This document shows, piece after piece, positions 1 to 64,000 of a DNA stretch of 64,000 nt. Source of the stretch: Candidatus Hermodarchaeota archaeon. GTDB taxonomy: Archaea; Asgardarchaeota; Lokiarchaeia; Sigyniarchaeales; SOKP01. The DNA lies in contig JBHLLG010000002.1 in assembly GCA_048885925.1 (NCBI GenBank), positions 64,001 to 128,000 on the forward strand, read 5' to 3'. Position 1 is the first letter of the stretch. Each line of letters starts with the position of its first letter. The translations under genes and the position numbers were made by a program. Below the pieces are notes generated by a model. That model searched no databases. It was not told the DNA's origin and saw only the letters and a list, made by a program, of their open reading frames with translations.

Positions 1-940
1 ATCCAGGAATATCTCTAATAGGAGTTTCTTCTAATGGAACTTCCAAATCATTTCCTAGAAGTAAACCATAATCAAATTCCATTACAGTACCTAATCCACT
101 ACAATATTTACAGCTACCGTGAGGGATGTTAAAAGAGAACATTTTATGATCTAATGGAGGAAATGATATTTCACAATCAATACAAGCAAGATGTTCTGAA
201 TAGATTTGTTCTTCTTTTCCAAGAACTTCTACAATAACTAAGCCATCTGTTAAATTTAGAGCATTTTCAATGGAATCAGCTAATCTAGTCTTTATATCTT
301 TCCGCATCACTAATCTATCAACAACAACATTAATAGTGTGTTTTACATTCTTTTCCATGGAGATATCTTCATCTAAGGTATATTGAATTCCGTCAATTTC
401 AACCCTGACATATCCTTGTTTTTTTAAATCTTGTAAGAGTTCCTTATATTCACCTTTTCTATCTCTAATAACTGGAGCTTTAATTATAAATTTTTGATTT
501 TCATTAATGTAATTTAAAATTTGCTGAATAATTTGCTGGGGAGTTTGTGGATTTATTTCCTTTCCACAATTGGGACAATGTGGGATCCCTATATTTGCAA
601 AAAGTAATCTATAATAATCATATATTTCAGTTACAGTACCTACTGTACTTCTCGGATTTTTTGAGAGAGGTTTTTGCTCAATTGCAATTGCTGGAGATAA
701 TCCTTCTATTGAATCTACATCAGGTTTATCCATTTCTCCTAAGAATTGTCTTGCATAACTAGATAACGATTCTAAAAATCTTCGTTGGCCTTCTGCATAC
801 AGAGTATCCATTGCTAAGCTACTTTTCCCACTCCCACTTATTCCTGTAATAACTACTATCTTATTACGTGGGATAATAACGTTGATATTTTTAAGGTTGT
901 TCTGCCTTGCTCCTTTAATAATAATTGAATTTTCATACAT
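1..940 (-). CDS. uvrA: Excinuclease ABC subunit A, 5' part (runs off the window edge)
   Basis: Manual translation from ATG at 940: [90 protein letters not shown], the UvrA N-terminus with Walker A; directly downstream of uvrB. Confidence 0.95.
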
Positions 941-978
941 TTTTTCTCTGAAATAAGTTTTATACTAAGATAGAGATT

Positions 979-2985
979 TTAGATCTCTATCTGATATTCC
1001 TTCTTTATATCCATAATTTTATCTCGCAAATAAGCTGCATCTTCAAATCTTAATTCCTTCGCTGCCATAAACATTTTATTTTCAAGGTATTGAATTAAAA
1101 TATCAATATCTCCTTCTTTTTCTAACTCTTTTATTTTAATTTGAAGATTCTTTTTCAATCTTTTAACTTCTTTTTCTCTTAACTCTTGCTCTTCGGATAG
1201 TGATTCTAAGATATTCTTTTTTATTGTTTGAGGTGTTACGTTGTGTTTTTTATTATAGGCAATCTGTTTTTCTCTTCTTCTATTTGTTTCTTCTATTGCA
1301 GCTTTCATCGCAGGTGATATTTTTTCAGCATATAAAATAGCCTTTCCCTCCACATTTCTTGAAGCTCTTCCAATAGTTTGAATTAAGGATCTAGTGTCCC
1401 TTAAAAAGCCTAATTTATCCGCATCTAAAATTGCAACTAATTTCACTTCAGGTAAATCTAATCCTTCTCTTAATAAATTAATTCCAACAATGGCGTCGAA
1501 CGTACCATTTCTTAGTTGCCTTAAAATATCAAAACGCTCAACGGTATCTACTTCTGAATGCAGATAAGCAATTTTTATACCTAATTCTGAATAATACTCT
1601 GCAATATCTTCTGACATTCGTTTAGTTAAAGTTGTTATAAGTGCTCTTCCTTCATTTTTGATGATATTTCGAAGCTCACCTAATAAATCATCAATTTGAT
1701 TTTTAGCAGGTCGCACTTCAACTTGTGGATCTACTAATCCTGTCGGTCGAATAATCTGTTCCGCTGAAATACCTCCAGCTTTTCTCAATTCCCAATCACC
1801 AGGAGTCGCGCTCATAAAGATTATGTTTTTAATTTTAGATTCCCATTCTTCAAATGTTAAAGGTCTATTATCAAAAGCGCTTGGGAGTCGCCAACCATAT
1901 TCAACGAGATTTTCTTTACGAGATCTATCTCCCCCAATCATACCATGAATTTGAGGAATCGTTATATGACTCTCATCTACAACTATTAAAAAATCATCAG
2001 GGAAATAATCAATTAAGCACATAGGAGGAGTTCCCGGTAGACGCCCATCTAAATGCCTAGAATAATTTTCTATTCCCTTACACCATCCTAATTCTCTCAT
2101 CATTTCGAGGTCAAACTTAACTCTTTTTTCTATCCATTGAGCTTCAGGATATCTCTTTTCATCCATAAATTTCTTTATTTGTTGTTCTAACTCAAGCTCA
2201 ATCGATTCTAATGCTTTCATCTTATTCTCTTCAGGGATAATAAAATGTGTAGCGGGAAATATTCTACAGTTAGTTAAATCTTGTATAATATCATTTGATA
2301 TAGGATGAATCTCTTGTATTGATTCAATTTCATCTCCAAAAAGCGAGACACGAAGGGCAGTATTTAGATAAGCAGGAAAAATGTCAATTATATCACCTCT
2401 TACTCTCACTATTCCTGGTCTAAATTCTATATCCTTTCGTTCGTAATTCATTCTAATAAGCCCCTTAATGATTTCCCCTCGTTTAACTGTCTCTCCAACA
2501 TTTAAATTGATTGAAACTTTTTCCCATTCTTCAGGTGAACCTATACCATAAATACATGATACAGTTGCAACTATGATAACATCATGTCTTGTTCTAATTG
2601 CATGAGTCGCAGCGAGTCTTAATCGTTCAATTTCTTCATTAACACTAAAATCTTTCTCGATATATTGAGCTGTAATCGGTAGATATGCCTCGGGTTGATA
2701 GTAGTCATAGTAACTCACGAAATAATGGACAGCATTTTCTGGAAATAACTCTTTTAATTCATTATATAACTGTGCTGCTAATGTTTTGTTTGGTGCCATC
2801 ACTAAAGTAGGTTTTTGAATTTCTTGAATTATATTTGCAATAGTAAATGTTTTACCTGTACCAGTAGCTCCTAATAATGTTTGGAATCGTTTTCCTTTAG
2901 AAATATTATCAGCTAGAGCACTTATAGCTTCGGGTTGATCCCCTGCTGGAACAAATTGAGATTCTAACTTAAATCTAGCTATCAT
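979..2985 (-). CDS. uvrB: Excinuclease ABC subunit B
   Basis: GDQPEAI, LGATGTGKTFT, FVSYYDYYQPEAY, DESH, GRASRN and C-terminal UVR domain (LRFEDAAYLRD). Confidence 0.97.
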   Translation of the reverse strand: MIARFKLESQFVPAGDQPEAISALADNISKGKRFQTLLGATGTGKTFTIANIIQEIQKPTLVMAPNKTLAAQLYNELKELFPENAVHYFVSYYDYYQPEAYLPITAQYIEKDFSVNEEIERLRLAATHAIRTRHDVIIVATVSCIYGIGSPEEWEKVSINLNVGETVKRGEIIKGLIRMNYERKDIEFRPGIVRVRGDIIDIFPAYLNTALRVSLFGDEIESIQEIHPISNDIIQDLTNCRIFPATHFIIPEENKMKALESIELELEQQIKKFMDEKRYPEAQWIEKRVKFDLEMMRELGWCKGIENYSRHLDGRLPGTPPMCLIDYFPDDFLIVVDESHITIPQIHGMIGGDRSRKENLVEYGWRLPSAFDNRPLTFEEWESKIKNIIFMSATPGDWELRKAGGISAEQIIRPTGLVDPQVEVRPAKNQIDDLLGELRNIIKNEGRALITTLTKRMSEDIAEYYSELGIKIAYLHSEVDTVERFDILRQLRNGTFDAIVGINLLREGLDLPEVKLVAILDADKLGFLRDTRSLIQTIGRASRNVEGKAILYAEKISPAMKAAIEETNRRREKQIAYNKKHNVTPQTIKKNILESLSEEQELREKEVKRLKKNLQIKIKELEKEGDIDILIQYLENKMFMAAKELRFEDAAYLRDKIMDIKKEYQIEI

Positions 2986-3117
2986 AAATATAGAATAATT
3001 AATTAAAATACTAATTTAACATAAAAATAAAGTTAATATATTAAAGATAAGACTTATGATATTCTAATGTATCATAACTTAAGATTTTTATTAATTCATA
3101 AATAAAAATTTAAAGAA

Positions 3118-6100
3118 TTAAGCTACTACTACTTCTTCTTGAGTATCCTCAGCACCTTCTAAAGTTCGAGCAAGAATTATGAATTTAACTCCTGGAGTTA
3201 TCGGACCAATGAAGGATTCAAGATTATTAAGATAAATTGTAATAAAACCTCCAAGATTATCAATTTCAAAAGAATTACCGACTTGAAATGTAAAGCTAGA
3301 AAGAGGAATATACGTTTCGTTTATATAGATTGAATGTAATGTTACATTCAATACTCCATTATTTACAATTTTTATAGTAATCCTATTATCACTGTCGTCA
3401 ATAACGGAGGATGGATCAACTGTAATACTATAAAATTCCGAATCAACAATCGCATTAAATATAGTTTCATACTCTGCTGTTGTATTAGTAGTTATTTTTA
3501 CAATAACTTCATCTGACTTATTAATTTGAAAACCTGGAATATCAAAAGAAATTAATGCAACTTCTTGGTTATCTAAGGAAGAATCTCCATATAAAAATTT
3601 AATTTCATTACTATTGGAGCAATCAAGTATTAGAGTGGTATTAATTATGACATTTTCCAAAGTGATAGGGCCATTTCCTGTGTTTTTAATTAAGATTATA
3701 CCTGTTTCATTTGCATTGATATATGAAACTGTTGTTCCATCAATTTCTTCAATTATTTGAATATCATCCTCATCTTTAATTGTATGGATATAACCAATGT
3801 CTGAAGCGACCGTTGTGTCAAAACTGGCTGTAACACATACAAGTATTTCTTCATTTATATCTCCATTTACATAATCAGTGGCATCAATTACAACTACAGT
3901 TTCTTCACCTACATCCAATAATAAATCAACGGGTTTATGATAATCTTCATAATCTACTTCATTTTCAGGATCAACTCCATTAAGATAAATTGATTCAATA
4001 CCAAATTGGTTATCTCCTGTATTTTTTATATTTAGAGTTAATTGAGTAGATCCATTTTCATATGTATAAGCATGAGTTTTACTGAAATCAACGGGAACAT
4101 GCTTTCTATAATGGTTATCCATTGCGACAGCTGCTTCAGGTGAAACTATTCGTTCAGAGCTCAAAATCGTAATTGAATAGTCCTCAAGAGAAGATGTGAA
4201 TAAGACTTCATCAGATACGTTATTTACAGTAGCTACTCCAATTTTATTATATTTTATTGTAGGATAAATGGAAAAATCGGTTCCAACATCCTTTAAATGA
4301 ATATTTGCTCTTTCTCCAGGTTCTATGATTGGGGAACTATTTAAATAAACTATATCATCTGAAGGAAATCTATTCTCTTCAATATCATCATTTTCATAAA
4401 ATCTATCAAGAAGTACTGTTGATTCCCCTAAATTTTCCACTTCAAGATATATATCAGCAGTAGAGGGATCTGTTTGAATTACTTTACTGTTCTCTCTATT
4501 AATTTTTATTTCTTCAGTTAATGCCTTTTTAACAAAGAAGTTGCTGGTTTTGTTGGTAAATATGTATGGTCTTTCATAGAGAGCCTCTGATTGAGCCGTA
4601 ACGGTTACATTAACAACATCATATTCATCAAACGTAGTTCCCTTTGATTTAATATCAACCCAAACTCGATCTTCGCTTCCTTTTTCGATTGTATTATTAG
4701 CATTACCCATAACAAAATCATAACTTAGACCATTTATGTCAACACTTGTAATTTGTAGATTTTTTTCACCATGATTATCTATTTTAAATGTTGCGTATCC
4801 ATTATCAAAAACTTCTGCATTCTTTATCATAAATTTTGAATCTAAGGCGGTATAGTCAATCTTAAATAATTTAACCATCCCCATTTTCGAGAAATATTCT
4901 GGAATAAAAGCTACAGTAGGATATAATCCAGCTTCAGGTATATGGGACTTCCATGTATCTCCATCATTATCTATTCTCCTACTTATTTCTCTTGCATAAC
5001 TCTGACTGAATTGATGATGAGATTGATCAGTTTCATCTGTTGGGATCCCATAAAACATCAACTTAACCAATTGACTATCAAACCATGCATCATCAACATA
5101 TCCATGAGTCATATTTCGATATTCACTTTCATCAAAAACGGCATTATCCTTCCAATTATCCTCTTCCCAGCCCATTTGTTTAAACCTTGCATACTCATCA
5201 TTACAAATTTGAATCATCCATGTCCATTTTCCTTCATCACCACCTAATCCTGTGATGAGAAACCCGAAAAATACCAAAATATAATCTGCTCTCAGCCTTT
5301 GTAATACTTTTAAACTATAAATTTCGTTAGTTTGCATTAGAGCCATTCCTACTGCGCCCATTCTAGTACGATTCCAAGTAGCATTGTCATTTACTGTCGT
5401 TACATTTCCTATTGGAGTAAGCCAATAGCCATAATCCCACCATGAAACAACTACATCTGTTCCTTCTAGATTTTCTCTCATCCAAGTTAAACTTTCTTCC
5501 CATTCATGTACAATTCCGGCAGGAGCTATTTGTGCGAATGACATCTGATTGACAGCAATATCAACGGTATGAACAACTTGGGCTATACATAAAAATCCTA
5601 CAACAAGATAAATTGCAACTGCTTCTGAAGTCCCTAATGTTCCCTTTACTTGTCTTCTTCTCATTCTACTTACACCAGCTTTTCTTTCTCCCAAAAAACT
5701 ACCGAATATTCTTAAAATACTGACTAGACCATAAGCTCCTACTAAAGCTGACGCTGGTGCAAAAATTAAAATTATCCGAATCATACTTCCTGTAAAATAA
5801 AACATTAATATGATAAATGTAATCAAAAAGATATCTGCAGTATTTAATCTCTTAAAGCAAAAATAAATGCCTAATGGTACTAATACTAAGGGAATTAAAG
5901 TTTGATAATAAAAAACGCTCCAAGCACTAGGCATTTGTTCTGCTACTGAAGCAACATGAGCAACTTGTTCACGAGCAAGAGGATTAATAATTGTCCAAAA
6001 TCGGGAACTAAAGTTAAAAGGTAAAAGTTGAGGAGCTACCCAAATTATAACAGCAATAATTAATATTCCGGGAATAATAATCCATTTTATTACATTTATT

Positions 6101-7017
6101 AAATAATAATAAAAACTTGAATATTCACTCCTTTTCGTATAAATAATATGAAAAATTACTAAAATAATTGTAAAAAGAAAAATTCCACCTATTTCTAGAC
6201 TTGAAAATAATTCACCATGGTTAAATGTAATATATAATGAATATATCAATAAACCAGTTCCTTGGACTCCAGCATAGGCAATCAATAAATTTTCATTGTA
6301 TTTATTCGTTAAAATTAATATTATACTAATTAGAGGTAATAGTAAAAAAATAAATTGATATCCACCCCAACTTAGTGATAAATATCCCAAAAAGACACCA
6401 CCAAGCACGGAATATGAAAACCTTCCCGTTCTCGCTGCTTTTAAGAAGAATAGGAAAGCCATTAAGGAAGCAAAAACTCCGATTGTTTCATTATCAAAGA
6501 AACCGGCAGTAGTACGTTGTAGATACCCCGGATTGAAAGCTAAGAAAAATGCTGCGATTATACCTGTACCACGATTTAAAATTTCTTTTCCTAGATAATA
6601 AATAACTAATACAGTTATCCCTCCCATAAAAGCAGGAAAGTAAAAGCAAACATTATATAATGAGATGGGTAATCCAAAGAACTTAAAAATATTATATATA
6701 GCTAAAACTGTAAATGTCAATCCTGGTCGTAGACCGCCCCGAAAAGTGCCCTCAGGATACCAACTCTTGGTATCCCACCAATTAAAATATTCATAAAAAG
6801 TGTGCTCACTTAAATATTCTGCATTATACCATTGAATCCAAGGGTCAAATGCTTTAATTAAAGTTACTCCTCTTATCAATGGACTAAGCCTTATTAGTAT
6901 TGCAAGAATTACGATAAAAAATACAGATATAAAAAGTAAAATATTAGTTGTTTTCACAGATATCGATGTTCTGATACGATCACGAAAATTTCTTAACGAA
7001 CCGAGGATCTTAACCAT
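3118..7017 (-). CDS. aglB: Oligosaccharyltransferase AglB/STT3 with long C-terminal extracellular repeats
   Basis: FDPW, GFFDNE, ASVAEQ and WWDYG motifs; multi-TM N-terminal half. Confidence 0.93.
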   Translation of the reverse strand: MVKILGSLRNFRDRIRTSISVKTTNILLFISVFFIVILAILIRLSPLIRGVTLIKAFDPWIQWYNAEYLSEHTFYEYFNWWDTKSWYPEGTFRGGLRPGLTFTVLAIYNIFKFFGLPISLYNVCFYFPAFMGGITVLVIYYLGKEILNRGTGIIAAFFLAFNPGYLQRTTAGFFDNETIGVFASLMAFLFFLKAARTGRFSYSVLGGVFLGYLSLSWGGYQFIFLLLPLISIILILTNKYNENLLIAYAGVQGTGLLIYSLYITFNHGELFSSLEIGGIFLFTIILVIFHIIYTKRSEYSSFYYYLINVIKWIIIPGILIIAVIIWVAPQLLPFNFSSRFWTIINPLAREQVAHVASVAEQMPSAWSVFYYQTLIPLVLVPLGIYFCFKRLNTADIFLITFIILMFYFTGSMIRIILIFAPASALVGAYGLVSILRIFGSFLGERKAGVSRMRRRQVKGTLGTSEAVAIYLVVGFLCIAQVVHTVDIAVNQMSFAQIAPAGIVHEWEESLTWMRENLEGTDVVVSWWDYGYWLTPIGNVTTVNDNATWNRTRMGAVGMALMQTNEIYSLKVLQRLRADYILVFFGFLITGLGGDEGKWTWMIQICNDEYARFKQMGWEEDNWKDNAVFDESEYRNMTHGYVDDAWFDSQLVKLMFYGIPTDETDQSHHQFSQSYAREISRRIDNDGDTWKSHIPEAGLYPTVAFIPEYFSKMGMVKLFKIDYTALDSKFMIKNAEVFDNGYATFKIDNHGEKNLQITSVDINGLSYDFVMGNANNTIEKGSEDRVWVDIKSKGTTFDEYDVVNVTVTAQSEALYERPYIFTNKTSNFFVKKALTEEIKINRENSKVIQTDPSTADIYLEVENLGESTVLLDRFYENDDIEENRFPSDDIVYLNSSPIIEPGERANIHLKDVGTDFSIYPTIKYNKIGVATVNNVSDEVLFTSSLEDYSITILSSERIVSPEAAVAMDNHYRKHVPVDFSKTHAYTYENGSTQLTLNIKNTGDNQFGIESIYLNGVDPENEVDYEDYHKPVDLLLDVGEETVVVIDATDYVNGDINEEILVCVTASFDTTVASDIGYIHTIKDEDDIQIIEEIDGTTVSYINANETGIILIKNTGNGPITLENVIINTTLILDCSNSNEIKFLYGDSSLDNQEVALISFDIPGFQINKSDEVIVKITTNTTAEYETIFNAIVDSEFYSITVDPSSVIDDSDNRITIKIVNNGVLNVTLHSIYINETYIPLSSFTFQVGNSFEIDNLGGFITIYLNNLESFIGPITPGVKFIILARTLEGAEDTQEEVVVA

Positions 7018-7203
7018 GATAATTTATATGAAATTTTATTAAGTTTTCAATTAAAATCCATAATTAAATTTTTAATATAAAAAATATCCTTAAGATTAAA
7101 ATCTTTTTCTTTAATCTAACATTTTGTAAAATTTACTATAATTTAAAAAGAATTTACGAGATTTGGATATTCTATAAATTAAAAATCATTAGAAATATTA
7201 GAT

Positions 7204-8061
7204 GTGAAGACTTTTATGGATAAATCGAAATTTCTCTTCAAAATTTATTATATTGGAAAGAAAAAGTATTTTGGATCTCAAAGGCAACTTGAATTTATAA
7301 CAATTGAACATTGTTTTTTAAATGCGTTAATAGAAAGAAATTACATCAATGAATCCAAAAATTCTCAGTTTGAATTTGCTAGTAGAACTGATCGATTTGT
7401 AAGTGCAAGAGGATCGTGTTTCGCTTGTATTATAGATAAAGAACCGATATTAATGGAAATTAACAGTGTATTACCGAAAGAAATGGGTATTTGGGCATAT
7501 AGTAAAGTACCACTAGATTTTTCTTCTAGATACAATGCTAAATTACGTCATTATGTATATATTGTGCCTACTCCCTTACATTATTTGGAGAAAAAAGATA
7601 TGATTAATCTTGCAATATTGGAAAAAGCTTGTAAAAAGTTACAAGGCAGACATGATTTTGTTAATTTCTCAAAGAAGGAAAAGAAAGAAATTATTACTAT
7701 AAGAGATTTGGATGTTGTAAATTTATCAGTAGTGAATGATTACTTAGTTTTTATTTTTAAGAGCAGAGCATTTTTACGACAACAAATTCGTCGAATTGTT
7801 AAAAAATTATTAGAATTAGGAACAGGTGAGATTTCTTATAATGAGTTTATAGATTTATTTGATAATTCTAAAATAGTGTCTTATCAACCGGCTGATCCCA
7901 AAGGATTAATTTTATGGGATATAATTTTTGATGATAAAATAAGATTTATAGAAGATCCCAAATCTAAAGAACGAATGTACAAATTTTTTCAAAAAGAAGA
8001 ATTAAAATTTGGACATAGAAATAAGTTATTCAGAACTCTGCAACAAGACGATTTTGGCTAA
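7204..8061 (+). CDS. truA: tRNA pseudouridine(38-40) synthase
   Basis: YFGSQRQ, ASRTDRFVSA (catalytic Asp), GRHDFVNFS, FLRQQIRRIV. Confidence 0.88.
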   Translation: MKTFMDKSKFLFKIYYIGKKKYFGSQRQLEFITIEHCFLNALIERNYINESKNSQFEFASRTDRFVSARGSCFACIIDKEPILMEINSVLPKEMGIWAYSKVPLDFSSRYNAKLRHYVYIVPTPLHYLEKKDMINLAILEKACKKLQGRHDFVNFSKKEKKEIITIRDLDVVNLSVVNDYLVFIFKSRAFLRQQIRRIVKKLLELGTGEISYNEFIDLFDNSKIVSYQPADPKGLILWDIIFDDKIRFIEDPKSKERMYKFFQKEELKFGHRNKLFRTLQQDDFG

Positions 8062-8997
8062 TAATGCTTGAAGCTGAATTTCTTCAGTGCCTCCTTGACT
8101 TAGTCTATATTCAAACTCAGCTAATAGTTTAGTTAATTGAATTTTTAAATCTTCTTGTATGTCTAACTCATAAATCTCCTTATGCAAACTCTTTATAATA
8201 TTTTGTCCTGAAAGCCCATATTCCTTTATCAAATCATTTAATAATTTTATAGATAACTGTAATTGGCCATCTAAAGAAGCTTTTAAGATTTCTTTTATTT
8301 TTTCAGGAGGAACTTCGCCAGCTATCCGAAAAACAATTTCTTGATCAATCTTTTTAGCGATTGTTCCACAGGATTGAAGATAATTTATTGCTCTTCTACA
8401 ATCTCCTCTAGAAACATTAACAATTGCATTTAAACCACCAGGAGTTAAGGTAATATCTTCTTGTTTTGCCACATATTTTACTCTACTCTTAATGTCATCG
8501 ATATTTAGTGAAGCAAATCTGAATACAACACATCTAGATTGAATAGGAGGAATTATTTTATTAGAATAATTACATATCAAAATCATTCTACAATTTTTTG
8601 TATATTTTTCCATAGTCCTCCTTAAAGCTTGTTGTGCAGGAGCAGTCATGTTATCTGCTTCATCAAGAATTAATACTTTAAAGGAAATATCAGCTGGAGG
8701 TCGTGCTTTTGCAAAATCTTTGATATAAGTTCTAATAACATCAATACCACGCGCATCGCTAGCGTTTAATTCTAAATAAGTTCTATTAATTGCCATTTCT
8801 CTTCCGTATAATTCCCTTATCATTGCTAATGCAGAAGTAGTTTTTCCTGTTCCAGCAGGACCAGCGAAAATGAGATGAGGCATAGATGTATCTTTTACGA
8901 ACTGCTTCAAACGTTTTATTATTCCTTTTTGATTTACCACATCATCTAGTACTCTCGGTCGATATTTCTCAACCCAAGGTCTATTTTCAAGAGACAT
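8026..8997 (-). CDS. rfcS: Replication factor C small subunit
   Basis: PWVEKYRP, GPAGTGKT, ELNASDARG, DEAD, IQSRC. Confidence 0.95.
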   Translation of the reverse strand: MSLENRPWVEKYRPRVLDDVVNQKGIIKRLKQFVKDTSMPHLIFAGPAGTGKTTSALAMIRELYGREMAINRTYLELNASDARGIDVIRTYIKDFAKARPPADISFKVLILDEADNMTAPAQQALRRTMEKYTKNCRMILICNYSNKIIPPIQSRCVVFRFASLNIDDIKSRVKYVAKQEDITLTPGGLNAIVNVSRGDCRRAINYLQSCGTIAKKIDQEIVFRIAGEVPPEKIKEILKASLDGQLQLSIKLLNDLIKEYGLSGQNIIKSLHKEIYELDIQEDLKIQLTKLLAEFEYRLSQGGTEEIQLQALLAKIVLLQSSE

Positions 8998-9090
8998 CTT
9001 TTTAATGTATGAGTTTAACTTTTTTAATATTATATTAAGAATTAAATTTTCTTAATTCTTTATTAATATTCATATCCATAAAAAAATTAA

Positions 9091-10404
9091 ATGAATGTTA
9101 TGACTGATTTTAAAATTACAAAAATTAAATCTCGATGGATTTTAGATTCACGTGGAAATCCAACTATTGAATCTGATGTTTTTGTTGGAAAAAGTTTTTC
9201 AAGAGCAGCTGTCCCTTCAGGAGCATCAACTGGTGTCTCAGAAGCACTTGAATTGAGAGATGGAGGGAAGGCTTTCATGGGAAAGCATGTGTTGAAAGCA
9301 ATTAATAATGTTAATGATATAATAGGTAAAGAATTAATTGGATTTGATGTAAGAGAGCAAACGAAAATAGATGGAAGAATGATTTCTTTAGATGGAACAG
9401 AAAATAAAAGTAATTTAGGTGCAAATGCAATTTTATCTGTATCTTTAGCAGTAGCTAAATTAGCTTCTCAGCTTACTGAAGTACCTCTATTTGTTCACCT
9501 TCATCATTTAGCATATAATAAATCTAGTGAGAATTATTTATTGCCTCTTCCATGTTGCAATATTATAAATGGAGGTGAACATGCTGGTAATAATTTATCA
9601 ATACAAGAATTTATGGTTTTACCTGTTGGTGCTAAATCGTTTTCTCAAGCAATACAAAATGCCGCAGAAGTATATCAAACATTAAAAAAATTATTATTAA
9701 AGAAATACGGACCTTCTTCGATTAATGTTGGTGATGAAGGAGGATTTGCCCCAAATATAAATTTAACTTCAGAAGCCGTGGAAATAATTATAGAAGCGAT
9801 TGAAAAAGCAGGATTTCTCTGTGGTACGGATTTTGTACTTGGAATGGATGCTGCTGCGAGTGAATTTTATGAAGATGGTTCTTATAATATTGATGGGAAA
9901 AAGCTCTCCGAGGAAGAATTATTAGAATATTATATAGATTTAATCCATGATTATCCCTTCAAATCTATTGAAGACCCTTTTCAAGAAAAAGATTTTAGAA
10001 ATTTTTCAAATTTAACTGCTAAAGTTGATAAATCAATTCAGATTGTTGATGATGATTTAACAGTTACAAATATAAAGATTCTCGAAAATGCAATCAAATC
10101 AAAAGCAGGAAATGCTTTATTACTCAAAGTAAATCAAATAGGATCTTTAACGGAAGCTATAAAAGCAGCAAAAATGTCTTTTGATAATGGATTTAATGTA
10201 ATGGTTTCGCATCGCTCTGGAGAAACAGAAGATACCTTTATAGCTGATTTAGCGGTTGGTTTATGTACTGGACAAATTAAGACCGGAGCTCCTTGTAGAT
10301 CTGATCGAAATTGCAAATACAATCAGTTGCTAAGAATTGAAGAAGTACTAGGCAATAATGCCAGATATCCAAAAAAACTAGATTCGTGGAAAGAATTTCA
10401 ATAA
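9091..10404 (+). CDS. eno: Enolase (phosphopyruvate hydratase)
   Basis: [50 protein letters not shown]. Confidence 0.96.
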
Positions 10405-10417
10405 TTTAAATATTCTA

Positions 10418-11074
10418 CTAACTCATATTATTATTTTTAATGAATCTATACACGTTAACATTAATCTTTTTAGCTCTTCGATTGTGAAAAGGAAAAGATT
10501 TTTCTAGAACCATAGTAAAAGGAAATACATTATCTATTTTCCAATCAAATTTCTTAATGTAGCTTAAAATAAATTTATGGACTTTCTCATTTGCTAAATG
10601 AATAGAATAGATAGTATCTGAAAAAGAGAATGCTTTAACTAAAAACCTTCTATCAGCATATTTCGTTTGAACTCCAAATGGAGGATTCATAATAGTTGTT
10701 ACTTTCATTTTCTCAGGAATATTTTTTTTTGAAATCTCAAAGTATTCAATATCTGCGCAAATTGGAAAAATGATGTTATCTAATTTTAACTTAAGAATGT
10801 TTTTTCTTAAAATATTTAATGCACCTAAATCAATATCAATACTTAGAACATAACTGGCTTTTAAAAGTGCGCTTGCGATAGATAATCTTCCTGTTCCAGC
10901 ACCTAAATCTATAATAATATTTTCATTAATATCATTAAATTCAAAACCCGCATAGTATATAATATCTACTGCACAGCTTGCATCAATACAATATTGTTCT
11001 AGTTCAACTTTAGGATTTGTAAATGTTTCTGTTTTTTGAACAATAAAAATTAATTGTTTTTTATTAATATTCAT
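10418..11074 (-). CDS. METTL5-family RNA adenine-N6 methyltransferase
   Basis: PKVELEQY, DLGAGTG SAM motif, NPPFG. Confidence 0.85.
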   Translation of the reverse strand: MNINKKQLIFIVQKTETFTNPKVELEQYCIDASCAVDIIYYAGFEFNDINENIIIDLGAGTGRLSIASALLKASYVLSIDIDLGALNILRKNILKLKLDNIIFPICADIEYFEISKKNIPEKMKVTTIMNPPFGVQTKYADRRFLVKAFSFSDTIYSIHLANEKVHKFILSYIKKFDWKIDNVFPFTMVLEKSFPFHNRRAKKINVNVYRFIKNNNMS

Positions 11075-11168
11075 CTGAATACTCTTTTAAATTGAATACA
11101 TCAAATTTATTTATCTTATTAAATACTATTTACATAGATTAGAAAAGAGTCTGAGAAATTAAAAACTA

Positions 11169-11780
11169 TTGTTGATATTGTTGAGTAAGAAGAATATAGA
11201 TGATGATGAAATTGTTTTAACTGGTCAATATATTGGAGTAGTAGAAGAATTCCTTCCTGATAAACAATCTACATTTATCAAGGACGGTAAAATTTTTGCT
11301 AGTAAAACAGGACTAGTAAATATTAATAATAAAGAAAGGAAACTTGAAATACAAACACATCAAGAACAAGATCGAAAAACTGTTAAAATTGGGGATATAG
11401 TTATTGGAACAATTGTTTTTTTGCGAAAATTTTCTGTCGGAATTAATTTTTTTACAATAAATAAAAAAATCCATTTCAACTCTGGATATTTTGGAAATGT
11501 TCACGTTTCACAGATTTCAGATAAATATGTTGAAAAAATCAACGATGCTTTTCAAATTACAGATATTTTGCGTGCCCGCGTGATTGAGCAAGAATATAAT
11601 GAATATAAGTTAAGTACTGTTGGTAAAAATCTAGGAATAATCTATGCTGATTGTGTAATTTGTGGAAATTCTCTTACAAAAATTGGATATAATAAATTGA
11701 AATGCATGAGATGTGGAAATATTGAAACCCGAAAATTAGCTAGTGATTATGGAAATGTAAATGATAACTTAAGATTTTAA
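11169..11780 (+). CDS. csl4: Exosome RNA-binding subunit Csl4
   Basis: S1 domain (HVSQISDKYV, DILRARV) plus C-terminal Zn ribbon CxxC...CxxCGNIETRKLA. Confidence 0.9.
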   Translation: MLILLSKKNIDDDEIVLTGQYIGVVEEFLPDKQSTFIKDGKIFASKTGLVNINNKERKLEIQTHQEQDRKTVKIGDIVIGTIVFLRKFSVGINFFTINKKIHFNSGYFGNVHVSQISDKYVEKINDAFQITDILRARVIEQEYNEYKLSTVGKNLGIIYADCVICGNSLTKIGYNKLKCMRCGNIETRKLASDYGNVNDNLRF

Positions 11781-11825
11781 ATTACCTTTTTAAATAGAGA
11801 TTTAAAAAAAAATGCGTGCTCATTA

Positions 11826-12044
11826 TTGAAGAAAACAGGAAAAAAAGTTATTCATTTCTATAATAATAGTGGTTCCTTGGATAATACTATTCAATTTCTT
11901 GAAAATATTAAAAAAAAAATAAATTATTTAAATCTGAATGTATCTGTGGATGGCAAAATAATAAAAGTTACTCTTTTTGGATCACGAGATCTTCAACATT
12001 TAGCAACAGAAAGACTAAAAGAATTAGCTAATCGATACTTATAA
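11826..12044 (+). CDS. Small hypothetical protein between csl4 and rpoL
   Basis: 72-aa ORF co-oriented in the operon with globular composition; TTG start. Confidence 0.6.
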   Translation: MKKTGKKVIHFYNNSGSLDNTIQFLENIKKKINYLNLNVSVDGKIIKVTLFGSRDLQHLATERLKELANRYL

Positions 12045-12141
12045 GAATTCAGTATCTTATTCCTAAAACCATAAAAAATTTATTTGATTTTACATATTTT
12101 TTATTAAGCTCACTTAATCTTAAACACAAAAAAAGATAATA

Positions 12142-12651
12142 ATGGCTAAAAAAAAGGCAGTCAAATCAAAAGATCTAGAAGAGGATGAACTTGATGAATT
12201 TATTGATGAATTTTTAGAAGATGATAAAGTTGAAACCATCTTTCCAAAAACAGATCAAAAAGAAAAAAGTAAACCACCTATACCGGATGAAGATGAATTT
12301 GATATCAGTGAAATACCGGAAGAAGAATTAGAATTTGAACTCGAGGAACCAGAAAGATTTCCTGAATATAAATATCTTAATCTGAGATTAAATAAAGGAG
12401 AAAGCGATAATGATTTTGAACTGATTGTTGAGGGTCAATCGCACGGATTCTGTAATATTCTTGTTAAACATTTGTTATCAATAGAGGGTGTTAATATTGC
12501 TGCGTATAAAGCAACTAATATAAATCCCGCACAAGTTTATATCCGTCTTGAAAATTCTAAATATAATATTAAAGATATTCTAAATAAAGGAATTGAATCA
12601 TTAAGAGAAGAAGTTATAAAAACTCAGAAATTATTTAAAAAACTAACTTAA
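12142..12651 (+). CDS. rpoL: RNA polymerase subunit Rpo11/RpoL with acidic N-terminal extension
   Basis: C-terminal half EGQSHGFCNILVKHLLSIEGVNIAAYK matches the RpoL/Rpb11 pattern; csl4-rpoL synteny. Confidence 0.8.
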   Translation: MAKKKAVKSKDLEEDELDEFIDEFLEDDKVETIFPKTDQKEKSKPPIPDEDEFDISEIPEEELEFELEEPERFPEYKYLNLRLNKGESDNDFELIVEGQSHGFCNILVKHLLSIEGVNIAAYKATNINPAQVYIRLENSKYNIKDILNKGIESLREEVIKTQKLFKKLT

Positions 12652-12708
12652 AGCTCTATTTTCTTTTTTATGAAAAATTTATAAGATCTCTATATTCAAC
12701 CTATCATA

Positions 12709-13176
12709 ATGGATTATGATTTTTTAATTAAAGATTTACACCTCAATAAATCTCAAAAGAGTATTGGAACAGATAAAGGTTTAGCTAAAATTGGAGATGG
12801 AATTGTAAATTTAACATATTCCGTAGCAAAGTCTATCTTTTTAACAAAAAATAATCCAAATAAAAAGATTGTTAGAACAGGAAAAAAAGTTGGTAAAAAT
12901 ATCTTAGATACCGCATTAAAAAATGCCAATATGAAGAGTTATGCTAAAACGAGAGCCAATGCTCATGACCTTGCAGACACTGTTGAGTCCTTAATTGCAT
13001 ACATATGGCTTAATAATAAAATGACAATAAAAGAGATAATCAATTTCCTAGTTGAAAATCTTTCTGGTGATCTTAATAATAGAAATGAAGAAATTAAAAA
13101 CGCAACCACCGCATTTACAAATCTGTTAAACTTTATTAAAAAGTTTTTACCTGAGAAAAAAAAAGATGAAAGATAA
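12709..13176 (+). CDS. Archaeal ribonuclease III-like (mini-III type) protein
   Basis: DKGLAKIGDGIVNL and LADTVESLIAY resemble RNase III catalytic motifs. Confidence 0.75.
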   Translation: MDYDFLIKDLHLNKSQKSIGTDKGLAKIGDGIVNLTYSVAKSIFLTKNNPNKKIVRTGKKVGKNILDTALKNANMKSYAKTRANAHDLADTVESLIAYIWLNNKMTIKEIINFLVENLSGDLNNRNEEIKNATTAFTNLLNFIKKFLPEKKKDER

Positions 13177-13726
13177 TCCCATAACAATTGGATTTGATGA
13201 TGCACCATTTGATTTCTATTCAGATAAAAAATATACTCATTTAGTTGGAGTTGTTTGTCAAGGAACAAGATTGGTTAGTGTTATACAAGACAGAATTACA
13301 ATAGATGGAGAGGATGCTACTGAAAAAGTAATACAACTAGTTAAGCAAAATGAAAAACATATACAATATATTTTAACACATACGATTACTTTTGGTGGAT
13401 TTAATCTTATCAATCTAAAAGAAATCTATTCTAATATTGAAAAACCTATCATTGCAATAACAGAGAGAGAAGTTGATCTTGACTCTGTTAAAAATGCTCT
13501 AATACACAAGTTTCCAGATAGGTATAAAAATAAATTAAAGCATATTATCGATGCTGGAAATTTGTATGAAACAGAAATAAAAACCGCTGGAGGCTTATCC
13601 AAATTATTTTTTCATTGTAAAGGTATTTCAATCGAAGATGTAGAATCTCTCCTTGAAAAAGTCTGTATTGATTCCAAACTACCAGAATCAGTAAGAATTG
13701 CTCATTTAATTGGGAAAATTTTCTAA
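13166..13726 (+). CDS. DUF99 family (endonuclease V-like) protein
   Basis: IGFDDAPF, DGEDAT, ITFGGFN, KLPESVRIAHLIG. Confidence 0.85.
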   Translation: MKDNPITIGFDDAPFDFYSDKKYTHLVGVVCQGTRLVSVIQDRITIDGEDATEKVIQLVKQNEKHIQYILTHTITFGGFNLINLKEIYSNIEKPIIAITEREVDLDSVKNALIHKFPDRYKNKLKHIIDAGNLYETEIKTAGGLSKLFFHCKGISIEDVESLLEKVCIDSKLPESVRIAHLIGKIF

Positions 13727-13741
13727 TATACAATTGTTCTA

Positions 13742-14212
13742 TTAATCTGTTTCGACTTCATATTCTAGGATTTCACGAATTCTATCACGTAAGTCAAATC
13801 TTATAGCAGACATTCCATATGTGGTAATCCCTAATTTTTTTTGAACTGTTTTTGCTTTTAAAGCACCAGGAAGATCTTGTTTATTAGCTATAGCAATAAT
13901 CTTGGTATTCATATATCGCGAAAACTTCTTATAAATCTCCTTAGTCTTTTCTATGTTATCTTCAGTCGAATCGCATACCAAAACTGTTAATCCTGCTCCT
14001 CTTAAAAAATCCTGCCACATGAAATGATAACGTTCTTGTCCCCCAAAATCCCAAATATTAACCTTTTTTCCATTAAGTTTAGAATTCTCAATCTCTAATC
14101 CTACTGTTGGTGTTGTTTCATTTGGTATTTCTCGTCCTTGAAGTAAAGATACTAATGATGATTTCCCAACACTGCTCAACCCTAAAAAACAAATTTTGGT
14201 TTTAGTCGAAAG
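13742..14212 (-). CDS. Small GTPase, Arf/Rab-like; start codon non-canonical and uncertain
   Basis: Frame extends upstream of the tracked TTG to give KICFLGLSSVGKSS (G1); PTVG (G2), WDFGGQ (G3), NKQD (G4). Confidence 0.88.
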   Translation of the reverse strand, partial: LSTKTKICFLGLSSVGKSSLVSLLQGREIPNETTPTVGLEIENSKLNGKKVNIWDFGGQERYHFMWQDFLRGAGLTVLVCDSTEDNIEKTKEIYKKFSRYMNTKIIAIANKQDLPGALKAKTVQKKLGITTYGMSAIRFDLRDRIREILEYEVETD

Positions 14213-14470
14213 AACCTCAAATCAACCTTTTCTAAATAAACCTTTTTATGTAGAAAAGGCAAATAAAGCTTCAAAAAAGAAAATAATATTCGTATATCAT
14301 GGGAATATTCCAATAGAATTTAATAATAGTTGAATTTTAAATTTAAAATTTAAAAAAAAAATTCTAATTTGAACATAAAAATCCTAATTAGATTAACTTT
14401 ATAAACTATTTTAAAAAAATAATCAAATTAAAATAAGAATATAAGAAAAAATTTCTAAAATAGAGTTTTT

Positions 14471-15766
14471 TTATGATCCAGTCTCAATTTCTTTGACTAT
14501 ACCTACTGCTACGGTTCTGCCCATATCTCGTACAGCAAATCGACCCATTTCTGGAAATGCTTCATACTTTTCGAGACACATTTTCTTGATAGGTATTAAC
14601 TCCACAAGAGCAGATTCATTTTTCTTGAGAAACTTTGGTGAATCCTCAATCACGGCACCAGTCTTTTGATCCATCTTTTTAAGCAAGCTGGAAAATTTAG
14701 CAGCAACTTGTGCTGTATGAGCATGAATTACAGGAGTATAACCTTGTGCAATCGCAGTAGGATGCCAAATTACTATAATCTGCCCAGTCCATTTACCATT
14801 TGGGTTGATTACAGTTGGTGGGTCGCTTGGATGGCCAAGACAATCGCCACGGCTAGCATCTGCCATTGTAATACCTCTAATACTGAATCCTACGTTGTCT
14901 CCGGGAATAGCTTGTGGAATTTCTTCATGATGCATTTCTATAGATCGTACTTCTCCTTGGAAACCAGTGGGCATTATAATAATCTTATCTCCTTTCTTTA
15001 AAATTCCAGTTTCTACTCTACCAACAGGAACGACTCCAGTTCCTTTGATTCTATAAGAGTCCTGGATAGGGAGTCTTAACGGTTTGCCAGTAGGTTTCTC
15101 AGGAAGAACAAATTGATCAATTGCATCAATCAACGTTGGACCATCATACCATGGCATTTTGTCGCTTTTCTTTGAGAGATTTTGCATCTGCATACCTGAA
15201 CAGGGAACAAAAGGCACATCCTTGAGCTTGAAACCAATATTTTTTAGAAGATCTCCGACAGCTTCTTTAACTTCATTATATCTTGCCTCAGAATAATCAT
15301 ACACATCAGCTTTATTAACTGCTACAACAATTTGTTTTACGCCTAAAGTTTGAGCCAGATATGCATGTTCCCGAGTCTGCCCATTAGCGGCGATTCCAAC
15401 CTCCATCTCACCTTTCTTACCGGAAACAACTAAGATTGCTGCGTCAGCCTGGCTTGCGCCGGTTATCATGTTCTTAACAAAATCCGCGTGGCCTGGTGCA
15501 TCGATTATTGTGAAGTATTTTGATTTAGTTTCAAATTTTCGAAATGCAAGATCGATAGTGATACCTCGTTGTCTTTCTTCTTTTAATCTATCAAAAACAA
15601 AGGCATATGACCATGATTCTCGATCGTATTCTTTCGCAAGTTTTTCTAACTCACGAGCTTCTCTGTCTGTTACAGCGCCAGTTTCGATTAGTAAAGCACC
15701 CATCATGGTACTTTTACCGTGGTCAATGTGCCCTATTATCACAAGATTTAAATGCTCTTTCATCAA
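14471..15766 (-). CDS. tuf: Translation elongation factor EF-1 alpha
   Basis: GHIDHGKST, ERQRGITID, DAPGH, NKAD, GRFAVRDMGRTVAVG. Confidence 0.97.
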   Translation of the reverse strand: MMKEHLNLVIIGHIDHGKSTMMGALLIETGAVTDREARELEKLAKEYDRESWSYAFVFDRLKEERQRGITIDLAFRKFETKSKYFTIIDAPGHADFVKNMITGASQADAAILVVSGKKGEMEVGIAANGQTREHAYLAQTLGVKQIVVAVNKADVYDYSEARYNEVKEAVGDLLKNIGFKLKDVPFVPCSGMQMQNLSKKSDKMPWYDGPTLIDAIDQFVLPEKPTGKPLRLPIQDSYRIKGTGVVPVGRVETGILKKGDKIIIMPTGFQGEVRSIEMHHEEIPQAIPGDNVGFSIRGITMADASRGDCLGHPSDPPTVINPNGKWTGQIIVIWHPTAIAQGYTPVIHAHTAQVAAKFSSLLKKMDQKTGAVIEDSPKFLKKNESALVELIPIKKMCLEKYEAFPEMGRFAVRDMGRTVAVGIVKEIETGS

Positions 15767-16141
15767 TTTTCATCAATTTCCTTTATTTTTAATTTGTAAT
15801 GTTTATAAATATTTAATATCAATAATAATTATTTTTATTAGATGTTAATTTTAAATGTTGTTGAATTTATATTTTTTACTATATTTAAGCGTAATTATCT
15901 TGTATAAATAAGTATCGTTATAAATTTGTGGAAGATTATCTGAGATGCCTTATCTAACTTCAAGTGAAGTTCAACATTTTAAACTATATATTGGTCAAAA
16001 TCATAAATTGTAATATTCTAGATAAAAAAGTAGTAAAAACGCAATATTTAGAATAAAGAATTTAGAATCAAATAAGAAATATAAATGAGATGAAATTTAG
16101 CATTATAACAATCAGAATTATTTAAAGATTAAGGTTTTTAT

Positions 16142-18007
16142 ATGGTAAATGGCTATACTGGCAATATTCTTAGGGTAAATTTGACAGAAGAAAAAATCTC
16201 AATTGAAAATCCTGATGAAATTTTTTACCGACGTTATATTGGTGGTGAAGGTTTTGTTGCTTATTATCTTCTTAAAGAGTTAGAGCCTAAAATAGACCCC
16301 CTTAGTCCTAAGAATAAGTTAATTTTTGCTAATGGTCCCTTGACTGGATTTGCGATCCCTGGTACAGGTCGAAATAGTGTAGGTGCTAAATCGCCTTTAA
16401 CAGGTGGATTTGGTGAAGCAGAAGTTGGAGGACATTGGGGCGCAGAGTTGAAACACGCTGGATTTGATGCGATAATATTTGAGGGTAAAGCAGAGAATCC
16501 AGTTTATCTTTGGGTTCACGATGGAGAAGCTGAGATAAAGGATGCAACTTATCTTTGGGGTAAAATTACTGGCGAAGCAGAAGAACTTATTAAGAAAGAA
16601 CTGGATGATAAATTTATTCGTGTAGCTCAAATTGGTCCAGGAGGAGAACGTTTAGTTCGTTATGCGTGTGTTATTAATGATTTAAGAAATGCTGCGGGGC
16701 GTGGGGGAATGGGTGCTGTAATGGGATCTAAAAATCTAAAAGCTGTGGTAGTTAGAGGACATAAAAGACTTGAAGTAAAAGATAAAAAAAAAATGAGGAG
16801 ACTAATAAAGGAGTATTATGATGTAGCGTATAAGCCATATGCAAGTTATTTTGAGCATGGTACAGGAGGAGGAATGATGGAGAGGTTTGCAGAATCAGGA
16901 AATCTTCCGATAAGAAATTTTAGAGATGGTAATTTTTTGGGGGCCAAATCGTTAGATCCAAGTATTACGAAAGAAGAAATAAACCTTAAGATGAATGCTT
17001 GTTATGCATGTTCGCTTCGATGTAAGAAAGTTGTAGAAATTAGAGAACCATGGAATGTTGATCCTATGTATGGTGGTCCTGAATATGAATCTATAGCTGC
17101 TTTTGGATCAAATTGCGGAATAGATGATATGAAAGCTGTTTGTAAAGCAAATGAGCTATGTAATAAATATTCATTAGATACTATATCTACTGGAGTTTCC
17201 ATTGGGTTTGGGATGGAATGTTATGAGAATGGAATTTTGTCTGATAAAGATACTAATGGAATAAAATTAAATTTCGGAAATGCTGAAGCTATGATCCAAA
17301 TGGTTGAAATGATTGCTAAGCGTGAAGGTTTAGGTGATATTTTAGCTGAGGGTGTAAGAAGGGCAGCTGAAAAGATTAAAAATGGATCCGAAGAATTTGC
17401 AATGCATGTTAAAGGACAGGAGATTCCTATGCATGAACCTCGCTTAAAAAAAGGATTGGGGGTTGGTTATACAATTTCACCTACGGGTGCGGAACATATG
17501 GCAAACATGCATGATACATCTTTTGCAAGTGAAAGAGCAATAGGCACTCATAGTGCTATAGGTATTTTGGAACCTCTTGAGCCAGATGATCTAAGTGCAA
17601 AAAAAATTCGCATTTTAACTTATTTTACTAATTGGCAAAATTTATCCAATGCATTATTGATATGTTACTTTTTACCTTGGGATTATGTTGATATTCCAGA
17701 AATGGTTAGAGCTGTAACAGGATGGTATACTTCAGCGTGGGAATTAATGAAAGTAGGTGAGAGAATTACAACTATGGCAAGAGTTTTTAATATAAGAGAG
17801 GGATTTACAGATAAAGATGATTGGTTGCCTAAAAGATTTTTCAAGCCGACTACTTCAGGAGCTCTTGTAGACACTCAAATTAATTCAGAAGAATTAAAAT
17901 ATGCAATCAATATATATTATAAAATGATGGGCTGGAGTGATAAGGGTGTACCCACAAAAGTTAAGTTAGAAGAATTAGATATAAATTGGCTTTCTAAATA
18001 CCTCTGA
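16142..18007 (+). CDS. Aldehyde:ferredoxin oxidoreductase family protein (tungstopterin)
   Basis: KSPLTG, AAGRGGMGAVMGSKNLKA, CxxCxxxC, GPEYE, DTISTG. Confidence 0.92.
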   Translation: MVNGYTGNILRVNLTEEKISIENPDEIFYRRYIGGEGFVAYYLLKELEPKIDPLSPKNKLIFANGPLTGFAIPGTGRNSVGAKSPLTGGFGEAEVGGHWGAELKHAGFDAIIFEGKAENPVYLWVHDGEAEIKDATYLWGKITGEAEELIKKELDDKFIRVAQIGPGGERLVRYACVINDLRNAAGRGGMGAVMGSKNLKAVVVRGHKRLEVKDKKKMRRLIKEYYDVAYKPYASYFEHGTGGGMMERFAESGNLPIRNFRDGNFLGAKSLDPSITKEEINLKMNACYACSLRCKKVVEIREPWNVDPMYGGPEYESIAAFGSNCGIDDMKAVCKANELCNKYSLDTISTGVSIGFGMECYENGILSDKDTNGIKLNFGNAEAMIQMVEMIAKREGLGDILAEGVRRAAEKIKNGSEEFAMHVKGQEIPMHEPRLKKGLGVGYTISPTGAEHMANMHDTSFASERAIGTHSAIGILEPLEPDDLSAKKIRILTYFTNWQNLSNALLICYFLPWDYVDIPEMVRAVTGWYTSAWELMKVGERITTMARVFNIREGFTDKDDWLPKRFFKPTTSGALVDTQINSEELKYAINIYYKMMGWSDKGVPTKVKLEELDINWLSKYL

Positions 18008-18059
18008 ATTACGAATTTTCTTAAATAAAGCACAATATTTTTCTTATTTATTATTTTTT

Positions 18060-18512
18060 TTATGTTTCCAAATTAGAGAAATATTCCCCTTTTAAATCAT
18101 AAAATAATTCTTCCCTATTTTCTCTTATCAATTGAAAGATTTCATCCATTTCTGTCTTAAAATTGTAAATATTTCCTAAAGAATCAGAGATCTCTTCTAT
18201 AGCTTTATCACTTTTAAATTTTTGAAATACTAATTCAAGATCATAAATATTGACGGAAGTCTCTTTAAAAAAGTCTAAAAGATGGTGCAAATAAAGCGCT
18301 TTAATATAACTTTTCTTAAGTTTATTTTTTTCATTAAAATATTTTAATTGTTGAACAAAGATGCTATCATTATTTTTTTCAAAATCTATGATATTATCTC
18401 TATAAAATGTCCAATTAAAACCATAATCTAAAGCAATATTTACAATATTTGCTACATCTTCATTAATACCCGCTTTTTTCGCCCATTTGATATGAATTAA
18501 CCAATTGGGAAT
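18060..18512 (-). CDS. Hypothetical protein, about 150 aa, probable ATT start
   Basis: Open frame from ATT at 18512: (M)PNWLIHIKWAKKAGINEDVANIVN...YLHHLLDF; the tracked ORF captures only the last 76 aa. Confidence 0.7.
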   Translation of the reverse strand: MPNWLIHIKWAKKAGINEDVANIVNIALDYGFNWTFYRDNIIDFEKNNDSIFVQQLKYFNEKNKLKKSYIKALYLHHLLDFFKETSVNIYDLELVFQKFKSDKAIEEISDSLGNIYNFKTEMDEIFQLIRENREELFYDLKGEYFSNLET

Positions 18513-18632
18513 TTTTAATCACTTTTCATTTATGTATTTTATTTTAAGATAAAAAAAAATAAAAAATCATAGAATATTAAATTAAATTAAGAAATAAAAA
18601 AAAAAATAATTAATACCCGAGTTATCAATACC

Positions 18633-19451
18633 ATGGTAAAGAGCAAAACAAAATTCCCAAGAGAAGGAGAGTTTGTTATTGCTAAAGTAACAGAGATACA
18701 AGATCAGTATGTGTACGTAGATTTAATTGATTATGAAGGTTTGGAGTCAGAACAATGCGCAAAAGGTATGATACATGTATCAGAAATAAGTTCACGCTGG
18801 ATTAAAAATATTCGCAATTATGTTCGAGTTGCTCAAAGAATTGTTCTAAGAGTATTGAGAGTAGATCCAATTAAAGGTCACATTGACCTATCATTAAGGC
18901 GAGTCAACTCTGCTCAAAGAGAGATTCGCCTTAAGGAATGGAAATATGCTTTAAAATTAGAAAATTTACTACAATTCCTTCTAGACACAGAAGTTATTGA
19001 TATGACTCTTGATGAAGCATACAATTTAATAGGCTTTCCTGTCTTAGAAGAATTTGATTCTTATCAAGAAGCAATTGAAAGTCTGAAAGAGAATGGAGAA
19101 GAAATACTCGCTGATTTAGAAATATCAGATGATATCATAAGTGTTTTTTTGAAAATAATAGATGAAAATGTAAAAATTTCAACGGTAAGTATTAGCGGTA
19201 AAATTAAATTAACATTCAATTCAGCAAATGGGATAGATCAAATAAAAGAATCATTAATAGAAGCGTCCAAAGTAATCAAACCGAAAAAAACAAGAAATAT
19301 TGCTATTCATTATATTGCAGCACCCTTTTATAGGTTAGAGGTAGTTTCAAAAGATTATTTAGATGCCGAAAACATTTTAGCAGATGCATTAGAAATAATT
19401 GAACATAAAGCTCAAAAATATGGTGGAACTTATGAATTTATTCGAGATTAA
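18633..19451 (+). CDS. eif2a: Translation initiation factor aIF-2 subunit alpha
   Basis: S1 domain GMIHVSEISSRWIKNIR, KGHIDLSLRRV, YIAAPFYR. Confidence 0.95.
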   Translation: MVKSKTKFPREGEFVIAKVTEIQDQYVYVDLIDYEGLESEQCAKGMIHVSEISSRWIKNIRNYVRVAQRIVLRVLRVDPIKGHIDLSLRRVNSAQREIRLKEWKYALKLENLLQFLLDTEVIDMTLDEAYNLIGFPVLEEFDSYQEAIESLKENGEEILADLEISDDIISVFLKIIDENVKISTVSISGKIKLTFNSANGIDQIKESLIEASKVIKPKKTRNIAIHYIAAPFYRLEVVSKDYLDAENILADALEIIEHKAQKYGGTYEFIRD

Positions 19452-19475
19452 TATATTAAATAAAAAGTTATAAAA

Positions 19476-19667
19476 ATGACTAAATACCTTCAAAAATGTA
19501 AAGAATGTAATAGATATAGTTTATATAAACCCGATTTGAAATGTCGCTATTGCGGTGGACAATTAATAAACCCAAAACCTCCTAAATTTTCTTTAACAGA
19601 TAAATACGCGAAATATCGATTACAATATTTTAAAGAAGAATTTGATAAGAAGGTTAAAAAAGACTAG
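19476..19667 (+). CDS. nop10: H/ACA RNP protein Nop10
   Basis: Zn ribbon CxxC...CxxCG, PPKFSLTDKYAKYR; follows aIF2alpha as usual in archaea. Confidence 0.9.
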   Translation: MTKYLQKCKECNRYSLYKPDLKCRYCGGQLINPKPPKFSLTDKYAKYRLQYFKEEFDKKVKKD

Positions 19668-20329
19668 GAGATATCAATTTTTTCAGCAAATTTTTCCATA
19701 ATAAGGATATTTGCGTTTTGTTGAGGTAAATTCGCAATATCTTCTTTTTCGAAAGGTCCATAATTTATAAGATCAATACCTACTAAAGGAGGGGTATTTT
19801 TCAAAAATCTAATTGGTATATAACTAATCTTTTCTTTCTTAATTTTAACCTCAGGCTTAGAAATCACAGATAATTGTTCCTTACTTGAACTTGGAATATC
19901 ATCAGCAGAGGATTTTATATCAACTGTACTTTTAATTATTTCTTCAAATAGTTCTTGATCCTCTTCATACAATGAAACAGCCTTTACTTTCTGATATCCT
20001 TTGATAGAACTTACAATATTTTGATATAGCAATTTTTCAGTTTCGAGAAGATTATCTAAATTGATTTCCTCAAGAGCTAATGCGGAATTTATTATTTTAA
20101 TTTCCCGAATCTTCAAAAAATCATTAAATAAAAAATTCAAGTTATCCTTATATACTCGGATTATACTTTCCTTTAATTCATTCTTATCATTTTCCTGATA
20201 ATCATTAATAAAATTACAAGAAGTCTTATATTCCTTAAAGAGTTTTTGAGTTAACTCAGTTAATTCTGGATTTTGGAATTCTTTAAGCCAATGTTCATAA
20301 AGTTTCTCATATTCTTTTGGTAAATCCAT
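19664..20329 (-). CDS. GINS complex subunit (Gins15/Gins51 type)
   Basis: LLKIREIKII-like helical A domain and C-terminal B domain PPLVGIDLINYGPFEKEDIANLP; downstream of priS. Confidence 0.85.
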   Translation of the reverse strand: MDLPKEYEKLYEHWLKEFQNPELTELTQKLFKEYKTSCNFINDYQENDKNELKESIIRVYKDNLNFLFNDFLKIREIKIINSALALEEINLDNLLETEKLLYQNIVSSIKGYQKVKAVSLYEEDQELFEEIIKSTVDIKSSADDIPSSSKEQLSVISKPEVKIKKEKISYIPIRFLKNTPPLVGIDLINYGPFEKEDIANLPQQNANILIMEKFAEKIDIS

Positions 20330-20389
20330 AAATATCGAATTTGTAATTTAATATATTAAAAAAGTGTTCTTAAGTTTAAATTTTTTAAC

Positions 20390-21688
20390 TTATATGGTTT
20401 TAGCAACTTCTTTACACAATAAAAACACCGCAAAATGGTGAGGGACTTCTATTTTTTGTCCCTTTTTGTAAGGTCCATAAGTTTCACCCTTAATTTTTGT
20501 TATAGGAACTAAATTTTCAATGATTTCTAACTTTTGAGAGACTTCTTTTTCACTTTGAAATACAATGGGATCTAAAAGTGCATTCCCCTCATCTAAGGGA
20601 TGAAAATTATCAAGATCATCGGGAAAAAGTTCTTGAACTTTAAAACCCGTTTTCCCATGTAACGAACCTGGATATCTAATAAGTCTGTGAATATCAATTG
20701 TAACTGGCTCATCAATTTTGGCACCAATTTCACTAATAATTCCATTTAAGAATAAAGACCAGTTTTTAATTCCAAAACCTTCTACGTTCCATACATTATA
20801 GTTATTTTGTGAGATAGATTGTAAAAAGTCATCCTTAGAATTTAAAAAACTCTTAATTGTATCTGTTTTCAATCCAAACTTAGTTAATATTGATCGGATT
20901 TTATCATCTGGATATTTTTGTAAAAGTTCAATAATTTGATTCATAATTTTTTGAGACCATCCAATATTGTTTTCCAATAAACCGTAAATCACATTATTGA
21001 ATTGTCTTAATCCTAAAATTTCAAGAGAAATATTACTTCCCGATACATAGCTAGCAATTTCTCTCCTTTCTTCACCCGTTAGAGTTCTCACGTCTTCATT
21101 TTCTATTTTTAAATGGTACCCACGATGTCCTGAAAATGCAATTTTCATCTGTTCTAAAGAAATTCCAAAATCCGGAATTAAAAACTTGTAAATTAATTTC
21201 ATTAATTGATTTTTTGCAATTCCTAAACAATCCTCGCAAATCCAAGTTAATGATTTAAGTTTTAAACTTTTGCAACTTGGACACTTTTTTACCATTCCTG
21301 TACCTGATTCACCACAGTCTACACAATTCCAAAGATCATGTTCATTTTTACAAGGAGTATAAAAGTGGTCTACATCAATATCAAATATGAGATCACAACC
21401 TTGATATTCTTTATTGCTCATATCTGGATTATCTGGTTGTAGATAAATAGATCCACTTGAATAAATATGCTTAGGTCCTTCATTAATCAAATATTTTTTC
21501 AGATTATCAGGATCTTTAAAACTGATATGTCTTTTCATAATTGTTTGCTTATCCCAAGGAATAAAACCGAATTCTCGTTTATTGAATAAATTTACTGAAG
21601 TAATTTCTGTTCTTTTTTCTTTATAATATGCTTGAAATAACTTTTTTAAATAAGATATATTACTCATTTTCATTTTCTGATTTTTCAT
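20390..21688 (-). CDS. priS: DNA primase small (catalytic) subunit
   Basis: REFGF, DLIFDIDVD, FSGHRGYH, IDEPVTIDIHRLIRYPGSLHGKTG. Confidence 0.95.
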   Translation of the reverse strand: MKNQKMKMSNISYLKKLFQAYYKEKRTEITSVNLFNKREFGFIPWDKQTIMKRHISFKDPDNLKKYLINEGPKHIYSSGSIYLQPDNPDMSNKEYQGCDLIFDIDVDHFYTPCKNEHDLWNCVDCGESGTGMVKKCPSCKSLKLKSLTWICEDCLGIAKNQLMKLIYKFLIPDFGISLEQMKIAFSGHRGYHLKIENEDVRTLTGEERREIASYVSGSNISLEILGLRQFNNVIYGLLENNIGWSQKIMNQIIELLQKYPDDKIRSILTKFGLKTDTIKSFLNSKDDFLQSISQNNYNVWNVEGFGIKNWSLFLNGIISEIGAKIDEPVTIDIHRLIRYPGSLHGKTGFKVQELFPDDLDNFHPLDEGNALLDPIVFQSEKEVSQKLEIIENLVPITKIKGETYGPYKKGQKIEVPHHFAVFLLCKEVAKTI

Positions 21689-22919
21689 TTGTGTAATTCT
21701 TCCATTTTGAAGCTCTATATTGTTTTATTCTAGTATACGCTAAAGGATGAGCTAATTTTTTTCTTTCACTAGGTTCCTTTGCACCATAGCCTATTAAGCA
21801 CAATTCATCTTTATAATTCCCTGCCAGACATAAATTTAATGTTTTTAGCGATAAACATTTGTAGGGAGTGTACTTTTTCTTTTTAGCGAAATTGACTTGG
21901 TAGGAAGTTTTTTCTCTATCAAAATCTGGGAGTGTTGAAAACACATTTACAACCTTTTCTTCAGGATAATCAAGAGCAAGTAAAAACCAGACTATAAAGA
22001 GTCTTTCATTATGAATTAAATTCTGACCTTCTTGCGCTTTTCTTAGAATTCCTTTAACACACGGTGGAAAAAGTGCAAAAAGATCATCCTCCTTCTCAAA
22101 ATCAAGATTAAATACATATTCAAATTCTTCTTTACGTTCAGCCCATGCATTTGAAATTATATCAAATACTTCTTTAAAATCTTTTATTTTTAAGATATTT
22201 TGTAAAAGTGCATTTAATGAAGCCTTATCATCTACTTCTTTGAGAAGGAATCTATTTCTTACATATTCTTGGATAAGTCTAATTAGTCTTTTATTTTGAA
22301 TGAATACATATCCCTCTGAAAGAGAATTATGAACTAACTTCCTATAATCATCTCTTAAGTTTGCCGCAAGTTTCAAATAATCAACAAAATGAATTGTAAA
22401 ATTTGTTTTAAGATTTTGATGCTGATCCTTTAAGATTATTTTACCATAATTAATAGGTATATTATAATATCTTATTTTTAATCCTAAATCTTGACATATA
22501 TTATAAAGGGTTGAATCGTTTTTCTCATCAATCAATTCATCATAAGTTATTTTTGAATAAAGATTTGCTATTCTATTAGTAATCATTTGATTATCTAAAA
22601 CATAAAGAAAGATATTTAAAAGTAAATAAACGTAAATATTTAGATTATCAGTTTTGTAATCAGTTATTCCCTCTAAATTATCAAATGCAGCTTTAAATAG
22701 ATTTAAAATTCGTTCTTTGAGTTCACTACCAAAATCTTCAGAAAACGTTTCAAATGCAAACTCAACTGGGTCCTTTAAAGCAATTTCAGAATAATAGTCT
22801 TTTAAAGATGGGAGCCATGGATATTTTTTTAATAAATCAAAAGTACTACTCATTACCTGTAAACTTTCTCTTTTTAAAGCTATTTTAACTAATTTGAATA
22901 TAATGATGGAACAATTCAT
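21660..22919 (-). CDS. priL: DNA primase large subunit (likely start 22853)
   Basis: KYPWL, FPPCV, HNERL, FDREKTSYQV, Cys cluster for Fe-S. Confidence 0.9.
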   Translation of the reverse strand: MNCSIIIFKLVKIALKRESLQVMSSTFDLLKKYPWLPSLKDYYSEIALKDPVEFAFETFSEDFGSELKERILNLFKAAFDNLEGITDYKTDNLNIYVYLLLNIFLYVLDNQMITNRIANLYSKITYDELIDEKNDSTLYNICQDLGLKIRYYNIPINYGKIILKDQHQNLKTNFTIHFVDYLKLAANLRDDYRKLVHNSLSEGYVFIQNKRLIRLIQEYVRNRFLLKEVDDKASLNALLQNILKIKDFKEVFDIISNAWAERKEEFEYVFNLDFEKEDDLFALFPPCVKGILRKAQEGQNLIHNERLFIVWFLLALDYPEEKVVNVFSTLPDFDREKTSYQVNFAKKKKYTPYKCLSLKTLNLCLAGNYKDELCLIGYGAKEPSERKKLAHPLAYTRIKQYRASKWKNYTNEKSENENE

Positions 22920-23008
22920 TAATAAATTAAGAGTAAATCAATTTACTAATAATTTTAATAAATCTATTAACAAACTAATAAATAATAAATAGTTAGAGAA
23001 GGATAGAA

Positions 23009-23812
23009 CTAAAATTCATCCATATCATCTTCATCTTCAAATTCGGCTTCTTCTACTCTTGGAGCTAAGAAGTAGCTTAATTCTCCACCCTCAAGAAGAT
23101 TAAAAATCATCTTTAAAGGATGATCTGTTTTTAATGATATTTCTAATTTTTCAGTAATAGATGCTATCTTCAAAATCGCCTTTAAAAAAGTTAATGAATA
23201 TGCTCCACTACTAGATTCACTAATATCATGCTCAATTAAATCATCATCACTCAAGCTATATTCCATTTCACCTATTTGACCTGTGGAATTAAATAAAAGA
23301 CCTTGTCCTGCTGTTGCATTTATATTAAGGATTTCAGAATATATTTCAGCGTCTTTTATTGCTTCAACTAAAAATTCTGGTTCAAGTACCCATTTCGCTG
23401 GATATTCAATTCTTAATAAATTGTCCATCGGGATTTCTTCAATATCAATATCTAATAATGCTAAGCTAAATGTGCGCGAACGCGACATACCTTCTCGTTG
23501 CATCTTAATTTTTATTTTTTGATCAGATTCATTGAAATCGATTTCAACTGAATCATTGGCAGCACTTCTTTTTAAAATTTTATCTAGATCATCTAAATTT
23601 AATCCAACTTTGGATTCTTTATCGCATTGGTAATCGTCAAAATTTTCCTTCTTAATTGATAGTTTAAGTAAACAAATTCTTGAGGGATCCATAGCACTTA
23701 TAGTAAATTCTTTAGGAGTAACTCGGAATTCTGTTTCATCAATGATACTCGCAAGGGTTTCGACAATTCCTTTTAAAATCCGACTATTTTCTAATTTTAA
23801 TGTAAAACTCAT
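23009..23812 (-). CDS. pcn: PCNA sliding clamp
   Basis: AMDPSRICL, YSLTFL, YFLAPRVEE. Confidence 0.95.
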   Translation of the reverse strand: MSFTLKLENSRILKGIVETLASIIDETEFRVTPKEFTISAMDPSRICLLKLSIKKENFDDYQCDKESKVGLNLDDLDKILKRSAANDSVEIDFNESDQKIKIKMQREGMSRSRTFSLALLDIDIEEIPMDNLLRIEYPAKWVLEPEFLVEAIKDAEIYSEILNINATAGQGLLFNSTGQIGEMEYSLSDDDLIEHDISESSSGAYSLTFLKAILKIASITEKLEISLKTDHPLKMIFNLLEGGELSYFLAPRVEEAEFEDEDDMDEF

Positions 23813-23995
23813 AATCTTTCAGTATATTTATTCCATTATAATTAAGATAATATAGTTTGATTCGCATTATTAATAATGTTTGATATTAGTATTTTAATAA
23901 TGCCAATTTTAGATATTAAATTAATTATTTATACTTATCTTAAATTTTCAAACTTGTATTTATTAAGTAATTATATGATTTTTATTTAAAAAAAA

Positions 23996-24316
23996 ATGTC
24001 TCTTCAGTATGCCAAAAAAAGAATAATTAAGGATATTGCTCTTGACGATGAGCGAATTCAAGTTACTGGATATATAAAAAATAAAATTGATGATAATCAT
24101 ATTATTTTAAATGATAAAACTGGAGAAATAAACGTGAATATTAAGAGTGTAGAGAATTTTAACTTTAAAGTAAATGATCTGATTAATGTAATAGGAGATC
24201 TTGAATTCCAATCTTCCGGAGAAAAATTAATTAATGCTGATATTGTTCAAGATATGAATAAATTGAATTTCGAATATTATCAAAAAATATATCAGCTTAA
24301 AAAAGAATTAGAGTGA
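23996..24316 (+). CDS. Single OB-fold protein, RPA3/RPA14-like
   Basis: RIQVTGYI...LNDKTGEINV...INVIG...ADIVQDMNKLNFEYYQK: OB fold plus C-terminal helix, next to the PCNA cluster. Confidence 0.7.
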   Translation: MSLQYAKKRIIKDIALDDERIQVTGYIKNKIDDNHIILNDKTGEINVNIKSVENFNFKVNDLINVIGDLEFQSSGEKLINADIVQDMNKLNFEYYQKIYQLKKELE

Positions 24317-24346
24317 ATTTAATAACTTATATTCCTTCAGAGGATT

Positions 24347-24715
24347 TTACTCATCTAAAAATCTTTGTATTTCAATTGTATATCCATTAGGATCTTTACA
24401 GAAGAAGTGATAAATATTAAATTTTTGATTGATTTTTGGCTTTTCTGGAATATCTAACCCCAAATTAATCAATTTGCCATAAACCTTGTCAACATCTTCC
24501 GTAACGAAGGTAATAATTGGACTTTTATCATTATGAATAACTGATATATGTTTGCAGAATCCTATTTTACTTTGTTCATTAATGTTAAAAATTAAACAGA
24601 CTCCTTGATCTTTATATACTGTTAAACCTAAATAATTTTGATAAAAATTTGATGTCATATTTAGATCTTTCGTCCCTAAAAAAGTAATAAATTCCTTATA
24701 TCGCATAAAACTCAT
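24347..24715 (-). CDS. VOC/glyoxalase family protein
   Basis: FYQNYLGL, FFCKDPNGYTIEIQ. Confidence 0.85.
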   Translation of the reverse strand: MSFMRYKEFITFLGTKDLNMTSNFYQNYLGLTVYKDQGVCLIFNINEQSKIGFCKHISVIHNDKSPIITFVTEDVDKVYGKLINLGLDIPEKPKINQKFNIYHFFCKDPNGYTIEIQRFLDE

Positions 24716-24837
24716 TCTTAGTAATTATTTATATTCATTAAATCATAATTTTATTTTCATTTATAGATAAGATAAAACTTATTAAATATTAATATTTTTT
24801 AAGATTATCTTTACTGATGTAGAACAATGCAATCAAT

Positions 24838-25173
24838 ATGGTCGAATTTTGCCCCGAATGTTCTAACCTTTTACGCAAGAGAATCGAAAACAATCATTCA
24901 TTTTTAGTATGTAAGTGTGGTTATCAAAAAGAACTCAATCCTAATAATAATGAGATTGAAATTAATATTAAAAAGAAAAAAAAGGCTTTAGAAAAGAATT
25001 TATTAGTTATTTCTGAAGATGACAAAATTCTAGTACATCCAATAACTAAGAAAGATTGTCCTAAATGTGGCAATCTTGAAGCAGAAACCTGGCAAGTTCA
25101 AATAAGGAGTTCTGATGAACCAGCTACTCATTTTTTTAGATGTACTGAGTGTAAAAACACTTGGCGCGAGTAA
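24838..25173 (+). CDS. tfs: Transcription factor S (TFS/RpoM family)
   Basis: FCPECSNLL, CPKCG, QIRSSDEPATHFFRCTEC with the acidic DE dyad. Confidence 0.92.
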   Translation: MVEFCPECSNLLRKRIENNHSFLVCKCGYQKELNPNNNEIEINIKKKKKALEKNLLVISEDDKILVHPITKKDCPKCGNLEAETWQVQIRSSDEPATHFFRCTECKNTWRE

Positions 25174-25223
25174 TTAAGTAATTTAGAAAGTAAGATCATA
25201 TTACTCAGGTATAATTGAATTAG

Positions 25224-25243
25224 CGTGAAAGAACAGTTTCACG
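25224..25243. terminator. Inverted repeat between convergent tfs and rps27e
   Basis: CGTGAAA-gaacag-TTTCACG, perfect 7-bp stem. Confidence 0.3.
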
Positions 25244-25285
25244 AAGAATTTTATTCAATATTTTTTGATTTCAGAAAGAATATCC

Positions 25286-25492
25286 TTAAGAAAGAACTTC
25301 TAAAATTTTAGTAAGAATTCTAGCTTTACCCCCTGTGGATTGAAGCAATAATTTTCCACAAACTAAACATTCTACATCAGTGGCGGAACAACCAAAAATA
25401 ATCTGTTGATTACCACAATTTAAACACTTTACACGCAAAAATCTACTTTTTGGCTGTGGAATAAGTTCTTTTTCTTTTCGCTTATGTACCAT
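25286..25492 (-). CDS. rps27e: 30S ribosomal protein S27e
   Basis: [20 protein letters not shown]...CLVCG...TGGKA. Confidence 0.96.
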
Positions 25493-25507
25493 AGATACTC
25501 ACTTTTT

Positions 25508-25789
25508 TTATACTTCAGTAATTTCAAGTCTTTTTACACGATAGGATTTTGCATACTGTTTTTTATTGCATTCAGAACATTCTAACACTGGGGTTGATTT
25601 CTTATTAATCTTGGCATTAGCATGAAAAATTTCTTTCGGAAAAGAGCCGTAACCCCTTTTATGTCTCTCTAACCGACGTCTTCCATGGTTTAGAGCTCTT
25701 TCTTTCCCTTTTTTATATAAAGAGACATTATGAATTGTATGAGCGCGGCAATAAGGGCAGTATCTTCGTATTGTGCGGGGATATTTCAT
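25508..25789 (-). CDS. rpl44e: 50S ribosomal protein L44e
   Basis: YCPYCRAHTIH, YKKGKER, LECSECNK. Confidence 0.95.
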   Translation of the reverse strand: MKYPRTIRRYCPYCRAHTIHNVSLYKKGKERALNHGRRRLERHKRGYGSFPKEIFHANAKINKKSTPVLECSECNKKQYAKSYRVKRLEITEV

Positions 25790-25936
25790 TTTAATTTACC
25801 AATCTTATCTAATTACTAAAGGTAATTATTTATAAATTTTAAATTTTATTAGTTCTGTTATTTCTTTTTGAATAGGGATTATTTAATAAAAAATAATTTA
25901 AATCTTATTTGCATAATGTTAATAACAACAAATTGA

Positions 25937-26866
25937 TTGAGAATTGAAATGTTCAAAGAGAAAATTAGGGAAGGTATAATAAGTGCAAAGCAATTTGATA
26001 GAGAAGATATTGAATATATTTTGAAGAAGGGTAAAGAAATGATAGAAATAAAGAATTCAAATCTTCTTCAAGGAAAAATCTTAGCTACATTATTTTTTGA
26101 ACCATCTACTCGAACCCGTCTTAGCTTTGAATCTGCTATGTATAGATTAGGAGGAAACGTGATTGGATTTCACTCTGGAGATGTATCTTCCATAAAAAAA
26201 GGTGAAAGTATTGCAGATACGATAAGAACTGTAGAAAATTATAGCGATTGTATCGTCATGAGACATTCACTTGAAGGAGCGGCAAAAATGGCATCAAAAT
26301 TTGCTAAAATTCCTATTATTAATGCTGGGTCTGGAAGTGGAGAGCATCCAACTCAGGGATTATTGGATTTATTAACCATTACAGAAGAAATTGGATCTTT
26401 AGACGGTTTGAATATAGGAATAATGGGTGATCTAAAATATGGCAGAACTGTCCATTCACTTTCAATTTTATTGTCTCTATTTGATGTAAATCTATATTTT
26501 ATAAGTCCCGAAAGTCTAAAAATGAGAAACCGAGATATGGATTTTTTACAACAACGGCAAGTTAAATATAAAGAGATTAAAAGTTATAGAAAAATATTGG
26601 ACATTTTAGATGTTCTTTATATGACACGAATCCAAAAAGAAAGATTTGTTGATCTTGAAGAATATGAGAAGGTAAAAGATTTTTATGTGTTTCGAGAAGA
26701 TGATCTCGAAAATACAAAAGATAATTTCAGATTATTGCATCCTCTTCCTCGAGTTACAGAAATTTCTCCAAATGTTGATGGTTCAGAAAAAGCAATTTAC
26801 TTTAAACAGACACATTATGGTATTCCTATGAGGAAAGCACTCTTAGCAGAATTAATGTTAGACTAA
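25937..26866 (+). CDS. pyrB: Aspartate carbamoyltransferase catalytic subunit
   Basis: FFEPSTRTRLSFE, HPTQ, GDLKYGRTVHS, TRIQKERF, HPLPR. Confidence 0.96.
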   Translation: MRIEMFKEKIREGIISAKQFDREDIEYILKKGKEMIEIKNSNLLQGKILATLFFEPSTRTRLSFESAMYRLGGNVIGFHSGDVSSIKKGESIADTIRTVENYSDCIVMRHSLEGAAKMASKFAKIPIINAGSGSGEHPTQGLLDLLTITEEIGSLDGLNIGIMGDLKYGRTVHSLSILLSLFDVNLYFISPESLKMRNRDMDFLQQRQVKYKEIKSYRKILDILDVLYMTRIQKERFVDLEEYEKVKDFYVFREDDLENTKDNFRLLHPLPRVTEISPNVDGSEKAIYFKQTHYGIPMRKALLAELMLD

Positions 26867-26900
26867 TTTGTTATATGTTTATTTTATTTTTGTTTTATTA

Positions 26901-28886
26901 TTAAAACAAACAATCTTTTAGAGAAATCGCACTGATTTTAGAATCAAATAAGTTATTCAATAATTCCGGTAATGAATTTTCATTAGTATTCATTTTTCCA
27001 GTGAAAATAACTCCTTTATTAATGACTTCTTGAAATTTTTTAAATAACAAGATCCTTTTATCAAGAGAAAGACTTGATTCATTTCTTATTAGTTCAGAGG
27101 AAAATCCATTTAATTTTTGGTTGTAGGGTATAGTTTCATTATAACATGTATCATTTAAATAAGAGTCGTTATGGGGTTGGTTCAGAATAAAATAGTTATT
27201 ATCAACTTCATTTCGCTCTTCAATAAGGTCTCTCATTAATGACAGGATTCTTAGAGCAAAAGTTTCGCTGGATTTTGTTCTATCAAGTTCAATTCCGCAA
27301 TGGTTTAATATTGCTTCATTTAAGCCAAAAAAGCTAATAGATTTTAAGGCATTTTTAAATAAATTTTTTTGAGGTATATTGAAAATTCGTGTGGTTATAG
27401 TGTTCCATGAATCAAGAGCTTTTAATTTCTTCTGTACTAATCTTTCTTTATGTTTAAACAAATCGAATACAGAATTTATTTTATCTTGAATTAGTTCCAA
27501 AAATAACCCGTCATTTTGTTTTGCGTTTACAGAAATCGTATATAAATTTATCAAGATCTTATCTAGAACAATTGTATCTTCGTTGCGATTATCTATTTGA
27601 GTAATAATGGAATTGAATAGATTCGAATAGTCTTTTTCATATATAATTAAATTATTACCCTTTAACCCCGAGATAAATTTACTGATAGATTCACTACTTA
27701 ATTCTGAAGAAAAATATTTAGAATATTCAAAAAGAAGTAGCGGTCTTATAAGATCTGGGTTGAAATTATTCATTGAATTAAGAAATTGTTTATCAATTTC
27801 ATTTTGAATTGATAAATTTTCAATTAATTTTCCATTATAAGTAAAATCTAATGATAAATGAGTTTTACCATCGTTAATTCGATTATTAAACCGGAGAATT
27901 TGAGTAGTTAATAAATCCAAACTAAATGAACTAATTTTAGGTAATTGTAAATAGAAGAGAAATTGACAATTAAAATCACCTAAAAGTAAATCTTCAGTAT
28001 AAAATTGCTTTAATTGATATAAAATATTACTAAAATTAGTAATTAAATTGATTCCATCTTTACGTCTTTCTATTATTTTAGGTTTCATTGACATCTTTTT
28101 AAAGAAATAATCAATTAGTGTTTTAGCATTTACATATAAACCAGTTGGTCTTAAGCTCCAATAATTAAGATTAAGTAAAGCAATTTCACCCGATAGATAT
28201 AAGTCAGCAAGATTTTTTGGTAGAAGATTTAAAAGTAAAAATTGTTCAGAAACATCCGAACCTAATTTTTTAATAAAATCTTCAGGAGCCAGTTCATTAT
28301 TCTTAGAATTAAAAAGTTGAAATGCCTCGAATGGAGGTGTTCCTAAACGGGTTAATTTATGTCTAACTTCCTCTAGACCATTTTCTAACAAAATTGCGTT
28401 TATGTATTCGCGCATTAATGGTGCTGTCATGTAATCTATATTTGTCTTAGAAAGACGTTCTTCTACTTCATGTGCGATTTGTTTAGCTAAATAACGCTCT
28501 AATTCACCCTCTCTTATTAAATATTCTTCAATTTTGCTTGAATCAAATACTTCTTTTGAATATTTTGATGTTCGGATTATTTTAATTTTATTTTGCTTAT
28601 TTAAAATCTGCTCAATTGATAAAATTTTATCAATAATTTGCTCTCCTAATAAAGATATTGAATATCCTTCTTCAGAGGATTGAATTAATTTACTTCTTTT
28701 TAAGATTTTTAAATGGAATGATAAATTAACAGAAGTTAGGTTATTATCTAATATATCTTTCTGAAGTTTTGAAAAAGGTATTGGTACTTGAGCGTTTTTT
28801 AATTTTCTTAAAATCTCAATCCTAACCTTTTGACCTATTGTTTTTAATTGTTTTTCTAGAATTGTTTGTTTTTTGTCGGTATCCAA
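26901..28886 (-). CDS. ArsR-like winged helix + ATP-cone + degenerate class III ribonucleotide reductase (NrdD)-like domain
   Basis: RIEILRKL...NLSFHLKILKRSKLI...YSISLLG (wHTH); IRTSKYSKEVFDSSKIEEYLIRE...TAPLMREYINAILLENGLEEVRHKLTRLG (ATP cone); LLPKNLADLYLSGEIAL and SISFFGLNEAILNHCG (NrdD-like). Confidence 0.75.
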   Translation of the reverse strand: MDTDKKQTILEKQLKTIGQKVRIEILRKLKNAQVPIPFSKLQKDILDNNLTSVNLSFHLKILKRSKLIQSSEEGYSISLLGEQIIDKILSIEQILNKQNKIKIIRTSKYSKEVFDSSKIEEYLIREGELERYLAKQIAHEVEERLSKTNIDYMTAPLMREYINAILLENGLEEVRHKLTRLGTPPFEAFQLFNSKNNELAPEDFIKKLGSDVSEQFLLLNLLPKNLADLYLSGEIALLNLNYWSLRPTGLYVNAKTLIDYFFKKMSMKPKIIERRKDGINLITNFSNILYQLKQFYTEDLLLGDFNCQFLFYLQLPKISSFSLDLLTTQILRFNNRINDGKTHLSLDFTYNGKLIENLSIQNEIDKQFLNSMNNFNPDLIRPLLLFEYSKYFSSELSSESISKFISGLKGNNLIIYEKDYSNLFNSIITQIDNRNEDTIVLDKILINLYTISVNAKQNDGLFLELIQDKINSVFDLFKHKERLVQKKLKALDSWNTITTRIFNIPQKNLFKNALKSISFFGLNEAILNHCGIELDRTKSSETFALRILSLMRDLIEERNEVDNNYFILNQPHNDSYLNDTCYNETIPYNQKLNGFSSELIRNESSLSLDKRILLFKKFQEVINKGVIFTGKMNTNENSLPELLNNLFDSKISAISLKDCLF

Positions 28887-28913
28887 TTTTCTTATTGCCT
28901 TAATAATCTTTCA

Positions 28914-29124
28914 TTAAATCTGCTTAACTAAATAATAAGTTTAACAGTTATATAAAAATTTAGCAATTTTCTAAATTTTAAATGGATTTAGATAATATGT
29001 AGGTGATATGAAACTTTTCTTTAAGAAAGATAATCTTGTAAGTAAATCAATTTTATTCATAAAAAACTTAACTTCTTCAGTTAATAATGTCGCATTATTT
29101 AAAATATAAAGATTGGACTCCAAT
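28914..29124. repeat. Copy 1 of an approximately 210-bp duplicated non-coding upstream region
   Basis: Colinear and highly similar to 31596-31803 (ttaaatctgcttaactaaataata...gtaggtgatatgaaactttt...ttggactcc). Confidence 0.9.
29112..29124. promoter_or_regulatory. Palindromic putative operator ATTGGACTCCAAT
   Basis: Dyad centred at 29118, 85 nt upstream of ATG 29203. Confidence 0.6.
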
Positions 29125-29202
29125 TTTGTTATATTTCATTTAAATGGGTTAAAAGTTGTAATTAAAAATTCGAAAAATCTAACAAAAAAGGTGAAAACTA
29201 TT

Positions 29203-30696
29203 ATGGTAAAGAGAAAACAATTTACTGAATTAGTTTTAGTAGAAACAGATAAAGAGATTTTAGAGGAAAGGGGCAAAAATCTTTTCCAAATAGATTTCTT
29301 AAAGGCAGCAATGATATTTTTAGTTATATTTGATCATATGGTAGCATGGGGGGTAAAAGATCAGATGGGTGTTACCTTATGGGAAAGGATCTCAATTCCG
29401 GTCTTTTTAGTGATAATGGGATTTAATATGGGACTTTCTTTTCAAAGAAGAGGAGTTTCCAAGTTAAAGGAATTATACTCCTGGAGTTATTTTAAAAGTA
29501 AAATTTTACGATATATCGTACCATTTCTTGTATTATATGGATTTTCTACGATAATTGGACTAAGTTTTTATCAATTTAATATTACAGCGATGTACCATGG
29601 ACAATATTATCCAGAACATGGATTTATTCAATTATTTACCGGAATTTTACCATTTTGGGGTGCTGGAAATTGGTTTATTCCTGTAATTCTCGGTTCAATA
29701 GTAATATTCCCATTACTATATTGGGCATTTACTAAGAAACCAATCCTAACATTAATTCTTTGTTTTGCTGTTGAGATCATAATGCAATTAATTGTATTTT
29801 TCGTAATAGGACAAATTACAACTTGGGAAGAAGCGCATATTGTTAATTTATTTATGACAAGTTTTCCATTCTATCTATCTGCTATAGGATTAGGTCTGTG
29901 GTTTTCATTTAATCGTAAGCCTTTTTCAAGACGTAACTTGTTTATCTGGATTTTATTTCCAATTAGTTTAACATATATGATATTCTACCAATTCTTCGAT
30001 TTTCGATTCCGAATCGGGGATGTTCCACTATTCAGAGGAGATTACCTTTTCTTAATATTTCCATACTCAACAGTATTATTTCTATTAGTAATGATGATAT
30101 TACCTCAGAAGTCAGACAACAAATTTTCACGAGCAATTTCATTAATAGGAAAGTCAACATATCATATATTACTTACTCAAATGTTGGGTTACGGAATAAT
30201 TTTTATGTGGAGAAATACAACTTTTCTTATAGATGTTGGATTCACATTTTTGGAGGCATTGCTCTTAATATTTGCTTGGATGATATTTATCCCTTTCGGT
30301 ATTCTATGGTATAAAATTGATCAAGAAACAAATTTAATTAAGCGTTTGTTATACTATGTAAATTTCTTCTTAGTTTATGGCGGTTTAGTACATTTCATCT
30401 TTATTTACATTTATTATATATTGCATCCAACCTTTAATGCGTGGATACCAATCACTTTGATTGTTATGCTTATTTATGGGGCTGCAGGACTAATCATTAA
30501 ATTTTTTGTGAAAAAACCAATTAAAACGACTACTCTGGCTATTTGGACATCATTTTTAGTATATAATTTCTTTATTTCAGTACTATACATTGAAATTCTC
30601 CCTCCTACTGAGTATTTGGTACAAAATATTTCCACAGGTACATTCCTCATCTTCGCAATAATAGGTACAGTTTTAGATTATACTCTTAGGAAATAA
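29203..30696 (+). CDS. Acyltransferase-3 (OafA-like) family membrane protein, paralogue 1
   Basis: FQIDFLKAAMIFLVIFDH, IPVFLVIMGF, WFIPV, IGKSTYHILLTQ; start moved to ATG 29203, which follows an AGGTGA SD. Confidence 0.85.
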   Translation: MVKRKQFTELVLVETDKEILEERGKNLFQIDFLKAAMIFLVIFDHMVAWGVKDQMGVTLWERISIPVFLVIMGFNMGLSFQRRGVSKLKELYSWSYFKSKILRYIVPFLVLYGFSTIIGLSFYQFNITAMYHGQYYPEHGFIQLFTGILPFWGAGNWFIPVILGSIVIFPLLYWAFTKKPILTLILCFAVEIIMQLIVFFVIGQITTWEEAHIVNLFMTSFPFYLSAIGLGLWFSFNRKPFSRRNLFIWILFPISLTYMIFYQFFDFRFRIGDVPLFRGDYLFLIFPYSTVLFLLVMMILPQKSDNKFSRAISLIGKSTYHILLTQMLGYGIIFMWRNTTFLIDVGFTFLEALLLIFAWMIFIPFGILWYKIDQETNLIKRLLYYVNFFLVYGGLVHFIFIYIYYILHPTFNAWIPITLIVMLIYGAAGLIIKFFVKKPIKTTTLAIWTSFLVYNFFISVLYIEILPPTEYLVQNISTGTFLIFAIIGTVLDYTLRK

Positions 30697-30740
30697 ATCT
30701 TTTTTTTTTTTATTATTTAGTTTTAATTAAACGAAATGAA

Positions 30741-30757
30741 AAATTGGACTCCAATTT
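30741..30757. promoter_or_regulatory. Perfect palindromic putative operator AAATTGGACTCCAATTT
   Basis: 8-1-8 dyad centred at 30749, 83 nt upstream of ATG 30832, followed by a TATA-like ttaatatataaa. Confidence 0.65.
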
Positions 30758-30831
30758 AGTTTAATATATAAATAATAATATTATTTTTTAACATTAGATT
30801 TATTTTTAAATATAAAATAAGAGGTTGTTTT

Positions 30832-31503
30832 ATGCCTTTAAATGAAATTAGAAAGAAGCTCAGTATAGGGACTACTGGATTATGGATTATTTTTGGGATT
30901 GTTACCATTGTAATGATAGCTCTTTTGGTAGGCGAAGTTTTTGGACCTTATGATTATTGGATTTCAATAATTGCTATTGGAGTTGTACTAATATTAGCAA
31001 TTGCTGCTACTATTGTTGATTTAAGTTCTAAAAGGAAAGGAAAAGTAGGCATTATAGGAATATGGACTATTTTTGGAATGACTTTTATTGTTTTTGCTGC
31101 TCTAATCATAGGAGAAGTTTTTGGACCCGATGATTTTTGGATTCCTATAATCCCTGTTGGTACTTTACTGATTCTAGCGATTATCGCCACAATTTATGAA
31201 TATATATCTGGAGATGTAAGATTTTGTCCTATATGCGGAAAAAGATTTGAGAAAAAATGGGATTTTTGTCAAGAATGTGGTTCAAGAGTTCTTATGAATT
31301 GCCCATCATGTGGTACAAAAATAAAAGGGAATCCGAAATTTTGCGTCAAATGTGGAATAAATTTAAGTGAAATTGAAGTAATTCAAACTTCTTCTCCTAG
31401 TTTTAAATTTAAAAGAGAAGGATATACAAAATTATGTAGGCAATGTGGAGCACCAGCTAAACCTGATGCTAAATACTGCGTATATTGTGGTGCTTCTCAA
31501 TAA
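30832..31503 (+). CDS. Membrane protein with duplicated TM hairpin and three C-terminal zinc ribbons
   Basis: Two GEVFGPxDxWI repeats; six CxxC motifs. Confidence 0.85.
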   Translation: MPLNEIRKKLSIGTTGLWIIFGIVTIVMIALLVGEVFGPYDYWISIIAIGVVLILAIAATIVDLSSKRKGKVGIIGIWTIFGMTFIVFAALIIGEVFGPDDFWIPIIPVGTLLILAIIATIYEYISGDVRFCPICGKRFEKKWDFCQECGSRVLMNCPSCGTKIKGNPKFCVKCGINLSEIEVIQTSSPSFKFKREGYTKLCRQCGAPAKPDAKYCVYCGASQ

Positions 31504-31595
31504 TTTTTTTTACTTTTACGAATTAAAGTTATAGCATTTTAAACTGAACTTTATTGTCAATAAAAATTGGACTACTTTATAATTTACTTCTTTCT

Positions 31596-31803
31596 TTAAA
31601 TCTGCTTAACTAAATAATATGGTTCACAATTATATAAAAATTTAGGAATATTCCAAGTAATCAATGGATTTAGGTAATATGTAGGTGATATGAAACTTTT
31701 TTTTAAGAAAGATAATCTTATAAGTAAATCAATTTTATTCATATAAAATTTAACTTCTTTAGTTAATGATGTCCCATTATTTAAGATATAAAAATTGGAC
31801 TCC
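31596..31803. repeat. Copy 2 of the duplicated upstream region, ending in the partial palindrome AAATTGGACTCC
   Basis: Colinear with 28914-29124. Confidence 0.9.
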
Positions 31804-31884
31804 TTATTTATTATAATTCTTTTTTTTTGCAATAATATTATCTTAATGTTTCTTAAAGAATTTAAATAAAAAAGTGAAACTTAA

Positions 31885-33351
31885 ATGAAAGATAGAAAAA
31901 CAGATACAAAAGTAGTTTTAGTAGAAACTGAAAAAGATTTCCTAGAAGAAAGTAGAGAGAGATTCTTCCAAGTAGATGTTCTAAAAGCAATTATGATCTT
32001 TTTAGTCATATTCGATCATATGGTATCCTGGGAAGTAAAAAGAGAGATAGGTGTGTCCTTATGGGAAAGGATCTCAATTCCGGTCTTTTTAGTAATAATG
32101 GGCTTTAATATGGGGATTTCATTTCAAAAAAAAGGAGTCCAATCATTAAAAGAATTATATTCTTGGAGCTACTTTAAAAGTAAGATTTTACGGTATATTT
32201 TACCATTTCTAGTTTTGTATGCAGCTTCAACGTTTATAGGCTTATTTATGTACGGATTTGATCTCTCAGCAATGTATCATGGACAAAATTACCCAGATCG
32301 TGGCTTTATACTCTTATTTATAGGATTTTTGCCATTTTGGGGCCCTGGAAATTGGTTTCTTCCAGTAATTTTTGGATCTATCTTAATATTTCCTTTATTA
32401 TATTGGGCATTTACAAAGAAACCAATCCTAACATTAATTCTTTGTTTCGCTGTTGAGATCATAATGCAATTGATTGTATTTTTCGTTATAGGACAAATTA
32501 CAACTTGGGAAGAAGCGCATTATTACAATTTATTCGCGACCAGCGTTTTATTCTATCTATCTGCTATAGGATTAGGTCTGTGGTTTTCATTTAATCGTAA
32601 GCCTTTTTCAAGACGTAACTTGTTTATCTGGATTTTATTTCCAATTAGTTTAACATATATGATATTCTACCAATTCTTCGATTTTCGATTCCGAATCGGG
32701 GATGTTCCACTATTCAGAGGAGATTACCTTTTCTTAATATTTCCATATTCTGCGTTTTTATTTCTACTGGCAATGAGATTTTTACCTCAAAAGTCTGAAG
32801 GGGGAATTTCTCGAGCGATATCTTTAATTGGAAAATCAACATACCATATTTTACTTACACAAATATTAGGTTACGGTATGATCTATGCTTTTTGGGGCAC
32901 TCATTATGGTATTACTGCTGGTTTTGGACCTGAAAAAATAATAGACATGATTGTACTCTGGATCTTTTTCATCTCATTTGGAATTTTATGGTATAAAATA
33001 GATCAAAATAAAGACTTACGACGACGCGCCTTATATTATATCAACTTTTTTATAGTATTTGCATCACTCTTGCTTTTAACTTTCTGGGTTCAAGAATTTT
33101 GGGTACCAATACCTCTTTTGATAATTATTATTTATGCTATTGTAGCTTTAATCACCAAGTTTATCATTAAAAAACCGCTTCAAACAGGGAGTCTTAGTTT
33201 ATGGACTATATTTTTAATGATGGCCTTTATAATGATGATTCTTCAAGTAGAAATATTTCAACCGAAAAGAGTTTGGATTACCTTCATTCCAATTGCGATT
33301 ACTCTCTCTCTTGCGATTGTTGGGACTTATTTAGATTATAAACTAAGTTAA
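31885..33351 (+). CDS. Acyltransferase-3 family membrane protein, paralogue 2
   Basis: FQVDVLKAIMIFLVIFDH; strongly similar to 29203-30696. Confidence 0.87.
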   Translation: MKDRKTDTKVVLVETEKDFLEESRERFFQVDVLKAIMIFLVIFDHMVSWEVKREIGVSLWERISIPVFLVIMGFNMGISFQKKGVQSLKELYSWSYFKSKILRYILPFLVLYAASTFIGLFMYGFDLSAMYHGQNYPDRGFILLFIGFLPFWGPGNWFLPVIFGSILIFPLLYWAFTKKPILTLILCFAVEIIMQLIVFFVIGQITTWEEAHYYNLFATSVLFYLSAIGLGLWFSFNRKPFSRRNLFIWILFPISLTYMIFYQFFDFRFRIGDVPLFRGDYLFLIFPYSAFLFLLAMRFLPQKSEGGISRAISLIGKSTYHILLTQILGYGMIYAFWGTHYGITAGFGPEKIIDMIVLWIFFISFGILWYKIDQNKDLRRRALYYINFFIVFASLLLLTFWVQEFWVPIPLLIIIIYAIVALITKFIIKKPLQTGSLSLWTIFLMMAFIMMILQVEIFQPKRVWITFIPIAITLSLAIVGTYLDYKLS

Positions 33352-33462
33352 ATAATAATATTATTTTTTTCTCCTTCTTATATTTAGACTATAATTTTAC
33401 CAAAAGTTTTTTTAAATTACTTTTAAAAGTCCCAATAGTTTATTTTTTTAATATTTGTGTAA

Positions 33463-33615
33463 TTAATTGATTAAATAATAAGATTTCTTCTTTGACTCGT
33501 TAATTTTAATTTCTTTAACAATTTCTTTGAATGCCTTTTTATAATAATCTTTTGGACTCATTTCCTGCATTTTTTCATTTTTCGTTAACCATTTTCGCCT
33601 TTTTAGAGGTTCCAT
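33463..33615 (-). CDS. Putative small basic protein (50 aa)
   Basis: GGAG SD, then MEPLKRRKWLTKNEKMQEMSPKDYYKKAFKEIVKEIKINESKKKSYYLIN*. Confidence 0.45.
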   Translation of the reverse strand: MEPLKRRKWLTKNEKMQEMSPKDYYKKAFKEIVKEIKINESKKKSYYLIN

Positions 33616-33875
33616 ACTTAGCTATCTCCATAAGTAAATTATTAAAAATCAAAAAGAATCTTAAGAAATTATATAGTTATATCCCAATATTCCATTATTC
33701 TTGAGTAATACTTAAAAGAAAATGGTATATTTTTGAACTATTCACTCTTTCAAATAGGATTTATATAAAATATAGAAATATAATCCTACTATTTTTTTGA
33801 AAATTTTTTTTAAAATCAATGATTTAAGTAATTGATTTTATATAAAAAGTGGTTCATTGAACATTTTCGAAATAT

Positions 33876-34499
33876 TTATCTTGCAGAGACTGCTATTCTT
33901 TCAATTTCATCTTTACGTTTTACTGCTCTCGAATCTTGACTGTTCTTCGAGGCTAATATTAATTCCTGAGCCAGATTGTCTTCGAATTCTTTCTCATTAG
34001 AATGAGACCTAGCGCCAATTGCTTGAACAAGATACTTTATACCTAAGTCAACTCTGCGTTGTGGAGCGATATCTACAGCTGAAGCATAACTAATGCCTCC
34101 CATCGCGATTTTTGTTGTCTCTTCACGAGGTGCTGAATTAATTATCGCATCGATTAGAACTTGAATGGGATTTTGATTAGTAATGAGCTCGATTAATGTA
34201 AATGCATTTTCTAAACTCTTAGTTAACTTACCTTTTTTCCCAGAATTAGAAGAACTTTTATGACCTTTAATTTTACTGCCAATAAATCCAGGAGATAATA
34301 ATCTATTTGTAAATCTTTCTATTATTGATACTTTTGAAGATTTCCAAAATCTTTTATGTTCATGTCTTCCAGAAGAATAAGGAACTATAATAGGCTTTAA
34401 ATTAATATAATTCTCAAGGGTTATATCATCTATATTAACATCTGAAAAAGACCACTTATTAAAGAGTTTGATGTCTTTCTTGGTTTTACTCATATTCAT
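33876..34499 (-). CDS. rps7: 30S ribosomal protein S7
   Basis: KLFNKWS, NSAPREE, AVDIAPQRRVD, ERIAVSAR. Confidence 0.96.
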   Translation of the reverse strand: MNMSKTKKDIKLFNKWSFSDVNIDDITLENYINLKPIIVPYSSGRHEHKRFWKSSKVSIIERFTNRLLSPGFIGSKIKGHKSSSNSGKKGKLTKSLENAFTLIELITNQNPIQVLIDAIINSAPREETTKIAMGGISYASAVDIAPQRRVDLGIKYLVQAIGARSHSNEKEFEDNLAQELILASKNSQDSRAVKRKDEIERIAVSAR

Positions 34500-34511
34500 T
34501 TCCTTCTATTA

Positions 34512-34940
34512 TTATCGTAATGGTTTCTCTTTTTTTCCACTAAGTAATGCATCAAGACTTACTCCATTAACTTTTACTACTTTATAACGAACTCCGGGAA
34601 GGTCACCAACAGATCGTCCTTTTGCTCCTCCAATCCCTTCAACGATAACTCTATCATGCTCTTCTATAAAATTAAGAGCTCCATCTCCAGGCAAGAATGC
34701 CGTGACTCCTTTTCCATTTTTCTTTAATTGAACACGAACACACTTCCGAATAGCAGAGTTAGGTTGCTTACTCTCTCTACCAACTTTTTGAAGTACAATT
34801 CCAAGAGCTTGAGGACTTCCTTCAAGAGGATCAACCTTCTTTTTCAATTGAAGTTTCCTTCTTTTATATTTGGTTTTTGACCATCGAAATTTCTTTCGGG
34901 TGGTTTGAAGTTTTCGAGCCGCATATAGTCCTTTTGGCAC
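34512..34940 (-). CDS. rps12: 30S ribosomal protein S12
   Basis: [25 protein letters not shown]; GTG start. Confidence 0.97.
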
Positions 34941-35037
34941 TTTTATACACCAAAATTAAATTATTTATAATGTGAAAAAATACATCTTTAAACTTAAAAT
35001 TTATGGAAAGAATTTAATTCTATTATATTGTAGTAAT

Positions 35038-36294
35038 TTATTCTACTCGTAGATCAAGACTCTTTATAGCATTATAACAAATATCTATAACTCCATTTAG
35101 GTTTTCAGCGCTACACAATTCAGGAGTATCCTTTTTCGAATGGATATATTTTGAATCTTTATTTGATAAAAAACAACTTACCTGAAAATCTTTCTTTTCA
35201 GCTTTTTTTGTGAAGGCACGAAAAGATAAATGATCACTTCCAGATCCGAATGCCATCTTTGGACTATCAGAATTGATTTTTTGTTGCATATCTGAGGCTT
35301 TTAAAACATCATTTAAATTTTTGTTTAATTTCTTTTTCTTAAGTAATCCAGTCTCATCAATTAAACCTATATATGTACCCACCATATCAACGTTAATATT
35401 GTATGATTTGTTTAAGTCATAATCGTAATCTATTTCTTCTAAATGTTTAGAACAAAAGTGCTTTGAGCCCCATATCCCCATTTCTTCTGCCCCACACCAT
35501 AAAAAGATTACATCTGTTCTTTCAAGAGGATTTTTCTTTACTAATTTAGCTAATTCTAATAAAATTGCTGTCCCTGAAGCATTATCTATCGACCCAATAG
35601 ATTCATTTGTTTTTCTATTAAAAAAAGTAATAAAGAGTTCACTCATAATGATAATTCCAACAATAAAGGATATTGTTCTTATTAATAAGTATACAAACTC
35701 GATGGAAATTGCTGTAAATAAAATAACAATTGACCAAATGGAGAGAATAATGTTTATTAGAAAATAAGAAAGAAGAAGGAAAAGAATTGAAAGAAGTAAA
35801 GGTTTCATCATTTTTGTTGGAAAAAGACTTGAAACAGAATCATAATGAGCTGAAAAAATGATAACTGGCCTCTTAGGATATAAATCTTTTGCTTGTATGG
35901 TGGTGTAAAGATTTTTTGATTCTCTTTTCTTACCAATATATAAAATCTTGGATTGATCAAACAGAAACTTTCCTCCGGATAACAGAATTACAATGAATAA
36001 CCCATCAAGAGGAAGGATTATCCATGTAAAGAGAGGATTTAATAATAAAATTTGACAAATGAGAATGAAGGTAAAAAACCATAAAAATAGTAATTTCCTT
36101 AATTTTGTTGTTGTTGTAGTCCATTTAAAAGATTCTATGATGGGTTGAATATTCTGTTTATCTAATTCTTTGATGATATAATTAATTGCTTTAGTTTCGC
36201 CTTCAGTTGCAGCATACCTTTTAAATGCTAACGTTTTCACGTGGTTAATAGCAGCATTTTCATCATACAATTTCAAATCAGAAATATATCTCAC
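35038..36294 (-). CDS. M28 family metallopeptidase with transmembrane segments
   Basis: SAHYDS, DNASG, AEEMG, NVDMVG, SDH, YIHS..D. Confidence 0.88.
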   Translation of the reverse strand: MRYISDLKLYDENAAINHVKTLAFKRYAATEGETKAINYIIKELDKQNIQPIIESFKWTTTTTKLRKLLFLWFFTFILICQILLLNPLFTWIILPLDGLFIVILLSGGKFLFDQSKILYIGKKRESKNLYTTIQAKDLYPKRPVIIFSAHYDSVSSLFPTKMMKPLLLSILFLLLSYFLINIILSIWSIVILFTAISIEFVYLLIRTISFIVGIIIMSELFITFFNRKTNESIGSIDNASGTAILLELAKLVKKNPLERTDVIFLWCGAEEMGIWGSKHFCSKHLEEIDYDYDLNKSYNINVDMVGTYIGLIDETGLLKKKKLNKNLNDVLKASDMQQKINSDSPKMAFGSGSDHLSFRAFTKKAEKKDFQVSCFLSNKDSKYIHSKKDTPELCSAENLNGVIDICYNAIKSLDLRVE

Positions 36295-36352
36295 TTTAAT
36301 AGTAAATTTTTTTTATAAAATTGATAATTGTTAATAAGGATATCAATGAAAA

Positions 36353-36829
36353 TTAGATATTTTTAGTGTTGATTATAACGTTGTCTACTTCAAAATATCT
36401 TAAAACCAATTCTTTAATCTTTCTTATCATTGAACCATCTTTACCGATAGCTTTTCCTCGATCTTGAGGACGCACAGTAATAATAACGGTCTTTCTTTGA
36501 TTTTTACTTTCTTTAATCTCTATATTTTGAACTTTTATTAAATTTTTAGTTGTTTGTAAGATATTTTGGATAAATTTATTTAAATCTTCAGAAAAAGCTA
36601 TTACATCGATTTTTTTCTGAAGTTTTGACTTTAAATCTTTAACATGTTCACCAGCTTTTCCAATCGCTTTTCCAACATCTTCTTCTTTTACTAGAAATAT
36701 AATGATTTCTGACCCATTCTCAGGAGATTTAAAGATTAAACAGTCTTTTATGATAGCACCAGAAATGTTGTTAAATAGAGAAATAAGTTCCATTGCTTCC
36801 CGATCAATTTTAATATTCTTTTTTAACAT
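36353..36829 (-). CDS. nusA: Archaeal NusA (two KH domains)
   Basis: GKAIGKAG and GKAIGKDG KH motifs; follows rpl30e. Confidence 0.92.
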   Translation of the reverse strand: MLKKNIKIDREAMELISLFNNISGAIIKDCLIFKSPENGSEIIIFLVKEEDVGKAIGKAGEHVKDLKSKLQKKIDVIAFSEDLNKFIQNILQTTKNLIKVQNIEIKESKNQRKTVIITVRPQDRGKAIGKDGSMIRKIKELVLRYFEVDNVIINTKNI

Positions 36830-36856
36830 TTAAAAAACTAGCTAATTGTAATTGGG

Positions 36857-37231
36857 TTATTTAGTTTTTAATTTTATTAAATCAGAATCTCCAAAATCAA
36901 AAACTCCTATAACAGAAATCATATAAGGTTTAGCACACGCTAATCCTAAATCCCAGCTTGATCCTTTGTATTTATAGATAAAGACTTTATCTTTCAAAAG
37001 AGAATTATAGTGATTTAATTGATTTATCAATTCTAATGGACAATTTTTGCTTACAATGAGCATTTTAAAGGGATTTTTTCCTCTTAAATTTTTTAATACT
37101 TGGTTTTTGCCATAAATTATTTTACCCGTCTTATAAGCAACTTTGATATTTGTGTCAACATCAAATTCTTTGACTTTTTTTCTGCTCAGATCAACTTTTT
37201 CAATGGTATCTTTACTTGTTCTTTTCCCCAT
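36857..37231 (-). CDS. rpl30e: 50S ribosomal protein L30e
   Basis: KTGKIIYG, NCP, YKGSSWDLGLACAKPY, GDSD. Confidence 0.93.
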   Translation of the reverse strand: MGKRTSKDTIEKVDLSRKKVKEFDVDTNIKVAYKTGKIIYGKNQVLKNLRGKNPFKMLIVSKNCPLELINQLNHYNSLLKDKVFIYKYKGSSWDLGLACAKPYMISVIGVFDFGDSDLIKLKTK

Positions 37232-37332
37232 AATAAAATCATACGTAATCTATATAATAAGTAATAAGAATGATACTTTTTTAATATTATTTAGCTAATG
37301 TGTGTTTTTTCTTTATAATTAAAAGTTTTCGT

Positions 37333-41506
<4,174 letters not shown>

Positions 41507-41510
<4 letters not shown>

Positions 41511-41637
41511 ATATTATAAAAATTGATTAATATCATAAAGTAAAAAGACATAGTCATGAAAAAAGTATAACTCATAAACTAAATACCTCCAAAGTGAAAA
41601 CCTCAACAAAAAAACATGAAGAATAAATGTAATTCAT
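41507..41637 (-). other. Two tandem short leader ORFs (41572-41637, 21 aa; 41507-41575, 22 aa) coupled by ATGA overlaps into rpoA1
   Basis: Each is preceded by a GAGG(A)/GGAGG SD-like element, and each stop overlaps the next ATG. Confidence 0.4.
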
Positions 41638-41840
41638 AGGAGAAAACATCCTCTATAATGGTTATAAAATGCCATATTTAAAAAATAAGGTAACGAGTCT
41701 TCCACTGTACGTTAATAAAGATAACAAATATTAAAAATTTTACTGTTTTGGGCATTTTAAATTTTCGAATAGATTTAAATACATAAATTTTCTCTTTTTA
41801 TTTTAAATATACTTTACCATTAAACACGAGATTAGTAAAA

Positions 41841-43343
41841 ATGAAATCTTATCAAAAAGGTAGAATTATAACAATAACTTTTGGAACGATATTGATTTTA
41901 GGTTTGATTAGCTTTAATGCAAAAGCACAGGACGGACCACCGGCTCCTGAAGATGCATTTAATGGTCATACATTTGATGAAAACTATTGGGATACGGATG
42001 TTTTTAACAATTCTATCTGGGATCATCCAGAAGTAAGACCAGAAGTTTCATGGCAAGATAATACTTGGAATGTGAAATGGATTAAAGAAGGGAATTTTGA
42101 AATGGGTATGTTGGCTTTTATTGATAAAGTACATGAAGAAAATGGTGAAACTGTGAAATATACTACTCCTGCACAGATGTGGTGGCAACATGCGTATTTA
42201 AATGGTTCAGAGATATATATTGCTTCAATGCATTGTGCGTGGTTTGGATTTGCAGATAAAAATAATAATGATGCTTATGATGATGGAGAAGAAATAACTC
42301 CTTTCTTTTATATGGGATCAAATAGTACAGAATTAAGGGATACAGTTAAAATCCATTCAAACCCAAAAACAACAGCAACACCTTTACAACGATCTGAGAG
42401 TGGATCTATAGTTACTTATACATGGGGTTATAATTACTCTGATATAGTTTTTTTTGTTCCAAAAGTTGAACATTTTGCGGCATATCCAGGTTCTGGTTTT
42501 GAATGGGGTTTTAATTATTCAGATCCAGGCAGTTATATTAATGGTTCTAATGTAATAGGGAATCAGACTTATGTATATTATGAATATACATTGGAAGTGG
42601 ATACTGATTTAGGTATTGCAACATTATATCAAAATTATGAAACAGGGAAATTTGGAGTTTTGATGAATGCAACAGCTAAAGGTGGCCCATGGGTAGAAGT
42701 TCATCCAGGGGATGATGGATATATGCCAGAGTACTGGGCAATGTGTCTAGGAACTTGGGCTTTTATATGGGCGGAACAAGATCCATTGCTGACGGATCTT
42801 GAAGTTGGAGAGATTAATGCTACATGCCATAAAACCGGTTTAACTACAGTTGAGACGAAATTAGGAGGTACTCATGCTTTCGACTTTAAATTCGAACAAA
42901 AACCTACTTATAATTTAAAACACTTGAATGGAACCGATTTAGGAGAAAGAGATGCTCTTTATGAATGTTTAGACGTTAATAATGACTCAGAGTTTATTGA
43001 TTTTGTTTCTGGTATGCTTCCTTTAGTTGGAGAGTTTGGACGCTTAATTTCCTGCTATGCTATTAATCAAACAAATCGATTTGTTGGAGGTATCCCATTT
43101 GATGATGTATGGGATGATTTCGAACCAAATAAAACAGCTGCTTTCTTTATTACATGTTATCCTGATTATGGTGAAGGCCAAGGGGGAGAATTAAAACATG
43201 ATCCCGTTTTTACTGCCTATTTCGAGGTTGCCGAAGAAAAACCATTAATTCCAGGATTTCAAATAGAGATTCTTACAATAGCGTTAACCATTGGAATTAT
43301 AACAGTTATATTTTTAAGGAAGAAATCAGGGAAAGTGACATAA
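41841..43343 (+). CDS. Secreted/cell-surface glycoprotein with C-terminal IPGF + TM + basic sorting signal (Loki-CTERM/PGF-CTERM-like)
   Basis: N-terminal signal peptide (…NAKA/QD), many N-x-S/T sequons, PLIPGFQIEILTIALTIGIITVIFLRKK. Confidence 0.8.
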   Translation: MKSYQKGRIITITFGTILILGLISFNAKAQDGPPAPEDAFNGHTFDENYWDTDVFNNSIWDHPEVRPEVSWQDNTWNVKWIKEGNFEMGMLAFIDKVHEENGETVKYTTPAQMWWQHAYLNGSEIYIASMHCAWFGFADKNNNDAYDDGEEITPFFYMGSNSTELRDTVKIHSNPKTTATPLQRSESGSIVTYTWGYNYSDIVFFVPKVEHFAAYPGSGFEWGFNYSDPGSYINGSNVIGNQTYVYYEYTLEVDTDLGIATLYQNYETGKFGVLMNATAKGGPWVEVHPGDDGYMPEYWAMCLGTWAFIWAEQDPLLTDLEVGEINATCHKTGLTTVETKLGGTHAFDFKFEQKPTYNLKHLNGTDLGERDALYECLDVNNDSEFIDFVSGMLPLVGEFGRLISCYAINQTNRFVGGIPFDDVWDDFEPNKTAAFFITCYPDYGEGQGGELKHDPVFTAYFEVAEEKPLIPGFQIEILTIALTIGIITVIFLRKKSGKVT

Positions 43344-43460
43344 AAAATATATAACTGTATAATAAATCTATTTTATTTTCTTTTTTTTTAACAGAACTGT
43401 TGTTTATTTAGATGGATTTTTAAAAGAATTTAATTTATTGCTATATTTAACTAATTAATA

Positions 43461-44069
43461 ATGAAAATAATTGAATTTTTTAGAAGTAGAATTATTCTAT
43501 TTATTATCCAAGTTCTACTTCTAAGCCTTTTAATTTACAGTATAGGCTACAAATATGATATTAGTTTTGATGTGGAAACTTCAAAAGAACAGAAATTGAT
43601 AATTCAGTTCTTAGCAGACTATATTTTTTTTGATAATATATTTGGTTTATTTTTTATATATTTATGTTGGATTATAGTATCATTAATTCCTATTTTTGTT
43701 TATTTTGATTTCAAAAAAGCATATTCAATGAACATAATGACTTATTTCTTTATAAACTTCTTTACCTACACTTTTTTATATCATTATTCAAACAATTATT
43801 TTCATGTTCATTTTCTTTTTCATTTTTTACAAACAATTCTACTTGGGATTACGATTGTTGGACTTTCAATTGGACTGTCTTTGATATTAAAAAAACTTAC
43901 TAAGATTAAAGTAAAGGGTCAAATCGAGGATTTATCCATTTTAGCAAGTAGAGCTAAAATAAAATGTCCAAAGTGTGGAACAGAATTTGAATCAATCCCA
44001 AAATTTTGTTATAAATGCAATTCAGAACTTTTTATAAAACTCGAGGAAAAAAATACAAATGGAAAATAG
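43461..44069 (+). CDS. Membrane protein with C-terminal zinc ribbon
   Basis: About four hydrophobic helices; CPKCG...CYKC. Confidence 0.75.
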   Translation: MKIIEFFRSRIILFIIQVLLLSLLIYSIGYKYDISFDVETSKEQKLIIQFLADYIFFDNIFGLFFIYLCWIIVSLIPIFVYFDFKKAYSMNIMTYFFINFFTYTFLYHYSNNYFHVHFLFHFLQTILLGITIVGLSIGLSLILKKLTKIKVKGQIEDLSILASRAKIKCPKCGTEFESIPKFCYKCNSELFIKLEEKNTNGK

Positions 44070-45513
44070 TAGAAATTCATTAGAGAAACTATTCAAACCA
44101 AAAAATGTTGCCATTTTTCAAGTAAATCAAAGGATTTCTTTTTTTGTTGAAGGATTTATCAGACAAGGTTTTGATTTAGAAAAATTATATTTAATTTCGA
44201 CGAAAGAAAAAGAGATCCTAGGTGTAAGATGTTATAATACAATTGAAGATATTCCAGAAGGTACAATTGATCTACTAATTTTAGCTGTAAGGAGAGAATT
44301 GCTTATAGAATCGATAGAATACATTTTGTCAATTAAGAAAGTAAGATTTATTCATATATTTACAGCAGGAACTGGGGAATTTGATGATTTGGGTATAAAA
44401 ATTGAACGAGAGTTAAAGAAATTATTAGATAATTATAAATATACAAGAGCAATAGGTCCAAATTGTATGGGATTATATAGTCCTCGTGGAAAAGCCGCTT
44501 ATTACTCCTCTTTTCCTGTAGAGGGTGGAAATATTGGATTAATTTTCCAATCTGGAGATTTGCATTCTAAAATGATTAAATTTGGATCAAGAAAACATAA
44601 TCTTAGATTTTCAATTGGAATCAGTATTGGAAATTGCATAGATATTCAGGTTTCAGAAATTTTAGAATATCTTAATGAAGATATTGAAACTGATGTAATT
44701 TGTGTTTATTTTGAAGGTATTTCGCTATTGCATAAATATGAAGGTAAAAAATTATTAAATGTTCTAAGAAATATGAAAAAACCAGTATTATTTATGAGAG
44801 GTGGAAAAACCTTAAGAGGTCAAAAAGCTGTTTTAACACATACTGGAGCATTAGCAACTAAAAGTGATATTTGGCAAGCTATTTATAAACAAACAACGAT
44901 AATTGAAGTTCCACCTTCCTTGGAAGAATTAATAGATTATGCCTATCTTTTTTCTAAATATATTTCTCGATTTCATACAGTAAACAAAGATATAATCTTC
45001 CCTAAAACCAAAAGAGCATTAATAGTTCTATGGTCTGGTGGTTTTGGCATTTTAGCTACAGACACCTTAACAGAGTTGGGAATTGAATTACCTCTTTTTG
45101 AAGGTGAAAAATTAGAAAAATTAAACAAAATCTTTCCAATAAGAGTAGGAACTTTATCAAATCCATTTGACATTCCTTGGATAACTCATAGGAGAGAGGT
45201 TGTTGATATATGTAAATCTGCCATTAATGAAAATATTGACTTAATAATAATCGAAACTGATACTTGGAGGGATATGGAAAGTGAACGTTTTAAAAGCTAT
45301 TATAATAATTTGAATGAACTGAGAGATTATATTGAATCATTAAATAAAATATTCATTATTATTTTACATCAATATCCTAGCGAATCATTAGAAAAATTTC
45401 ATCAGAAATTAATTAACGATAATTTTATTGTATATCCTACAATTGAAGTTGCTGCAAAAGCCTTTTTGAAATTATACGAATTTGGTAGGAAACTAGAAAG
45501 ACTAAACTCCTAA
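44059..45513 (+). CDS. NDP-forming acyl-CoA synthetase alpha-subunit-like (CoA-binding) protein
   Basis: LFKPKNVA, IGPNCMG, QSG, SIGN, THTGALA (phospho-His), SGG, NPFD. Confidence 0.85.
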   Translation: MENSRNSLEKLFKPKNVAIFQVNQRISFFVEGFIRQGFDLEKLYLISTKEKEILGVRCYNTIEDIPEGTIDLLILAVRRELLIESIEYILSIKKVRFIHIFTAGTGEFDDLGIKIERELKKLLDNYKYTRAIGPNCMGLYSPRGKAAYYSSFPVEGGNIGLIFQSGDLHSKMIKFGSRKHNLRFSIGISIGNCIDIQVSEILEYLNEDIETDVICVYFEGISLLHKYEGKKLLNVLRNMKKPVLFMRGGKTLRGQKAVLTHTGALATKSDIWQAIYKQTTIIEVPPSLEELIDYAYLFSKYISRFHTVNKDIIFPKTKRALIVLWSGGFGILATDTLTELGIELPLFEGEKLEKLNKIFPIRVGTLSNPFDIPWITHRREVVDICKSAINENIDLIIIETDTWRDMESERFKSYYNNLNELRDYIESLNKIFIIILHQYPSESLEKFHQKLINDNFIVYPTIEVAAKAFLKLYEFGRKLERLNS

Positions 45514-45600
45514 TAAAATTAAAGAAGATCCAGATTAATTCTCAAATCTAATTAGATAATAATACGAAACAATTTATGTCTTATTTAATTTAATTATGCA

Positions 45601-46578
45601 ATGCTAGGAGAACTTATCGCAATATCAGCAGTTCTTACTTTTGTTAGCTCAAATGTCATTTTTCGAAAAACAGAATATGAAGTTAGTCCAACTTATATCA
45701 ATTTCTTTCGAACAGGTATAGGTACTTTAACTTTTATTTTATTAATATTGTTTTTTAATCTATTAGATATTGTTTTCATGATACCCTGGGAGTTATGGAT
45801 ATTTTTGATTTTTAGTTTTATTTTTGGACAAGTAATAGGAGATACAGCTTATTTTACAGCTCAAAAAGAATTAGGAACTACGATAGCTCTTGCTATTTCT
45901 ATGACCTTTCCTCTATTTACTTTTATTTTATCTCTTATTTTTCTCAATCGGCCATTTAAATTTAATTTGATTTTGTCTCTCCTTCTAATAGGATTTGGAA
46001 TAACAATTATAGGGAAATCTAAGACAAAATCTGAGAATTTTGAATATGAAAAAGATTCTGGCTTTACAAAGTCGATTAAAGTTAGAATTCAAGGTATAGT
46101 CAGAGCAGATTTTATTAAAGCTGCATTTTTTTGCCTTATAGCATCTCTTGGATGGGCAATTGGTGCCGTAATGATTGATTTTGCAACAGTTCAAATAGAT
46201 CAAATTACTCACACAGAGGAATTAAGTTCTGTTATTGGAAATGCAATAAGATTTCCATTTGCATTATTAATACTAAGTTCAATGGTTTGGAGAGAAAAAA
46301 GAATGAAAAAACGGAATGACAATACTATTAATCAAAAGATATCTCTCCGTACATGGATTTTATTAATAACTGCTTCGATTATAGGTACTTCATTAGGTGC
46401 TTATTTGTATACTGAGTCTGTACATCTAGCAGGAGCAAACATTGTAGCTTTAATTGCAAGTACAGCCCCATTATTTGCACTTCCCTTAACTTACTTTATA
46501 AATAAAGAAAGAATTACAAAATTAGGATTTGTAGGAGTAATTTTAACTGTGCTTGGAATTATTGTTATCTTAATTTAA
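45601..46578 (+). CDS. EamA/DMT family transporter
   Basis: About ten TM helices in two repeats; PLF motifs, KERIT. Confidence 0.85.
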   Translation: MLGELIAISAVLTFVSSNVIFRKTEYEVSPTYINFFRTGIGTLTFILLILFFNLLDIVFMIPWELWIFLIFSFIFGQVIGDTAYFTAQKELGTTIALAISMTFPLFTFILSLIFLNRPFKFNLILSLLLIGFGITIIGKSKTKSENFEYEKDSGFTKSIKVRIQGIVRADFIKAAFFCLIASLGWAIGAVMIDFATVQIDQITHTEELSSVIGNAIRFPFALLILSSMVWREKRMKKRNDNTINQKISLRTWILLITASIIGTSLGAYLYTESVHLAGANIVALIASTAPLFALPLTYFINKERITKLGFVGVILTVLGIIVILI

Positions 46579-46592
46579 GAAAAAAACTAATT

Positions 46593-47672
46593 CTATTCAT
46601 AATATTGTTCGAATAATTTCAATTCATCTGAAATTCTTTTTAATTTAGCTAATTCCTCTTCAGTTGGGGGTTGTTCTTCATAAATGTCATATAACTTCAA
46701 CTTTAGGTTTCTCCTAACTTGTTTTTCTAATTTGTTTATTTTTTGTTTTGTAGCAAAATACTTTATCATCTTAAACTTTAATTTTGTTAAGGAATTCTCC
46801 CATTCCCTCGTAAATTCGCCATTTTGAATTTCTTTTAAGATCTGTATCATTTTAGGTCTGAGTGGAAGTTTCCTAAATCTTATACCTCGACTCATTGCGC
46901 CATATTGGCTAGTTTGAGAATGAAAATCCACTTGCTTAATTAAACCAACGTCTGCCATCTTTTTATAAGTATATGCCATTTCATTACTCATATACATCTC
47001 AATGAGAACAGCTTCGGGAGGATATCCCGCATCAACTAAAGTATAAATACTTGATAATAAAACCCTTCCAAACGCAGGTCCAAACGCTTGTTCATTAAAC
47101 AAATCTAATTCTGCTTCTTGTTTGAAGGTTAACATTATTGCACCTTTTTTTAATGTACCAATTCCTTTAGCTAAGGCGAGTAAAATTTCCTTAGCTTGTC
47201 CAGAAATGTCTTGTTCAATTGCTATAAAACTAAAAAATCCTTTATTATTAAGAAAATTCTCTCTCACACCAACTCCAATCATTCTAGGTGCAAGTAATAA
47301 AACGTCTATTTCTTTAGGTGGCTTTAATAGATTAAAGCCAATGTTATACCCACTAGCAAATACAAGCGTTGATCCCGATTTAAGGTTTGGTTTGATTTTT
47401 TCTTCGAAAATTTTGTTCATTATCTCATCTGGAAGTAAAATGAAGATGATATCAGACTCCTGAGTTGCCTTTTCAATCGAAAATGTTGAAAATTTATCAT
47501 TTATTGCAATATTTTTAAATTCATCTTCTATATTGCCAATTATTACATTTAACCCAGAATCTCTCAGATTAAGGGCTTGTGCTCTTCCTTGATTTCCATA
47601 ACCAATTATACTAATTGTTTTTTTATATAAAATTGAAAGATCTCCATCTTTTTCAAGAAAAATACTTACCAT
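46593..47672 (-). CDS. ilvC: Ketol-acid reductoisomerase
   Basis: IIGYGNQGRAQALNLRDSG, LLPDE, APR, EAELDLFNEQ, GYPPE, SQTSQYG. Confidence 0.88.
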   Translation of the reverse strand: MVSIFLEKDGDLSILYKKTISIIGYGNQGRAQALNLRDSGLNVIIGNIEDEFKNIAINDKFSTFSIEKATQESDIIFILLPDEIMNKIFEEKIKPNLKSGSTLVFASGYNIGFNLLKPPKEIDVLLLAPRMIGVGVRENFLNNKGFFSFIAIEQDISGQAKEILLALAKGIGTLKKGAIMLTFKQEAELDLFNEQAFGPAFGRVLLSSIYTLVDAGYPPEAVLIEMYMSNEMAYTYKKMADVGLIKQVDFHSQTSQYGAMSRGIRFRKLPLRPKMIQILKEIQNGEFTREWENSLTKLKFKMIKYFATKQKINKLEKQVRRNLKLKLYDIYEEQPPTEEELAKLKRISDELKLFEQYYE

Positions 47673-47745
47673 AATTAATATTCCCAGAAGAATATTTTAT
47701 GTGATAAAAATAGGAGATCTCTTAAAAAATAGTCGATTTAGCGTT

Positions 47746-48354
47746 TTATGGCAATTTGTCGTAATCTAATTTGTTTTTATCCAATATTTTAATAACGAGC
47801 TCTCTAAAAATTCTTTCGATGTTAATATTATCTTTCGAAGATGTTCGAAGGAAGTTTTGCTCCTGATGTCTTTCCATAAATCTATTAATAACTAAATCAT
47901 CAACCCTAGTTTTCTCATCTGCCGTCTTAACAAGATCACTTTTAGCTCCGATAAACATTCTGGGAGTTGAATCTTGATTATAATCAAAAAGTTTTTCATA
48001 CCACCAATCTAATCTCAATAGAGTCTGAAGATCAACAAGATTAAAAACCATGAAAATTCCATTTGCACCATTAATGTAGTATGGAAATAATTTTTTGAAT
48101 TGTTCTCTTCCTCCAAAATCCCAGATACTAATCCGAACAAAAGTATTTCCCCCATCAACAATAATAGGAAGATCTTTTGTATAAAATTCAATTCCTAAAG
48201 TTTCCTTTGTATTTACATCAAATGTGTTAAAACACAATCTTTTGGCAATACACGTTTTTCCAACTCTTTCCTGTCCCAAAATGCATATTTTGAAGATATA
48301 AATGGGTTTAACCTTTTGATTCACCTCATTAAGAGGAGTTATTTGGTCGGCCAT
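47746..48354 (-). CDS. Rab-like small GTPase
   Basis: FKICILGQERVGKT, TLGIEF, WDFGGREQF, AKSD, TSSK. Confidence 0.9.
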   Translation of the reverse strand: MADQITPLNEVNQKVKPIYIFKICILGQERVGKTCIAKRLCFNTFDVNTKETLGIEFYTKDLPIIVDGGNTFVRISIWDFGGREQFKKLFPYYINGANGIFMVFNLVDLQTLLRLDWWYEKLFDYNQDSTPRMFIGAKSDLVKTADEKTRVDDLVINRFMERHQEQNFLRTSSKDNINIERIFRELVIKILDKNKLDYDKLP

Positions 48355-48518
48355 GAGTATGATAGGGTATTATATAAATATAAAAATCTAAACTTAATAA
48401 TTAAAAATAAAAGCTCTGATTTATAAGTTTTGAACATATCAAAATAAATCGTTGTTAAATTGGTTATGTGCAAAAAAGATTTATTTCAAGACTACCGCTC
48501 TAAAGTGACTTAAGATTA

Positions 48519-49589
48519 TTAAAAACCGATATTATTAGAAAAAGATCTTAAAATTAAATTTCCCTTGGATATAATTTCTACATAAGAAGGTTGCATATGT
48601 TGCCAAGCACCGTCATTTATTATTTCAACTCGTTGATTATTGATATTTCCATAGGAGACTCCTTTATGGTGAGAATGTCCATATATAACATGTTTTATTT
48701 TTGAAAAAGGATAATGATCATCTTCTAAGAATTTTTTAATTTCACGAAAGTAGTAATCAGGTTTACTAGCACGCTCCCATTTTTTCAATACCCGCATGTT
48801 TGATTTAATTATATTAAATTCTAAGATATTTAATTCTGAAAAAAGTGTATCCATTGATTCTATTGGCATATTTTTTAAATTAGCTAATTCTTGTTTCATC
48901 TGTTTGAATGTTATTGGCTTAACTTTCCGACCATTCTTAATTATTTCATTCCAAAAATAATCGTAAGTTTCTTTTACTTCAAATTTATTAGAGGAAATTA
49001 AAGATTTCCAAATTTGACCTACAAAAAAACGATATATCTCACTATCATATTGGAATCCATGAAGCATAAAGCATTCATAATCCTTATCTAGATTAAGACC
49101 CTTAATTTCTACTTTATTAACAGGTGTATTTTCAATTTGATCCCGTGTATTGTACATTAAGAGCATGTCCTTATCATTTTTTTTCTTTAAGATTAGATAC
49201 TGAAAGAATAAATCTCCATTAAAAAGTTCCTTGAAATCACTATTTCTAAATTTGCGTAAGAATTTTTCTTTTCTACGAACAAATTTTTCATCATAATCTC
49301 CAGTAACGGGAATTTCATGGTTTCCAAGAACATAAATAATAGTTATTTTTTTTTTAATCTCAAGTAAAAGTGTAAAAATTTCTCGGGCTTTATCCCTTGC
49401 CATAATAGATTCTGGAATATCAGTGCATAAATCAATAAAATCTCCTAAAATTATCAATTTCTGTAGATCATTCCCGAACTTTCCATTAAGGATATTTTTT
49501 AAAAATTGAATAAATAAATCCCTTTCACAGTCTAAGGAACCTAAATGAATATCTGATACTACCAAAATTTTAGGTTTAGTTTCACCCAT
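48519..49589 (-). CDS. Calcineurin-like metallophosphoesterase (LpxH-like motifs)
   Basis: SDIHLG, LGDFID, GNHE, LHG, GHSH. Confidence 0.85.
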   Translation of the reverse strand: MGETKPKILVVSDIHLGSLDCERDLFIQFLKNILNGKFGNDLQKLIILGDFIDLCTDIPESIMARDKAREIFTLLLEIKKKITIIYVLGNHEIPVTGDYDEKFVRRKEKFLRKFRNSDFKELFNGDLFFQYLILKKKNDKDMLLMYNTRDQIENTPVNKVEIKGLNLDKDYECFMLHGFQYDSEIYRFFVGQIWKSLISSNKFEVKETYDYFWNEIIKNGRKVKPITFKQMKQELANLKNMPIESMDTLFSELNILEFNIIKSNMRVLKKWERASKPDYYFREIKKFLEDDHYPFSKIKHVIYGHSHHKGVSYGNINNQRVEIINDGAWQHMQPSYVEIISKGNLILRSFSNNIGF

Positions 49590-50091
49590 CCTTTAAATCT
49601 CCGATTTTATCTATGATTTTTTGATCTAATTTAAATAATATGTAGTAGGATTAATAAGGAGAATCCCTATTTCTTAAATTTATGTTTAGAAGATTTGATT
49701 TAAAGAAATAATATTCAAAAGATTATAAAAGTTGTTTCAAAGTTGCTTTAGCGTAGACATTTAGAATGATTGATACCTAAATCTTTTATCTCCTATAATT
49801 TTTTCTAAGAATTGGAAAATAATATTCCCCCAATATTAACAATGCTTCATATTGATCAAATACAATTGCATCATTTGAAATCAAAAATTGATCATTTCTA
49901 AGTAATCGAATTCACTAATAAAAAATTTGTTATTTATTTTTATCATTTTTTTTTGTCGACCGAATTTGATTGATCAGATTTATCGGATTATCTATGATCA
50001 ACCAACATATTTAAATATAAGAAATACTAATTAAAATTTAAATACAATTTAAAAAAAATCTTAAAAATTAAATTAGTGGAGGAATAATAAA

Positions 50092-50298
50092 ATGGCCGCA
50101 TTTGCATGGAGCCCTTTAAGAGCTCTAATGAAAAAAGCCGGAGCAGAAATCGTAAGTCGAGCTGCAGTTGATAAATTGATGGATTATTTAGAAGAATATG
50201 CTAAAGGTTTAACTGGTTGCGCTCTTGACATTGCTAAACACTCTGGCAGAAAAAAAGTTACCGCAGCTGACATGAAAATTGCTATTGGTTTAGTATAA
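50092..50298 (+). CDS. Archaeal histone, no tail
   Basis: Histone fold with AGAEIVS and AKHSGRKKVTAADM; GGAGG SD. Confidence 0.93.
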   Translation: MAAFAWSPLRALMKKAGAEIVSRAAVDKLMDYLEEYAKGLTGCALDIAKHSGRKKVTAADMKIAIGLV

Positions 50299-50549
50299 GC
50301 AATTTTAATGTTACCTTTCATTGAAAAAATCAAAAATTTTTTTTTCTTTTATAAATATTTCATTAGGACAATCAGTTTAGATAGATCTTATTTGAAATTC
50401 TTAATTCTAATACTTTATTTCTATATCATTACAATGTTTATATCTAATTTGTCATTCATATCCTTAATTTTAGGTATGATCTATTATTTGATTTTTTATC
50501 TAGCAAAGGATCAAACATGATTAAGATCAAATGGATTTAACCTCAAAAC

Positions 50550-51377
50550 TTAACTTGATTTTTTATAAAGACCAATAAATATAATAAAGAATATGATTAT
50601 ATCTATCGACTCCGCTGTGATGACGAATAAAGGAGACTCGCCTACAATAAATTGTATTACCGGTCTTAAAATGGATGTGATTAAATAGAAACCAAATCCA
50701 ATCATGAGGATAAAAGTGTTAACTTGAGATAAGCGTTGATTTCTCCACGCAAAATTAAACAACCACACAATCGCGATCAAAGATGGAAGAATTGTTATTG
50801 GATATATGATGGGAGAATTTTCTATAGTTAGAACAAATATATCGACAATTATTTCAATAGCAACAATTATTATTAAAATCCAGGTTCTAACCGTATTGAG
50901 AGTGTTTTCGTTACTCAGTTTTTTGAACCTTTGCCTTAAGGAGAGTGAAAATAAAATCATAAAAATACTAAGAGACATCATTGGGAGGAGATTCAAGATT
51001 GCGATAAGATATCGAGTTTTCATAACAAGGAGCAGTAATTCTTGATCTAACTTAAAATAACTAAAATCAATGAATAAGTCTATTAATTTTCCAAAAATAA
51101 GTAGTAAGAAAAAGATACCGAACAGAAAAGGGATATCTGAGAAATATTGTTTTTCTTGTTTAAACCATCTATAGAAGGTATAGATTGCCATTAAAGAAAC
51201 AAGAAACACACGAATCCCTATAGTTATGACAATTATTAAGGTCCCTTCGTGGGTTTGGTAGGTTTCAACTAAAATAGCCCAATTAAAAATATATAGAAAC
51301 GAGATAGCAATGATTCCAATTATAACACTACATACCAATAAAGGTAAAACGATTACTCTAATTTTTTGAAAAGTCAT
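50550..51377 (-). CDS. Hypothetical polytopic membrane protein (7-8 TM)
   Basis: 275-aa ORF of consecutive hydrophobic helices; AGGTGA SD. Confidence 0.75.
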   Translation of the reverse strand: MTFQKIRVIVLPLLVCSVIIGIIAISFLYIFNWAILVETYQTHEGTLIIVITIGIRVFLVSLMAIYTFYRWFKQEKQYFSDIPFLFGIFFLLLIFGKLIDLFIDFSYFKLDQELLLLVMKTRYLIAILNLLPMMSLSIFMILFSLSLRQRFKKLSNENTLNTVRTWILIIIVAIEIIVDIFVLTIENSPIIYPITILPSLIAIVWLFNFAWRNQRLSQVNTFILMIGFGFYLITSILRPVIQFIVGESPLFVITAESIDIIIFFIIFIGLYKKSS

Positions 51378-51561
51378 AAATTCTATTTTTCACCTAACTA
51401 TAAAAATTAAAATTTTTTTCAGGAGAAATAGAATTTAATTTCATTTTTTGTTTGATATATTTAACAGAAGATATATTGTCTGAGATATATTCTTAATTTT
51501 AAATAATAGTTTAATAAATTATTTGCATAGTATATTTTTTTAAACAAGGTGAAAATGGAGG

Positions 51562-52113
51562 ATGTTTTTTGAGAGATTAAAAAAATCTCCAAAAAATAGA
51601 TTTGTGATTTTAATAGTGATTTTTGGTCTGGTAATTGTGCTAATCGTTTACTTTTTAATATTCATGCCAATTGAGGGTTCAGTTCCAACTTATGGGATTT
51701 TAGACTATGAATTTGCATGGACTCAAAGTAGGGTTGAGAATATTCTATCAGTTTGGGGTGTTGAAGGGATAAATAAACAATCTTTGGCAATATATTGGGA
51801 CTTCATATATATAGTTGGTTATGTTTCTTTAGCTCTTGGATTAATAATACTTATATTAAGGATATCTGAGGAAAAAATCCAAAAAATTGGATTTTATTTT
51901 ACACTAACACCTTTCCTAACGGGATTATTTGATATAATTGAGAACATAAATTTATTGATAATGCTTAGTGATCCAATATCAATCTCAAATTTTAATCCAT
52001 TTATCGCGTCGTTAAGTGCATTAATAAAGTTTAGTTTCTTGTTTGCTGCGATTGCTTATTTCTTAGTAGCTTTAACTATTGCTATTTTCAAAAAATTTAA
52101 ACAGAGGGAATAA
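51562..52113 (+). CDS. Hypothetical membrane protein
   Basis: About four TM helices; WDFIYIVGY and FDIIEN motifs; GGAGG SD-like element. Confidence 0.75.
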   Translation: MFFERLKKSPKNRFVILIVIFGLVIVLIVYFLIFMPIEGSVPTYGILDYEFAWTQSRVENILSVWGVEGINKQSLAIYWDFIYIVGYVSLALGLIILILRISEEKIQKIGFYFTLTPFLTGLFDIIENINLLIMLSDPISISNFNPFIASLSALIKFSFLFAAIAYFLVALTIAIFKKFKQRE

Positions 52114-52139
52114 ATAACTCTCCTTTTATTTTTATAATT

Positions 52140-52628
52140 TTAGAGAGATCTCTGCATCCAAATTATATCAAAAGTCCGTCCAAACTTTTTAGCAATATTT
52201 TTAAATCTTCCACATTCAATAAAACCATGTTTTTTATGGAAATTTAGGCTTTGCTCATTTAAAGAGGATAAATGAATAAAAAGTAAACGGACTCCATTTT
52301 CATTGGCATATTCAATTAATTTATTTAATAACCTTGTACCAAAACCTTTATTAGTATATTCTGGTTTAATAAAATAGCTTATTTGTCCTGTATGCATGAA
52401 ATTATCATAAGGTAAATAATTTTTTATAAATGCAAAACCACTTATTTTCTTTTCAATTTCTAAAACGACAAATGATAAACATTCTTGACGTAATTGACTG
52501 ATAAAATTAATTTTAACTTCTTTTTCAGAGTAAGCAGCAAAACCATTTAAAATATAATTATTATAAATTGAAAGAACATCGTTTAAGTCTGAATTTTTAA
52601 CTTTCCTAATTCGAAATTCAAAAGCCAT
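52140..52628 (-). CDS. GNAT N-acetyltransferase (phosphinothricin acetyltransferase/YncA-like)
   Basis: IYNNYI, KGFGTRLL, NEQSLNFHKKHGF, KFGRTFDIIWMQ. Confidence 0.88.
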   Translation of the reverse strand: MAFEFRIRKVKNSDLNDVLSIYNNYILNGFAAYSEKEVKINFISQLRQECLSFVVLEIEKKISGFAFIKNYLPYDNFMHTGQISYFIKPEYTNKGFGTRLLNKLIEYANENGVRLLFIHLSSLNEQSLNFHKKHGFIECGRFKNIAKKFGRTFDIIWMQRSL

Positions 52629-52726
52629 AATAAAATATTAAATAAATTAATTTTTTGAAGTTTTACATTTTAAATAAAATAGAATTAAAAAAATGAAATA
52701 TATAATCCTAAGACCTTTGCATGGTT

Positions 52727-52762
52727 GTCCTTAAGCATCTCGTTTTTTCATACTTAATTCAT
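52727..52762 (-). promoter_or_regulatory. Eukaryote-type SECIS element in the 3' UTR of the selenoprotein gene
   Basis: mRNA: AUGA-A-UUAAGUAU-GAAAAAACGAG-AUGCUUAA-G-GA-C, i.e. AUGA/GA core, 8-bp stem and A-rich apical loop, starting 2 nt after the UAA stop. Confidence 0.85.
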
Positions 52763-52764
52763 TC

Positions 52765-53292
52765 TTAATTAGGATTTTTGATATATTTATCAATTAGGAG
52801 TAACATCGCACTTACTGAAGGTCTGTCTGTTTTATCTCTTCCTATGTATTTCCATACAATTGTCCCATTTTTATCTATTAAAAATTTGCTCGGTACAGCT
52901 TGTTTTACTTTAAGTTTTCCCCAACCTTCTGCAAACCAATACACATTATAATCCTTAGCTATTTTAGCTCCACGGTCTGAAATCATATCTACTGGAAATT
53001 TATTTTCTTCTTTAAACTTTCTTAGTAATCCAATTGTGTCGCTTGCAATTGAAATAACTTTAACATTTCTTTTTTCAAACTCATGAAATTTTTTCGTTAA
53101 ATTCTCTAGTTCTTCTTTTCAATAACTTCACCAAGTACCACGAAAAAAAACAATCAATACTGCATTATGATTTTGAATGAGATTAGATAAATTAACTGGA
53201 TTACTAAATATATCTACTGTATTTATCAAAGGTGCTTGAGTATGCAATGATAATCCCCTGGGTCTCATTTCTTCTTCTTTCTTTAAAGCCAT
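52765..53292 (-). CDS. Selenoprotein: AhpC/TSA (peroxiredoxin-like, thioredoxin-fold) protein with UxxU motif, 175 aa
   Basis: GAGGT SD; ATG 53292; MALKKEEEMRPRGLSLHTQAP...VLIVFFRGTW-TGA-SY-TGA-KEELENL...VKVISIASD...MISDRGAKIAKDYNV...AVPSKFLIDKNGTIVWKYIG...RPS; in-frame TGA at codons 55 and 58. Confidence 0.9.
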
Positions 53293-53544
53293 TTGGTTAT
53301 TACCTCAAAACTAATTACACTACAATTTTTCTTACAAATATTGATAAAAATTATAATTTTAAAGATATGTTTTTCGAAAGATGATAAGAGTAATTTAAAA
53401 TGTTAGGTTTTTCTAATAAAATCAAGAAATAAAATAGAAATAGCAGTTCTTTCATTAGATGATTATCAAGATTCTAAAAAATACTGCCAAAATTCAGAAA
53501 TTGTAAAAATTGTAAATAAAAAGTGACATAAAAATGTAATAATA

Positions 53545-54078
53545 TTAAGTTCCGAATTTTTCAAAAAGAACTTCTGTCAAAACTTCAAATGCTTTTTCTA
53601 CGTTTTCTCCAGTTTTGGAAGATAGTTCTACAAAAGAAGCTAAATTATACTTTCTTGCAGCTAATATCCCATCATCTCGAGGAACAGCTCGAAACTCATA
53701 TAAATCCAATTTAGAGCCAATCAACATTATAGGGATGTCACCGGAATGTTCTCTAATTACTTGAGTCCAATCGGGTAAGTGATCTAATGAGGTTTGATTA
53801 GTGATATCATATAAGAAGAATGCTCCATTTGCCCCTTTACTATATTGTGAAAGTAGAAATCGAAACCTTTCTTCTCCACCAAAATCCCAAATCTGTAATT
53901 TTACTTTTTTATCTTTAAAATAAGTGGTCTTAGAATAAAAATCAACACCTATAGTCAATTTGAGGTCTTCCATGAAGTATCCTGAAATATATCTCATTGT
54001 AAGGGATGTTTTACCCACTGATGCATCACCTAACATCATGATTTTAAAAGTATAATCGTAATCTGTCATTACTTTCAA
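53545..54078 (-). CDS. Rab-like small GTPase
   Basis: YDYTFKIMMLGDASVGKTS, TIGVDF, KLQIWDFGGEERFR, SKLD, LSSKTGENV. Confidence 0.93.
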   Translation of the reverse strand: MKVMTDYDYTFKIMMLGDASVGKTSLTMRYISGYFMEDLKLTIGVDFYSKTTYFKDKKVKLQIWDFGGEERFRFLLSQYSKGANGAFFLYDITNQTSLDHLPDWTQVIREHSGDIPIMLIGSKLDLYEFRAVPRDDGILAARKYNLASFVELSSKTGENVEKAFEVLTEVLFEKFGT

Positions 54079-54205
54079 CAGTAAAGGTATTTTAAGGACT
54101 TTCTTCGAGTTTTAAAAATAAATTTTAAAATTATTCTAGTAATATACCCAATATTAATTAATTTTTATCTATTTTAAAATTATTATTTTCCAAAAAACAC
54201 AAAAA

Positions 54206-54847
54206 TCATATCAACAAAAGGAGAATATTAAAAAAAGAATGAGCGATGGAACATGGGATTAGTGATTCGCCAAAATACGTAAAAATAAGAGAAAGAACTA
54301 ATCCAAATACAAAATAATATCCAAAAAAAGTTATTATAGTTGTTAAAGGGACTAGAAACGGAGGAACATGATAAAGGGTAAAAAGTATAGAGGATATAAT
54401 AATTGAATAAGCTATTTTCAATTTGGTTTTAATTTTTTTTATAAGAAATCCTCTGAAAAAAGCTTCTTCACAAGGTCCGACAACGATCAATTGTAAAATT
54501 ACTAAAGTAATTAGTTGGATGAAATTAGGGCGAATTGGAGTTGTGTTGATGACTCCTTCTTGGCCTTGTTCAACAAATTCATACCCAAATATATTGTTTA
54601 TCACAACATCTCTAAAAAAAATGATAATATAATTACTTAAAAAGAAAAATAAAATTCCAAAGCTCAATCCAGATATTATTTTAATAAATAAGTCTTCATT
54701 TTTCTCAAAACCCATATCCTTTAAAGTCATTGTGAAAGATTTCTTCTCCAATTTGCTAACTATTAACGCGGGGGTAATAATAAATAAAATTTCTAATAAT
54801 GTTAATCCAATTAATATCCAAGGATTTTCTCCTAATTGTACAACCAT
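54206..54847 (-). CDS. CPBP (CAAX protease/Abi) family intramembrane protease
   Basis: EEAFFRG, FTLYH, AHSFFN. Confidence 0.9.
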   Translation of the reverse strand: MVVQLGENPWILIGLTLLEILFIITPALIVSKLEKKSFTMTLKDMGFEKNEDLFIKIISGLSFGILFFFLSNYIIIFFRDVVINNIFGYEFVEQGQEGVINTTPIRPNFIQLITLVILQLIVVGPCEEAFFRGFLIKKIKTKLKIAYSIIISSILFTLYHVPPFLVPLTTIITFFGYYFVFGLVLSLIFTYFGESLIPCSIAHSFFNILLLLI

Positions 54848-54940
54848 TTTTATTTTAATGTTATTTTCAAATAATACTCATAAATCAAAAAATTAAATAT
54901 CTCATGTTTATTATTATTAATTCTATTATTTGTATTTTTA

Positions 54941-56221
54941 ATGACGATAAGGGATAGATTGACAAAATCTGAAGAAAAAATCTATACTATTCTTAATGAT
55001 GATGATTTAGTCTTTAATAATTTGGGTCTTACAAAAGAACAGCTTCTTTTAAAAGAACTAAGAAATATCGCTAAAGAATACATGGAAGTTGAAAAATTAA
55101 AAAAATCCTTTATAAAAGTTATCTTAAATAACCTTGATAATTTAAATTTTTCAGAATTTATTGATTTTCCCAAATTTTACATTAAAGAAAAGTTTTTAAA
55201 AAAAAAAGTATCTTCCTCAAACATACAGGGATTAAATGTTGTTAGTGTTGATGGGAGTTCAGTTACTAAGAAATATATGAATATTGATTTTTCATTTTTA
55301 AAAACTATTGCTGTTAAATATTACTTTAAAAAAAACAATGCAGCCAAAATTATTTATTATCCTGATCTAAATGGTTTCAATAATTACCTTGTACAAGCAA
55401 ATTTTCTCAATCAAGATGAGAATGCTGTAGAAACTAAAATCTCAATCGATATGAATTTTATGGAAATTAATTTATTAAATAACATGATAAGGAAATCCTC
55501 TGAGATTGAAATGATAATAATTGATGGATCGATTGTTATTATGCCGATAAATTTATTATTTTCCAAAGATCCCGAAATTTCAAGAAAATACGATAAACTT
55601 TTAAAGGAATATCATGAATTATATTCAAGTTGTAGAGAAAAAGGAATATTATTAATTGGATCAATCAAAGATACGAGATCAGCTGCGTTATCACATCTAT
55701 TAAGTGATTCTATACAATTATTAAAACCTAGTCATTCAAAGTTAACTGATTTTATAAAAATGAATTATCATACAGCAATAGAATTTTTCTCAGATATTGA
55801 CTTATTTAATCGATTATTAAAAAAATATGAGAGAAGTTGTATTTTCAATTGTAAGAGAGAAATTGACAAAATTAGAGATACTGGAATCAAAAAAGAAATC
55901 CCCTACTATTTTCCTCTATCATTTTATGCATTCTATATAAAAACAGCACACTATGATACACCTTGTAGAATAGAATTCTTCATGGATGAGAGCCACTCTT
56001 TAAGAAATGCCTCAGAGAAAGCAGACTTAATTTCTTCCATATTATTGCCTATGTCAAGTTTAAATGAACATTATGGTTTACCAATTCCTCAAATTGAGGC
56101 TCATAAAAGAGCTACTTTTAAACCAAAAGAAGTGGATTTATTATTAAATAATTTAACAAGAACATTAAGCATAAATGGTATTGAATTATTAGAGAAAAGA
56201 AGAAATAGAAGACCTTTCTAA
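54941..56221 (+). CDS. nurA: NurA domain nuclease
   Basis: VSVDGS, IIIDGS, GSIKD, YGLPIPQIEAHKRA. Confidence 0.8.
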   Translation: MTIRDRLTKSEEKIYTILNDDDLVFNNLGLTKEQLLLKELRNIAKEYMEVEKLKKSFIKVILNNLDNLNFSEFIDFPKFYIKEKFLKKKVSSSNIQGLNVVSVDGSSVTKKYMNIDFSFLKTIAVKYYFKKNNAAKIIYYPDLNGFNNYLVQANFLNQDENAVETKISIDMNFMEINLLNNMIRKSSEIEMIIIDGSIVIMPINLLFSKDPEISRKYDKLLKEYHELYSSCREKGILLIGSIKDTRSAALSHLLSDSIQLLKPSHSKLTDFIKMNYHTAIEFFSDIDLFNRLLKKYERSCIFNCKREIDKIRDTGIKKEIPYYFPLSFYAFYIKTAHYDTPCRIEFFMDESHSLRNASEKADLISSILLPMSSLNEHYGLPIPQIEAHKRATFKPKEVDLLLNNLTRTLSINGIELLEKRRNRRPF

Positions 56222-56913
56222 TGAATACTATATTTAAGTCTATTTAAAATAATATCTTCAAAAAAGATATGCTTTTTTTCCACTACTTCATTTCTGTATC
56301 CAAGATTTCTAATATTTCTATAAAAATCTAATAAATTAGTTCTACTTGATGTAATAACATAGATGTAATGTTTAGCTTTCAAATCTAGATAATATTTAGC
56401 AGAATTGAGAAATTTAATTAGAATTTCATATCCTTTTATTCCTCCATTCCAACTGTAATCAATTTTCATTTTGTTATTATTTTTCTTAATAAGATCTGAT
56501 GATGGTAAATATGGAGGATTGAACACAATTATGTTAAAAGAATGTTTTAAACTTTCTGGAAATGAATTAAACAAATCTGAACACAAAAATTCTATTTGAT
56601 TATCAATATTATTTCGTTTTTCATTTAATTTCGCACATTTTATTGCATCTTCTAGTATATCAGAGGCATATATCTTTGGATTAAAATTTATATTGTCTTT
56701 TTTAATTAATTGTAAAAAGATAGCTATTATTCCTGTTCCAGTACCTAAATCTAAAATTTTCTTAATTTCAGTTAATTTGATTCCATCAAAATACATTTGA
56801 TTAATATTTTGTTTAAAATAGTCAATTAATAAATATGTGTCATCAGAAGGAGCGTAAACATTTTCAAAATCATAATCAATTACTGGATCGGGTAAAAGAG
56901 AAATTATTATCAC
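56218..56913 (-). CDS. HemK2/PrmC-like protein methyltransferase
   Basis: VYAPSDDTYLL, LDLGTGTG, FNPPYLP. Confidence 0.9.
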   Translation of the reverse strand: MIIISLLPDPVIDYDFENVYAPSDDTYLLIDYFKQNINQMYFDGIKLTEIKKILDLGTGTGIIAIFLQLIKKDNINFNPKIYASDILEDAIKCAKLNEKRNNIDNQIEFLCSDLFNSFPESLKHSFNIIVFNPPYLPSSDLIKKNNNKMKIDYSWNGGIKGYEILIKFLNSAKYYLDLKAKHYIYVITSSRTNLLDFYRNIRNLGYRNEVVEKKHIFFEDIILNRLKYSIH

Positions 56914-56918
56914 TTTTT

Positions 56919-57767
56919 CTAATTTTTATCTCTTGAATAAAAAAGCTTGCTAATTTCAATGAACTCTTCTATTTTAAACTCAAATATTTTTTTATTTTGA
57001 TAATTGTTTCCCTGTAGAATCATAAGAATTTCTTCTTTAGTATATTGATTATCTTTTAAAGTTTTGAAAAAAGTATTAATAGCATTTCCAATATTTTGAT
57101 TTTTATATGGCATTATTCCAGCAATAAATTTTAAAAAGTAGTCTTTTGAATCTTTATCTAATAGAAAGGGATCAATTGTCTCTTTCGGTTTCAATTTAAC
57201 AAGAGATAATTCGATTTTGGGAGAGGGGAAAAAGCACATTTCTGAGATATTTGATTTTGAAACGGGGTTCATAAATGCATTAACACTTAGACCAATTCTT
57301 GAAAAATTTTTATAATTTTTTGGGAGAAAGATACGATTAGCAATACTCTTTTCAATTAATAATGTTCCTTCTGGGGGTTTTTCTTTAAAGAATATTTTAT
57401 GTAATATTGGACCTGTTATTTTATATGGAATATTTGAAACTATTTTATTGTGAAATGGGATATCAATTTCAAGTACATCTCCATTTATAATCTCAAGATT
57501 ATTAAAAGTAGAGAATTTTTGACATAAGTACGAATATAAGCGATTATCAATTTCAATTGCATAGAGTTTATTAACTAATTTTATTAATTGTTCTGTTAAA
57601 GCCCCTAATCCAGGTCCAATCTCTAAAATTATATCACTTTTAGAAATTTCTGATAATAAGATAATTTTATTGACTATATTTTTATCAATTAAAAAATTCT
57701 GACCTAATTGCTTATTAGGCTTAATTTCTAATTGCTTTAAAATTAGTTGAACTTCTCTTCTATTCAT
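56919..57767 (-). CDS. rsmA: 16S rRNA adenine dimethyltransferase KsgA/RsmA
   Basis: LGQNFLID, LEIGPGLGALT, SNIPYKIT. Confidence 0.93.
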   Translation of the reverse strand: MNRREVQLILKQLEIKPNKQLGQNFLIDKNIVNKIILLSEISKSDIILEIGPGLGALTEQLIKLVNKLYAIEIDNRLYSYLCQKFSTFNNLEIINGDVLEIDIPFHNKIVSNIPYKITGPILHKIFFKEKPPEGTLLIEKSIANRIFLPKNYKNFSRIGLSVNAFMNPVSKSNISEMCFFPSPKIELSLVKLKPKETIDPFLLDKDSKDYFLKFIAGIMPYKNQNIGNAINTFFKTLKDNQYTKEEILMILQGNNYQNKKIFEFKIEEFIEISKLFYSRDKN

Positions 57768-57772
57768 TGGAT

Positions 57773-58417
57773 TTATTCATATTTTTGAGTTTTACTAAAA
57801 ATGTAATATTTTTCTTCTCTTTGAAGTTCCTTTATAATTCTTTGTGCAATCACTTTAGTAGGATGAGAGATGCTAGTTCTATCAGCAATATTTTGAAATG
57901 AATCGAATTTCTTTTTTTCCCTTTCATTAAGAATTTCCCACATATGTTTCTGTCCTATTCCAGGCAATAATTTCAAAGCATGCATTCGTGGAGTAATTGA
58001 AGTAGAATTATTAAAAAATCTTATAAACTCTTCTTCATATTTCAAGACTTCCTTTTCGAGAATTGGTTGAATAAGTGCTTTTGAGGTACTAGTTAGATCA
58101 TCATAATTAATTTTTTTGAGGACTTCTTTTAATTTATCTTCTTTTAAGAATTCTTCATATGTTTTTTGTTCTTGAACTTTTAGATTAGAATTTTTGTTTA
58201 CTTTAACTTCATAAAGAACAAAATCCGGAAAAGTAAGAACTTGTGCTATTGGAGTTTTTGCCCAACTAGGTTTATCTTCTTCTACATGTCCATGGATTAA
58301 TATATCTAATATAACGACTTCCCGAAATTTTTTTATGAATTGCTTTTTTTTCCTTGGACCATTTCGATAATTCCTTCTGCGTGGAGGACCTCTGTATCGA
58401 TCTCTTCTTTCCGTCAT
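57773..58417 (-). CDS. DUF655 family putative RNA-binding protein
   Basis: ITPRMHALKLLPGIGQKHMWEIL; conserved position after rpoF. Confidence 0.88.
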   Translation of the reverse strand: MTERRDRYRGPPRRRNYRNGPRKKKQFIKKFREVVILDILIHGHVEEDKPSWAKTPIAQVLTFPDFVLYEVKVNKNSNLKVQEQKTYEEFLKEDKLKEVLKKINYDDLTSTSKALIQPILEKEVLKYEEEFIRFFNNSTSITPRMHALKLLPGIGQKHMWEILNEREKKKFDSFQNIADRTSISHPTKVIAQRIIKELQREEKYYIFSKTQKYE

Positions 58418-58584
58418 TACTATTTAACTTATTTTTTACTTTTCCGATTACCATTTCAAATTTTTTATTATTATAAAATACTAATTTAAGGGAGATTGTT
58501 CATTAGAATTTAAAAAATATAGACTTATAAATTCTTCGCATTTTAGAAAGAACTATCAAATTTTCATAATTAAAATTGTTAAGT

Positions 58585-58950
58585 TCACGAGGTTTTAAGT
58601 TCTTCTATTTGACTTAAAATTTCTTGTAATTGATTATCTGTTAAAGTTTTACCGGTAAAACTTTTTTCTAATATCATTCGCAATTCATAAACGGTTTTTG
58701 GAAAAACATTCACAATGTTAATTGCATAGATTTCTTCAATGTTATAAGTATCCATTAAAAATTTCTTTATTTTATTCGCTACTTTTGCATCACATTTCGC
58801 GAACTTATTTACATAGTTATATGTTATTTCTTGGAAATGAGACATTCCTTCTTCGGCATCAATTTCCAACATTTGATCTTTTACATATTCCATTATTTCC
58901 TTTACTTCAGGAATAGAAACAGTTTTTTCGTCTATTTTTCTTCCAGACAT
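58585..58950 (-). CDS. rpoF: RNA polymerase subunit Rpo4 (RpoF)
   Basis: VSIPEVKEIM, YVNKFAK, AINIVNVFPKTVYELRMIL; rpl21e-rpoF-DUF655-ksgA synteny. Confidence 0.88.
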   Translation of the reverse strand: MSGRKIDEKTVSIPEVKEIMEYVKDQMLEIDAEEGMSHFQEITYNYVNKFAKCDAKVANKIKKFLMDTYNIEEIYAINIVNVFPKTVYELRMILEKSFTGKTLTDNQLQEILSQIEELKTS

Positions 58951-58974
58951 TATAAATCATACAATTAATGTTAA

Positions 58975-59280
58975 TTATTTTATAGAAACAGAATTTAATT
59001 TAAGGTGCTCCTTTCCAATTATTAAAGTTTTTTTAGAATTACCTAATTTTACTTCTACTAAATAACATCGACCTCTCTGACCTATAACTGTACCAGTTCG
59101 TCCATGATATCTTGAATGGGGCATTCCTCGACTATGTTGAGAAGAATCAGTAATGATATCGACCTTATCATTAATCTCATAATCAATTAAATATTTTTCA
59201 ACAGAACCTAAGCCTCTATCACGAATATTTTTCCTATGTTTATGTCTGGTTTTCTTGCGATATCCCTTATGTAGAGTAAT
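58975..59280 (-). CDS. rpl21e: 50S ribosomal protein L21e (absent from ORF track; ATT start)
   Basis: (M)TLHKGYRKKTRHKHRKNIRDRG...GMPHSRYHGRTGTVIGQRGRCYLVEVKLGNSKKTLIIGKEHLK; AGGTGG SD upstream of ATT. Confidence 0.93.
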   Translation of the reverse strand: MTLHKGYRKKTRHKHRKNIRDRGLGSVEKYLIDYEINDKVDIITDSSQHSRGMPHSRYHGRTGTVIGQRGRCYLVEVKLGNSKKTLIIGKEHLKLNSVSIK

Positions 59281-59372
59281 TTTAAGCCACCTTATAATTA
59301 TATTAGTAGAAATATGAATTATTGTTTATTTATTTTTTGATTTTAGGGGATTTAGATTAGGTATATTTTATT

Positions 59373-60731
59373 TTAAAGTACTATTTCAATAACGTCTAAT
59401 TCTATGCATTTTAAGGGAATTTTGAAAATTTCTGAGAAAGAAGGAGAAGTACGCCCATTATCACCATTTATAAGTTCTTTTATATAAGTACCACCTTGAG
59501 TTTCGATTTTAAATTCGAATAAATTTGATTTAATTAATTTCCCTTCGATTCTGTAAACGACCTTTTCTCTGACTTTATCAGTTCGACGATGAGACACTCT
59601 ATATGGTGTTCTTTGAAAGATTTCTTGATTTTCGAATAATTTTTTCAAATCACTTACTTTTTGTTCAAAATTTTCTTTAGAAATCTTTCTATCAGTTTTT
59701 ACGATGGCTTTATAGGTCTTTTTTGTTATTTTCGCTTCACTTTTAAGTTTGATTACTTCTTTCTTATCACTATATCTTAAATTTTGAATCTTTACTTTCT
59801 TTTTACTACTCTTGTTAACATTTTTTTCTATGGTTTTTAAATCCAAATTTCGAATTTTTGGATTTCTTAATTCCAGAATAAAAGGTCTTCCTGATCCTAA
59901 CATTCTCACATCAATGTCTTCTCTTCCTGCACCATGAAACTTTGAATCAATCGCTTTTGATTCTTTTATAAACTCTGGATTTATTAGATCTTCTACACTT
60001 TCTAAATATTGTCTTCCTGAAAAGTTACATAACTCACAACCCTTTCCCAGACAACTATTACAATACCAATGAGTTTGAGGTATTCCTCTTATGAGTTTAT
60101 TATATCTTCCATAGATAAAAAGTGATTTTAAAGTTAATTCAATCTCAAATTTATCAAAATCCAAAAAGTATAAGATTAATACATCAGGTCGGTTGAATTC
60201 GGGACTCTTATTAAGAGTTTTCATTAAATTTTTCCCTATTATACGATTAAAATGACTTTTAAAAGATTCTGCTTCCAGAAGATTGAATTCTGTTTTAAAC
60301 TTATCTTCGCGATTAATTATGTCGGAATCTGGCCTTGAACCAACCAAAAAACTAGTGAATTCGATCTCTTCGAGTAATTGCTCAGTTTTACGAATGAATT
60401 TTTCTAGATTTGAAAAAATTTCGTTGCATAAATAACAGACATCTTTTAAATCCTTGTTTATATAATTAAGTCCTTCATTACTTAAAACCCTTTGAGCTGG
60501 TGCATATTTTGCATTTTCTGCTAATAATTTCAAATTATTTAGTGCTTCTTTTTGTAGGAGTTCATTTTCATTCAAATACTTTCTATGATTCTCCATAGTT
60601 ATTGTAAGTAATAAGGAATTACCTCTTTCATAGTTGGTGGTATTTGTTCCTAGGAGAGCAAACATTCTACCTAGACAATGAAGACATATATAGTATTTTT
60701 GATAAATTTCTATAACTTTGTTAAAAATCAT
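59373..60731 (-). CDS. pus10: tRNA pseudouridine(54/55) synthase Pus10
   Basis: CLHCLGR, GRYNKLIRGIPQT, FHGAGREDIDVRMLG, QGGTYIKELING. Confidence 0.95.
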   Translation of the reverse strand: MIFNKVIEIYQKYYICLHCLGRMFALLGTNTTNYERGNSLLLTITMENHRKYLNENELLQKEALNNLKLLAENAKYAPAQRVLSNEGLNYINKDLKDVCYLCNEIFSNLEKFIRKTEQLLEEIEFTSFLVGSRPDSDIINREDKFKTEFNLLEAESFKSHFNRIIGKNLMKTLNKSPEFNRPDVLILYFLDFDKFEIELTLKSLFIYGRYNKLIRGIPQTHWYCNSCLGKGCELCNFSGRQYLESVEDLINPEFIKESKAIDSKFHGAGREDIDVRMLGSGRPFILELRNPKIRNLDLKTIEKNVNKSSKKKVKIQNLRYSDKKEVIKLKSEAKITKKTYKAIVKTDRKISKENFEQKVSDLKKLFENQEIFQRTPYRVSHRRTDKVREKVVYRIEGKLIKSNLFEFKIETQGGTYIKELINGDNGRTSPSFSEIFKIPLKCIELDVIEIVL

Positions 60732-60917
60732 TCTTATATATATTGAATAATAGATGATTTATTGAGTTTATTAAGAAAGTAAAGTGTTGTAAAAAAATTT
60801 TAAAATAAAAATTTATTTTTCTATATAATTTCAATTGATTTTACTCAAAAATAATTTCTCAGGTATTTGTACCATTTTTTATTTTGGTAGAGAAAATTAA
60901 ATAAAAGAGAGATATAC

Positions 60918-61172
60918 ATGGCAAAAAAGAAACAAAATAGTTCTAAAATAGTATCTGGACATGTTAAATGGTTTGATGCAAAAAAGGGTTATGGTTTTAT
61001 CAGTGTCGAAGATCGTAATGACATTTTTGTCCATTTTTCAAATATAGATATGCAGGGCTTCCGGAAACTAGATATGGGAGATGAAGTCGAATTTGAGATG
61101 AAAGAGTCCAAAGATAGAAAAGGTCCTGAAGCTTTAAAGGTAAAAGTTATCTCAAAAGACAGAAGATATTAG
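60918..61172 (+). CDS. Cold-shock domain protein
   Basis: GHVKWFDAKKGYGFI (RNP1), DIFVHFS (RNP2). Confidence 0.93.
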   Translation: MAKKKQNSSKIVSGHVKWFDAKKGYGFISVEDRNDIFVHFSNIDMQGFRKLDMGDEVEFEMKESKDRKGPEALKVKVISKDRRY

Positions 61173-61254
61173 ACTTATTTTCTAAAAATTGAGTTCATAT
61201 TCTTTATTTCAGTTATAATTTTCATTAAAACTCTACTTTGGCACCATAAAAATT

Positions 61255-62292
61255 TTACGAAAGAAGAATTTCAAACTGACAGACATTATCTCCCTTAATA
61301 AGAGTTTTTAATATATTGATTCTTACGGATTTTCCAAGAATTCCTTCCCAATATTGACGATACCAACCCGCACTACAATTACAAAAGGTAGGAGATATTT
61401 TTTCATTTAAAAAATTTTTTACCAAAGGACAATGACAATAATATTTTTTCTTTTCATCATCAGTAGTAGCTTTTTCATACCCTTCTTTGTTATAAGGAAC
61501 TTTTTGTACAAAAATAGTATTACCTTTTCTTTTTTGCCCTTCATACCATGCAAAATCTTTATCCATTTCTCTAATTACTTCATCTATATCTTTATTTTTT
61601 TCGTAAATTGATTTCAATTTATCAATTCTTTTTTGTGAAAATACATGAGCACAACAAGATAAAATTTCGTATTTTTGATAATCATTTGCAATCTTGTCTA
61701 ATTTATTTAAAACCTGCTTAATCCACTGAAATTTTTCATCTAATGTGGACTCTAACGTAAATAATTCATCTCTACCTTTCATAATATTCATTCTTACGTC
61801 TTCATCAAGAACCCTCTCTAAATTAGTCGCTAATTTTTCATCCCATCCATGTAAAATTGCTTGAATTTCTATTTTATTATCATTTTGATTTTTTTCTTCA
61901 AATTTATCAAATATTAATCTTATCCAGCTTGTTCCTAATACACCATAGGTATGTAAATAATTAAATAATTTTTGCGCACTTTTTCCTAATTCATTATATA
62001 GACCATAGTGATTAATAGACAAAACTTCTACTTCTTCAAGATATTTTTTATTAATTTTCAATTTCTCCGAATTTTTTGAAATTGGGAAACATATATCAAT
62101 ATCTTGACCACCTTCACTAAAAACACCATAATCTATTACAGCAATAGCGGGTTTAGAGACATAATTTTTATATTTTTGATATAAATCTTCCAATTTTGAC
62201 GGAATGTCTTTTATCTCTCCTCGGAAATTACCATATAATACAAATTTTTTTTCAATTTTTTTGGATGAAATTCCTAATGCTTGAAGATCCAT
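61255..62292 (-). CDS. GyrI-like effector-binding domain fused to a Cys-rich metal-binding domain
   Basis: DIDICFPI, HYGLYNELG (GyrI-like); CCAH...YCHCP...FCNCSAGWY...GDNVCQFEI. Confidence 0.7.
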   Translation of the reverse strand: MDLQALGISSKKIEKKFVLYGNFRGEIKDIPSKLEDLYQKYKNYVSKPAIAVIDYGVFSEGGQDIDICFPISKNSEKLKINKKYLEEVEVLSINHYGLYNELGKSAQKLFNYLHTYGVLGTSWIRLIFDKFEEKNQNDNKIEIQAILHGWDEKLATNLERVLDEDVRMNIMKGRDELFTLESTLDEKFQWIKQVLNKLDKIANDYQKYEILSCCAHVFSQKRIDKLKSIYEKNKDIDEVIREMDKDFAWYEGQKRKGNTIFVQKVPYNKEGYEKATTDDEKKKYYCHCPLVKNFLNEKISPTFCNCSAGWYRQYWEGILGKSVRINILKTLIKGDNVCQFEILLS

Positions 62293-62466
62293 TTTAAAAT
62301 AATTTTATATTTTCCATATTTATGTTCTATTATATGTTTTTGATGAATATCATTTTTTATTTTAAATTTATTCAATTATTATTAATTTTATGAGATATTT
62401 TGAATCTTTAAATCTAATCTTTAATATTTTGAAACAATAAAAAAAAAGAAAGGAAGTTTTATTATA

Positions 62467-63828
62467 TTATTTTTTCTCCCATTCAAAATCCAATCTAACA
62501 TATTTCTTAGTATAGAAGTAAGAGAGGAGTAATATAACAGAAACAACTGGACCAAAAATGATTAATCCTATTGAATAGGAAAAATCTCCTGTAGGGTTTA
62601 TATCAGGCAAAGAAAAGATAGTCCCTATAAAGAAAGCTCCAGCCGCTTGGAAAATGTTAAGTATTATTGAAGGAAATCCAGCATAGATCCCTGCTTTTAA
62701 ATCTCCTGTTGATTTCTCATCATCTTCAGCTATATCTGCATAAACTATATATGGAAATAAATACCAACCGGCTAAACTTGTTGCAACTAAAATTATAAAT
62801 ATTATTCCGATTATTAAGTAAGAATCCATTGGAATTAGGCTAAGGAATGTTATTGGAAGAGTAATTACTGCTAAAAGAAAAACATATAATAATGTCTTTT
62901 TTTTACCTAATTTCTCTATTGATCTTCGCCACATATATAAAAAGATGAATATAGTCAAAAGTAAACATGCTGCAGCAATAGCATAATCTACTAATCCTAG
63001 ATTTAAGGCATCATTAAGATATTTCAACATTCCTGTACTTAACATCGACCAACCTAAACCTGAAATCCCTATCATTAAAACTATTAACATAAAGTTCTTA
63101 TTTTTGATAATTGTCTTTAAATTTTCTCTCAAATTTGTATTAATTTTATAATGAGGCTCTGTAGGGATTTTAAATGTAATATAATAAAACAATAGGACTA
63201 TTAGAACTCCAAAGAATATTATGGGTATTAAAAAGTCAACGGGAATAGCGATATTTACATCTCCCGCTTCCTCTATATCATCTATATAACTAGTTAAAAT
63301 AAGCATTGAAAAAATAGCCATAGTAGTATTACCAATCCAGTTAAAGTAATTCTGAAATTGAGAGGCCTCTGGCCTTTCATTTACGGGAAATATTTCTGCC
63401 ATCCATGCTTGGTATGGAGTAGTTACAGAATAACTCATTCGAAACATAATTTCCCATATCAACATCCACAGAAATAATGTCTTTTTATCTGTTAGATCAA
63501 TAACTAAAGCGGGTAACAATAAAAAAATTGTGGAAATTGCTAATATAGGAGCAAAAATTATAAGATATGGTTTTCTTCTGCCCCAACGTGTATATTTCGC
63601 ATCACTTAGCCAACCAAACAGAAATTGACAGAGTGCTATAGTTAAATACCCCATCGCTATTGAAAATCCTGCTAGAAATGGCTCTAATCCATATCCGCTT
63701 GTATATAATGTGAGTAAAGCCCATCCTTCAATACCAAGTACTATTGAGGTACTTAATCTAGGAGAACCATATAAGATTTTCCGGTTTTTGTTTGTTGTTT
63801 CTCTTCTAATTTGTTCAGTTTCACTCAT
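62467..63828 (-). CDS. MFS transporter, glycoside-pentoside-hexuronide (MelB-like) family
   Basis: GWLSDAKYTRWGRRKPY, PYQAWMAE, ADIAEDDE; about 12 TM. Confidence 0.88.
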   Translation of the reverse strand: MSETEQIRRETTNKNRKILYGSPRLSTSIVLGIEGWALLTLYTSGYGLEPFLAGFSIAMGYLTIALCQFLFGWLSDAKYTRWGRRKPYLIIFAPILAISTIFLLLPALVIDLTDKKTLFLWMLIWEIMFRMSYSVTTPYQAWMAEIFPVNERPEASQFQNYFNWIGNTTMAIFSMLILTSYIDDIEEAGDVNIAIPVDFLIPIIFFGVLIVLLFYYITFKIPTEPHYKINTNLRENLKTIIKNKNFMLIVLMIGISGLGWSMLSTGMLKYLNDALNLGLVDYAIAAACLLLTIFIFLYMWRRSIEKLGKKKTLLYVFLLAVITLPITFLSLIPMDSYLIIGIIFIILVATSLAGWYLFPYIVYADIAEDDEKSTGDLKAGIYAGFPSIILNIFQAAGAFFIGTIFSLPDINPTGDFSYSIGLIIFGPVVSVILLLSYFYTKKYVRLDFEWEKK

Positions 63829-64000
63829 AATGATTCACAAATAAACTTTAATATTTTTTTATTTTTTAACAGTTAAATTTGGATAAATATAGATTAGAAA
63901 ATACACTATTTAAAGATTTATTTTAGTTAATAAGGATTAATAAGATGAGGTTAATTAAATAGCAAATATTAAAATTTAATAGTTAGGTTAATCTTCTTGA

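Follow-up and report, generated by a model that had tools for sequence, protein, structure and literature searches.

A small hairpin directly behind the stop codon of a Prx-like gene is very probably the SECIS of a selenoprotein mRNA from an Asgard archaeon of the Lokiarchaeia type (Promethearchaeia), and it is of the type I, 'eukaryote-like' kind described as lokiSECIS by Mariotti (2016). The gene lies on the minus strand of a 64,000-nucleotide stretch of Candidatus Hermodarchaeota archaeon DNA (GCA_048885925.1 JBHLLG010000002.1:64001-128000), referred to below as the window, and all positions are counted from its first letter. The genome it belongs to is 3.9 Mb with a GC content of 29%, and is 95% complete. 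The kind of gene, its two-selenocysteine (Sec) box, the element and the arrangement in which one element serves two UGAs are all already known. Since each of these has been in print since 2016 and was covered by a survey in 2024, the locus brings no new principle; it is a good yet ordinary lokiSECIS example.

Read with translation table 11, the gene is broken into ORF pieces at two TGA codons. Translating TGA as Sec (U) gives a single 175-aa protein (52765..53292; 175 codons plus TAA) in which the redox motif W-U-S-Y-U occupies residues 54–58. Pfam matches to AhpC-TSA (PF00578, 4e-25) and Redoxin (4.4e-20) both run across the two TGAs. The sequence and its alignment with orthologues and paralogues led us to read both codons as Sec, the first at codon 55 (53128..53130) and the second at codon 58 (53119..53121), and the two UGAs three codons apart that a sequence-only reading of this DNA had described are indeed found at these places. 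No Cys occurs anywhere in the protein, and the features that define PrxL.1 are all seen: the AhpC/TSA-Redoxin fold, a CxxC-type box with Sec in place of Cys and no Cys elsewhere, as in the description by Mariotti (2016), where both redox Cys of PrxL.1 are replaced by Sec and no other Cys is present (PMC4989117). The best NCBIfam match is SelL_rel_redox (SelL-related redox protein) with 62.9 bits against a cut-off of 120, and the protein is therefore not a SelL member by the NCBI threshold. The letters of gene and element are identical in DNA contigs from four runs of one study, though this agreement is not independent confirmation because one of the runs may be the source of this DNA.

On the mRNA strand, the TAA stop (52765..52767) is separated by 2 nt (GA) from the AUGA assigned to the 5′ half of the GA/GA quartet of the SECIS core (52759..52762). 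Next comes helix II with its apical loop (52730..52758), which is supported by the sequence, by folding and by covariation. Its 5′ arm runs from 52758 to 52750 and its 3′ arm from 52738 to 52730, giving nine positions that consist of an A opposing a G at the start of the first arm and eight pairs, one of them a G·U (U52752·G52736). The helix closes on an 11-nt loop (52749–52739) made up of G, six A and CGAG, and the 3′ half of the quartet is the GA at 52728..52729, followed by C. The GC content of the element is 28%. Every item of the stop-adjacent AUGA-stem-loop-GA hairpin that had been read from the sequence is therefore present on the minus strand, and the 8-bp helix with one G-U and the adenosine-rich loop are borne out at 52758–52730.

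These features can be laid directly beside the published ones. The lokiSECIS of Mariotti (2016) is described by AUGA, a 9-bp stem, an 11-nt loop with leading adenines and a last G that follows A, then GA, near the stop (PMC4989117), and the element has all of them, with AUGA, a 9-position stem, an 11-nt loop, leading adenines, a final AG, GA and stop proximity. Prx-like selenoproteins were found in 43.2% of Sec-using Asgard archaea by Huang, Xiao and Zhang (2024), whose text gives type I eSECIS-like as the major form for prxL and models it with a stem of 7–15 bp and at most two mismatches (PMC11227280), and the text of a 2026 review names UxxC/UxxU Prx-like proteins (PMC13188914). In a full-text search of the literature, the term 'lokiSECIS' itself came up in PMC4989117 only. 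Compared with the lokiSECIS of PrxL.1 and the Asgard type I eSECIS-like element of prxL, the element, the host gene and the one-element-two-UGAs arrangement are the same, and nothing essential differs from the lokiSECIS of PrxL.1.

A search for related loci returned 17, of which 13 come from Asgard MAGs (one bears the title Odinarchaeota, the others Promethearchaeota or Promethearchaeia) and four are distant bacterial homologues. The Asgard orthologues share 56–79% identity with the protein and carry UxxU or UxxC. The first redox position is TGA in all 13 and the second is TGA in eight (UxxU) and Cys in five (UxxC), while a distant homologue (L082) has Cys at both, so that a stop-adjacent element here goes together with UGAs that align with Cys. 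One orthologue (L021) has TGA at the place of the TAA stop of this gene. When 300 genomes of the phylum were searched, the gene was found in 55, mostly of the window's own family (39/67). Every match of at least 40% identity that covers the motif has one or two TGAs, and no close Cys-only orthologue was found among the 300 genomes. The element stands behind the gene in 43 of the 43 loci that were fetched, in agreement with the expectation in the sequence-only reading that a true SECIS would be kept behind TGA-containing orthologues. Some of the loci are duplicates of one place, several carry tandem prxL copies with one element each, and together they gave 45 distinct copies of the element.

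Alignment of the 45 copies (A1) showed no variation in AUGA, in the U-A that closes helix II, at three adenines and the final G of the loop, or in the A of GA and the C behind it. The GA itself is kept in 44 copies and is AA in one, and the first loop nucleotide, G here and in 19 of the 45, is A or U in the rest. Covariation across the orthologous 3′ regions had been proposed as a check on the hairpin, and it is found in both helices, with compensatory changes at 7/8 pairs of helix II (93.6% of cells paired) and 7/8 pairs of a second, lower helix discussed below (80% paired, the alignment here having register shifts and no gaps). The covariation score of A1 is 0.428, a value reached by 0/500 column shuffles and well above the slid-partner controls (≤0.141), although the relatives are not independent and the shuffle counts for that reason overstate significance. 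RNAalifold, run on the alignment with no structure supplied, returned the same three helices. The sequence-only reading had also raised a competing fold, in which the 3′ arm and GA-C pair with the start of the lower 3′ arm, and the alignment lends it no support. As many as 442 of 500 column shuffles pair as well, and with 80.7% of cells pairable and a covariation score equal to the shuffled mean the pairing is one of composition only.

To look beyond the orthologues we used a covariance model (R1) built from A1, for which E-values are rough. R1 matched 15 of 16 held-out loci of TGA-containing or truncated paralogues, with scores of 49.8–76.6 bits and each match at the gene end. The one miss was a distant, 27%-identical UxxU homologue from another order (L079), where R1 found nothing and the type I pattern was absent over 400 nt. 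Among the held-out paralogues that cover the motif (n = 14), the first position is TGA in 14/14 and the second is TGA in nine and Cys in five. The 21 matches of the held-out alignment (A2) are 87.2% paired, with 19/20 pairs compensatory, though this alignment is fitted by the model and so favours the structure. Loci of TGA-free homologues gave 0/16 matches at E ≤ 1. Equal presence of the element behind Cys-only homologues, which had been named beforehand as counting against a SECIS, was thus not seen. This control is a weak one (≤36% identity, one aligned CxxC), and the TGA-free homologues are mostly ordinary TxxC/SxxC peroxiredoxins or have the motif unaligned.

Within the 64-kb window there is a single R1 match (87.1 bits, the window copy being in the training set), and the next best scored 15.9 bits with an E-value of 0.15. 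Because this is the only such element in the window, one element serving two UGAs is a fitting reading, as the sequence-only reading had supposed, and it is the same arrangement as in the 2016 report on PrxL.1, where one element acts on several UGAs (PMC4989117). Elsewhere in the same genome, R1 gave full-length matches of 19.3–57.1 bits at four MvhD/VhuD genes, an HdrA-like gene and one small gene. The four MvhD/VhuD genes (PF02662) have two TGAs each, as does the HdrA-like gene. In the whole-genome search 150 of ~4276 first-look candidates were scored, and as a result three known elements were missed there; direct search recovered them. Taken together, every match to this element type in this genome lies at the end of a TGA-containing gene. 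In a further 120 genomes from the phylum, with 38 candidates scored per genome, R1 found matches in 15/15 of the window's family and in 2/105 outside it.

Folding energy and geometry say less. The core hairpin folds at −5.0 kcal/mol (z −4.17, equalled by 1/200 shuffles) and the 81-nt element at −12.4 kcal/mol (z −2.12, 4/200 shuffles), and the energy of the 111-nt context is unremarkable (z −0.83, 37/200 shuffles). A folding-energy filter of −5.0 kcal/mol was used in both Asgard studies (PMC4989117, PMC11227280); the core lies exactly at this limit and passes, with modest stability. A scan of the whole genome for the strict geometry gave 13 matches, where 20 dinucleotide-shuffled versions gave 7.05 ± 2.6, so that the bare pattern is unspecific, and requiring an A-rich loop left nine matches as compared with 1.45 ± 1.1. 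Six of the 13 sit at the ends of genes with in-frame TGAs, namely PrxL, the four PF02662 MvhD/VhuD genes and one FAD/4Fe-4S HdrA-like gene, and the remaining seven lie inside ordinary frames and are without the loop features. What goes beyond chance here is position and conservation, rather than energy or pattern.

The hairpin is flanked by further structure. A lower helix that would overlap the end of the coding region had been suggested from the sequence, and it is present as a perfect 8-bp duplex between a 5′ arm within the last three codons, N-P-N (52769..52776), and a 3′ arm at 52704..52711, so that 52776–52769 pairs with 52711–52704 and the TAA falls within the internal loop that separates this helix from AUGA. 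Between the core and the lower helix, on the 3′ strand, RNAfold and RNAalifold place a small hairpin (52713..52725), with three pairs here and four in most relatives. Both the MFE and the centroid structure of the 81-nt element from RNAfold contain the lower helix, the upper helix and the intervening 3-bp hairpin. Just past the element on the mRNA strand is a run of seven T (52687..52693), a possible archaeal oligo-T termination site, and T-rich runs are likewise found downstream of the element in the flanks of relatives.

It is possible that the core hairpin is the entire functional SECIS, and that the lower helix and small hairpin are passengers copied along as SECIS elements spread from gene to gene, with no part in recoding; we take this seriously as a reading, while placing it somewhat short of an even chance. 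The 2016 description needs AUGA-stem-loop-GA alone (PMC4989117), and Huang et al. model only the core, upper stem and loop and report no highly conserved flanking nucleotides across families (PMC11227280). Consistent with this, an MvhD element of the same genome (L099) is without the consensus small hairpin, and in A1 the small hairpin varies little (89.9% paired) and its covariation is thin, at 1/4 pairs; in A2 it is 91.1% paired with 3/4 pairs compensatory. The lower helix, however, covaries strongly, at 7/8 pairs in A1 and 8/8 in A2, and it does so even though its 5′ arm is coding, which argues for selection on pairing. The copy in the window contributes to this, since in its lower helix the third pair counted from the top, a U-A, is a double compensatory change (CG:35, UA:3, UG:3). 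Against the passenger reading also stands the recurrence of the lower helix and small hairpin behind unrelated genes, as full-length R1 alignments place them after PrxL, MvhD, HdrA-like and small membrane protein genes.

We raise, tentatively and as a rather unlikely proposal in its full form, that the Lokiarchaeial family has a three-helix SECIS unit in which the kink-turn hairpin, a conserved ACC/GGU mini-hairpin and the covarying last-codon lower helix are joined, the stop codon lying inside the internal loop. The unit might be recognised by an archaeal SECIS-binding factor, and overlap with the termination site might tie the availability of the SECIS to the passage of ribosomes over the stop codon. 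As for what has been printed, 'lower stem' and 'internal loop' are absent from the 2016 main text (PMC4989117), and the 2024 main text (PMC11227280) gives lower-stem features for frhA and selD only and does not use 'hairpin'; in neither main text is the small 3′-strand hairpin described. Both of these prxL features, the lower helix as well as the small hairpin, may go beyond what the main texts describe.

We think it very unlikely that the structure is merely a hairpin for stability or termination at the 3′ end, with the TGAs being real stops in a dead or split gene or being read independently of a SECIS. Its position right after the stop, the T-run next to it and its unexceptional energy in context would all suit such a hairpin. 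A dead gene, though, would be hard to square with a first-position TGA kept in 13/13 orthologues and 14/14 paralogues or with a Pfam match that spans both TGAs, and a role in stability would not hold AUGA, three adenines and the final G of the loop, and A-C fixed in 45/45 copies while the stem covaries. Archaeal termination requires no hairpin, and a scan for bacterial-type terminators, which is uninformative for an archaeon, found 0 sites. TGA is elsewhere an ordinary stop in this genome, ending 276 of 1989 long frames, with 257 of these 276 closing again within 60 codons, and this too speaks against such a reading.

Equally improbable is another kink-turn RNA unrelated to UGA recoding, such as a C/D-box sRNA or a regulatory site that binds L7Ae, for although AUGA/GA is a generic kink-turn signature and the two Rfam families that match the element at E ≤ 10 are snoMe28S-U3344 (21.5 bits, E 0.49) and snoR21 (21.8 bits, E 2.6), these scores are far under the gathering scores of 50 and 45, neither a C box (consensus RUGAUGA) nor a D box (CUGA) occurs in 52800–52629, and the element type is matched in the genome only at TGA-gene ends and at 0/16 loci of TGA-free homologues.

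A SECIS for the Prx-like selenoprotein calls for the archaeal machinery to use it (tRNASec, PSTK, SepSecS, SelD/SPS and EFsec), and the genome shows a part of this clearly and a part as candidates. SepSecS (478 bits) and a selD with one in-frame TGA (176.7 bits) are both over their cut-offs, and an EFsec-like gene on the same contig scored 234.9 bits against the bacterial SelB cut-off of 242. The selD gene had no R1 match and by eye carries a different, type II-like structure, in line with the literature. A tRNA-Sec candidate lies immediately upstream of SepSecS; its anticodon is UCA, its anticodon stem has 6 bp and its T stem 4 bp. It scored 34.1 bits against a cut-off of 47, and its 9-bp acceptor stem requires the removal of an inserted stretch in the D-arm region. 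ARAGORN called no tRNA-Sec in the window or anywhere in the genome, whether or not introns were allowed, and made one spurious call, a tRNA-Pro whose 1335-nt intron runs across the candidate. A search of the genome for the PSTK family gave nothing above cut-off, with a best score of 26.6 bits. Two small L7Ae-domain genes are present, and no SBP2-like protein was found in the genome.

From these parts a working scheme can be put forward. AUGA and GA would form a kink-turn-like quartet of sheared G·A pairs, and a factor would bind it, candidates being the archaeal EFsec or either of the two small proteins of the L7Ae family. The bound factor may then deliver EFsec-GTP-Sec-tRNASec to a ribosome pausing ~365 nt upstream, with Sec inserted at UGA55 and then, three codons on, at UGA58. 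The product would be a U-x-x-U redox centre, capable of forming a diselenide and made with a single element. A terminating ribosome would come within reach of both the core and the lower helix, as the internal loop contains the stop codon and the helix starts in the last codons, and the element would presumably have to melt at each termination and then refold for the ribosomes that follow. Sec insertion in archaea has been experimentally proven for methanogens only, according to the text of PMC9622424.

The description of the element as eukaryote-like in the sequence-only reading holds in its looks and, probably, in how it works, but not in the sense of membership in the eukaryotic SECIS families of Rfam, none of which matched at E ≤ 10. 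Over the window there were 0 Rfam matches at gathering score, and at E ≤ 10 over 52400–53100 only sub-threshold snoRNA and L10-leader matches and no SECIS family. No Rfam SECIS match was to be expected, as in both Asgard papers the SECIS tools made for eukaryotes and for archaea are reported to fail on such elements (PMC4989117, PMC11227280). Compared with the eukaryotic SECIS, a kink-turn bound by SBP2, the upper helix of lokiSECIS is shorter (PMC4989117), and the element is 2 nt past the stop whereas vertebrate elements lie 0.2–5.2 kb from the Sec UGA (PMC4989117). It also differs in the extra small hairpin on its 3′ strand and in the absence of SBP2, a protein that the texts of the Asgard SECIS papers do not report either.

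The methanogen SECIS shares with this element an archaeal 3′-UTR location and the Sec synthesis pathway (SepSecS, SelD), but the element here is AT-rich and without GC-rich stems, and the methanogen GAA_A bulge pattern of Huang 2024 had 0 matches in 52800–52629. Metazoan SelL, cited in PMC4989117, is alike in its Prx-like thioredoxin fold, its two Sec two residues apart (U-x-x-U) and its single SECIS; the host here is archaeal. Since the Asgard SECIS has been proposed as an archaeal-eukaryotic link in Sec decoding, clean examples such as this one support that picture. The extra conserved parts of the element offer mutational targets on the way to an archaeal SECIS-binding factor.

With the lower helix and small hairpin included, R1 is a clean finder of SECIS in unrelated genes of the family, and being clean across the family genomes it can flag overlooked selenoproteins, such as a small membrane protein. 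This protein has an R1-matched element and is a selenoprotein candidate absent from the published family lists.

Outside the window, an 80-codon ORF is located on contig C11 of the same genome (G000:C11:36831-37151, + strand, extracted as locus L065:1261-1581). Its product has a membrane helix at the N-terminus followed by a Gly-rich linker, and the reading frame contains a single in-frame TGA within a G-x-G-U-G-C motif. A SECIS of the type described by R1, the covariance model built from 45 prxL SECIS copies, begins at the TAA of this ORF with a score of 44.2 bits. Each of the 11 homologues, which come from G000 plus ten further genomes of the same archaeal family, retains the TGA as G-U-[GA]-[CG] and carries, on the strand of the gene, an R1 match located where the reading frame ends or close to that point. 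A conserved tail past the TGA is seen in 10 of them, the exception being L112 with a stop two codons after the TGA. A twelfth locus, L117, has neither the TGA nor an R1 match and looks like a false match. A Pfam search assigned the protein to no family, and it is absent from the seven Asgard selenoprotein families listed by Huang 2024 (PMC11227280) and from the families named in the available sections of PMC4989117 and PMC9723677. We consider this ORF a candidate for a new family of small membrane selenoproteins.

The same contig carries an HdrA-like gene of 678 codons with two TGAs (G000:C11:60140-62269, − strand; L123 and L098:356-436). This gene has its own SECIS 11 nt past the stop. The element stands alone, as opposed to the shared HdrA-VhuD element described in the 2016 paper (PMC4989117). 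Downstream of selD, itself a Sec-containing gene, the 3′ region (G000:C42:5700-5913, − strand, locus L005) shows by eye an AUGA and a short stem, together with a mini-stem and a bulged adenine, and by this inspection the structure is type II-like. The R1 search of this region gave no detection, in agreement with the literature.

Tandem duplication of prxL, with copies about 700 nt apart, was observed in several relatives (loci L016, L017, L018/L034, L020, L021, and L037). Every tandem copy has its own complete SECIS element. Scores for the upstream copy were obtained in four pairs, and three of these combine a UxxU copy with a UxxC copy. A Prx-like gene with 27% identity and a W-U-Q-H-U motif is also present in another order of the phylum (L079, G234:C25:2100-3180). 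Neither an R1 match nor the eukaryote-like type I pattern was found within 400 nt of its stop, and the gene may rely on another form of SECIS.

A candidate tRNA-Sec lies at about G000:C8:83690-83810 (+ strand, L001:1462-1578), with SepSecS directly downstream. The anticodon is UCA, carried on a stem of 6 bp, the T stem measures 4 bp, and CCA is encoded; its 9-bp acceptor stem forms only when a stretch inserted in the D-arm region is taken out, and we regard this stretch as a putative intron. For the Loki tRNA-Sec, PMC4989117 instead reports that the T loop is interrupted by an intron of 31 nt. The candidate's Rfam score of 34.1 bits is below the cut-off of 47, and ARAGORN makes a wrong call over the region.

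Only two L7Ae-domain genes were found genome-wide, one in the window (36878-37156, − strand, 39.9 bits) and one at G000:C2:151-384. With SBP2 absent, the obvious candidates for a SECIS partner are these two small proteins, which belong to a kink-turn-binding type.

The gene next to prxL on its upstream side encodes a Ras/Rab-like small GTPase (window 53545-54078, − strand; PF00071, 2.1e-46), a protein type typical of Asgard archaea, and downstream is a GNAT acetyltransferase (window 52628-52140).

Follow-up and report, generated by a model that had tools for sequence, protein, structure and literature searches.

Within a 64,000-nucleotide stretch of Asgard archaeal DNA (hereafter the window), we find a peroxiredoxin-like (Prx-like) gene whose product would carry selenocysteine (Sec, U) at both positions of a UxxU redox box, and our confidence that the gene truly encodes a selenoprotein of the UxxU form is roughly 0.88. 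It is a gene of a kind already described: it is matched by the published description of the PrxL.1 type, which was reported in Lokiarchaeota in 2016. We regard the gene as a live selenoprotein gene because seven lines of evidence point the same way, namely a SECIS element at its 3′ end, the specificity of that element within the genome, the conservation of its in-frame TGA codons, the selection acting on the codons beyond them, the genetic code of the host, the Sec machinery of the genome and the agreement of separate assemblies of the locus.

Re-translation of the reverse-strand frame listed in Table 1, with TGA read as U, showed that TGA interrupts the frame exactly twice, as codon 55 and as codon 58, within FFRGTW-U-S-Y-U-KEEL. 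The coordinates and motif of the original prediction were thereby reproduced exactly. No Cys occurs elsewhere in the 175-residue translation. Under translation table 11, the frame is reduced to a 54-aa ORF (53128–53292) and a 73-aa ORF (52765–52986), and the latter is indeed, as had been claimed, merely the C-terminal part of a 175-codon frame that has its own GAGGT and ATG. The read-through protein matches Pfam AhpC-TSA (PF00578) over residues 19–147 with an E value of 4e-25 and 88.6 bits (cut-off 26), and Redoxin (PF08534) with an E value of 4.4e-20 and 72.4 bits (cut-off 26.6). Both matches bridge the two TGAs. The reading as a UxxU selenoprotein of AhpC/TSA–Redoxin fold is supported.

Table 1. 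Features of the prxL locus, in coordinates of the window.
Feature	Position	Strand	Remarks
Shine-Dalgarno-like GAGGT	53302..53306	(-)	9 nt upstream of ATG; direct sequence reading
Prx-like (PrxL.1-type) selenoprotein CDS	52765..53292	(-)	175 codons plus TAA stop (52765-52767); from translation with TGA=U, Pfam, and orthologues of equal length and start region
First Sec codon UGA, residue 55	53128..53130	(-)	aligned to Thr/Ser of peroxiredoxin T/S-x-x-C (2cx3_A)
Second Sec codon UGA, residue 58	53119..53121	(-)	aligned to Cys of T/S-x-x-C in 2cx3_A
Whole SECIS	52704..52776	(-)	overlaps last three sense codons and stop codon
SECIS lower helix, 5′ strand AAUCCUAA	52769..52776	(-)	encodes N-P-N (last codons); pairs with 52704-52711
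SECIS core AUGA	52759..52762	(-)	its UGA is in frame, two codons past TAA
SECIS upper helix with 11-nt apical loop GAAAAAACGAG	52730..52758 (loop 52739-52749)	(-)	9 positions, 8 standard pairs
SECIS core GA, 3′ side	52728..52729	(-)	A and next C invariant, G in at least 90% of sequences
Small extra hairpin	52712..52726	(-)	between core GA and lower helix 3′ strand; 3 pairs (weak) here
SECIS lower helix, 3′ strand UUAGGAUU	52704..52711	(-)	helix 1 of covariation test
Run of seven T	52687..52693	(-)	3′ of SECIS; direct sequence reading

The in-frame TGA codons recur in related genomes, far beyond what chance would give. A set of 60 such genomes, among them the present one (G000), yielded matches at E 1e-10 in 33, and each of the 47 matches listed contains at least one internal TGA. 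As the original prediction had anticipated, homologues show TGA or Cys at the two redox positions: codon 55 is TGA in all 32 close orthologues (59–99% identity), and codon 58 is TGA in 7 and TGT or TGC in the remaining 25, giving a W-U-x-x-U box in the former and a W-U-x-x-C box in the latter. A 300-genome sample of the phylum yielded matches at 1e-8 in 88 genomes; among the matches listed, every one with at least 40% identity that covers codons 55–58 has TGA, and those with at most 36% identity in other families are without TGA except for two. In 20 further stretches, which form a biased sample in that they were picked for showing TGAs, the box was found by pattern in 18 and in two it was not; 15 of these 18 boxes are UxxU with varied middle residues and three are UxxC. 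The source names of the relatives ('Candidatus Lokiarchaeota archaeon', 'Promethearchaeota archaeon' and, for some, 'Thorarchaeota archaeon') agree with the Asgard origin that had been assumed, as does the Ras-family GTPase gene that adjoins the prxL locus.

The codons downstream of the second TGA are under strong purifying selection. Across the 117 codons 3′ of it, dN/dS was 0.023–0.145 in six of six pairs of UxxU orthologues, the opposite of the relaxation that would have spoken for a decaying reading frame. The 45 codons that precede the box gave higher values, 0.249–0.352 in five pairs, the sixth pair being saturated.

A Lokiarchaeota-type SECIS is present at the 3′ end of the gene, with the features given for this element in Mariotti 2016 (PMC4989117). 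There, lokiSECIS is described as lying near the stop codon and consisting of an AUGA, a stem of 9 bp capped by an apical loop of 11 nt, and a GA; the first five positions of the loop favour A, and its last position is a G preceded by A. In the present gene, the AUGA begins 3 nt past the stop codon, the strands of the upper stem are AUUAAGUAU and AUGCUUAAG, and the loop GAAAAAACGAG is A-rich at its start and ends in AG, with the GA of the core following the stem. Of the nine positions in the upper helix of this copy, the outermost holds a mismatch of A with G. The structure emerged from the published description of lokiSECIS and an alignment of orthologues, not from single-sequence folding, and folding of the 3′ region alone was uninformative (z −0.65). 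An Rfam scan of positions 52000–54000 at E values up to 10 returned six weak, unrelated matches and no SECIS family, which agrees with the report in the same paper that existing tools miss lokiSECIS. One of the weak matches, to a C/D-box snoRNA, overlaps the SECIS core and was taken as chance.

Alignment of 32 orthologues provides comparative evidence for this structure. The AUGA is invariant (32/32), and its UGA is the first in-frame stop in five of the 32 sequences. In the upper helix, eight of the nine pairs change on both sides and are still paired. The lower helix (helix 1) has 88.7% of its cells paired, with changes on both sides in three of its eight pairs; this gene has a U-A where most orthologues have C-G. 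For the small extra hairpin (helix 3), 89.1% of cells are paired and one of five pairs changes on both sides, and for the three-helix structure as a whole the proportion of paired cells is 88.4%. The covariation score was 0.327 as against 0.182 in shuffles, a value of 0.327 being reached by none of 500, and it was at most 0.121 when the partners were slid by 1–3 columns. Given no structure, RNAalifold returned the same upper stem and partly recovered the extra hairpin. T-rich tails also trail the element in the aligned orthologues, and the run of seven T in the present gene is possibly a transcription stop.

The element is also specific. Over both strands of the 3.9-Mb genome, a strict SECIS pattern has seven matches, and six of these follow TGA-holding frames. 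One is that of the prxL gene itself, four lie at most 90 nt downstream of FlpD/MvhD-family matches, and another lies 3′ of a 678-codon frame with two TGAs; the last match is without such a frame. The four FlpD genes, which are other selenoprotein genes of this genome, hold two TGAs each, and nine other FlpD matches hold none.

The original prediction depended on a Sec-decoding apparatus in the host, and the genome (95% complete) contains at least three of SepSecS, SelD, EFSec, PSTK and tRNA-Sec. SepSecS was found with 380.7 bits and SelD with 176.7 bits, the latter holding one in-frame TGA, which marks it as Sec-containing. A match of 234.9 bits to the selB model, which was built for bacterial SelB and has a cut-off of 242.25, is probably EFSec; it lies about 6 kb from the tRNA-Sec candidate, on the opposite strand. 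That candidate adjoins SepSecS and has a UCA anticodon; its acceptor stem, counted by eye, has 9 bp, its D-arm region contains an insertion, and its Rfam score is 34.1, below the gathering score of 47. ARAGORN made no call on the native, unspliced locus; of 525 variants with deletions made in silico, it called 155 as tRNA-SeC(tca), including those from which about 31–37 nt of the D-arm region had been removed. We therefore consider the locus a candidate intron-bearing tRNA-Sec, with the intron in the D-arm region and its boundaries not fixed. PSTK is the one component unconfirmed: the matches to TIGR03574 and PF08433 were short and confined to an N-terminal P-loop, one of them being on a small contig where the frame runs into N. 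The frame of the other looks to us like an adenylylsulfate kinase.

These data bear on three other explanations of the interrupted frame. That table 11 breaks the frame twice is what a pseudogene would show, or a gene in which an assembly or sequencing error had turned TGT or TGC into TGA, but we consider either very improbable. Independent genomes have TGA at the same codons, dN/dS downstream is low and a covarying SECIS stands 3′ of the gene. Moreover, contigs assembled run by run from four public runs (all from one study, two of which may be the source sample) have 0 differences across the gene, which speaks against the TGT/TGC error that had been raised as a concern; the sole variant listed among them, at 52673, is outside both gene and SECIS. 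In favour of a variant code, in which TGA would stand for a standard amino acid such as Trp or Gly, there are public gene calls on short contigs in which the protein is full-length and W occupies the TGA positions. We give it almost no credence. TGA is an ordinary stop in the host genome, as had been concluded at the outset, terminating 199 of the 1386 mechanical ORFs that reach 300 aa or more genome-wide and 2 of the 37 that reach 200 aa or more in the window; in the orthologues and in the TGA-picked stretches, in-frame TGAs occur solely at the redox-box Cys positions; and dedicated Sec machinery and SECIS elements are present. Incomplete decoding would require that one or both UGAs mostly terminate translation, or that Cys or some other residue is inserted at the second, and the main product would then be a peptide of 54 or 57 residues or a hybrid of U and C. 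Although a single SECIS must indeed recode two UGAs three codons apart, this outcome is improbable in view of the strength of purifying selection across the 117 codons that follow the second UGA and the retention of the second TGA in 13 UxxU sequences of one clade and in further subfamilies. SelL, moreover, is described in Mariotti 2016 (PMC4989117) as having one SECIS for two UGAs two codons apart. Full decoding of both UGAs as Sec is the reading that we prefer.

What the protein does is a separate matter. The best solved relative is the BCP-type thiol peroxidase 2cx3_A (E 2.5e-16, residues 20–161), and the fold is assigned because of the sequence match to solved BCP structures; ResA/TlpA-type CxxC oxidoreductases match too. 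In the alignment with 2cx3_A, U58 falls on the Cys and U55 on the Ser of S-P-V-C, R51 takes the place of the motif Pro, and Q131 stands opposite the Arg that follows. The Pro and Arg positions of 2cx3_A are presumably catalytic residues of the peroxidase site. The protein therefore does not belong with the typical peroxiredoxins (PrxQ/BCP, AhpC): P-x-x-x-T/S-x-x-C and the Arg are missing, and scores against the NCBIfam peroxidase models are far under their cut-offs (44.5 versus 140 for PRK09437, 32.3 versus 270 for PrxU and 28 versus 272 for AhpC). Nor does it belong with SelL and the SelL-related redox proteins, given that the best NCBIfam match, SelL_rel_redox (NF040769), reaches 62.9 bits against a cut-off of 120, and Pfam AhpC-TSA_2 reaches 24.5 against 27. 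Judged by its sequence, the protein is assigned to a 'Prx-like' subclass, with a predicted AhpC/TSA fold and a thioredoxin-type redox box. The typical Prx active-site motif is given as T/S-x-x-C in Mariotti 2016 (PMC4989117); accordingly, the F[YF]RGxW-C-x-x-C signature that the original prediction ascribed to AhpC/TSA-like proteins holds for the Prx-like subclass and not for typical AhpC/TSA peroxiredoxins.

The main functional rival is a true peroxidase, in which Sec58 would attack hydroperoxides and Sec55 would resolve the resulting selenenic acid into a diselenide. The BCP/PrxQ-type character of the best solved relatives, the position of U58 on the peroxidase Cys and the rank of AhpC-TSA as the top Pfam family are in its favour. 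We nevertheless consider it unlikely, since the other parts of a Prx site are replaced in the alignment (by R51, U55 and Q131), the peroxidase models score so low and ResA/TlpA-type CxxC oxidoreductases match as well. We favour a role as a low-potential thiol/selenol–disulfide oxidoreductase rather than a classical peroxiredoxin. In the explanation that we favour, one eukaryote-like SECIS, which starts at the end of the CDS and whose lower helix is built from the last codons, would direct the decoding of the two UGAs as Sec by an archaeal/eukaryotic-type tRNA-Sec, SepSecS, selenophosphate synthetase and EFSec. The product would be a 175-residue thioredoxin-fold Prx-like protein in which both residues of the CxxC-type box are Sec, and the U-S-Y-U box may cycle between a diselenol and an intramolecular diselenide.

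To place the gene within its family, a quick maximum-likelihood tree was computed from 64 sequences, comprising 34 genome sequences and 30 metagenome proteins (P0003–P0032), with the redox positions masked. The tree excludes the window's own copy among the proteins (P0002) and the truncated proteins from P0033 onward; it is midpoint-rooted, and its support values are SH-aLRT only. On this quick, midpoint-rooted tree, 13 of the 14 UxxU sequences form one clade (SH-aLRT 97) nested among UxxC sequences, with the present gene in an inner U-[ST]-Y-U clade (SH-aLRT 99), and the remaining UxxU sequence stands beside a UxxC sequence (SH-aLRT 94), such that at least two changes of state are needed. More distant subfamilies contain at least ten further variants of the UxxU box. 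In four relatives (G007, G008, G020 and G034), the UxxU gene stands in tandem with a UxxC paralogue; the present genome has the UxxU copy only, plus a distant UxxC paralogue of 25% identity on another contig (C90). Tentatively, the second Sec may be a derived state that a UxxC family has gained repeatedly, and additions specific to the family may be present in the prxL SECIS, a combined reading to which we give less than even odds. Unless they are already documented, such gains of the second Sec, the additional hairpin of the SECIS and, in this genus, the position of the tRNA-Sec intron in the D-arm region would be small new details of a known system.

The practical value of the gene lies in annotation. 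As had been foreseen, standard annotation truncates it: among 120 listed homologues, many are C-terminal pieces of 108–117 aa named 'redoxin domain-containing protein' or 'peroxiredoxin', and in the full-length ones that were read, the TGA positions are occupied by W (as in W-W-S-Y-W), the signature of TGA=Trp gene calling on short contigs. Diselenide-forming UxxU proteins are rare, and their very low redox potential makes them of interest to chemists; Sec decoding in Asgard archaea also bears on the origin of the eukaryotic SECIS. With its compact SECIS, the present gene is a convenient candidate for a biochemical test of an archaeal diselenide. In other respects, it adds a single, well-supported copy to a family already catalogued in 2016, of which a survey over hundreds of Asgard genomes followed in 2024.

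Genes of this type, and the element that recodes them, have already been published. Mariotti 2016 (PMC4989117) describes a pair of Prx-like genes in Lokiarchaeota: in PrxL.2 Sec occupies the first position of the box, and in PrxL.1 it occupies both. This answers in the affirmative the question, left open in the original prediction, of whether the UxxU form had been reported in Asgard archaea. According to Huang 2024 (PMC11227280), 43.2% of the Asgard archaea that use Sec have Prx-like selenoproteins, for the most part with a type I eukaryote-like SECIS, and a 2026 review (PMC13188914) lists a 'Prx-like thiol:disulfide oxidoreductase, PF00578, UxxC, UxxU, 1~2' Sec.

The present gene has the features by which PrxL is described, that is, an AhpC-TSA/Redoxin domain, a CxxC-type box with Sec at both positions, no further Cys and a lokiSECIS. 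In common with PrxL.1 as characterized in Mariotti 2016 (PMC4989117), it has an AhpC/TSA-like fold without typical Prx features, Sec in place of both Cys of the box, no Cys outside the box (PrxL is described there as having none), a lokiSECIS near the end of the CDS and an Asgard host with archaeal-type Sec machinery. The published PrxL.1 comes from a different genome, and the likeness is one of description, not of sequence identity. The separation of EFSec and tRNA-Sec by about 6 kb on opposite strands is the arrangement reported there for Loki, whereas the tRNA-Sec intron is placed in the D-arm region here and in the T loop in that report. PrxL.2 and the other UxxC Prx-like Asgard selenoproteins belong to the same family (59–68% identity) and share the SECIS architecture, but their second redox residue is Cys, mostly in U-S-H-C, where the clade of the present gene has U-[ST]-[YF]-U. 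In BCP/PrxQ (PDB 2cx3), the motif Cys aligns with U58, but the present protein is, by alignment, without the Pro, Thr/Ser and Arg of that site and has a CxxC-type box instead. Metazoan SelL (Shchedrina 2007), as presented in Mariotti 2016 (PMC4989117), is likewise a thioredoxin-fold Prx-like protein with UxxU, a single 3′ SECIS and a proposed diselenide; it is eukaryotic and, by the curated models scored above, of a different family. A diselenide was proposed in the same paper for PrxL.1, with SelL cited as the only other case, and it is to this PrxL.1 type that the present gene corresponds.

In all 32 prxL orthologues in alignment A1, which covers their SECIS region, the AUGA core of the SECIS has its UGA in the coding frame. 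The TAA or TAG usually found two codons before this UGA is a sense codon in 5 of the 32, and in these five the core UGA is itself the first in-frame stop (loci L039, L044, L046, L047 and L048, from the related genomes G013, G032, G023, G026 and G027). This arrangement, in which the SECIS core also supplies the stop codon, has been described previously for another Loki gene.

Other TGA-containing genes were found in the source genome (G000). Downstream of the distant prxL paralogue on contig C90, a 9-bp stem surrounds a loop similar to that of the prxL SECIS. No AUGA precedes this stem; the stem-loop may be a variant SECIS. The strict Lokiarchaeota-type pattern (strict lokiSECIS) lies 3′ of four genes of the FlpD/MvhD family and of a 678-codon frame on contig C11, for which a family search gave no identity.

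Features of the window and of the source genome (G000; C, contig; L, extracted locus)
Feature	Location	Strand	Remarks
GNAT acetyltransferase	window 52140-52628	-	
Ras-family small GTPase	window 53545-54078	-	PF00071, E 2.1e-46
Rce1-like CAAX protease	window 54206-54847	-	
NurA-domain protein	window 54941-56221	+	
Distant prxL paralogue	C90:5822-6214 (L015)	-	25% identity; one in-frame TGA; box N-U-P-F-C
FlpD/MvhD-family gene	C5:48067-48435		two in-frame TGA
FlpD/MvhD-family gene	C23:13783-14148		two in-frame TGA
FlpD/MvhD-family gene	C31:11905-12273		two in-frame TGA
FlpD/MvhD-family gene	C47:6049-6414		two in-frame TGA
678-codon frame	C11 near 60221	-	two TGA
tRNA-Sec gene	C8 ~83691-83815 (L001:1462-1586)	+	UCA anticodon; 9-bp acceptor stem
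SepSecS	C8:84028-85185		tRNA-Sec gene directly upstream

None of the four neighbours of the selenoprotein gene listed for the window has an obvious redox link to it. Among contigs of the four runs compared, a single site varied (window 52673, A or G); it falls outside both the SECIS/T-run and the next gene, in the spacer that separates them. In public protein catalogues, full-length versions of these selenoproteins (among P0002-P0032) carry Trp at the Sec positions, the TGA having been read as W, as is also the case for the window's own copy (P0002); other catalogue entries are truncated pieces. Mining of these catalogues would misread their redox box.

The Sec-pathway kinase PSTK is unconfirmed in the source assembly, because the sole PSTK-like match, a P-loop stretch from the N-terminus on contig C154, belongs to a frame that runs into N. 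The tRNA-Sec gene is broken in its D-arm region by an insertion of roughly 31-37 nt, and ARAGORN detects it only when this stretch is deleted in silico. A 31-nt intron located in the T loop is described for the Loki tRNA-Sec (Mariotti et al. 2016, PMC4989117); by comparison with that description, the interruption here differs in position, lying in the D-arm region rather than in the T loop.
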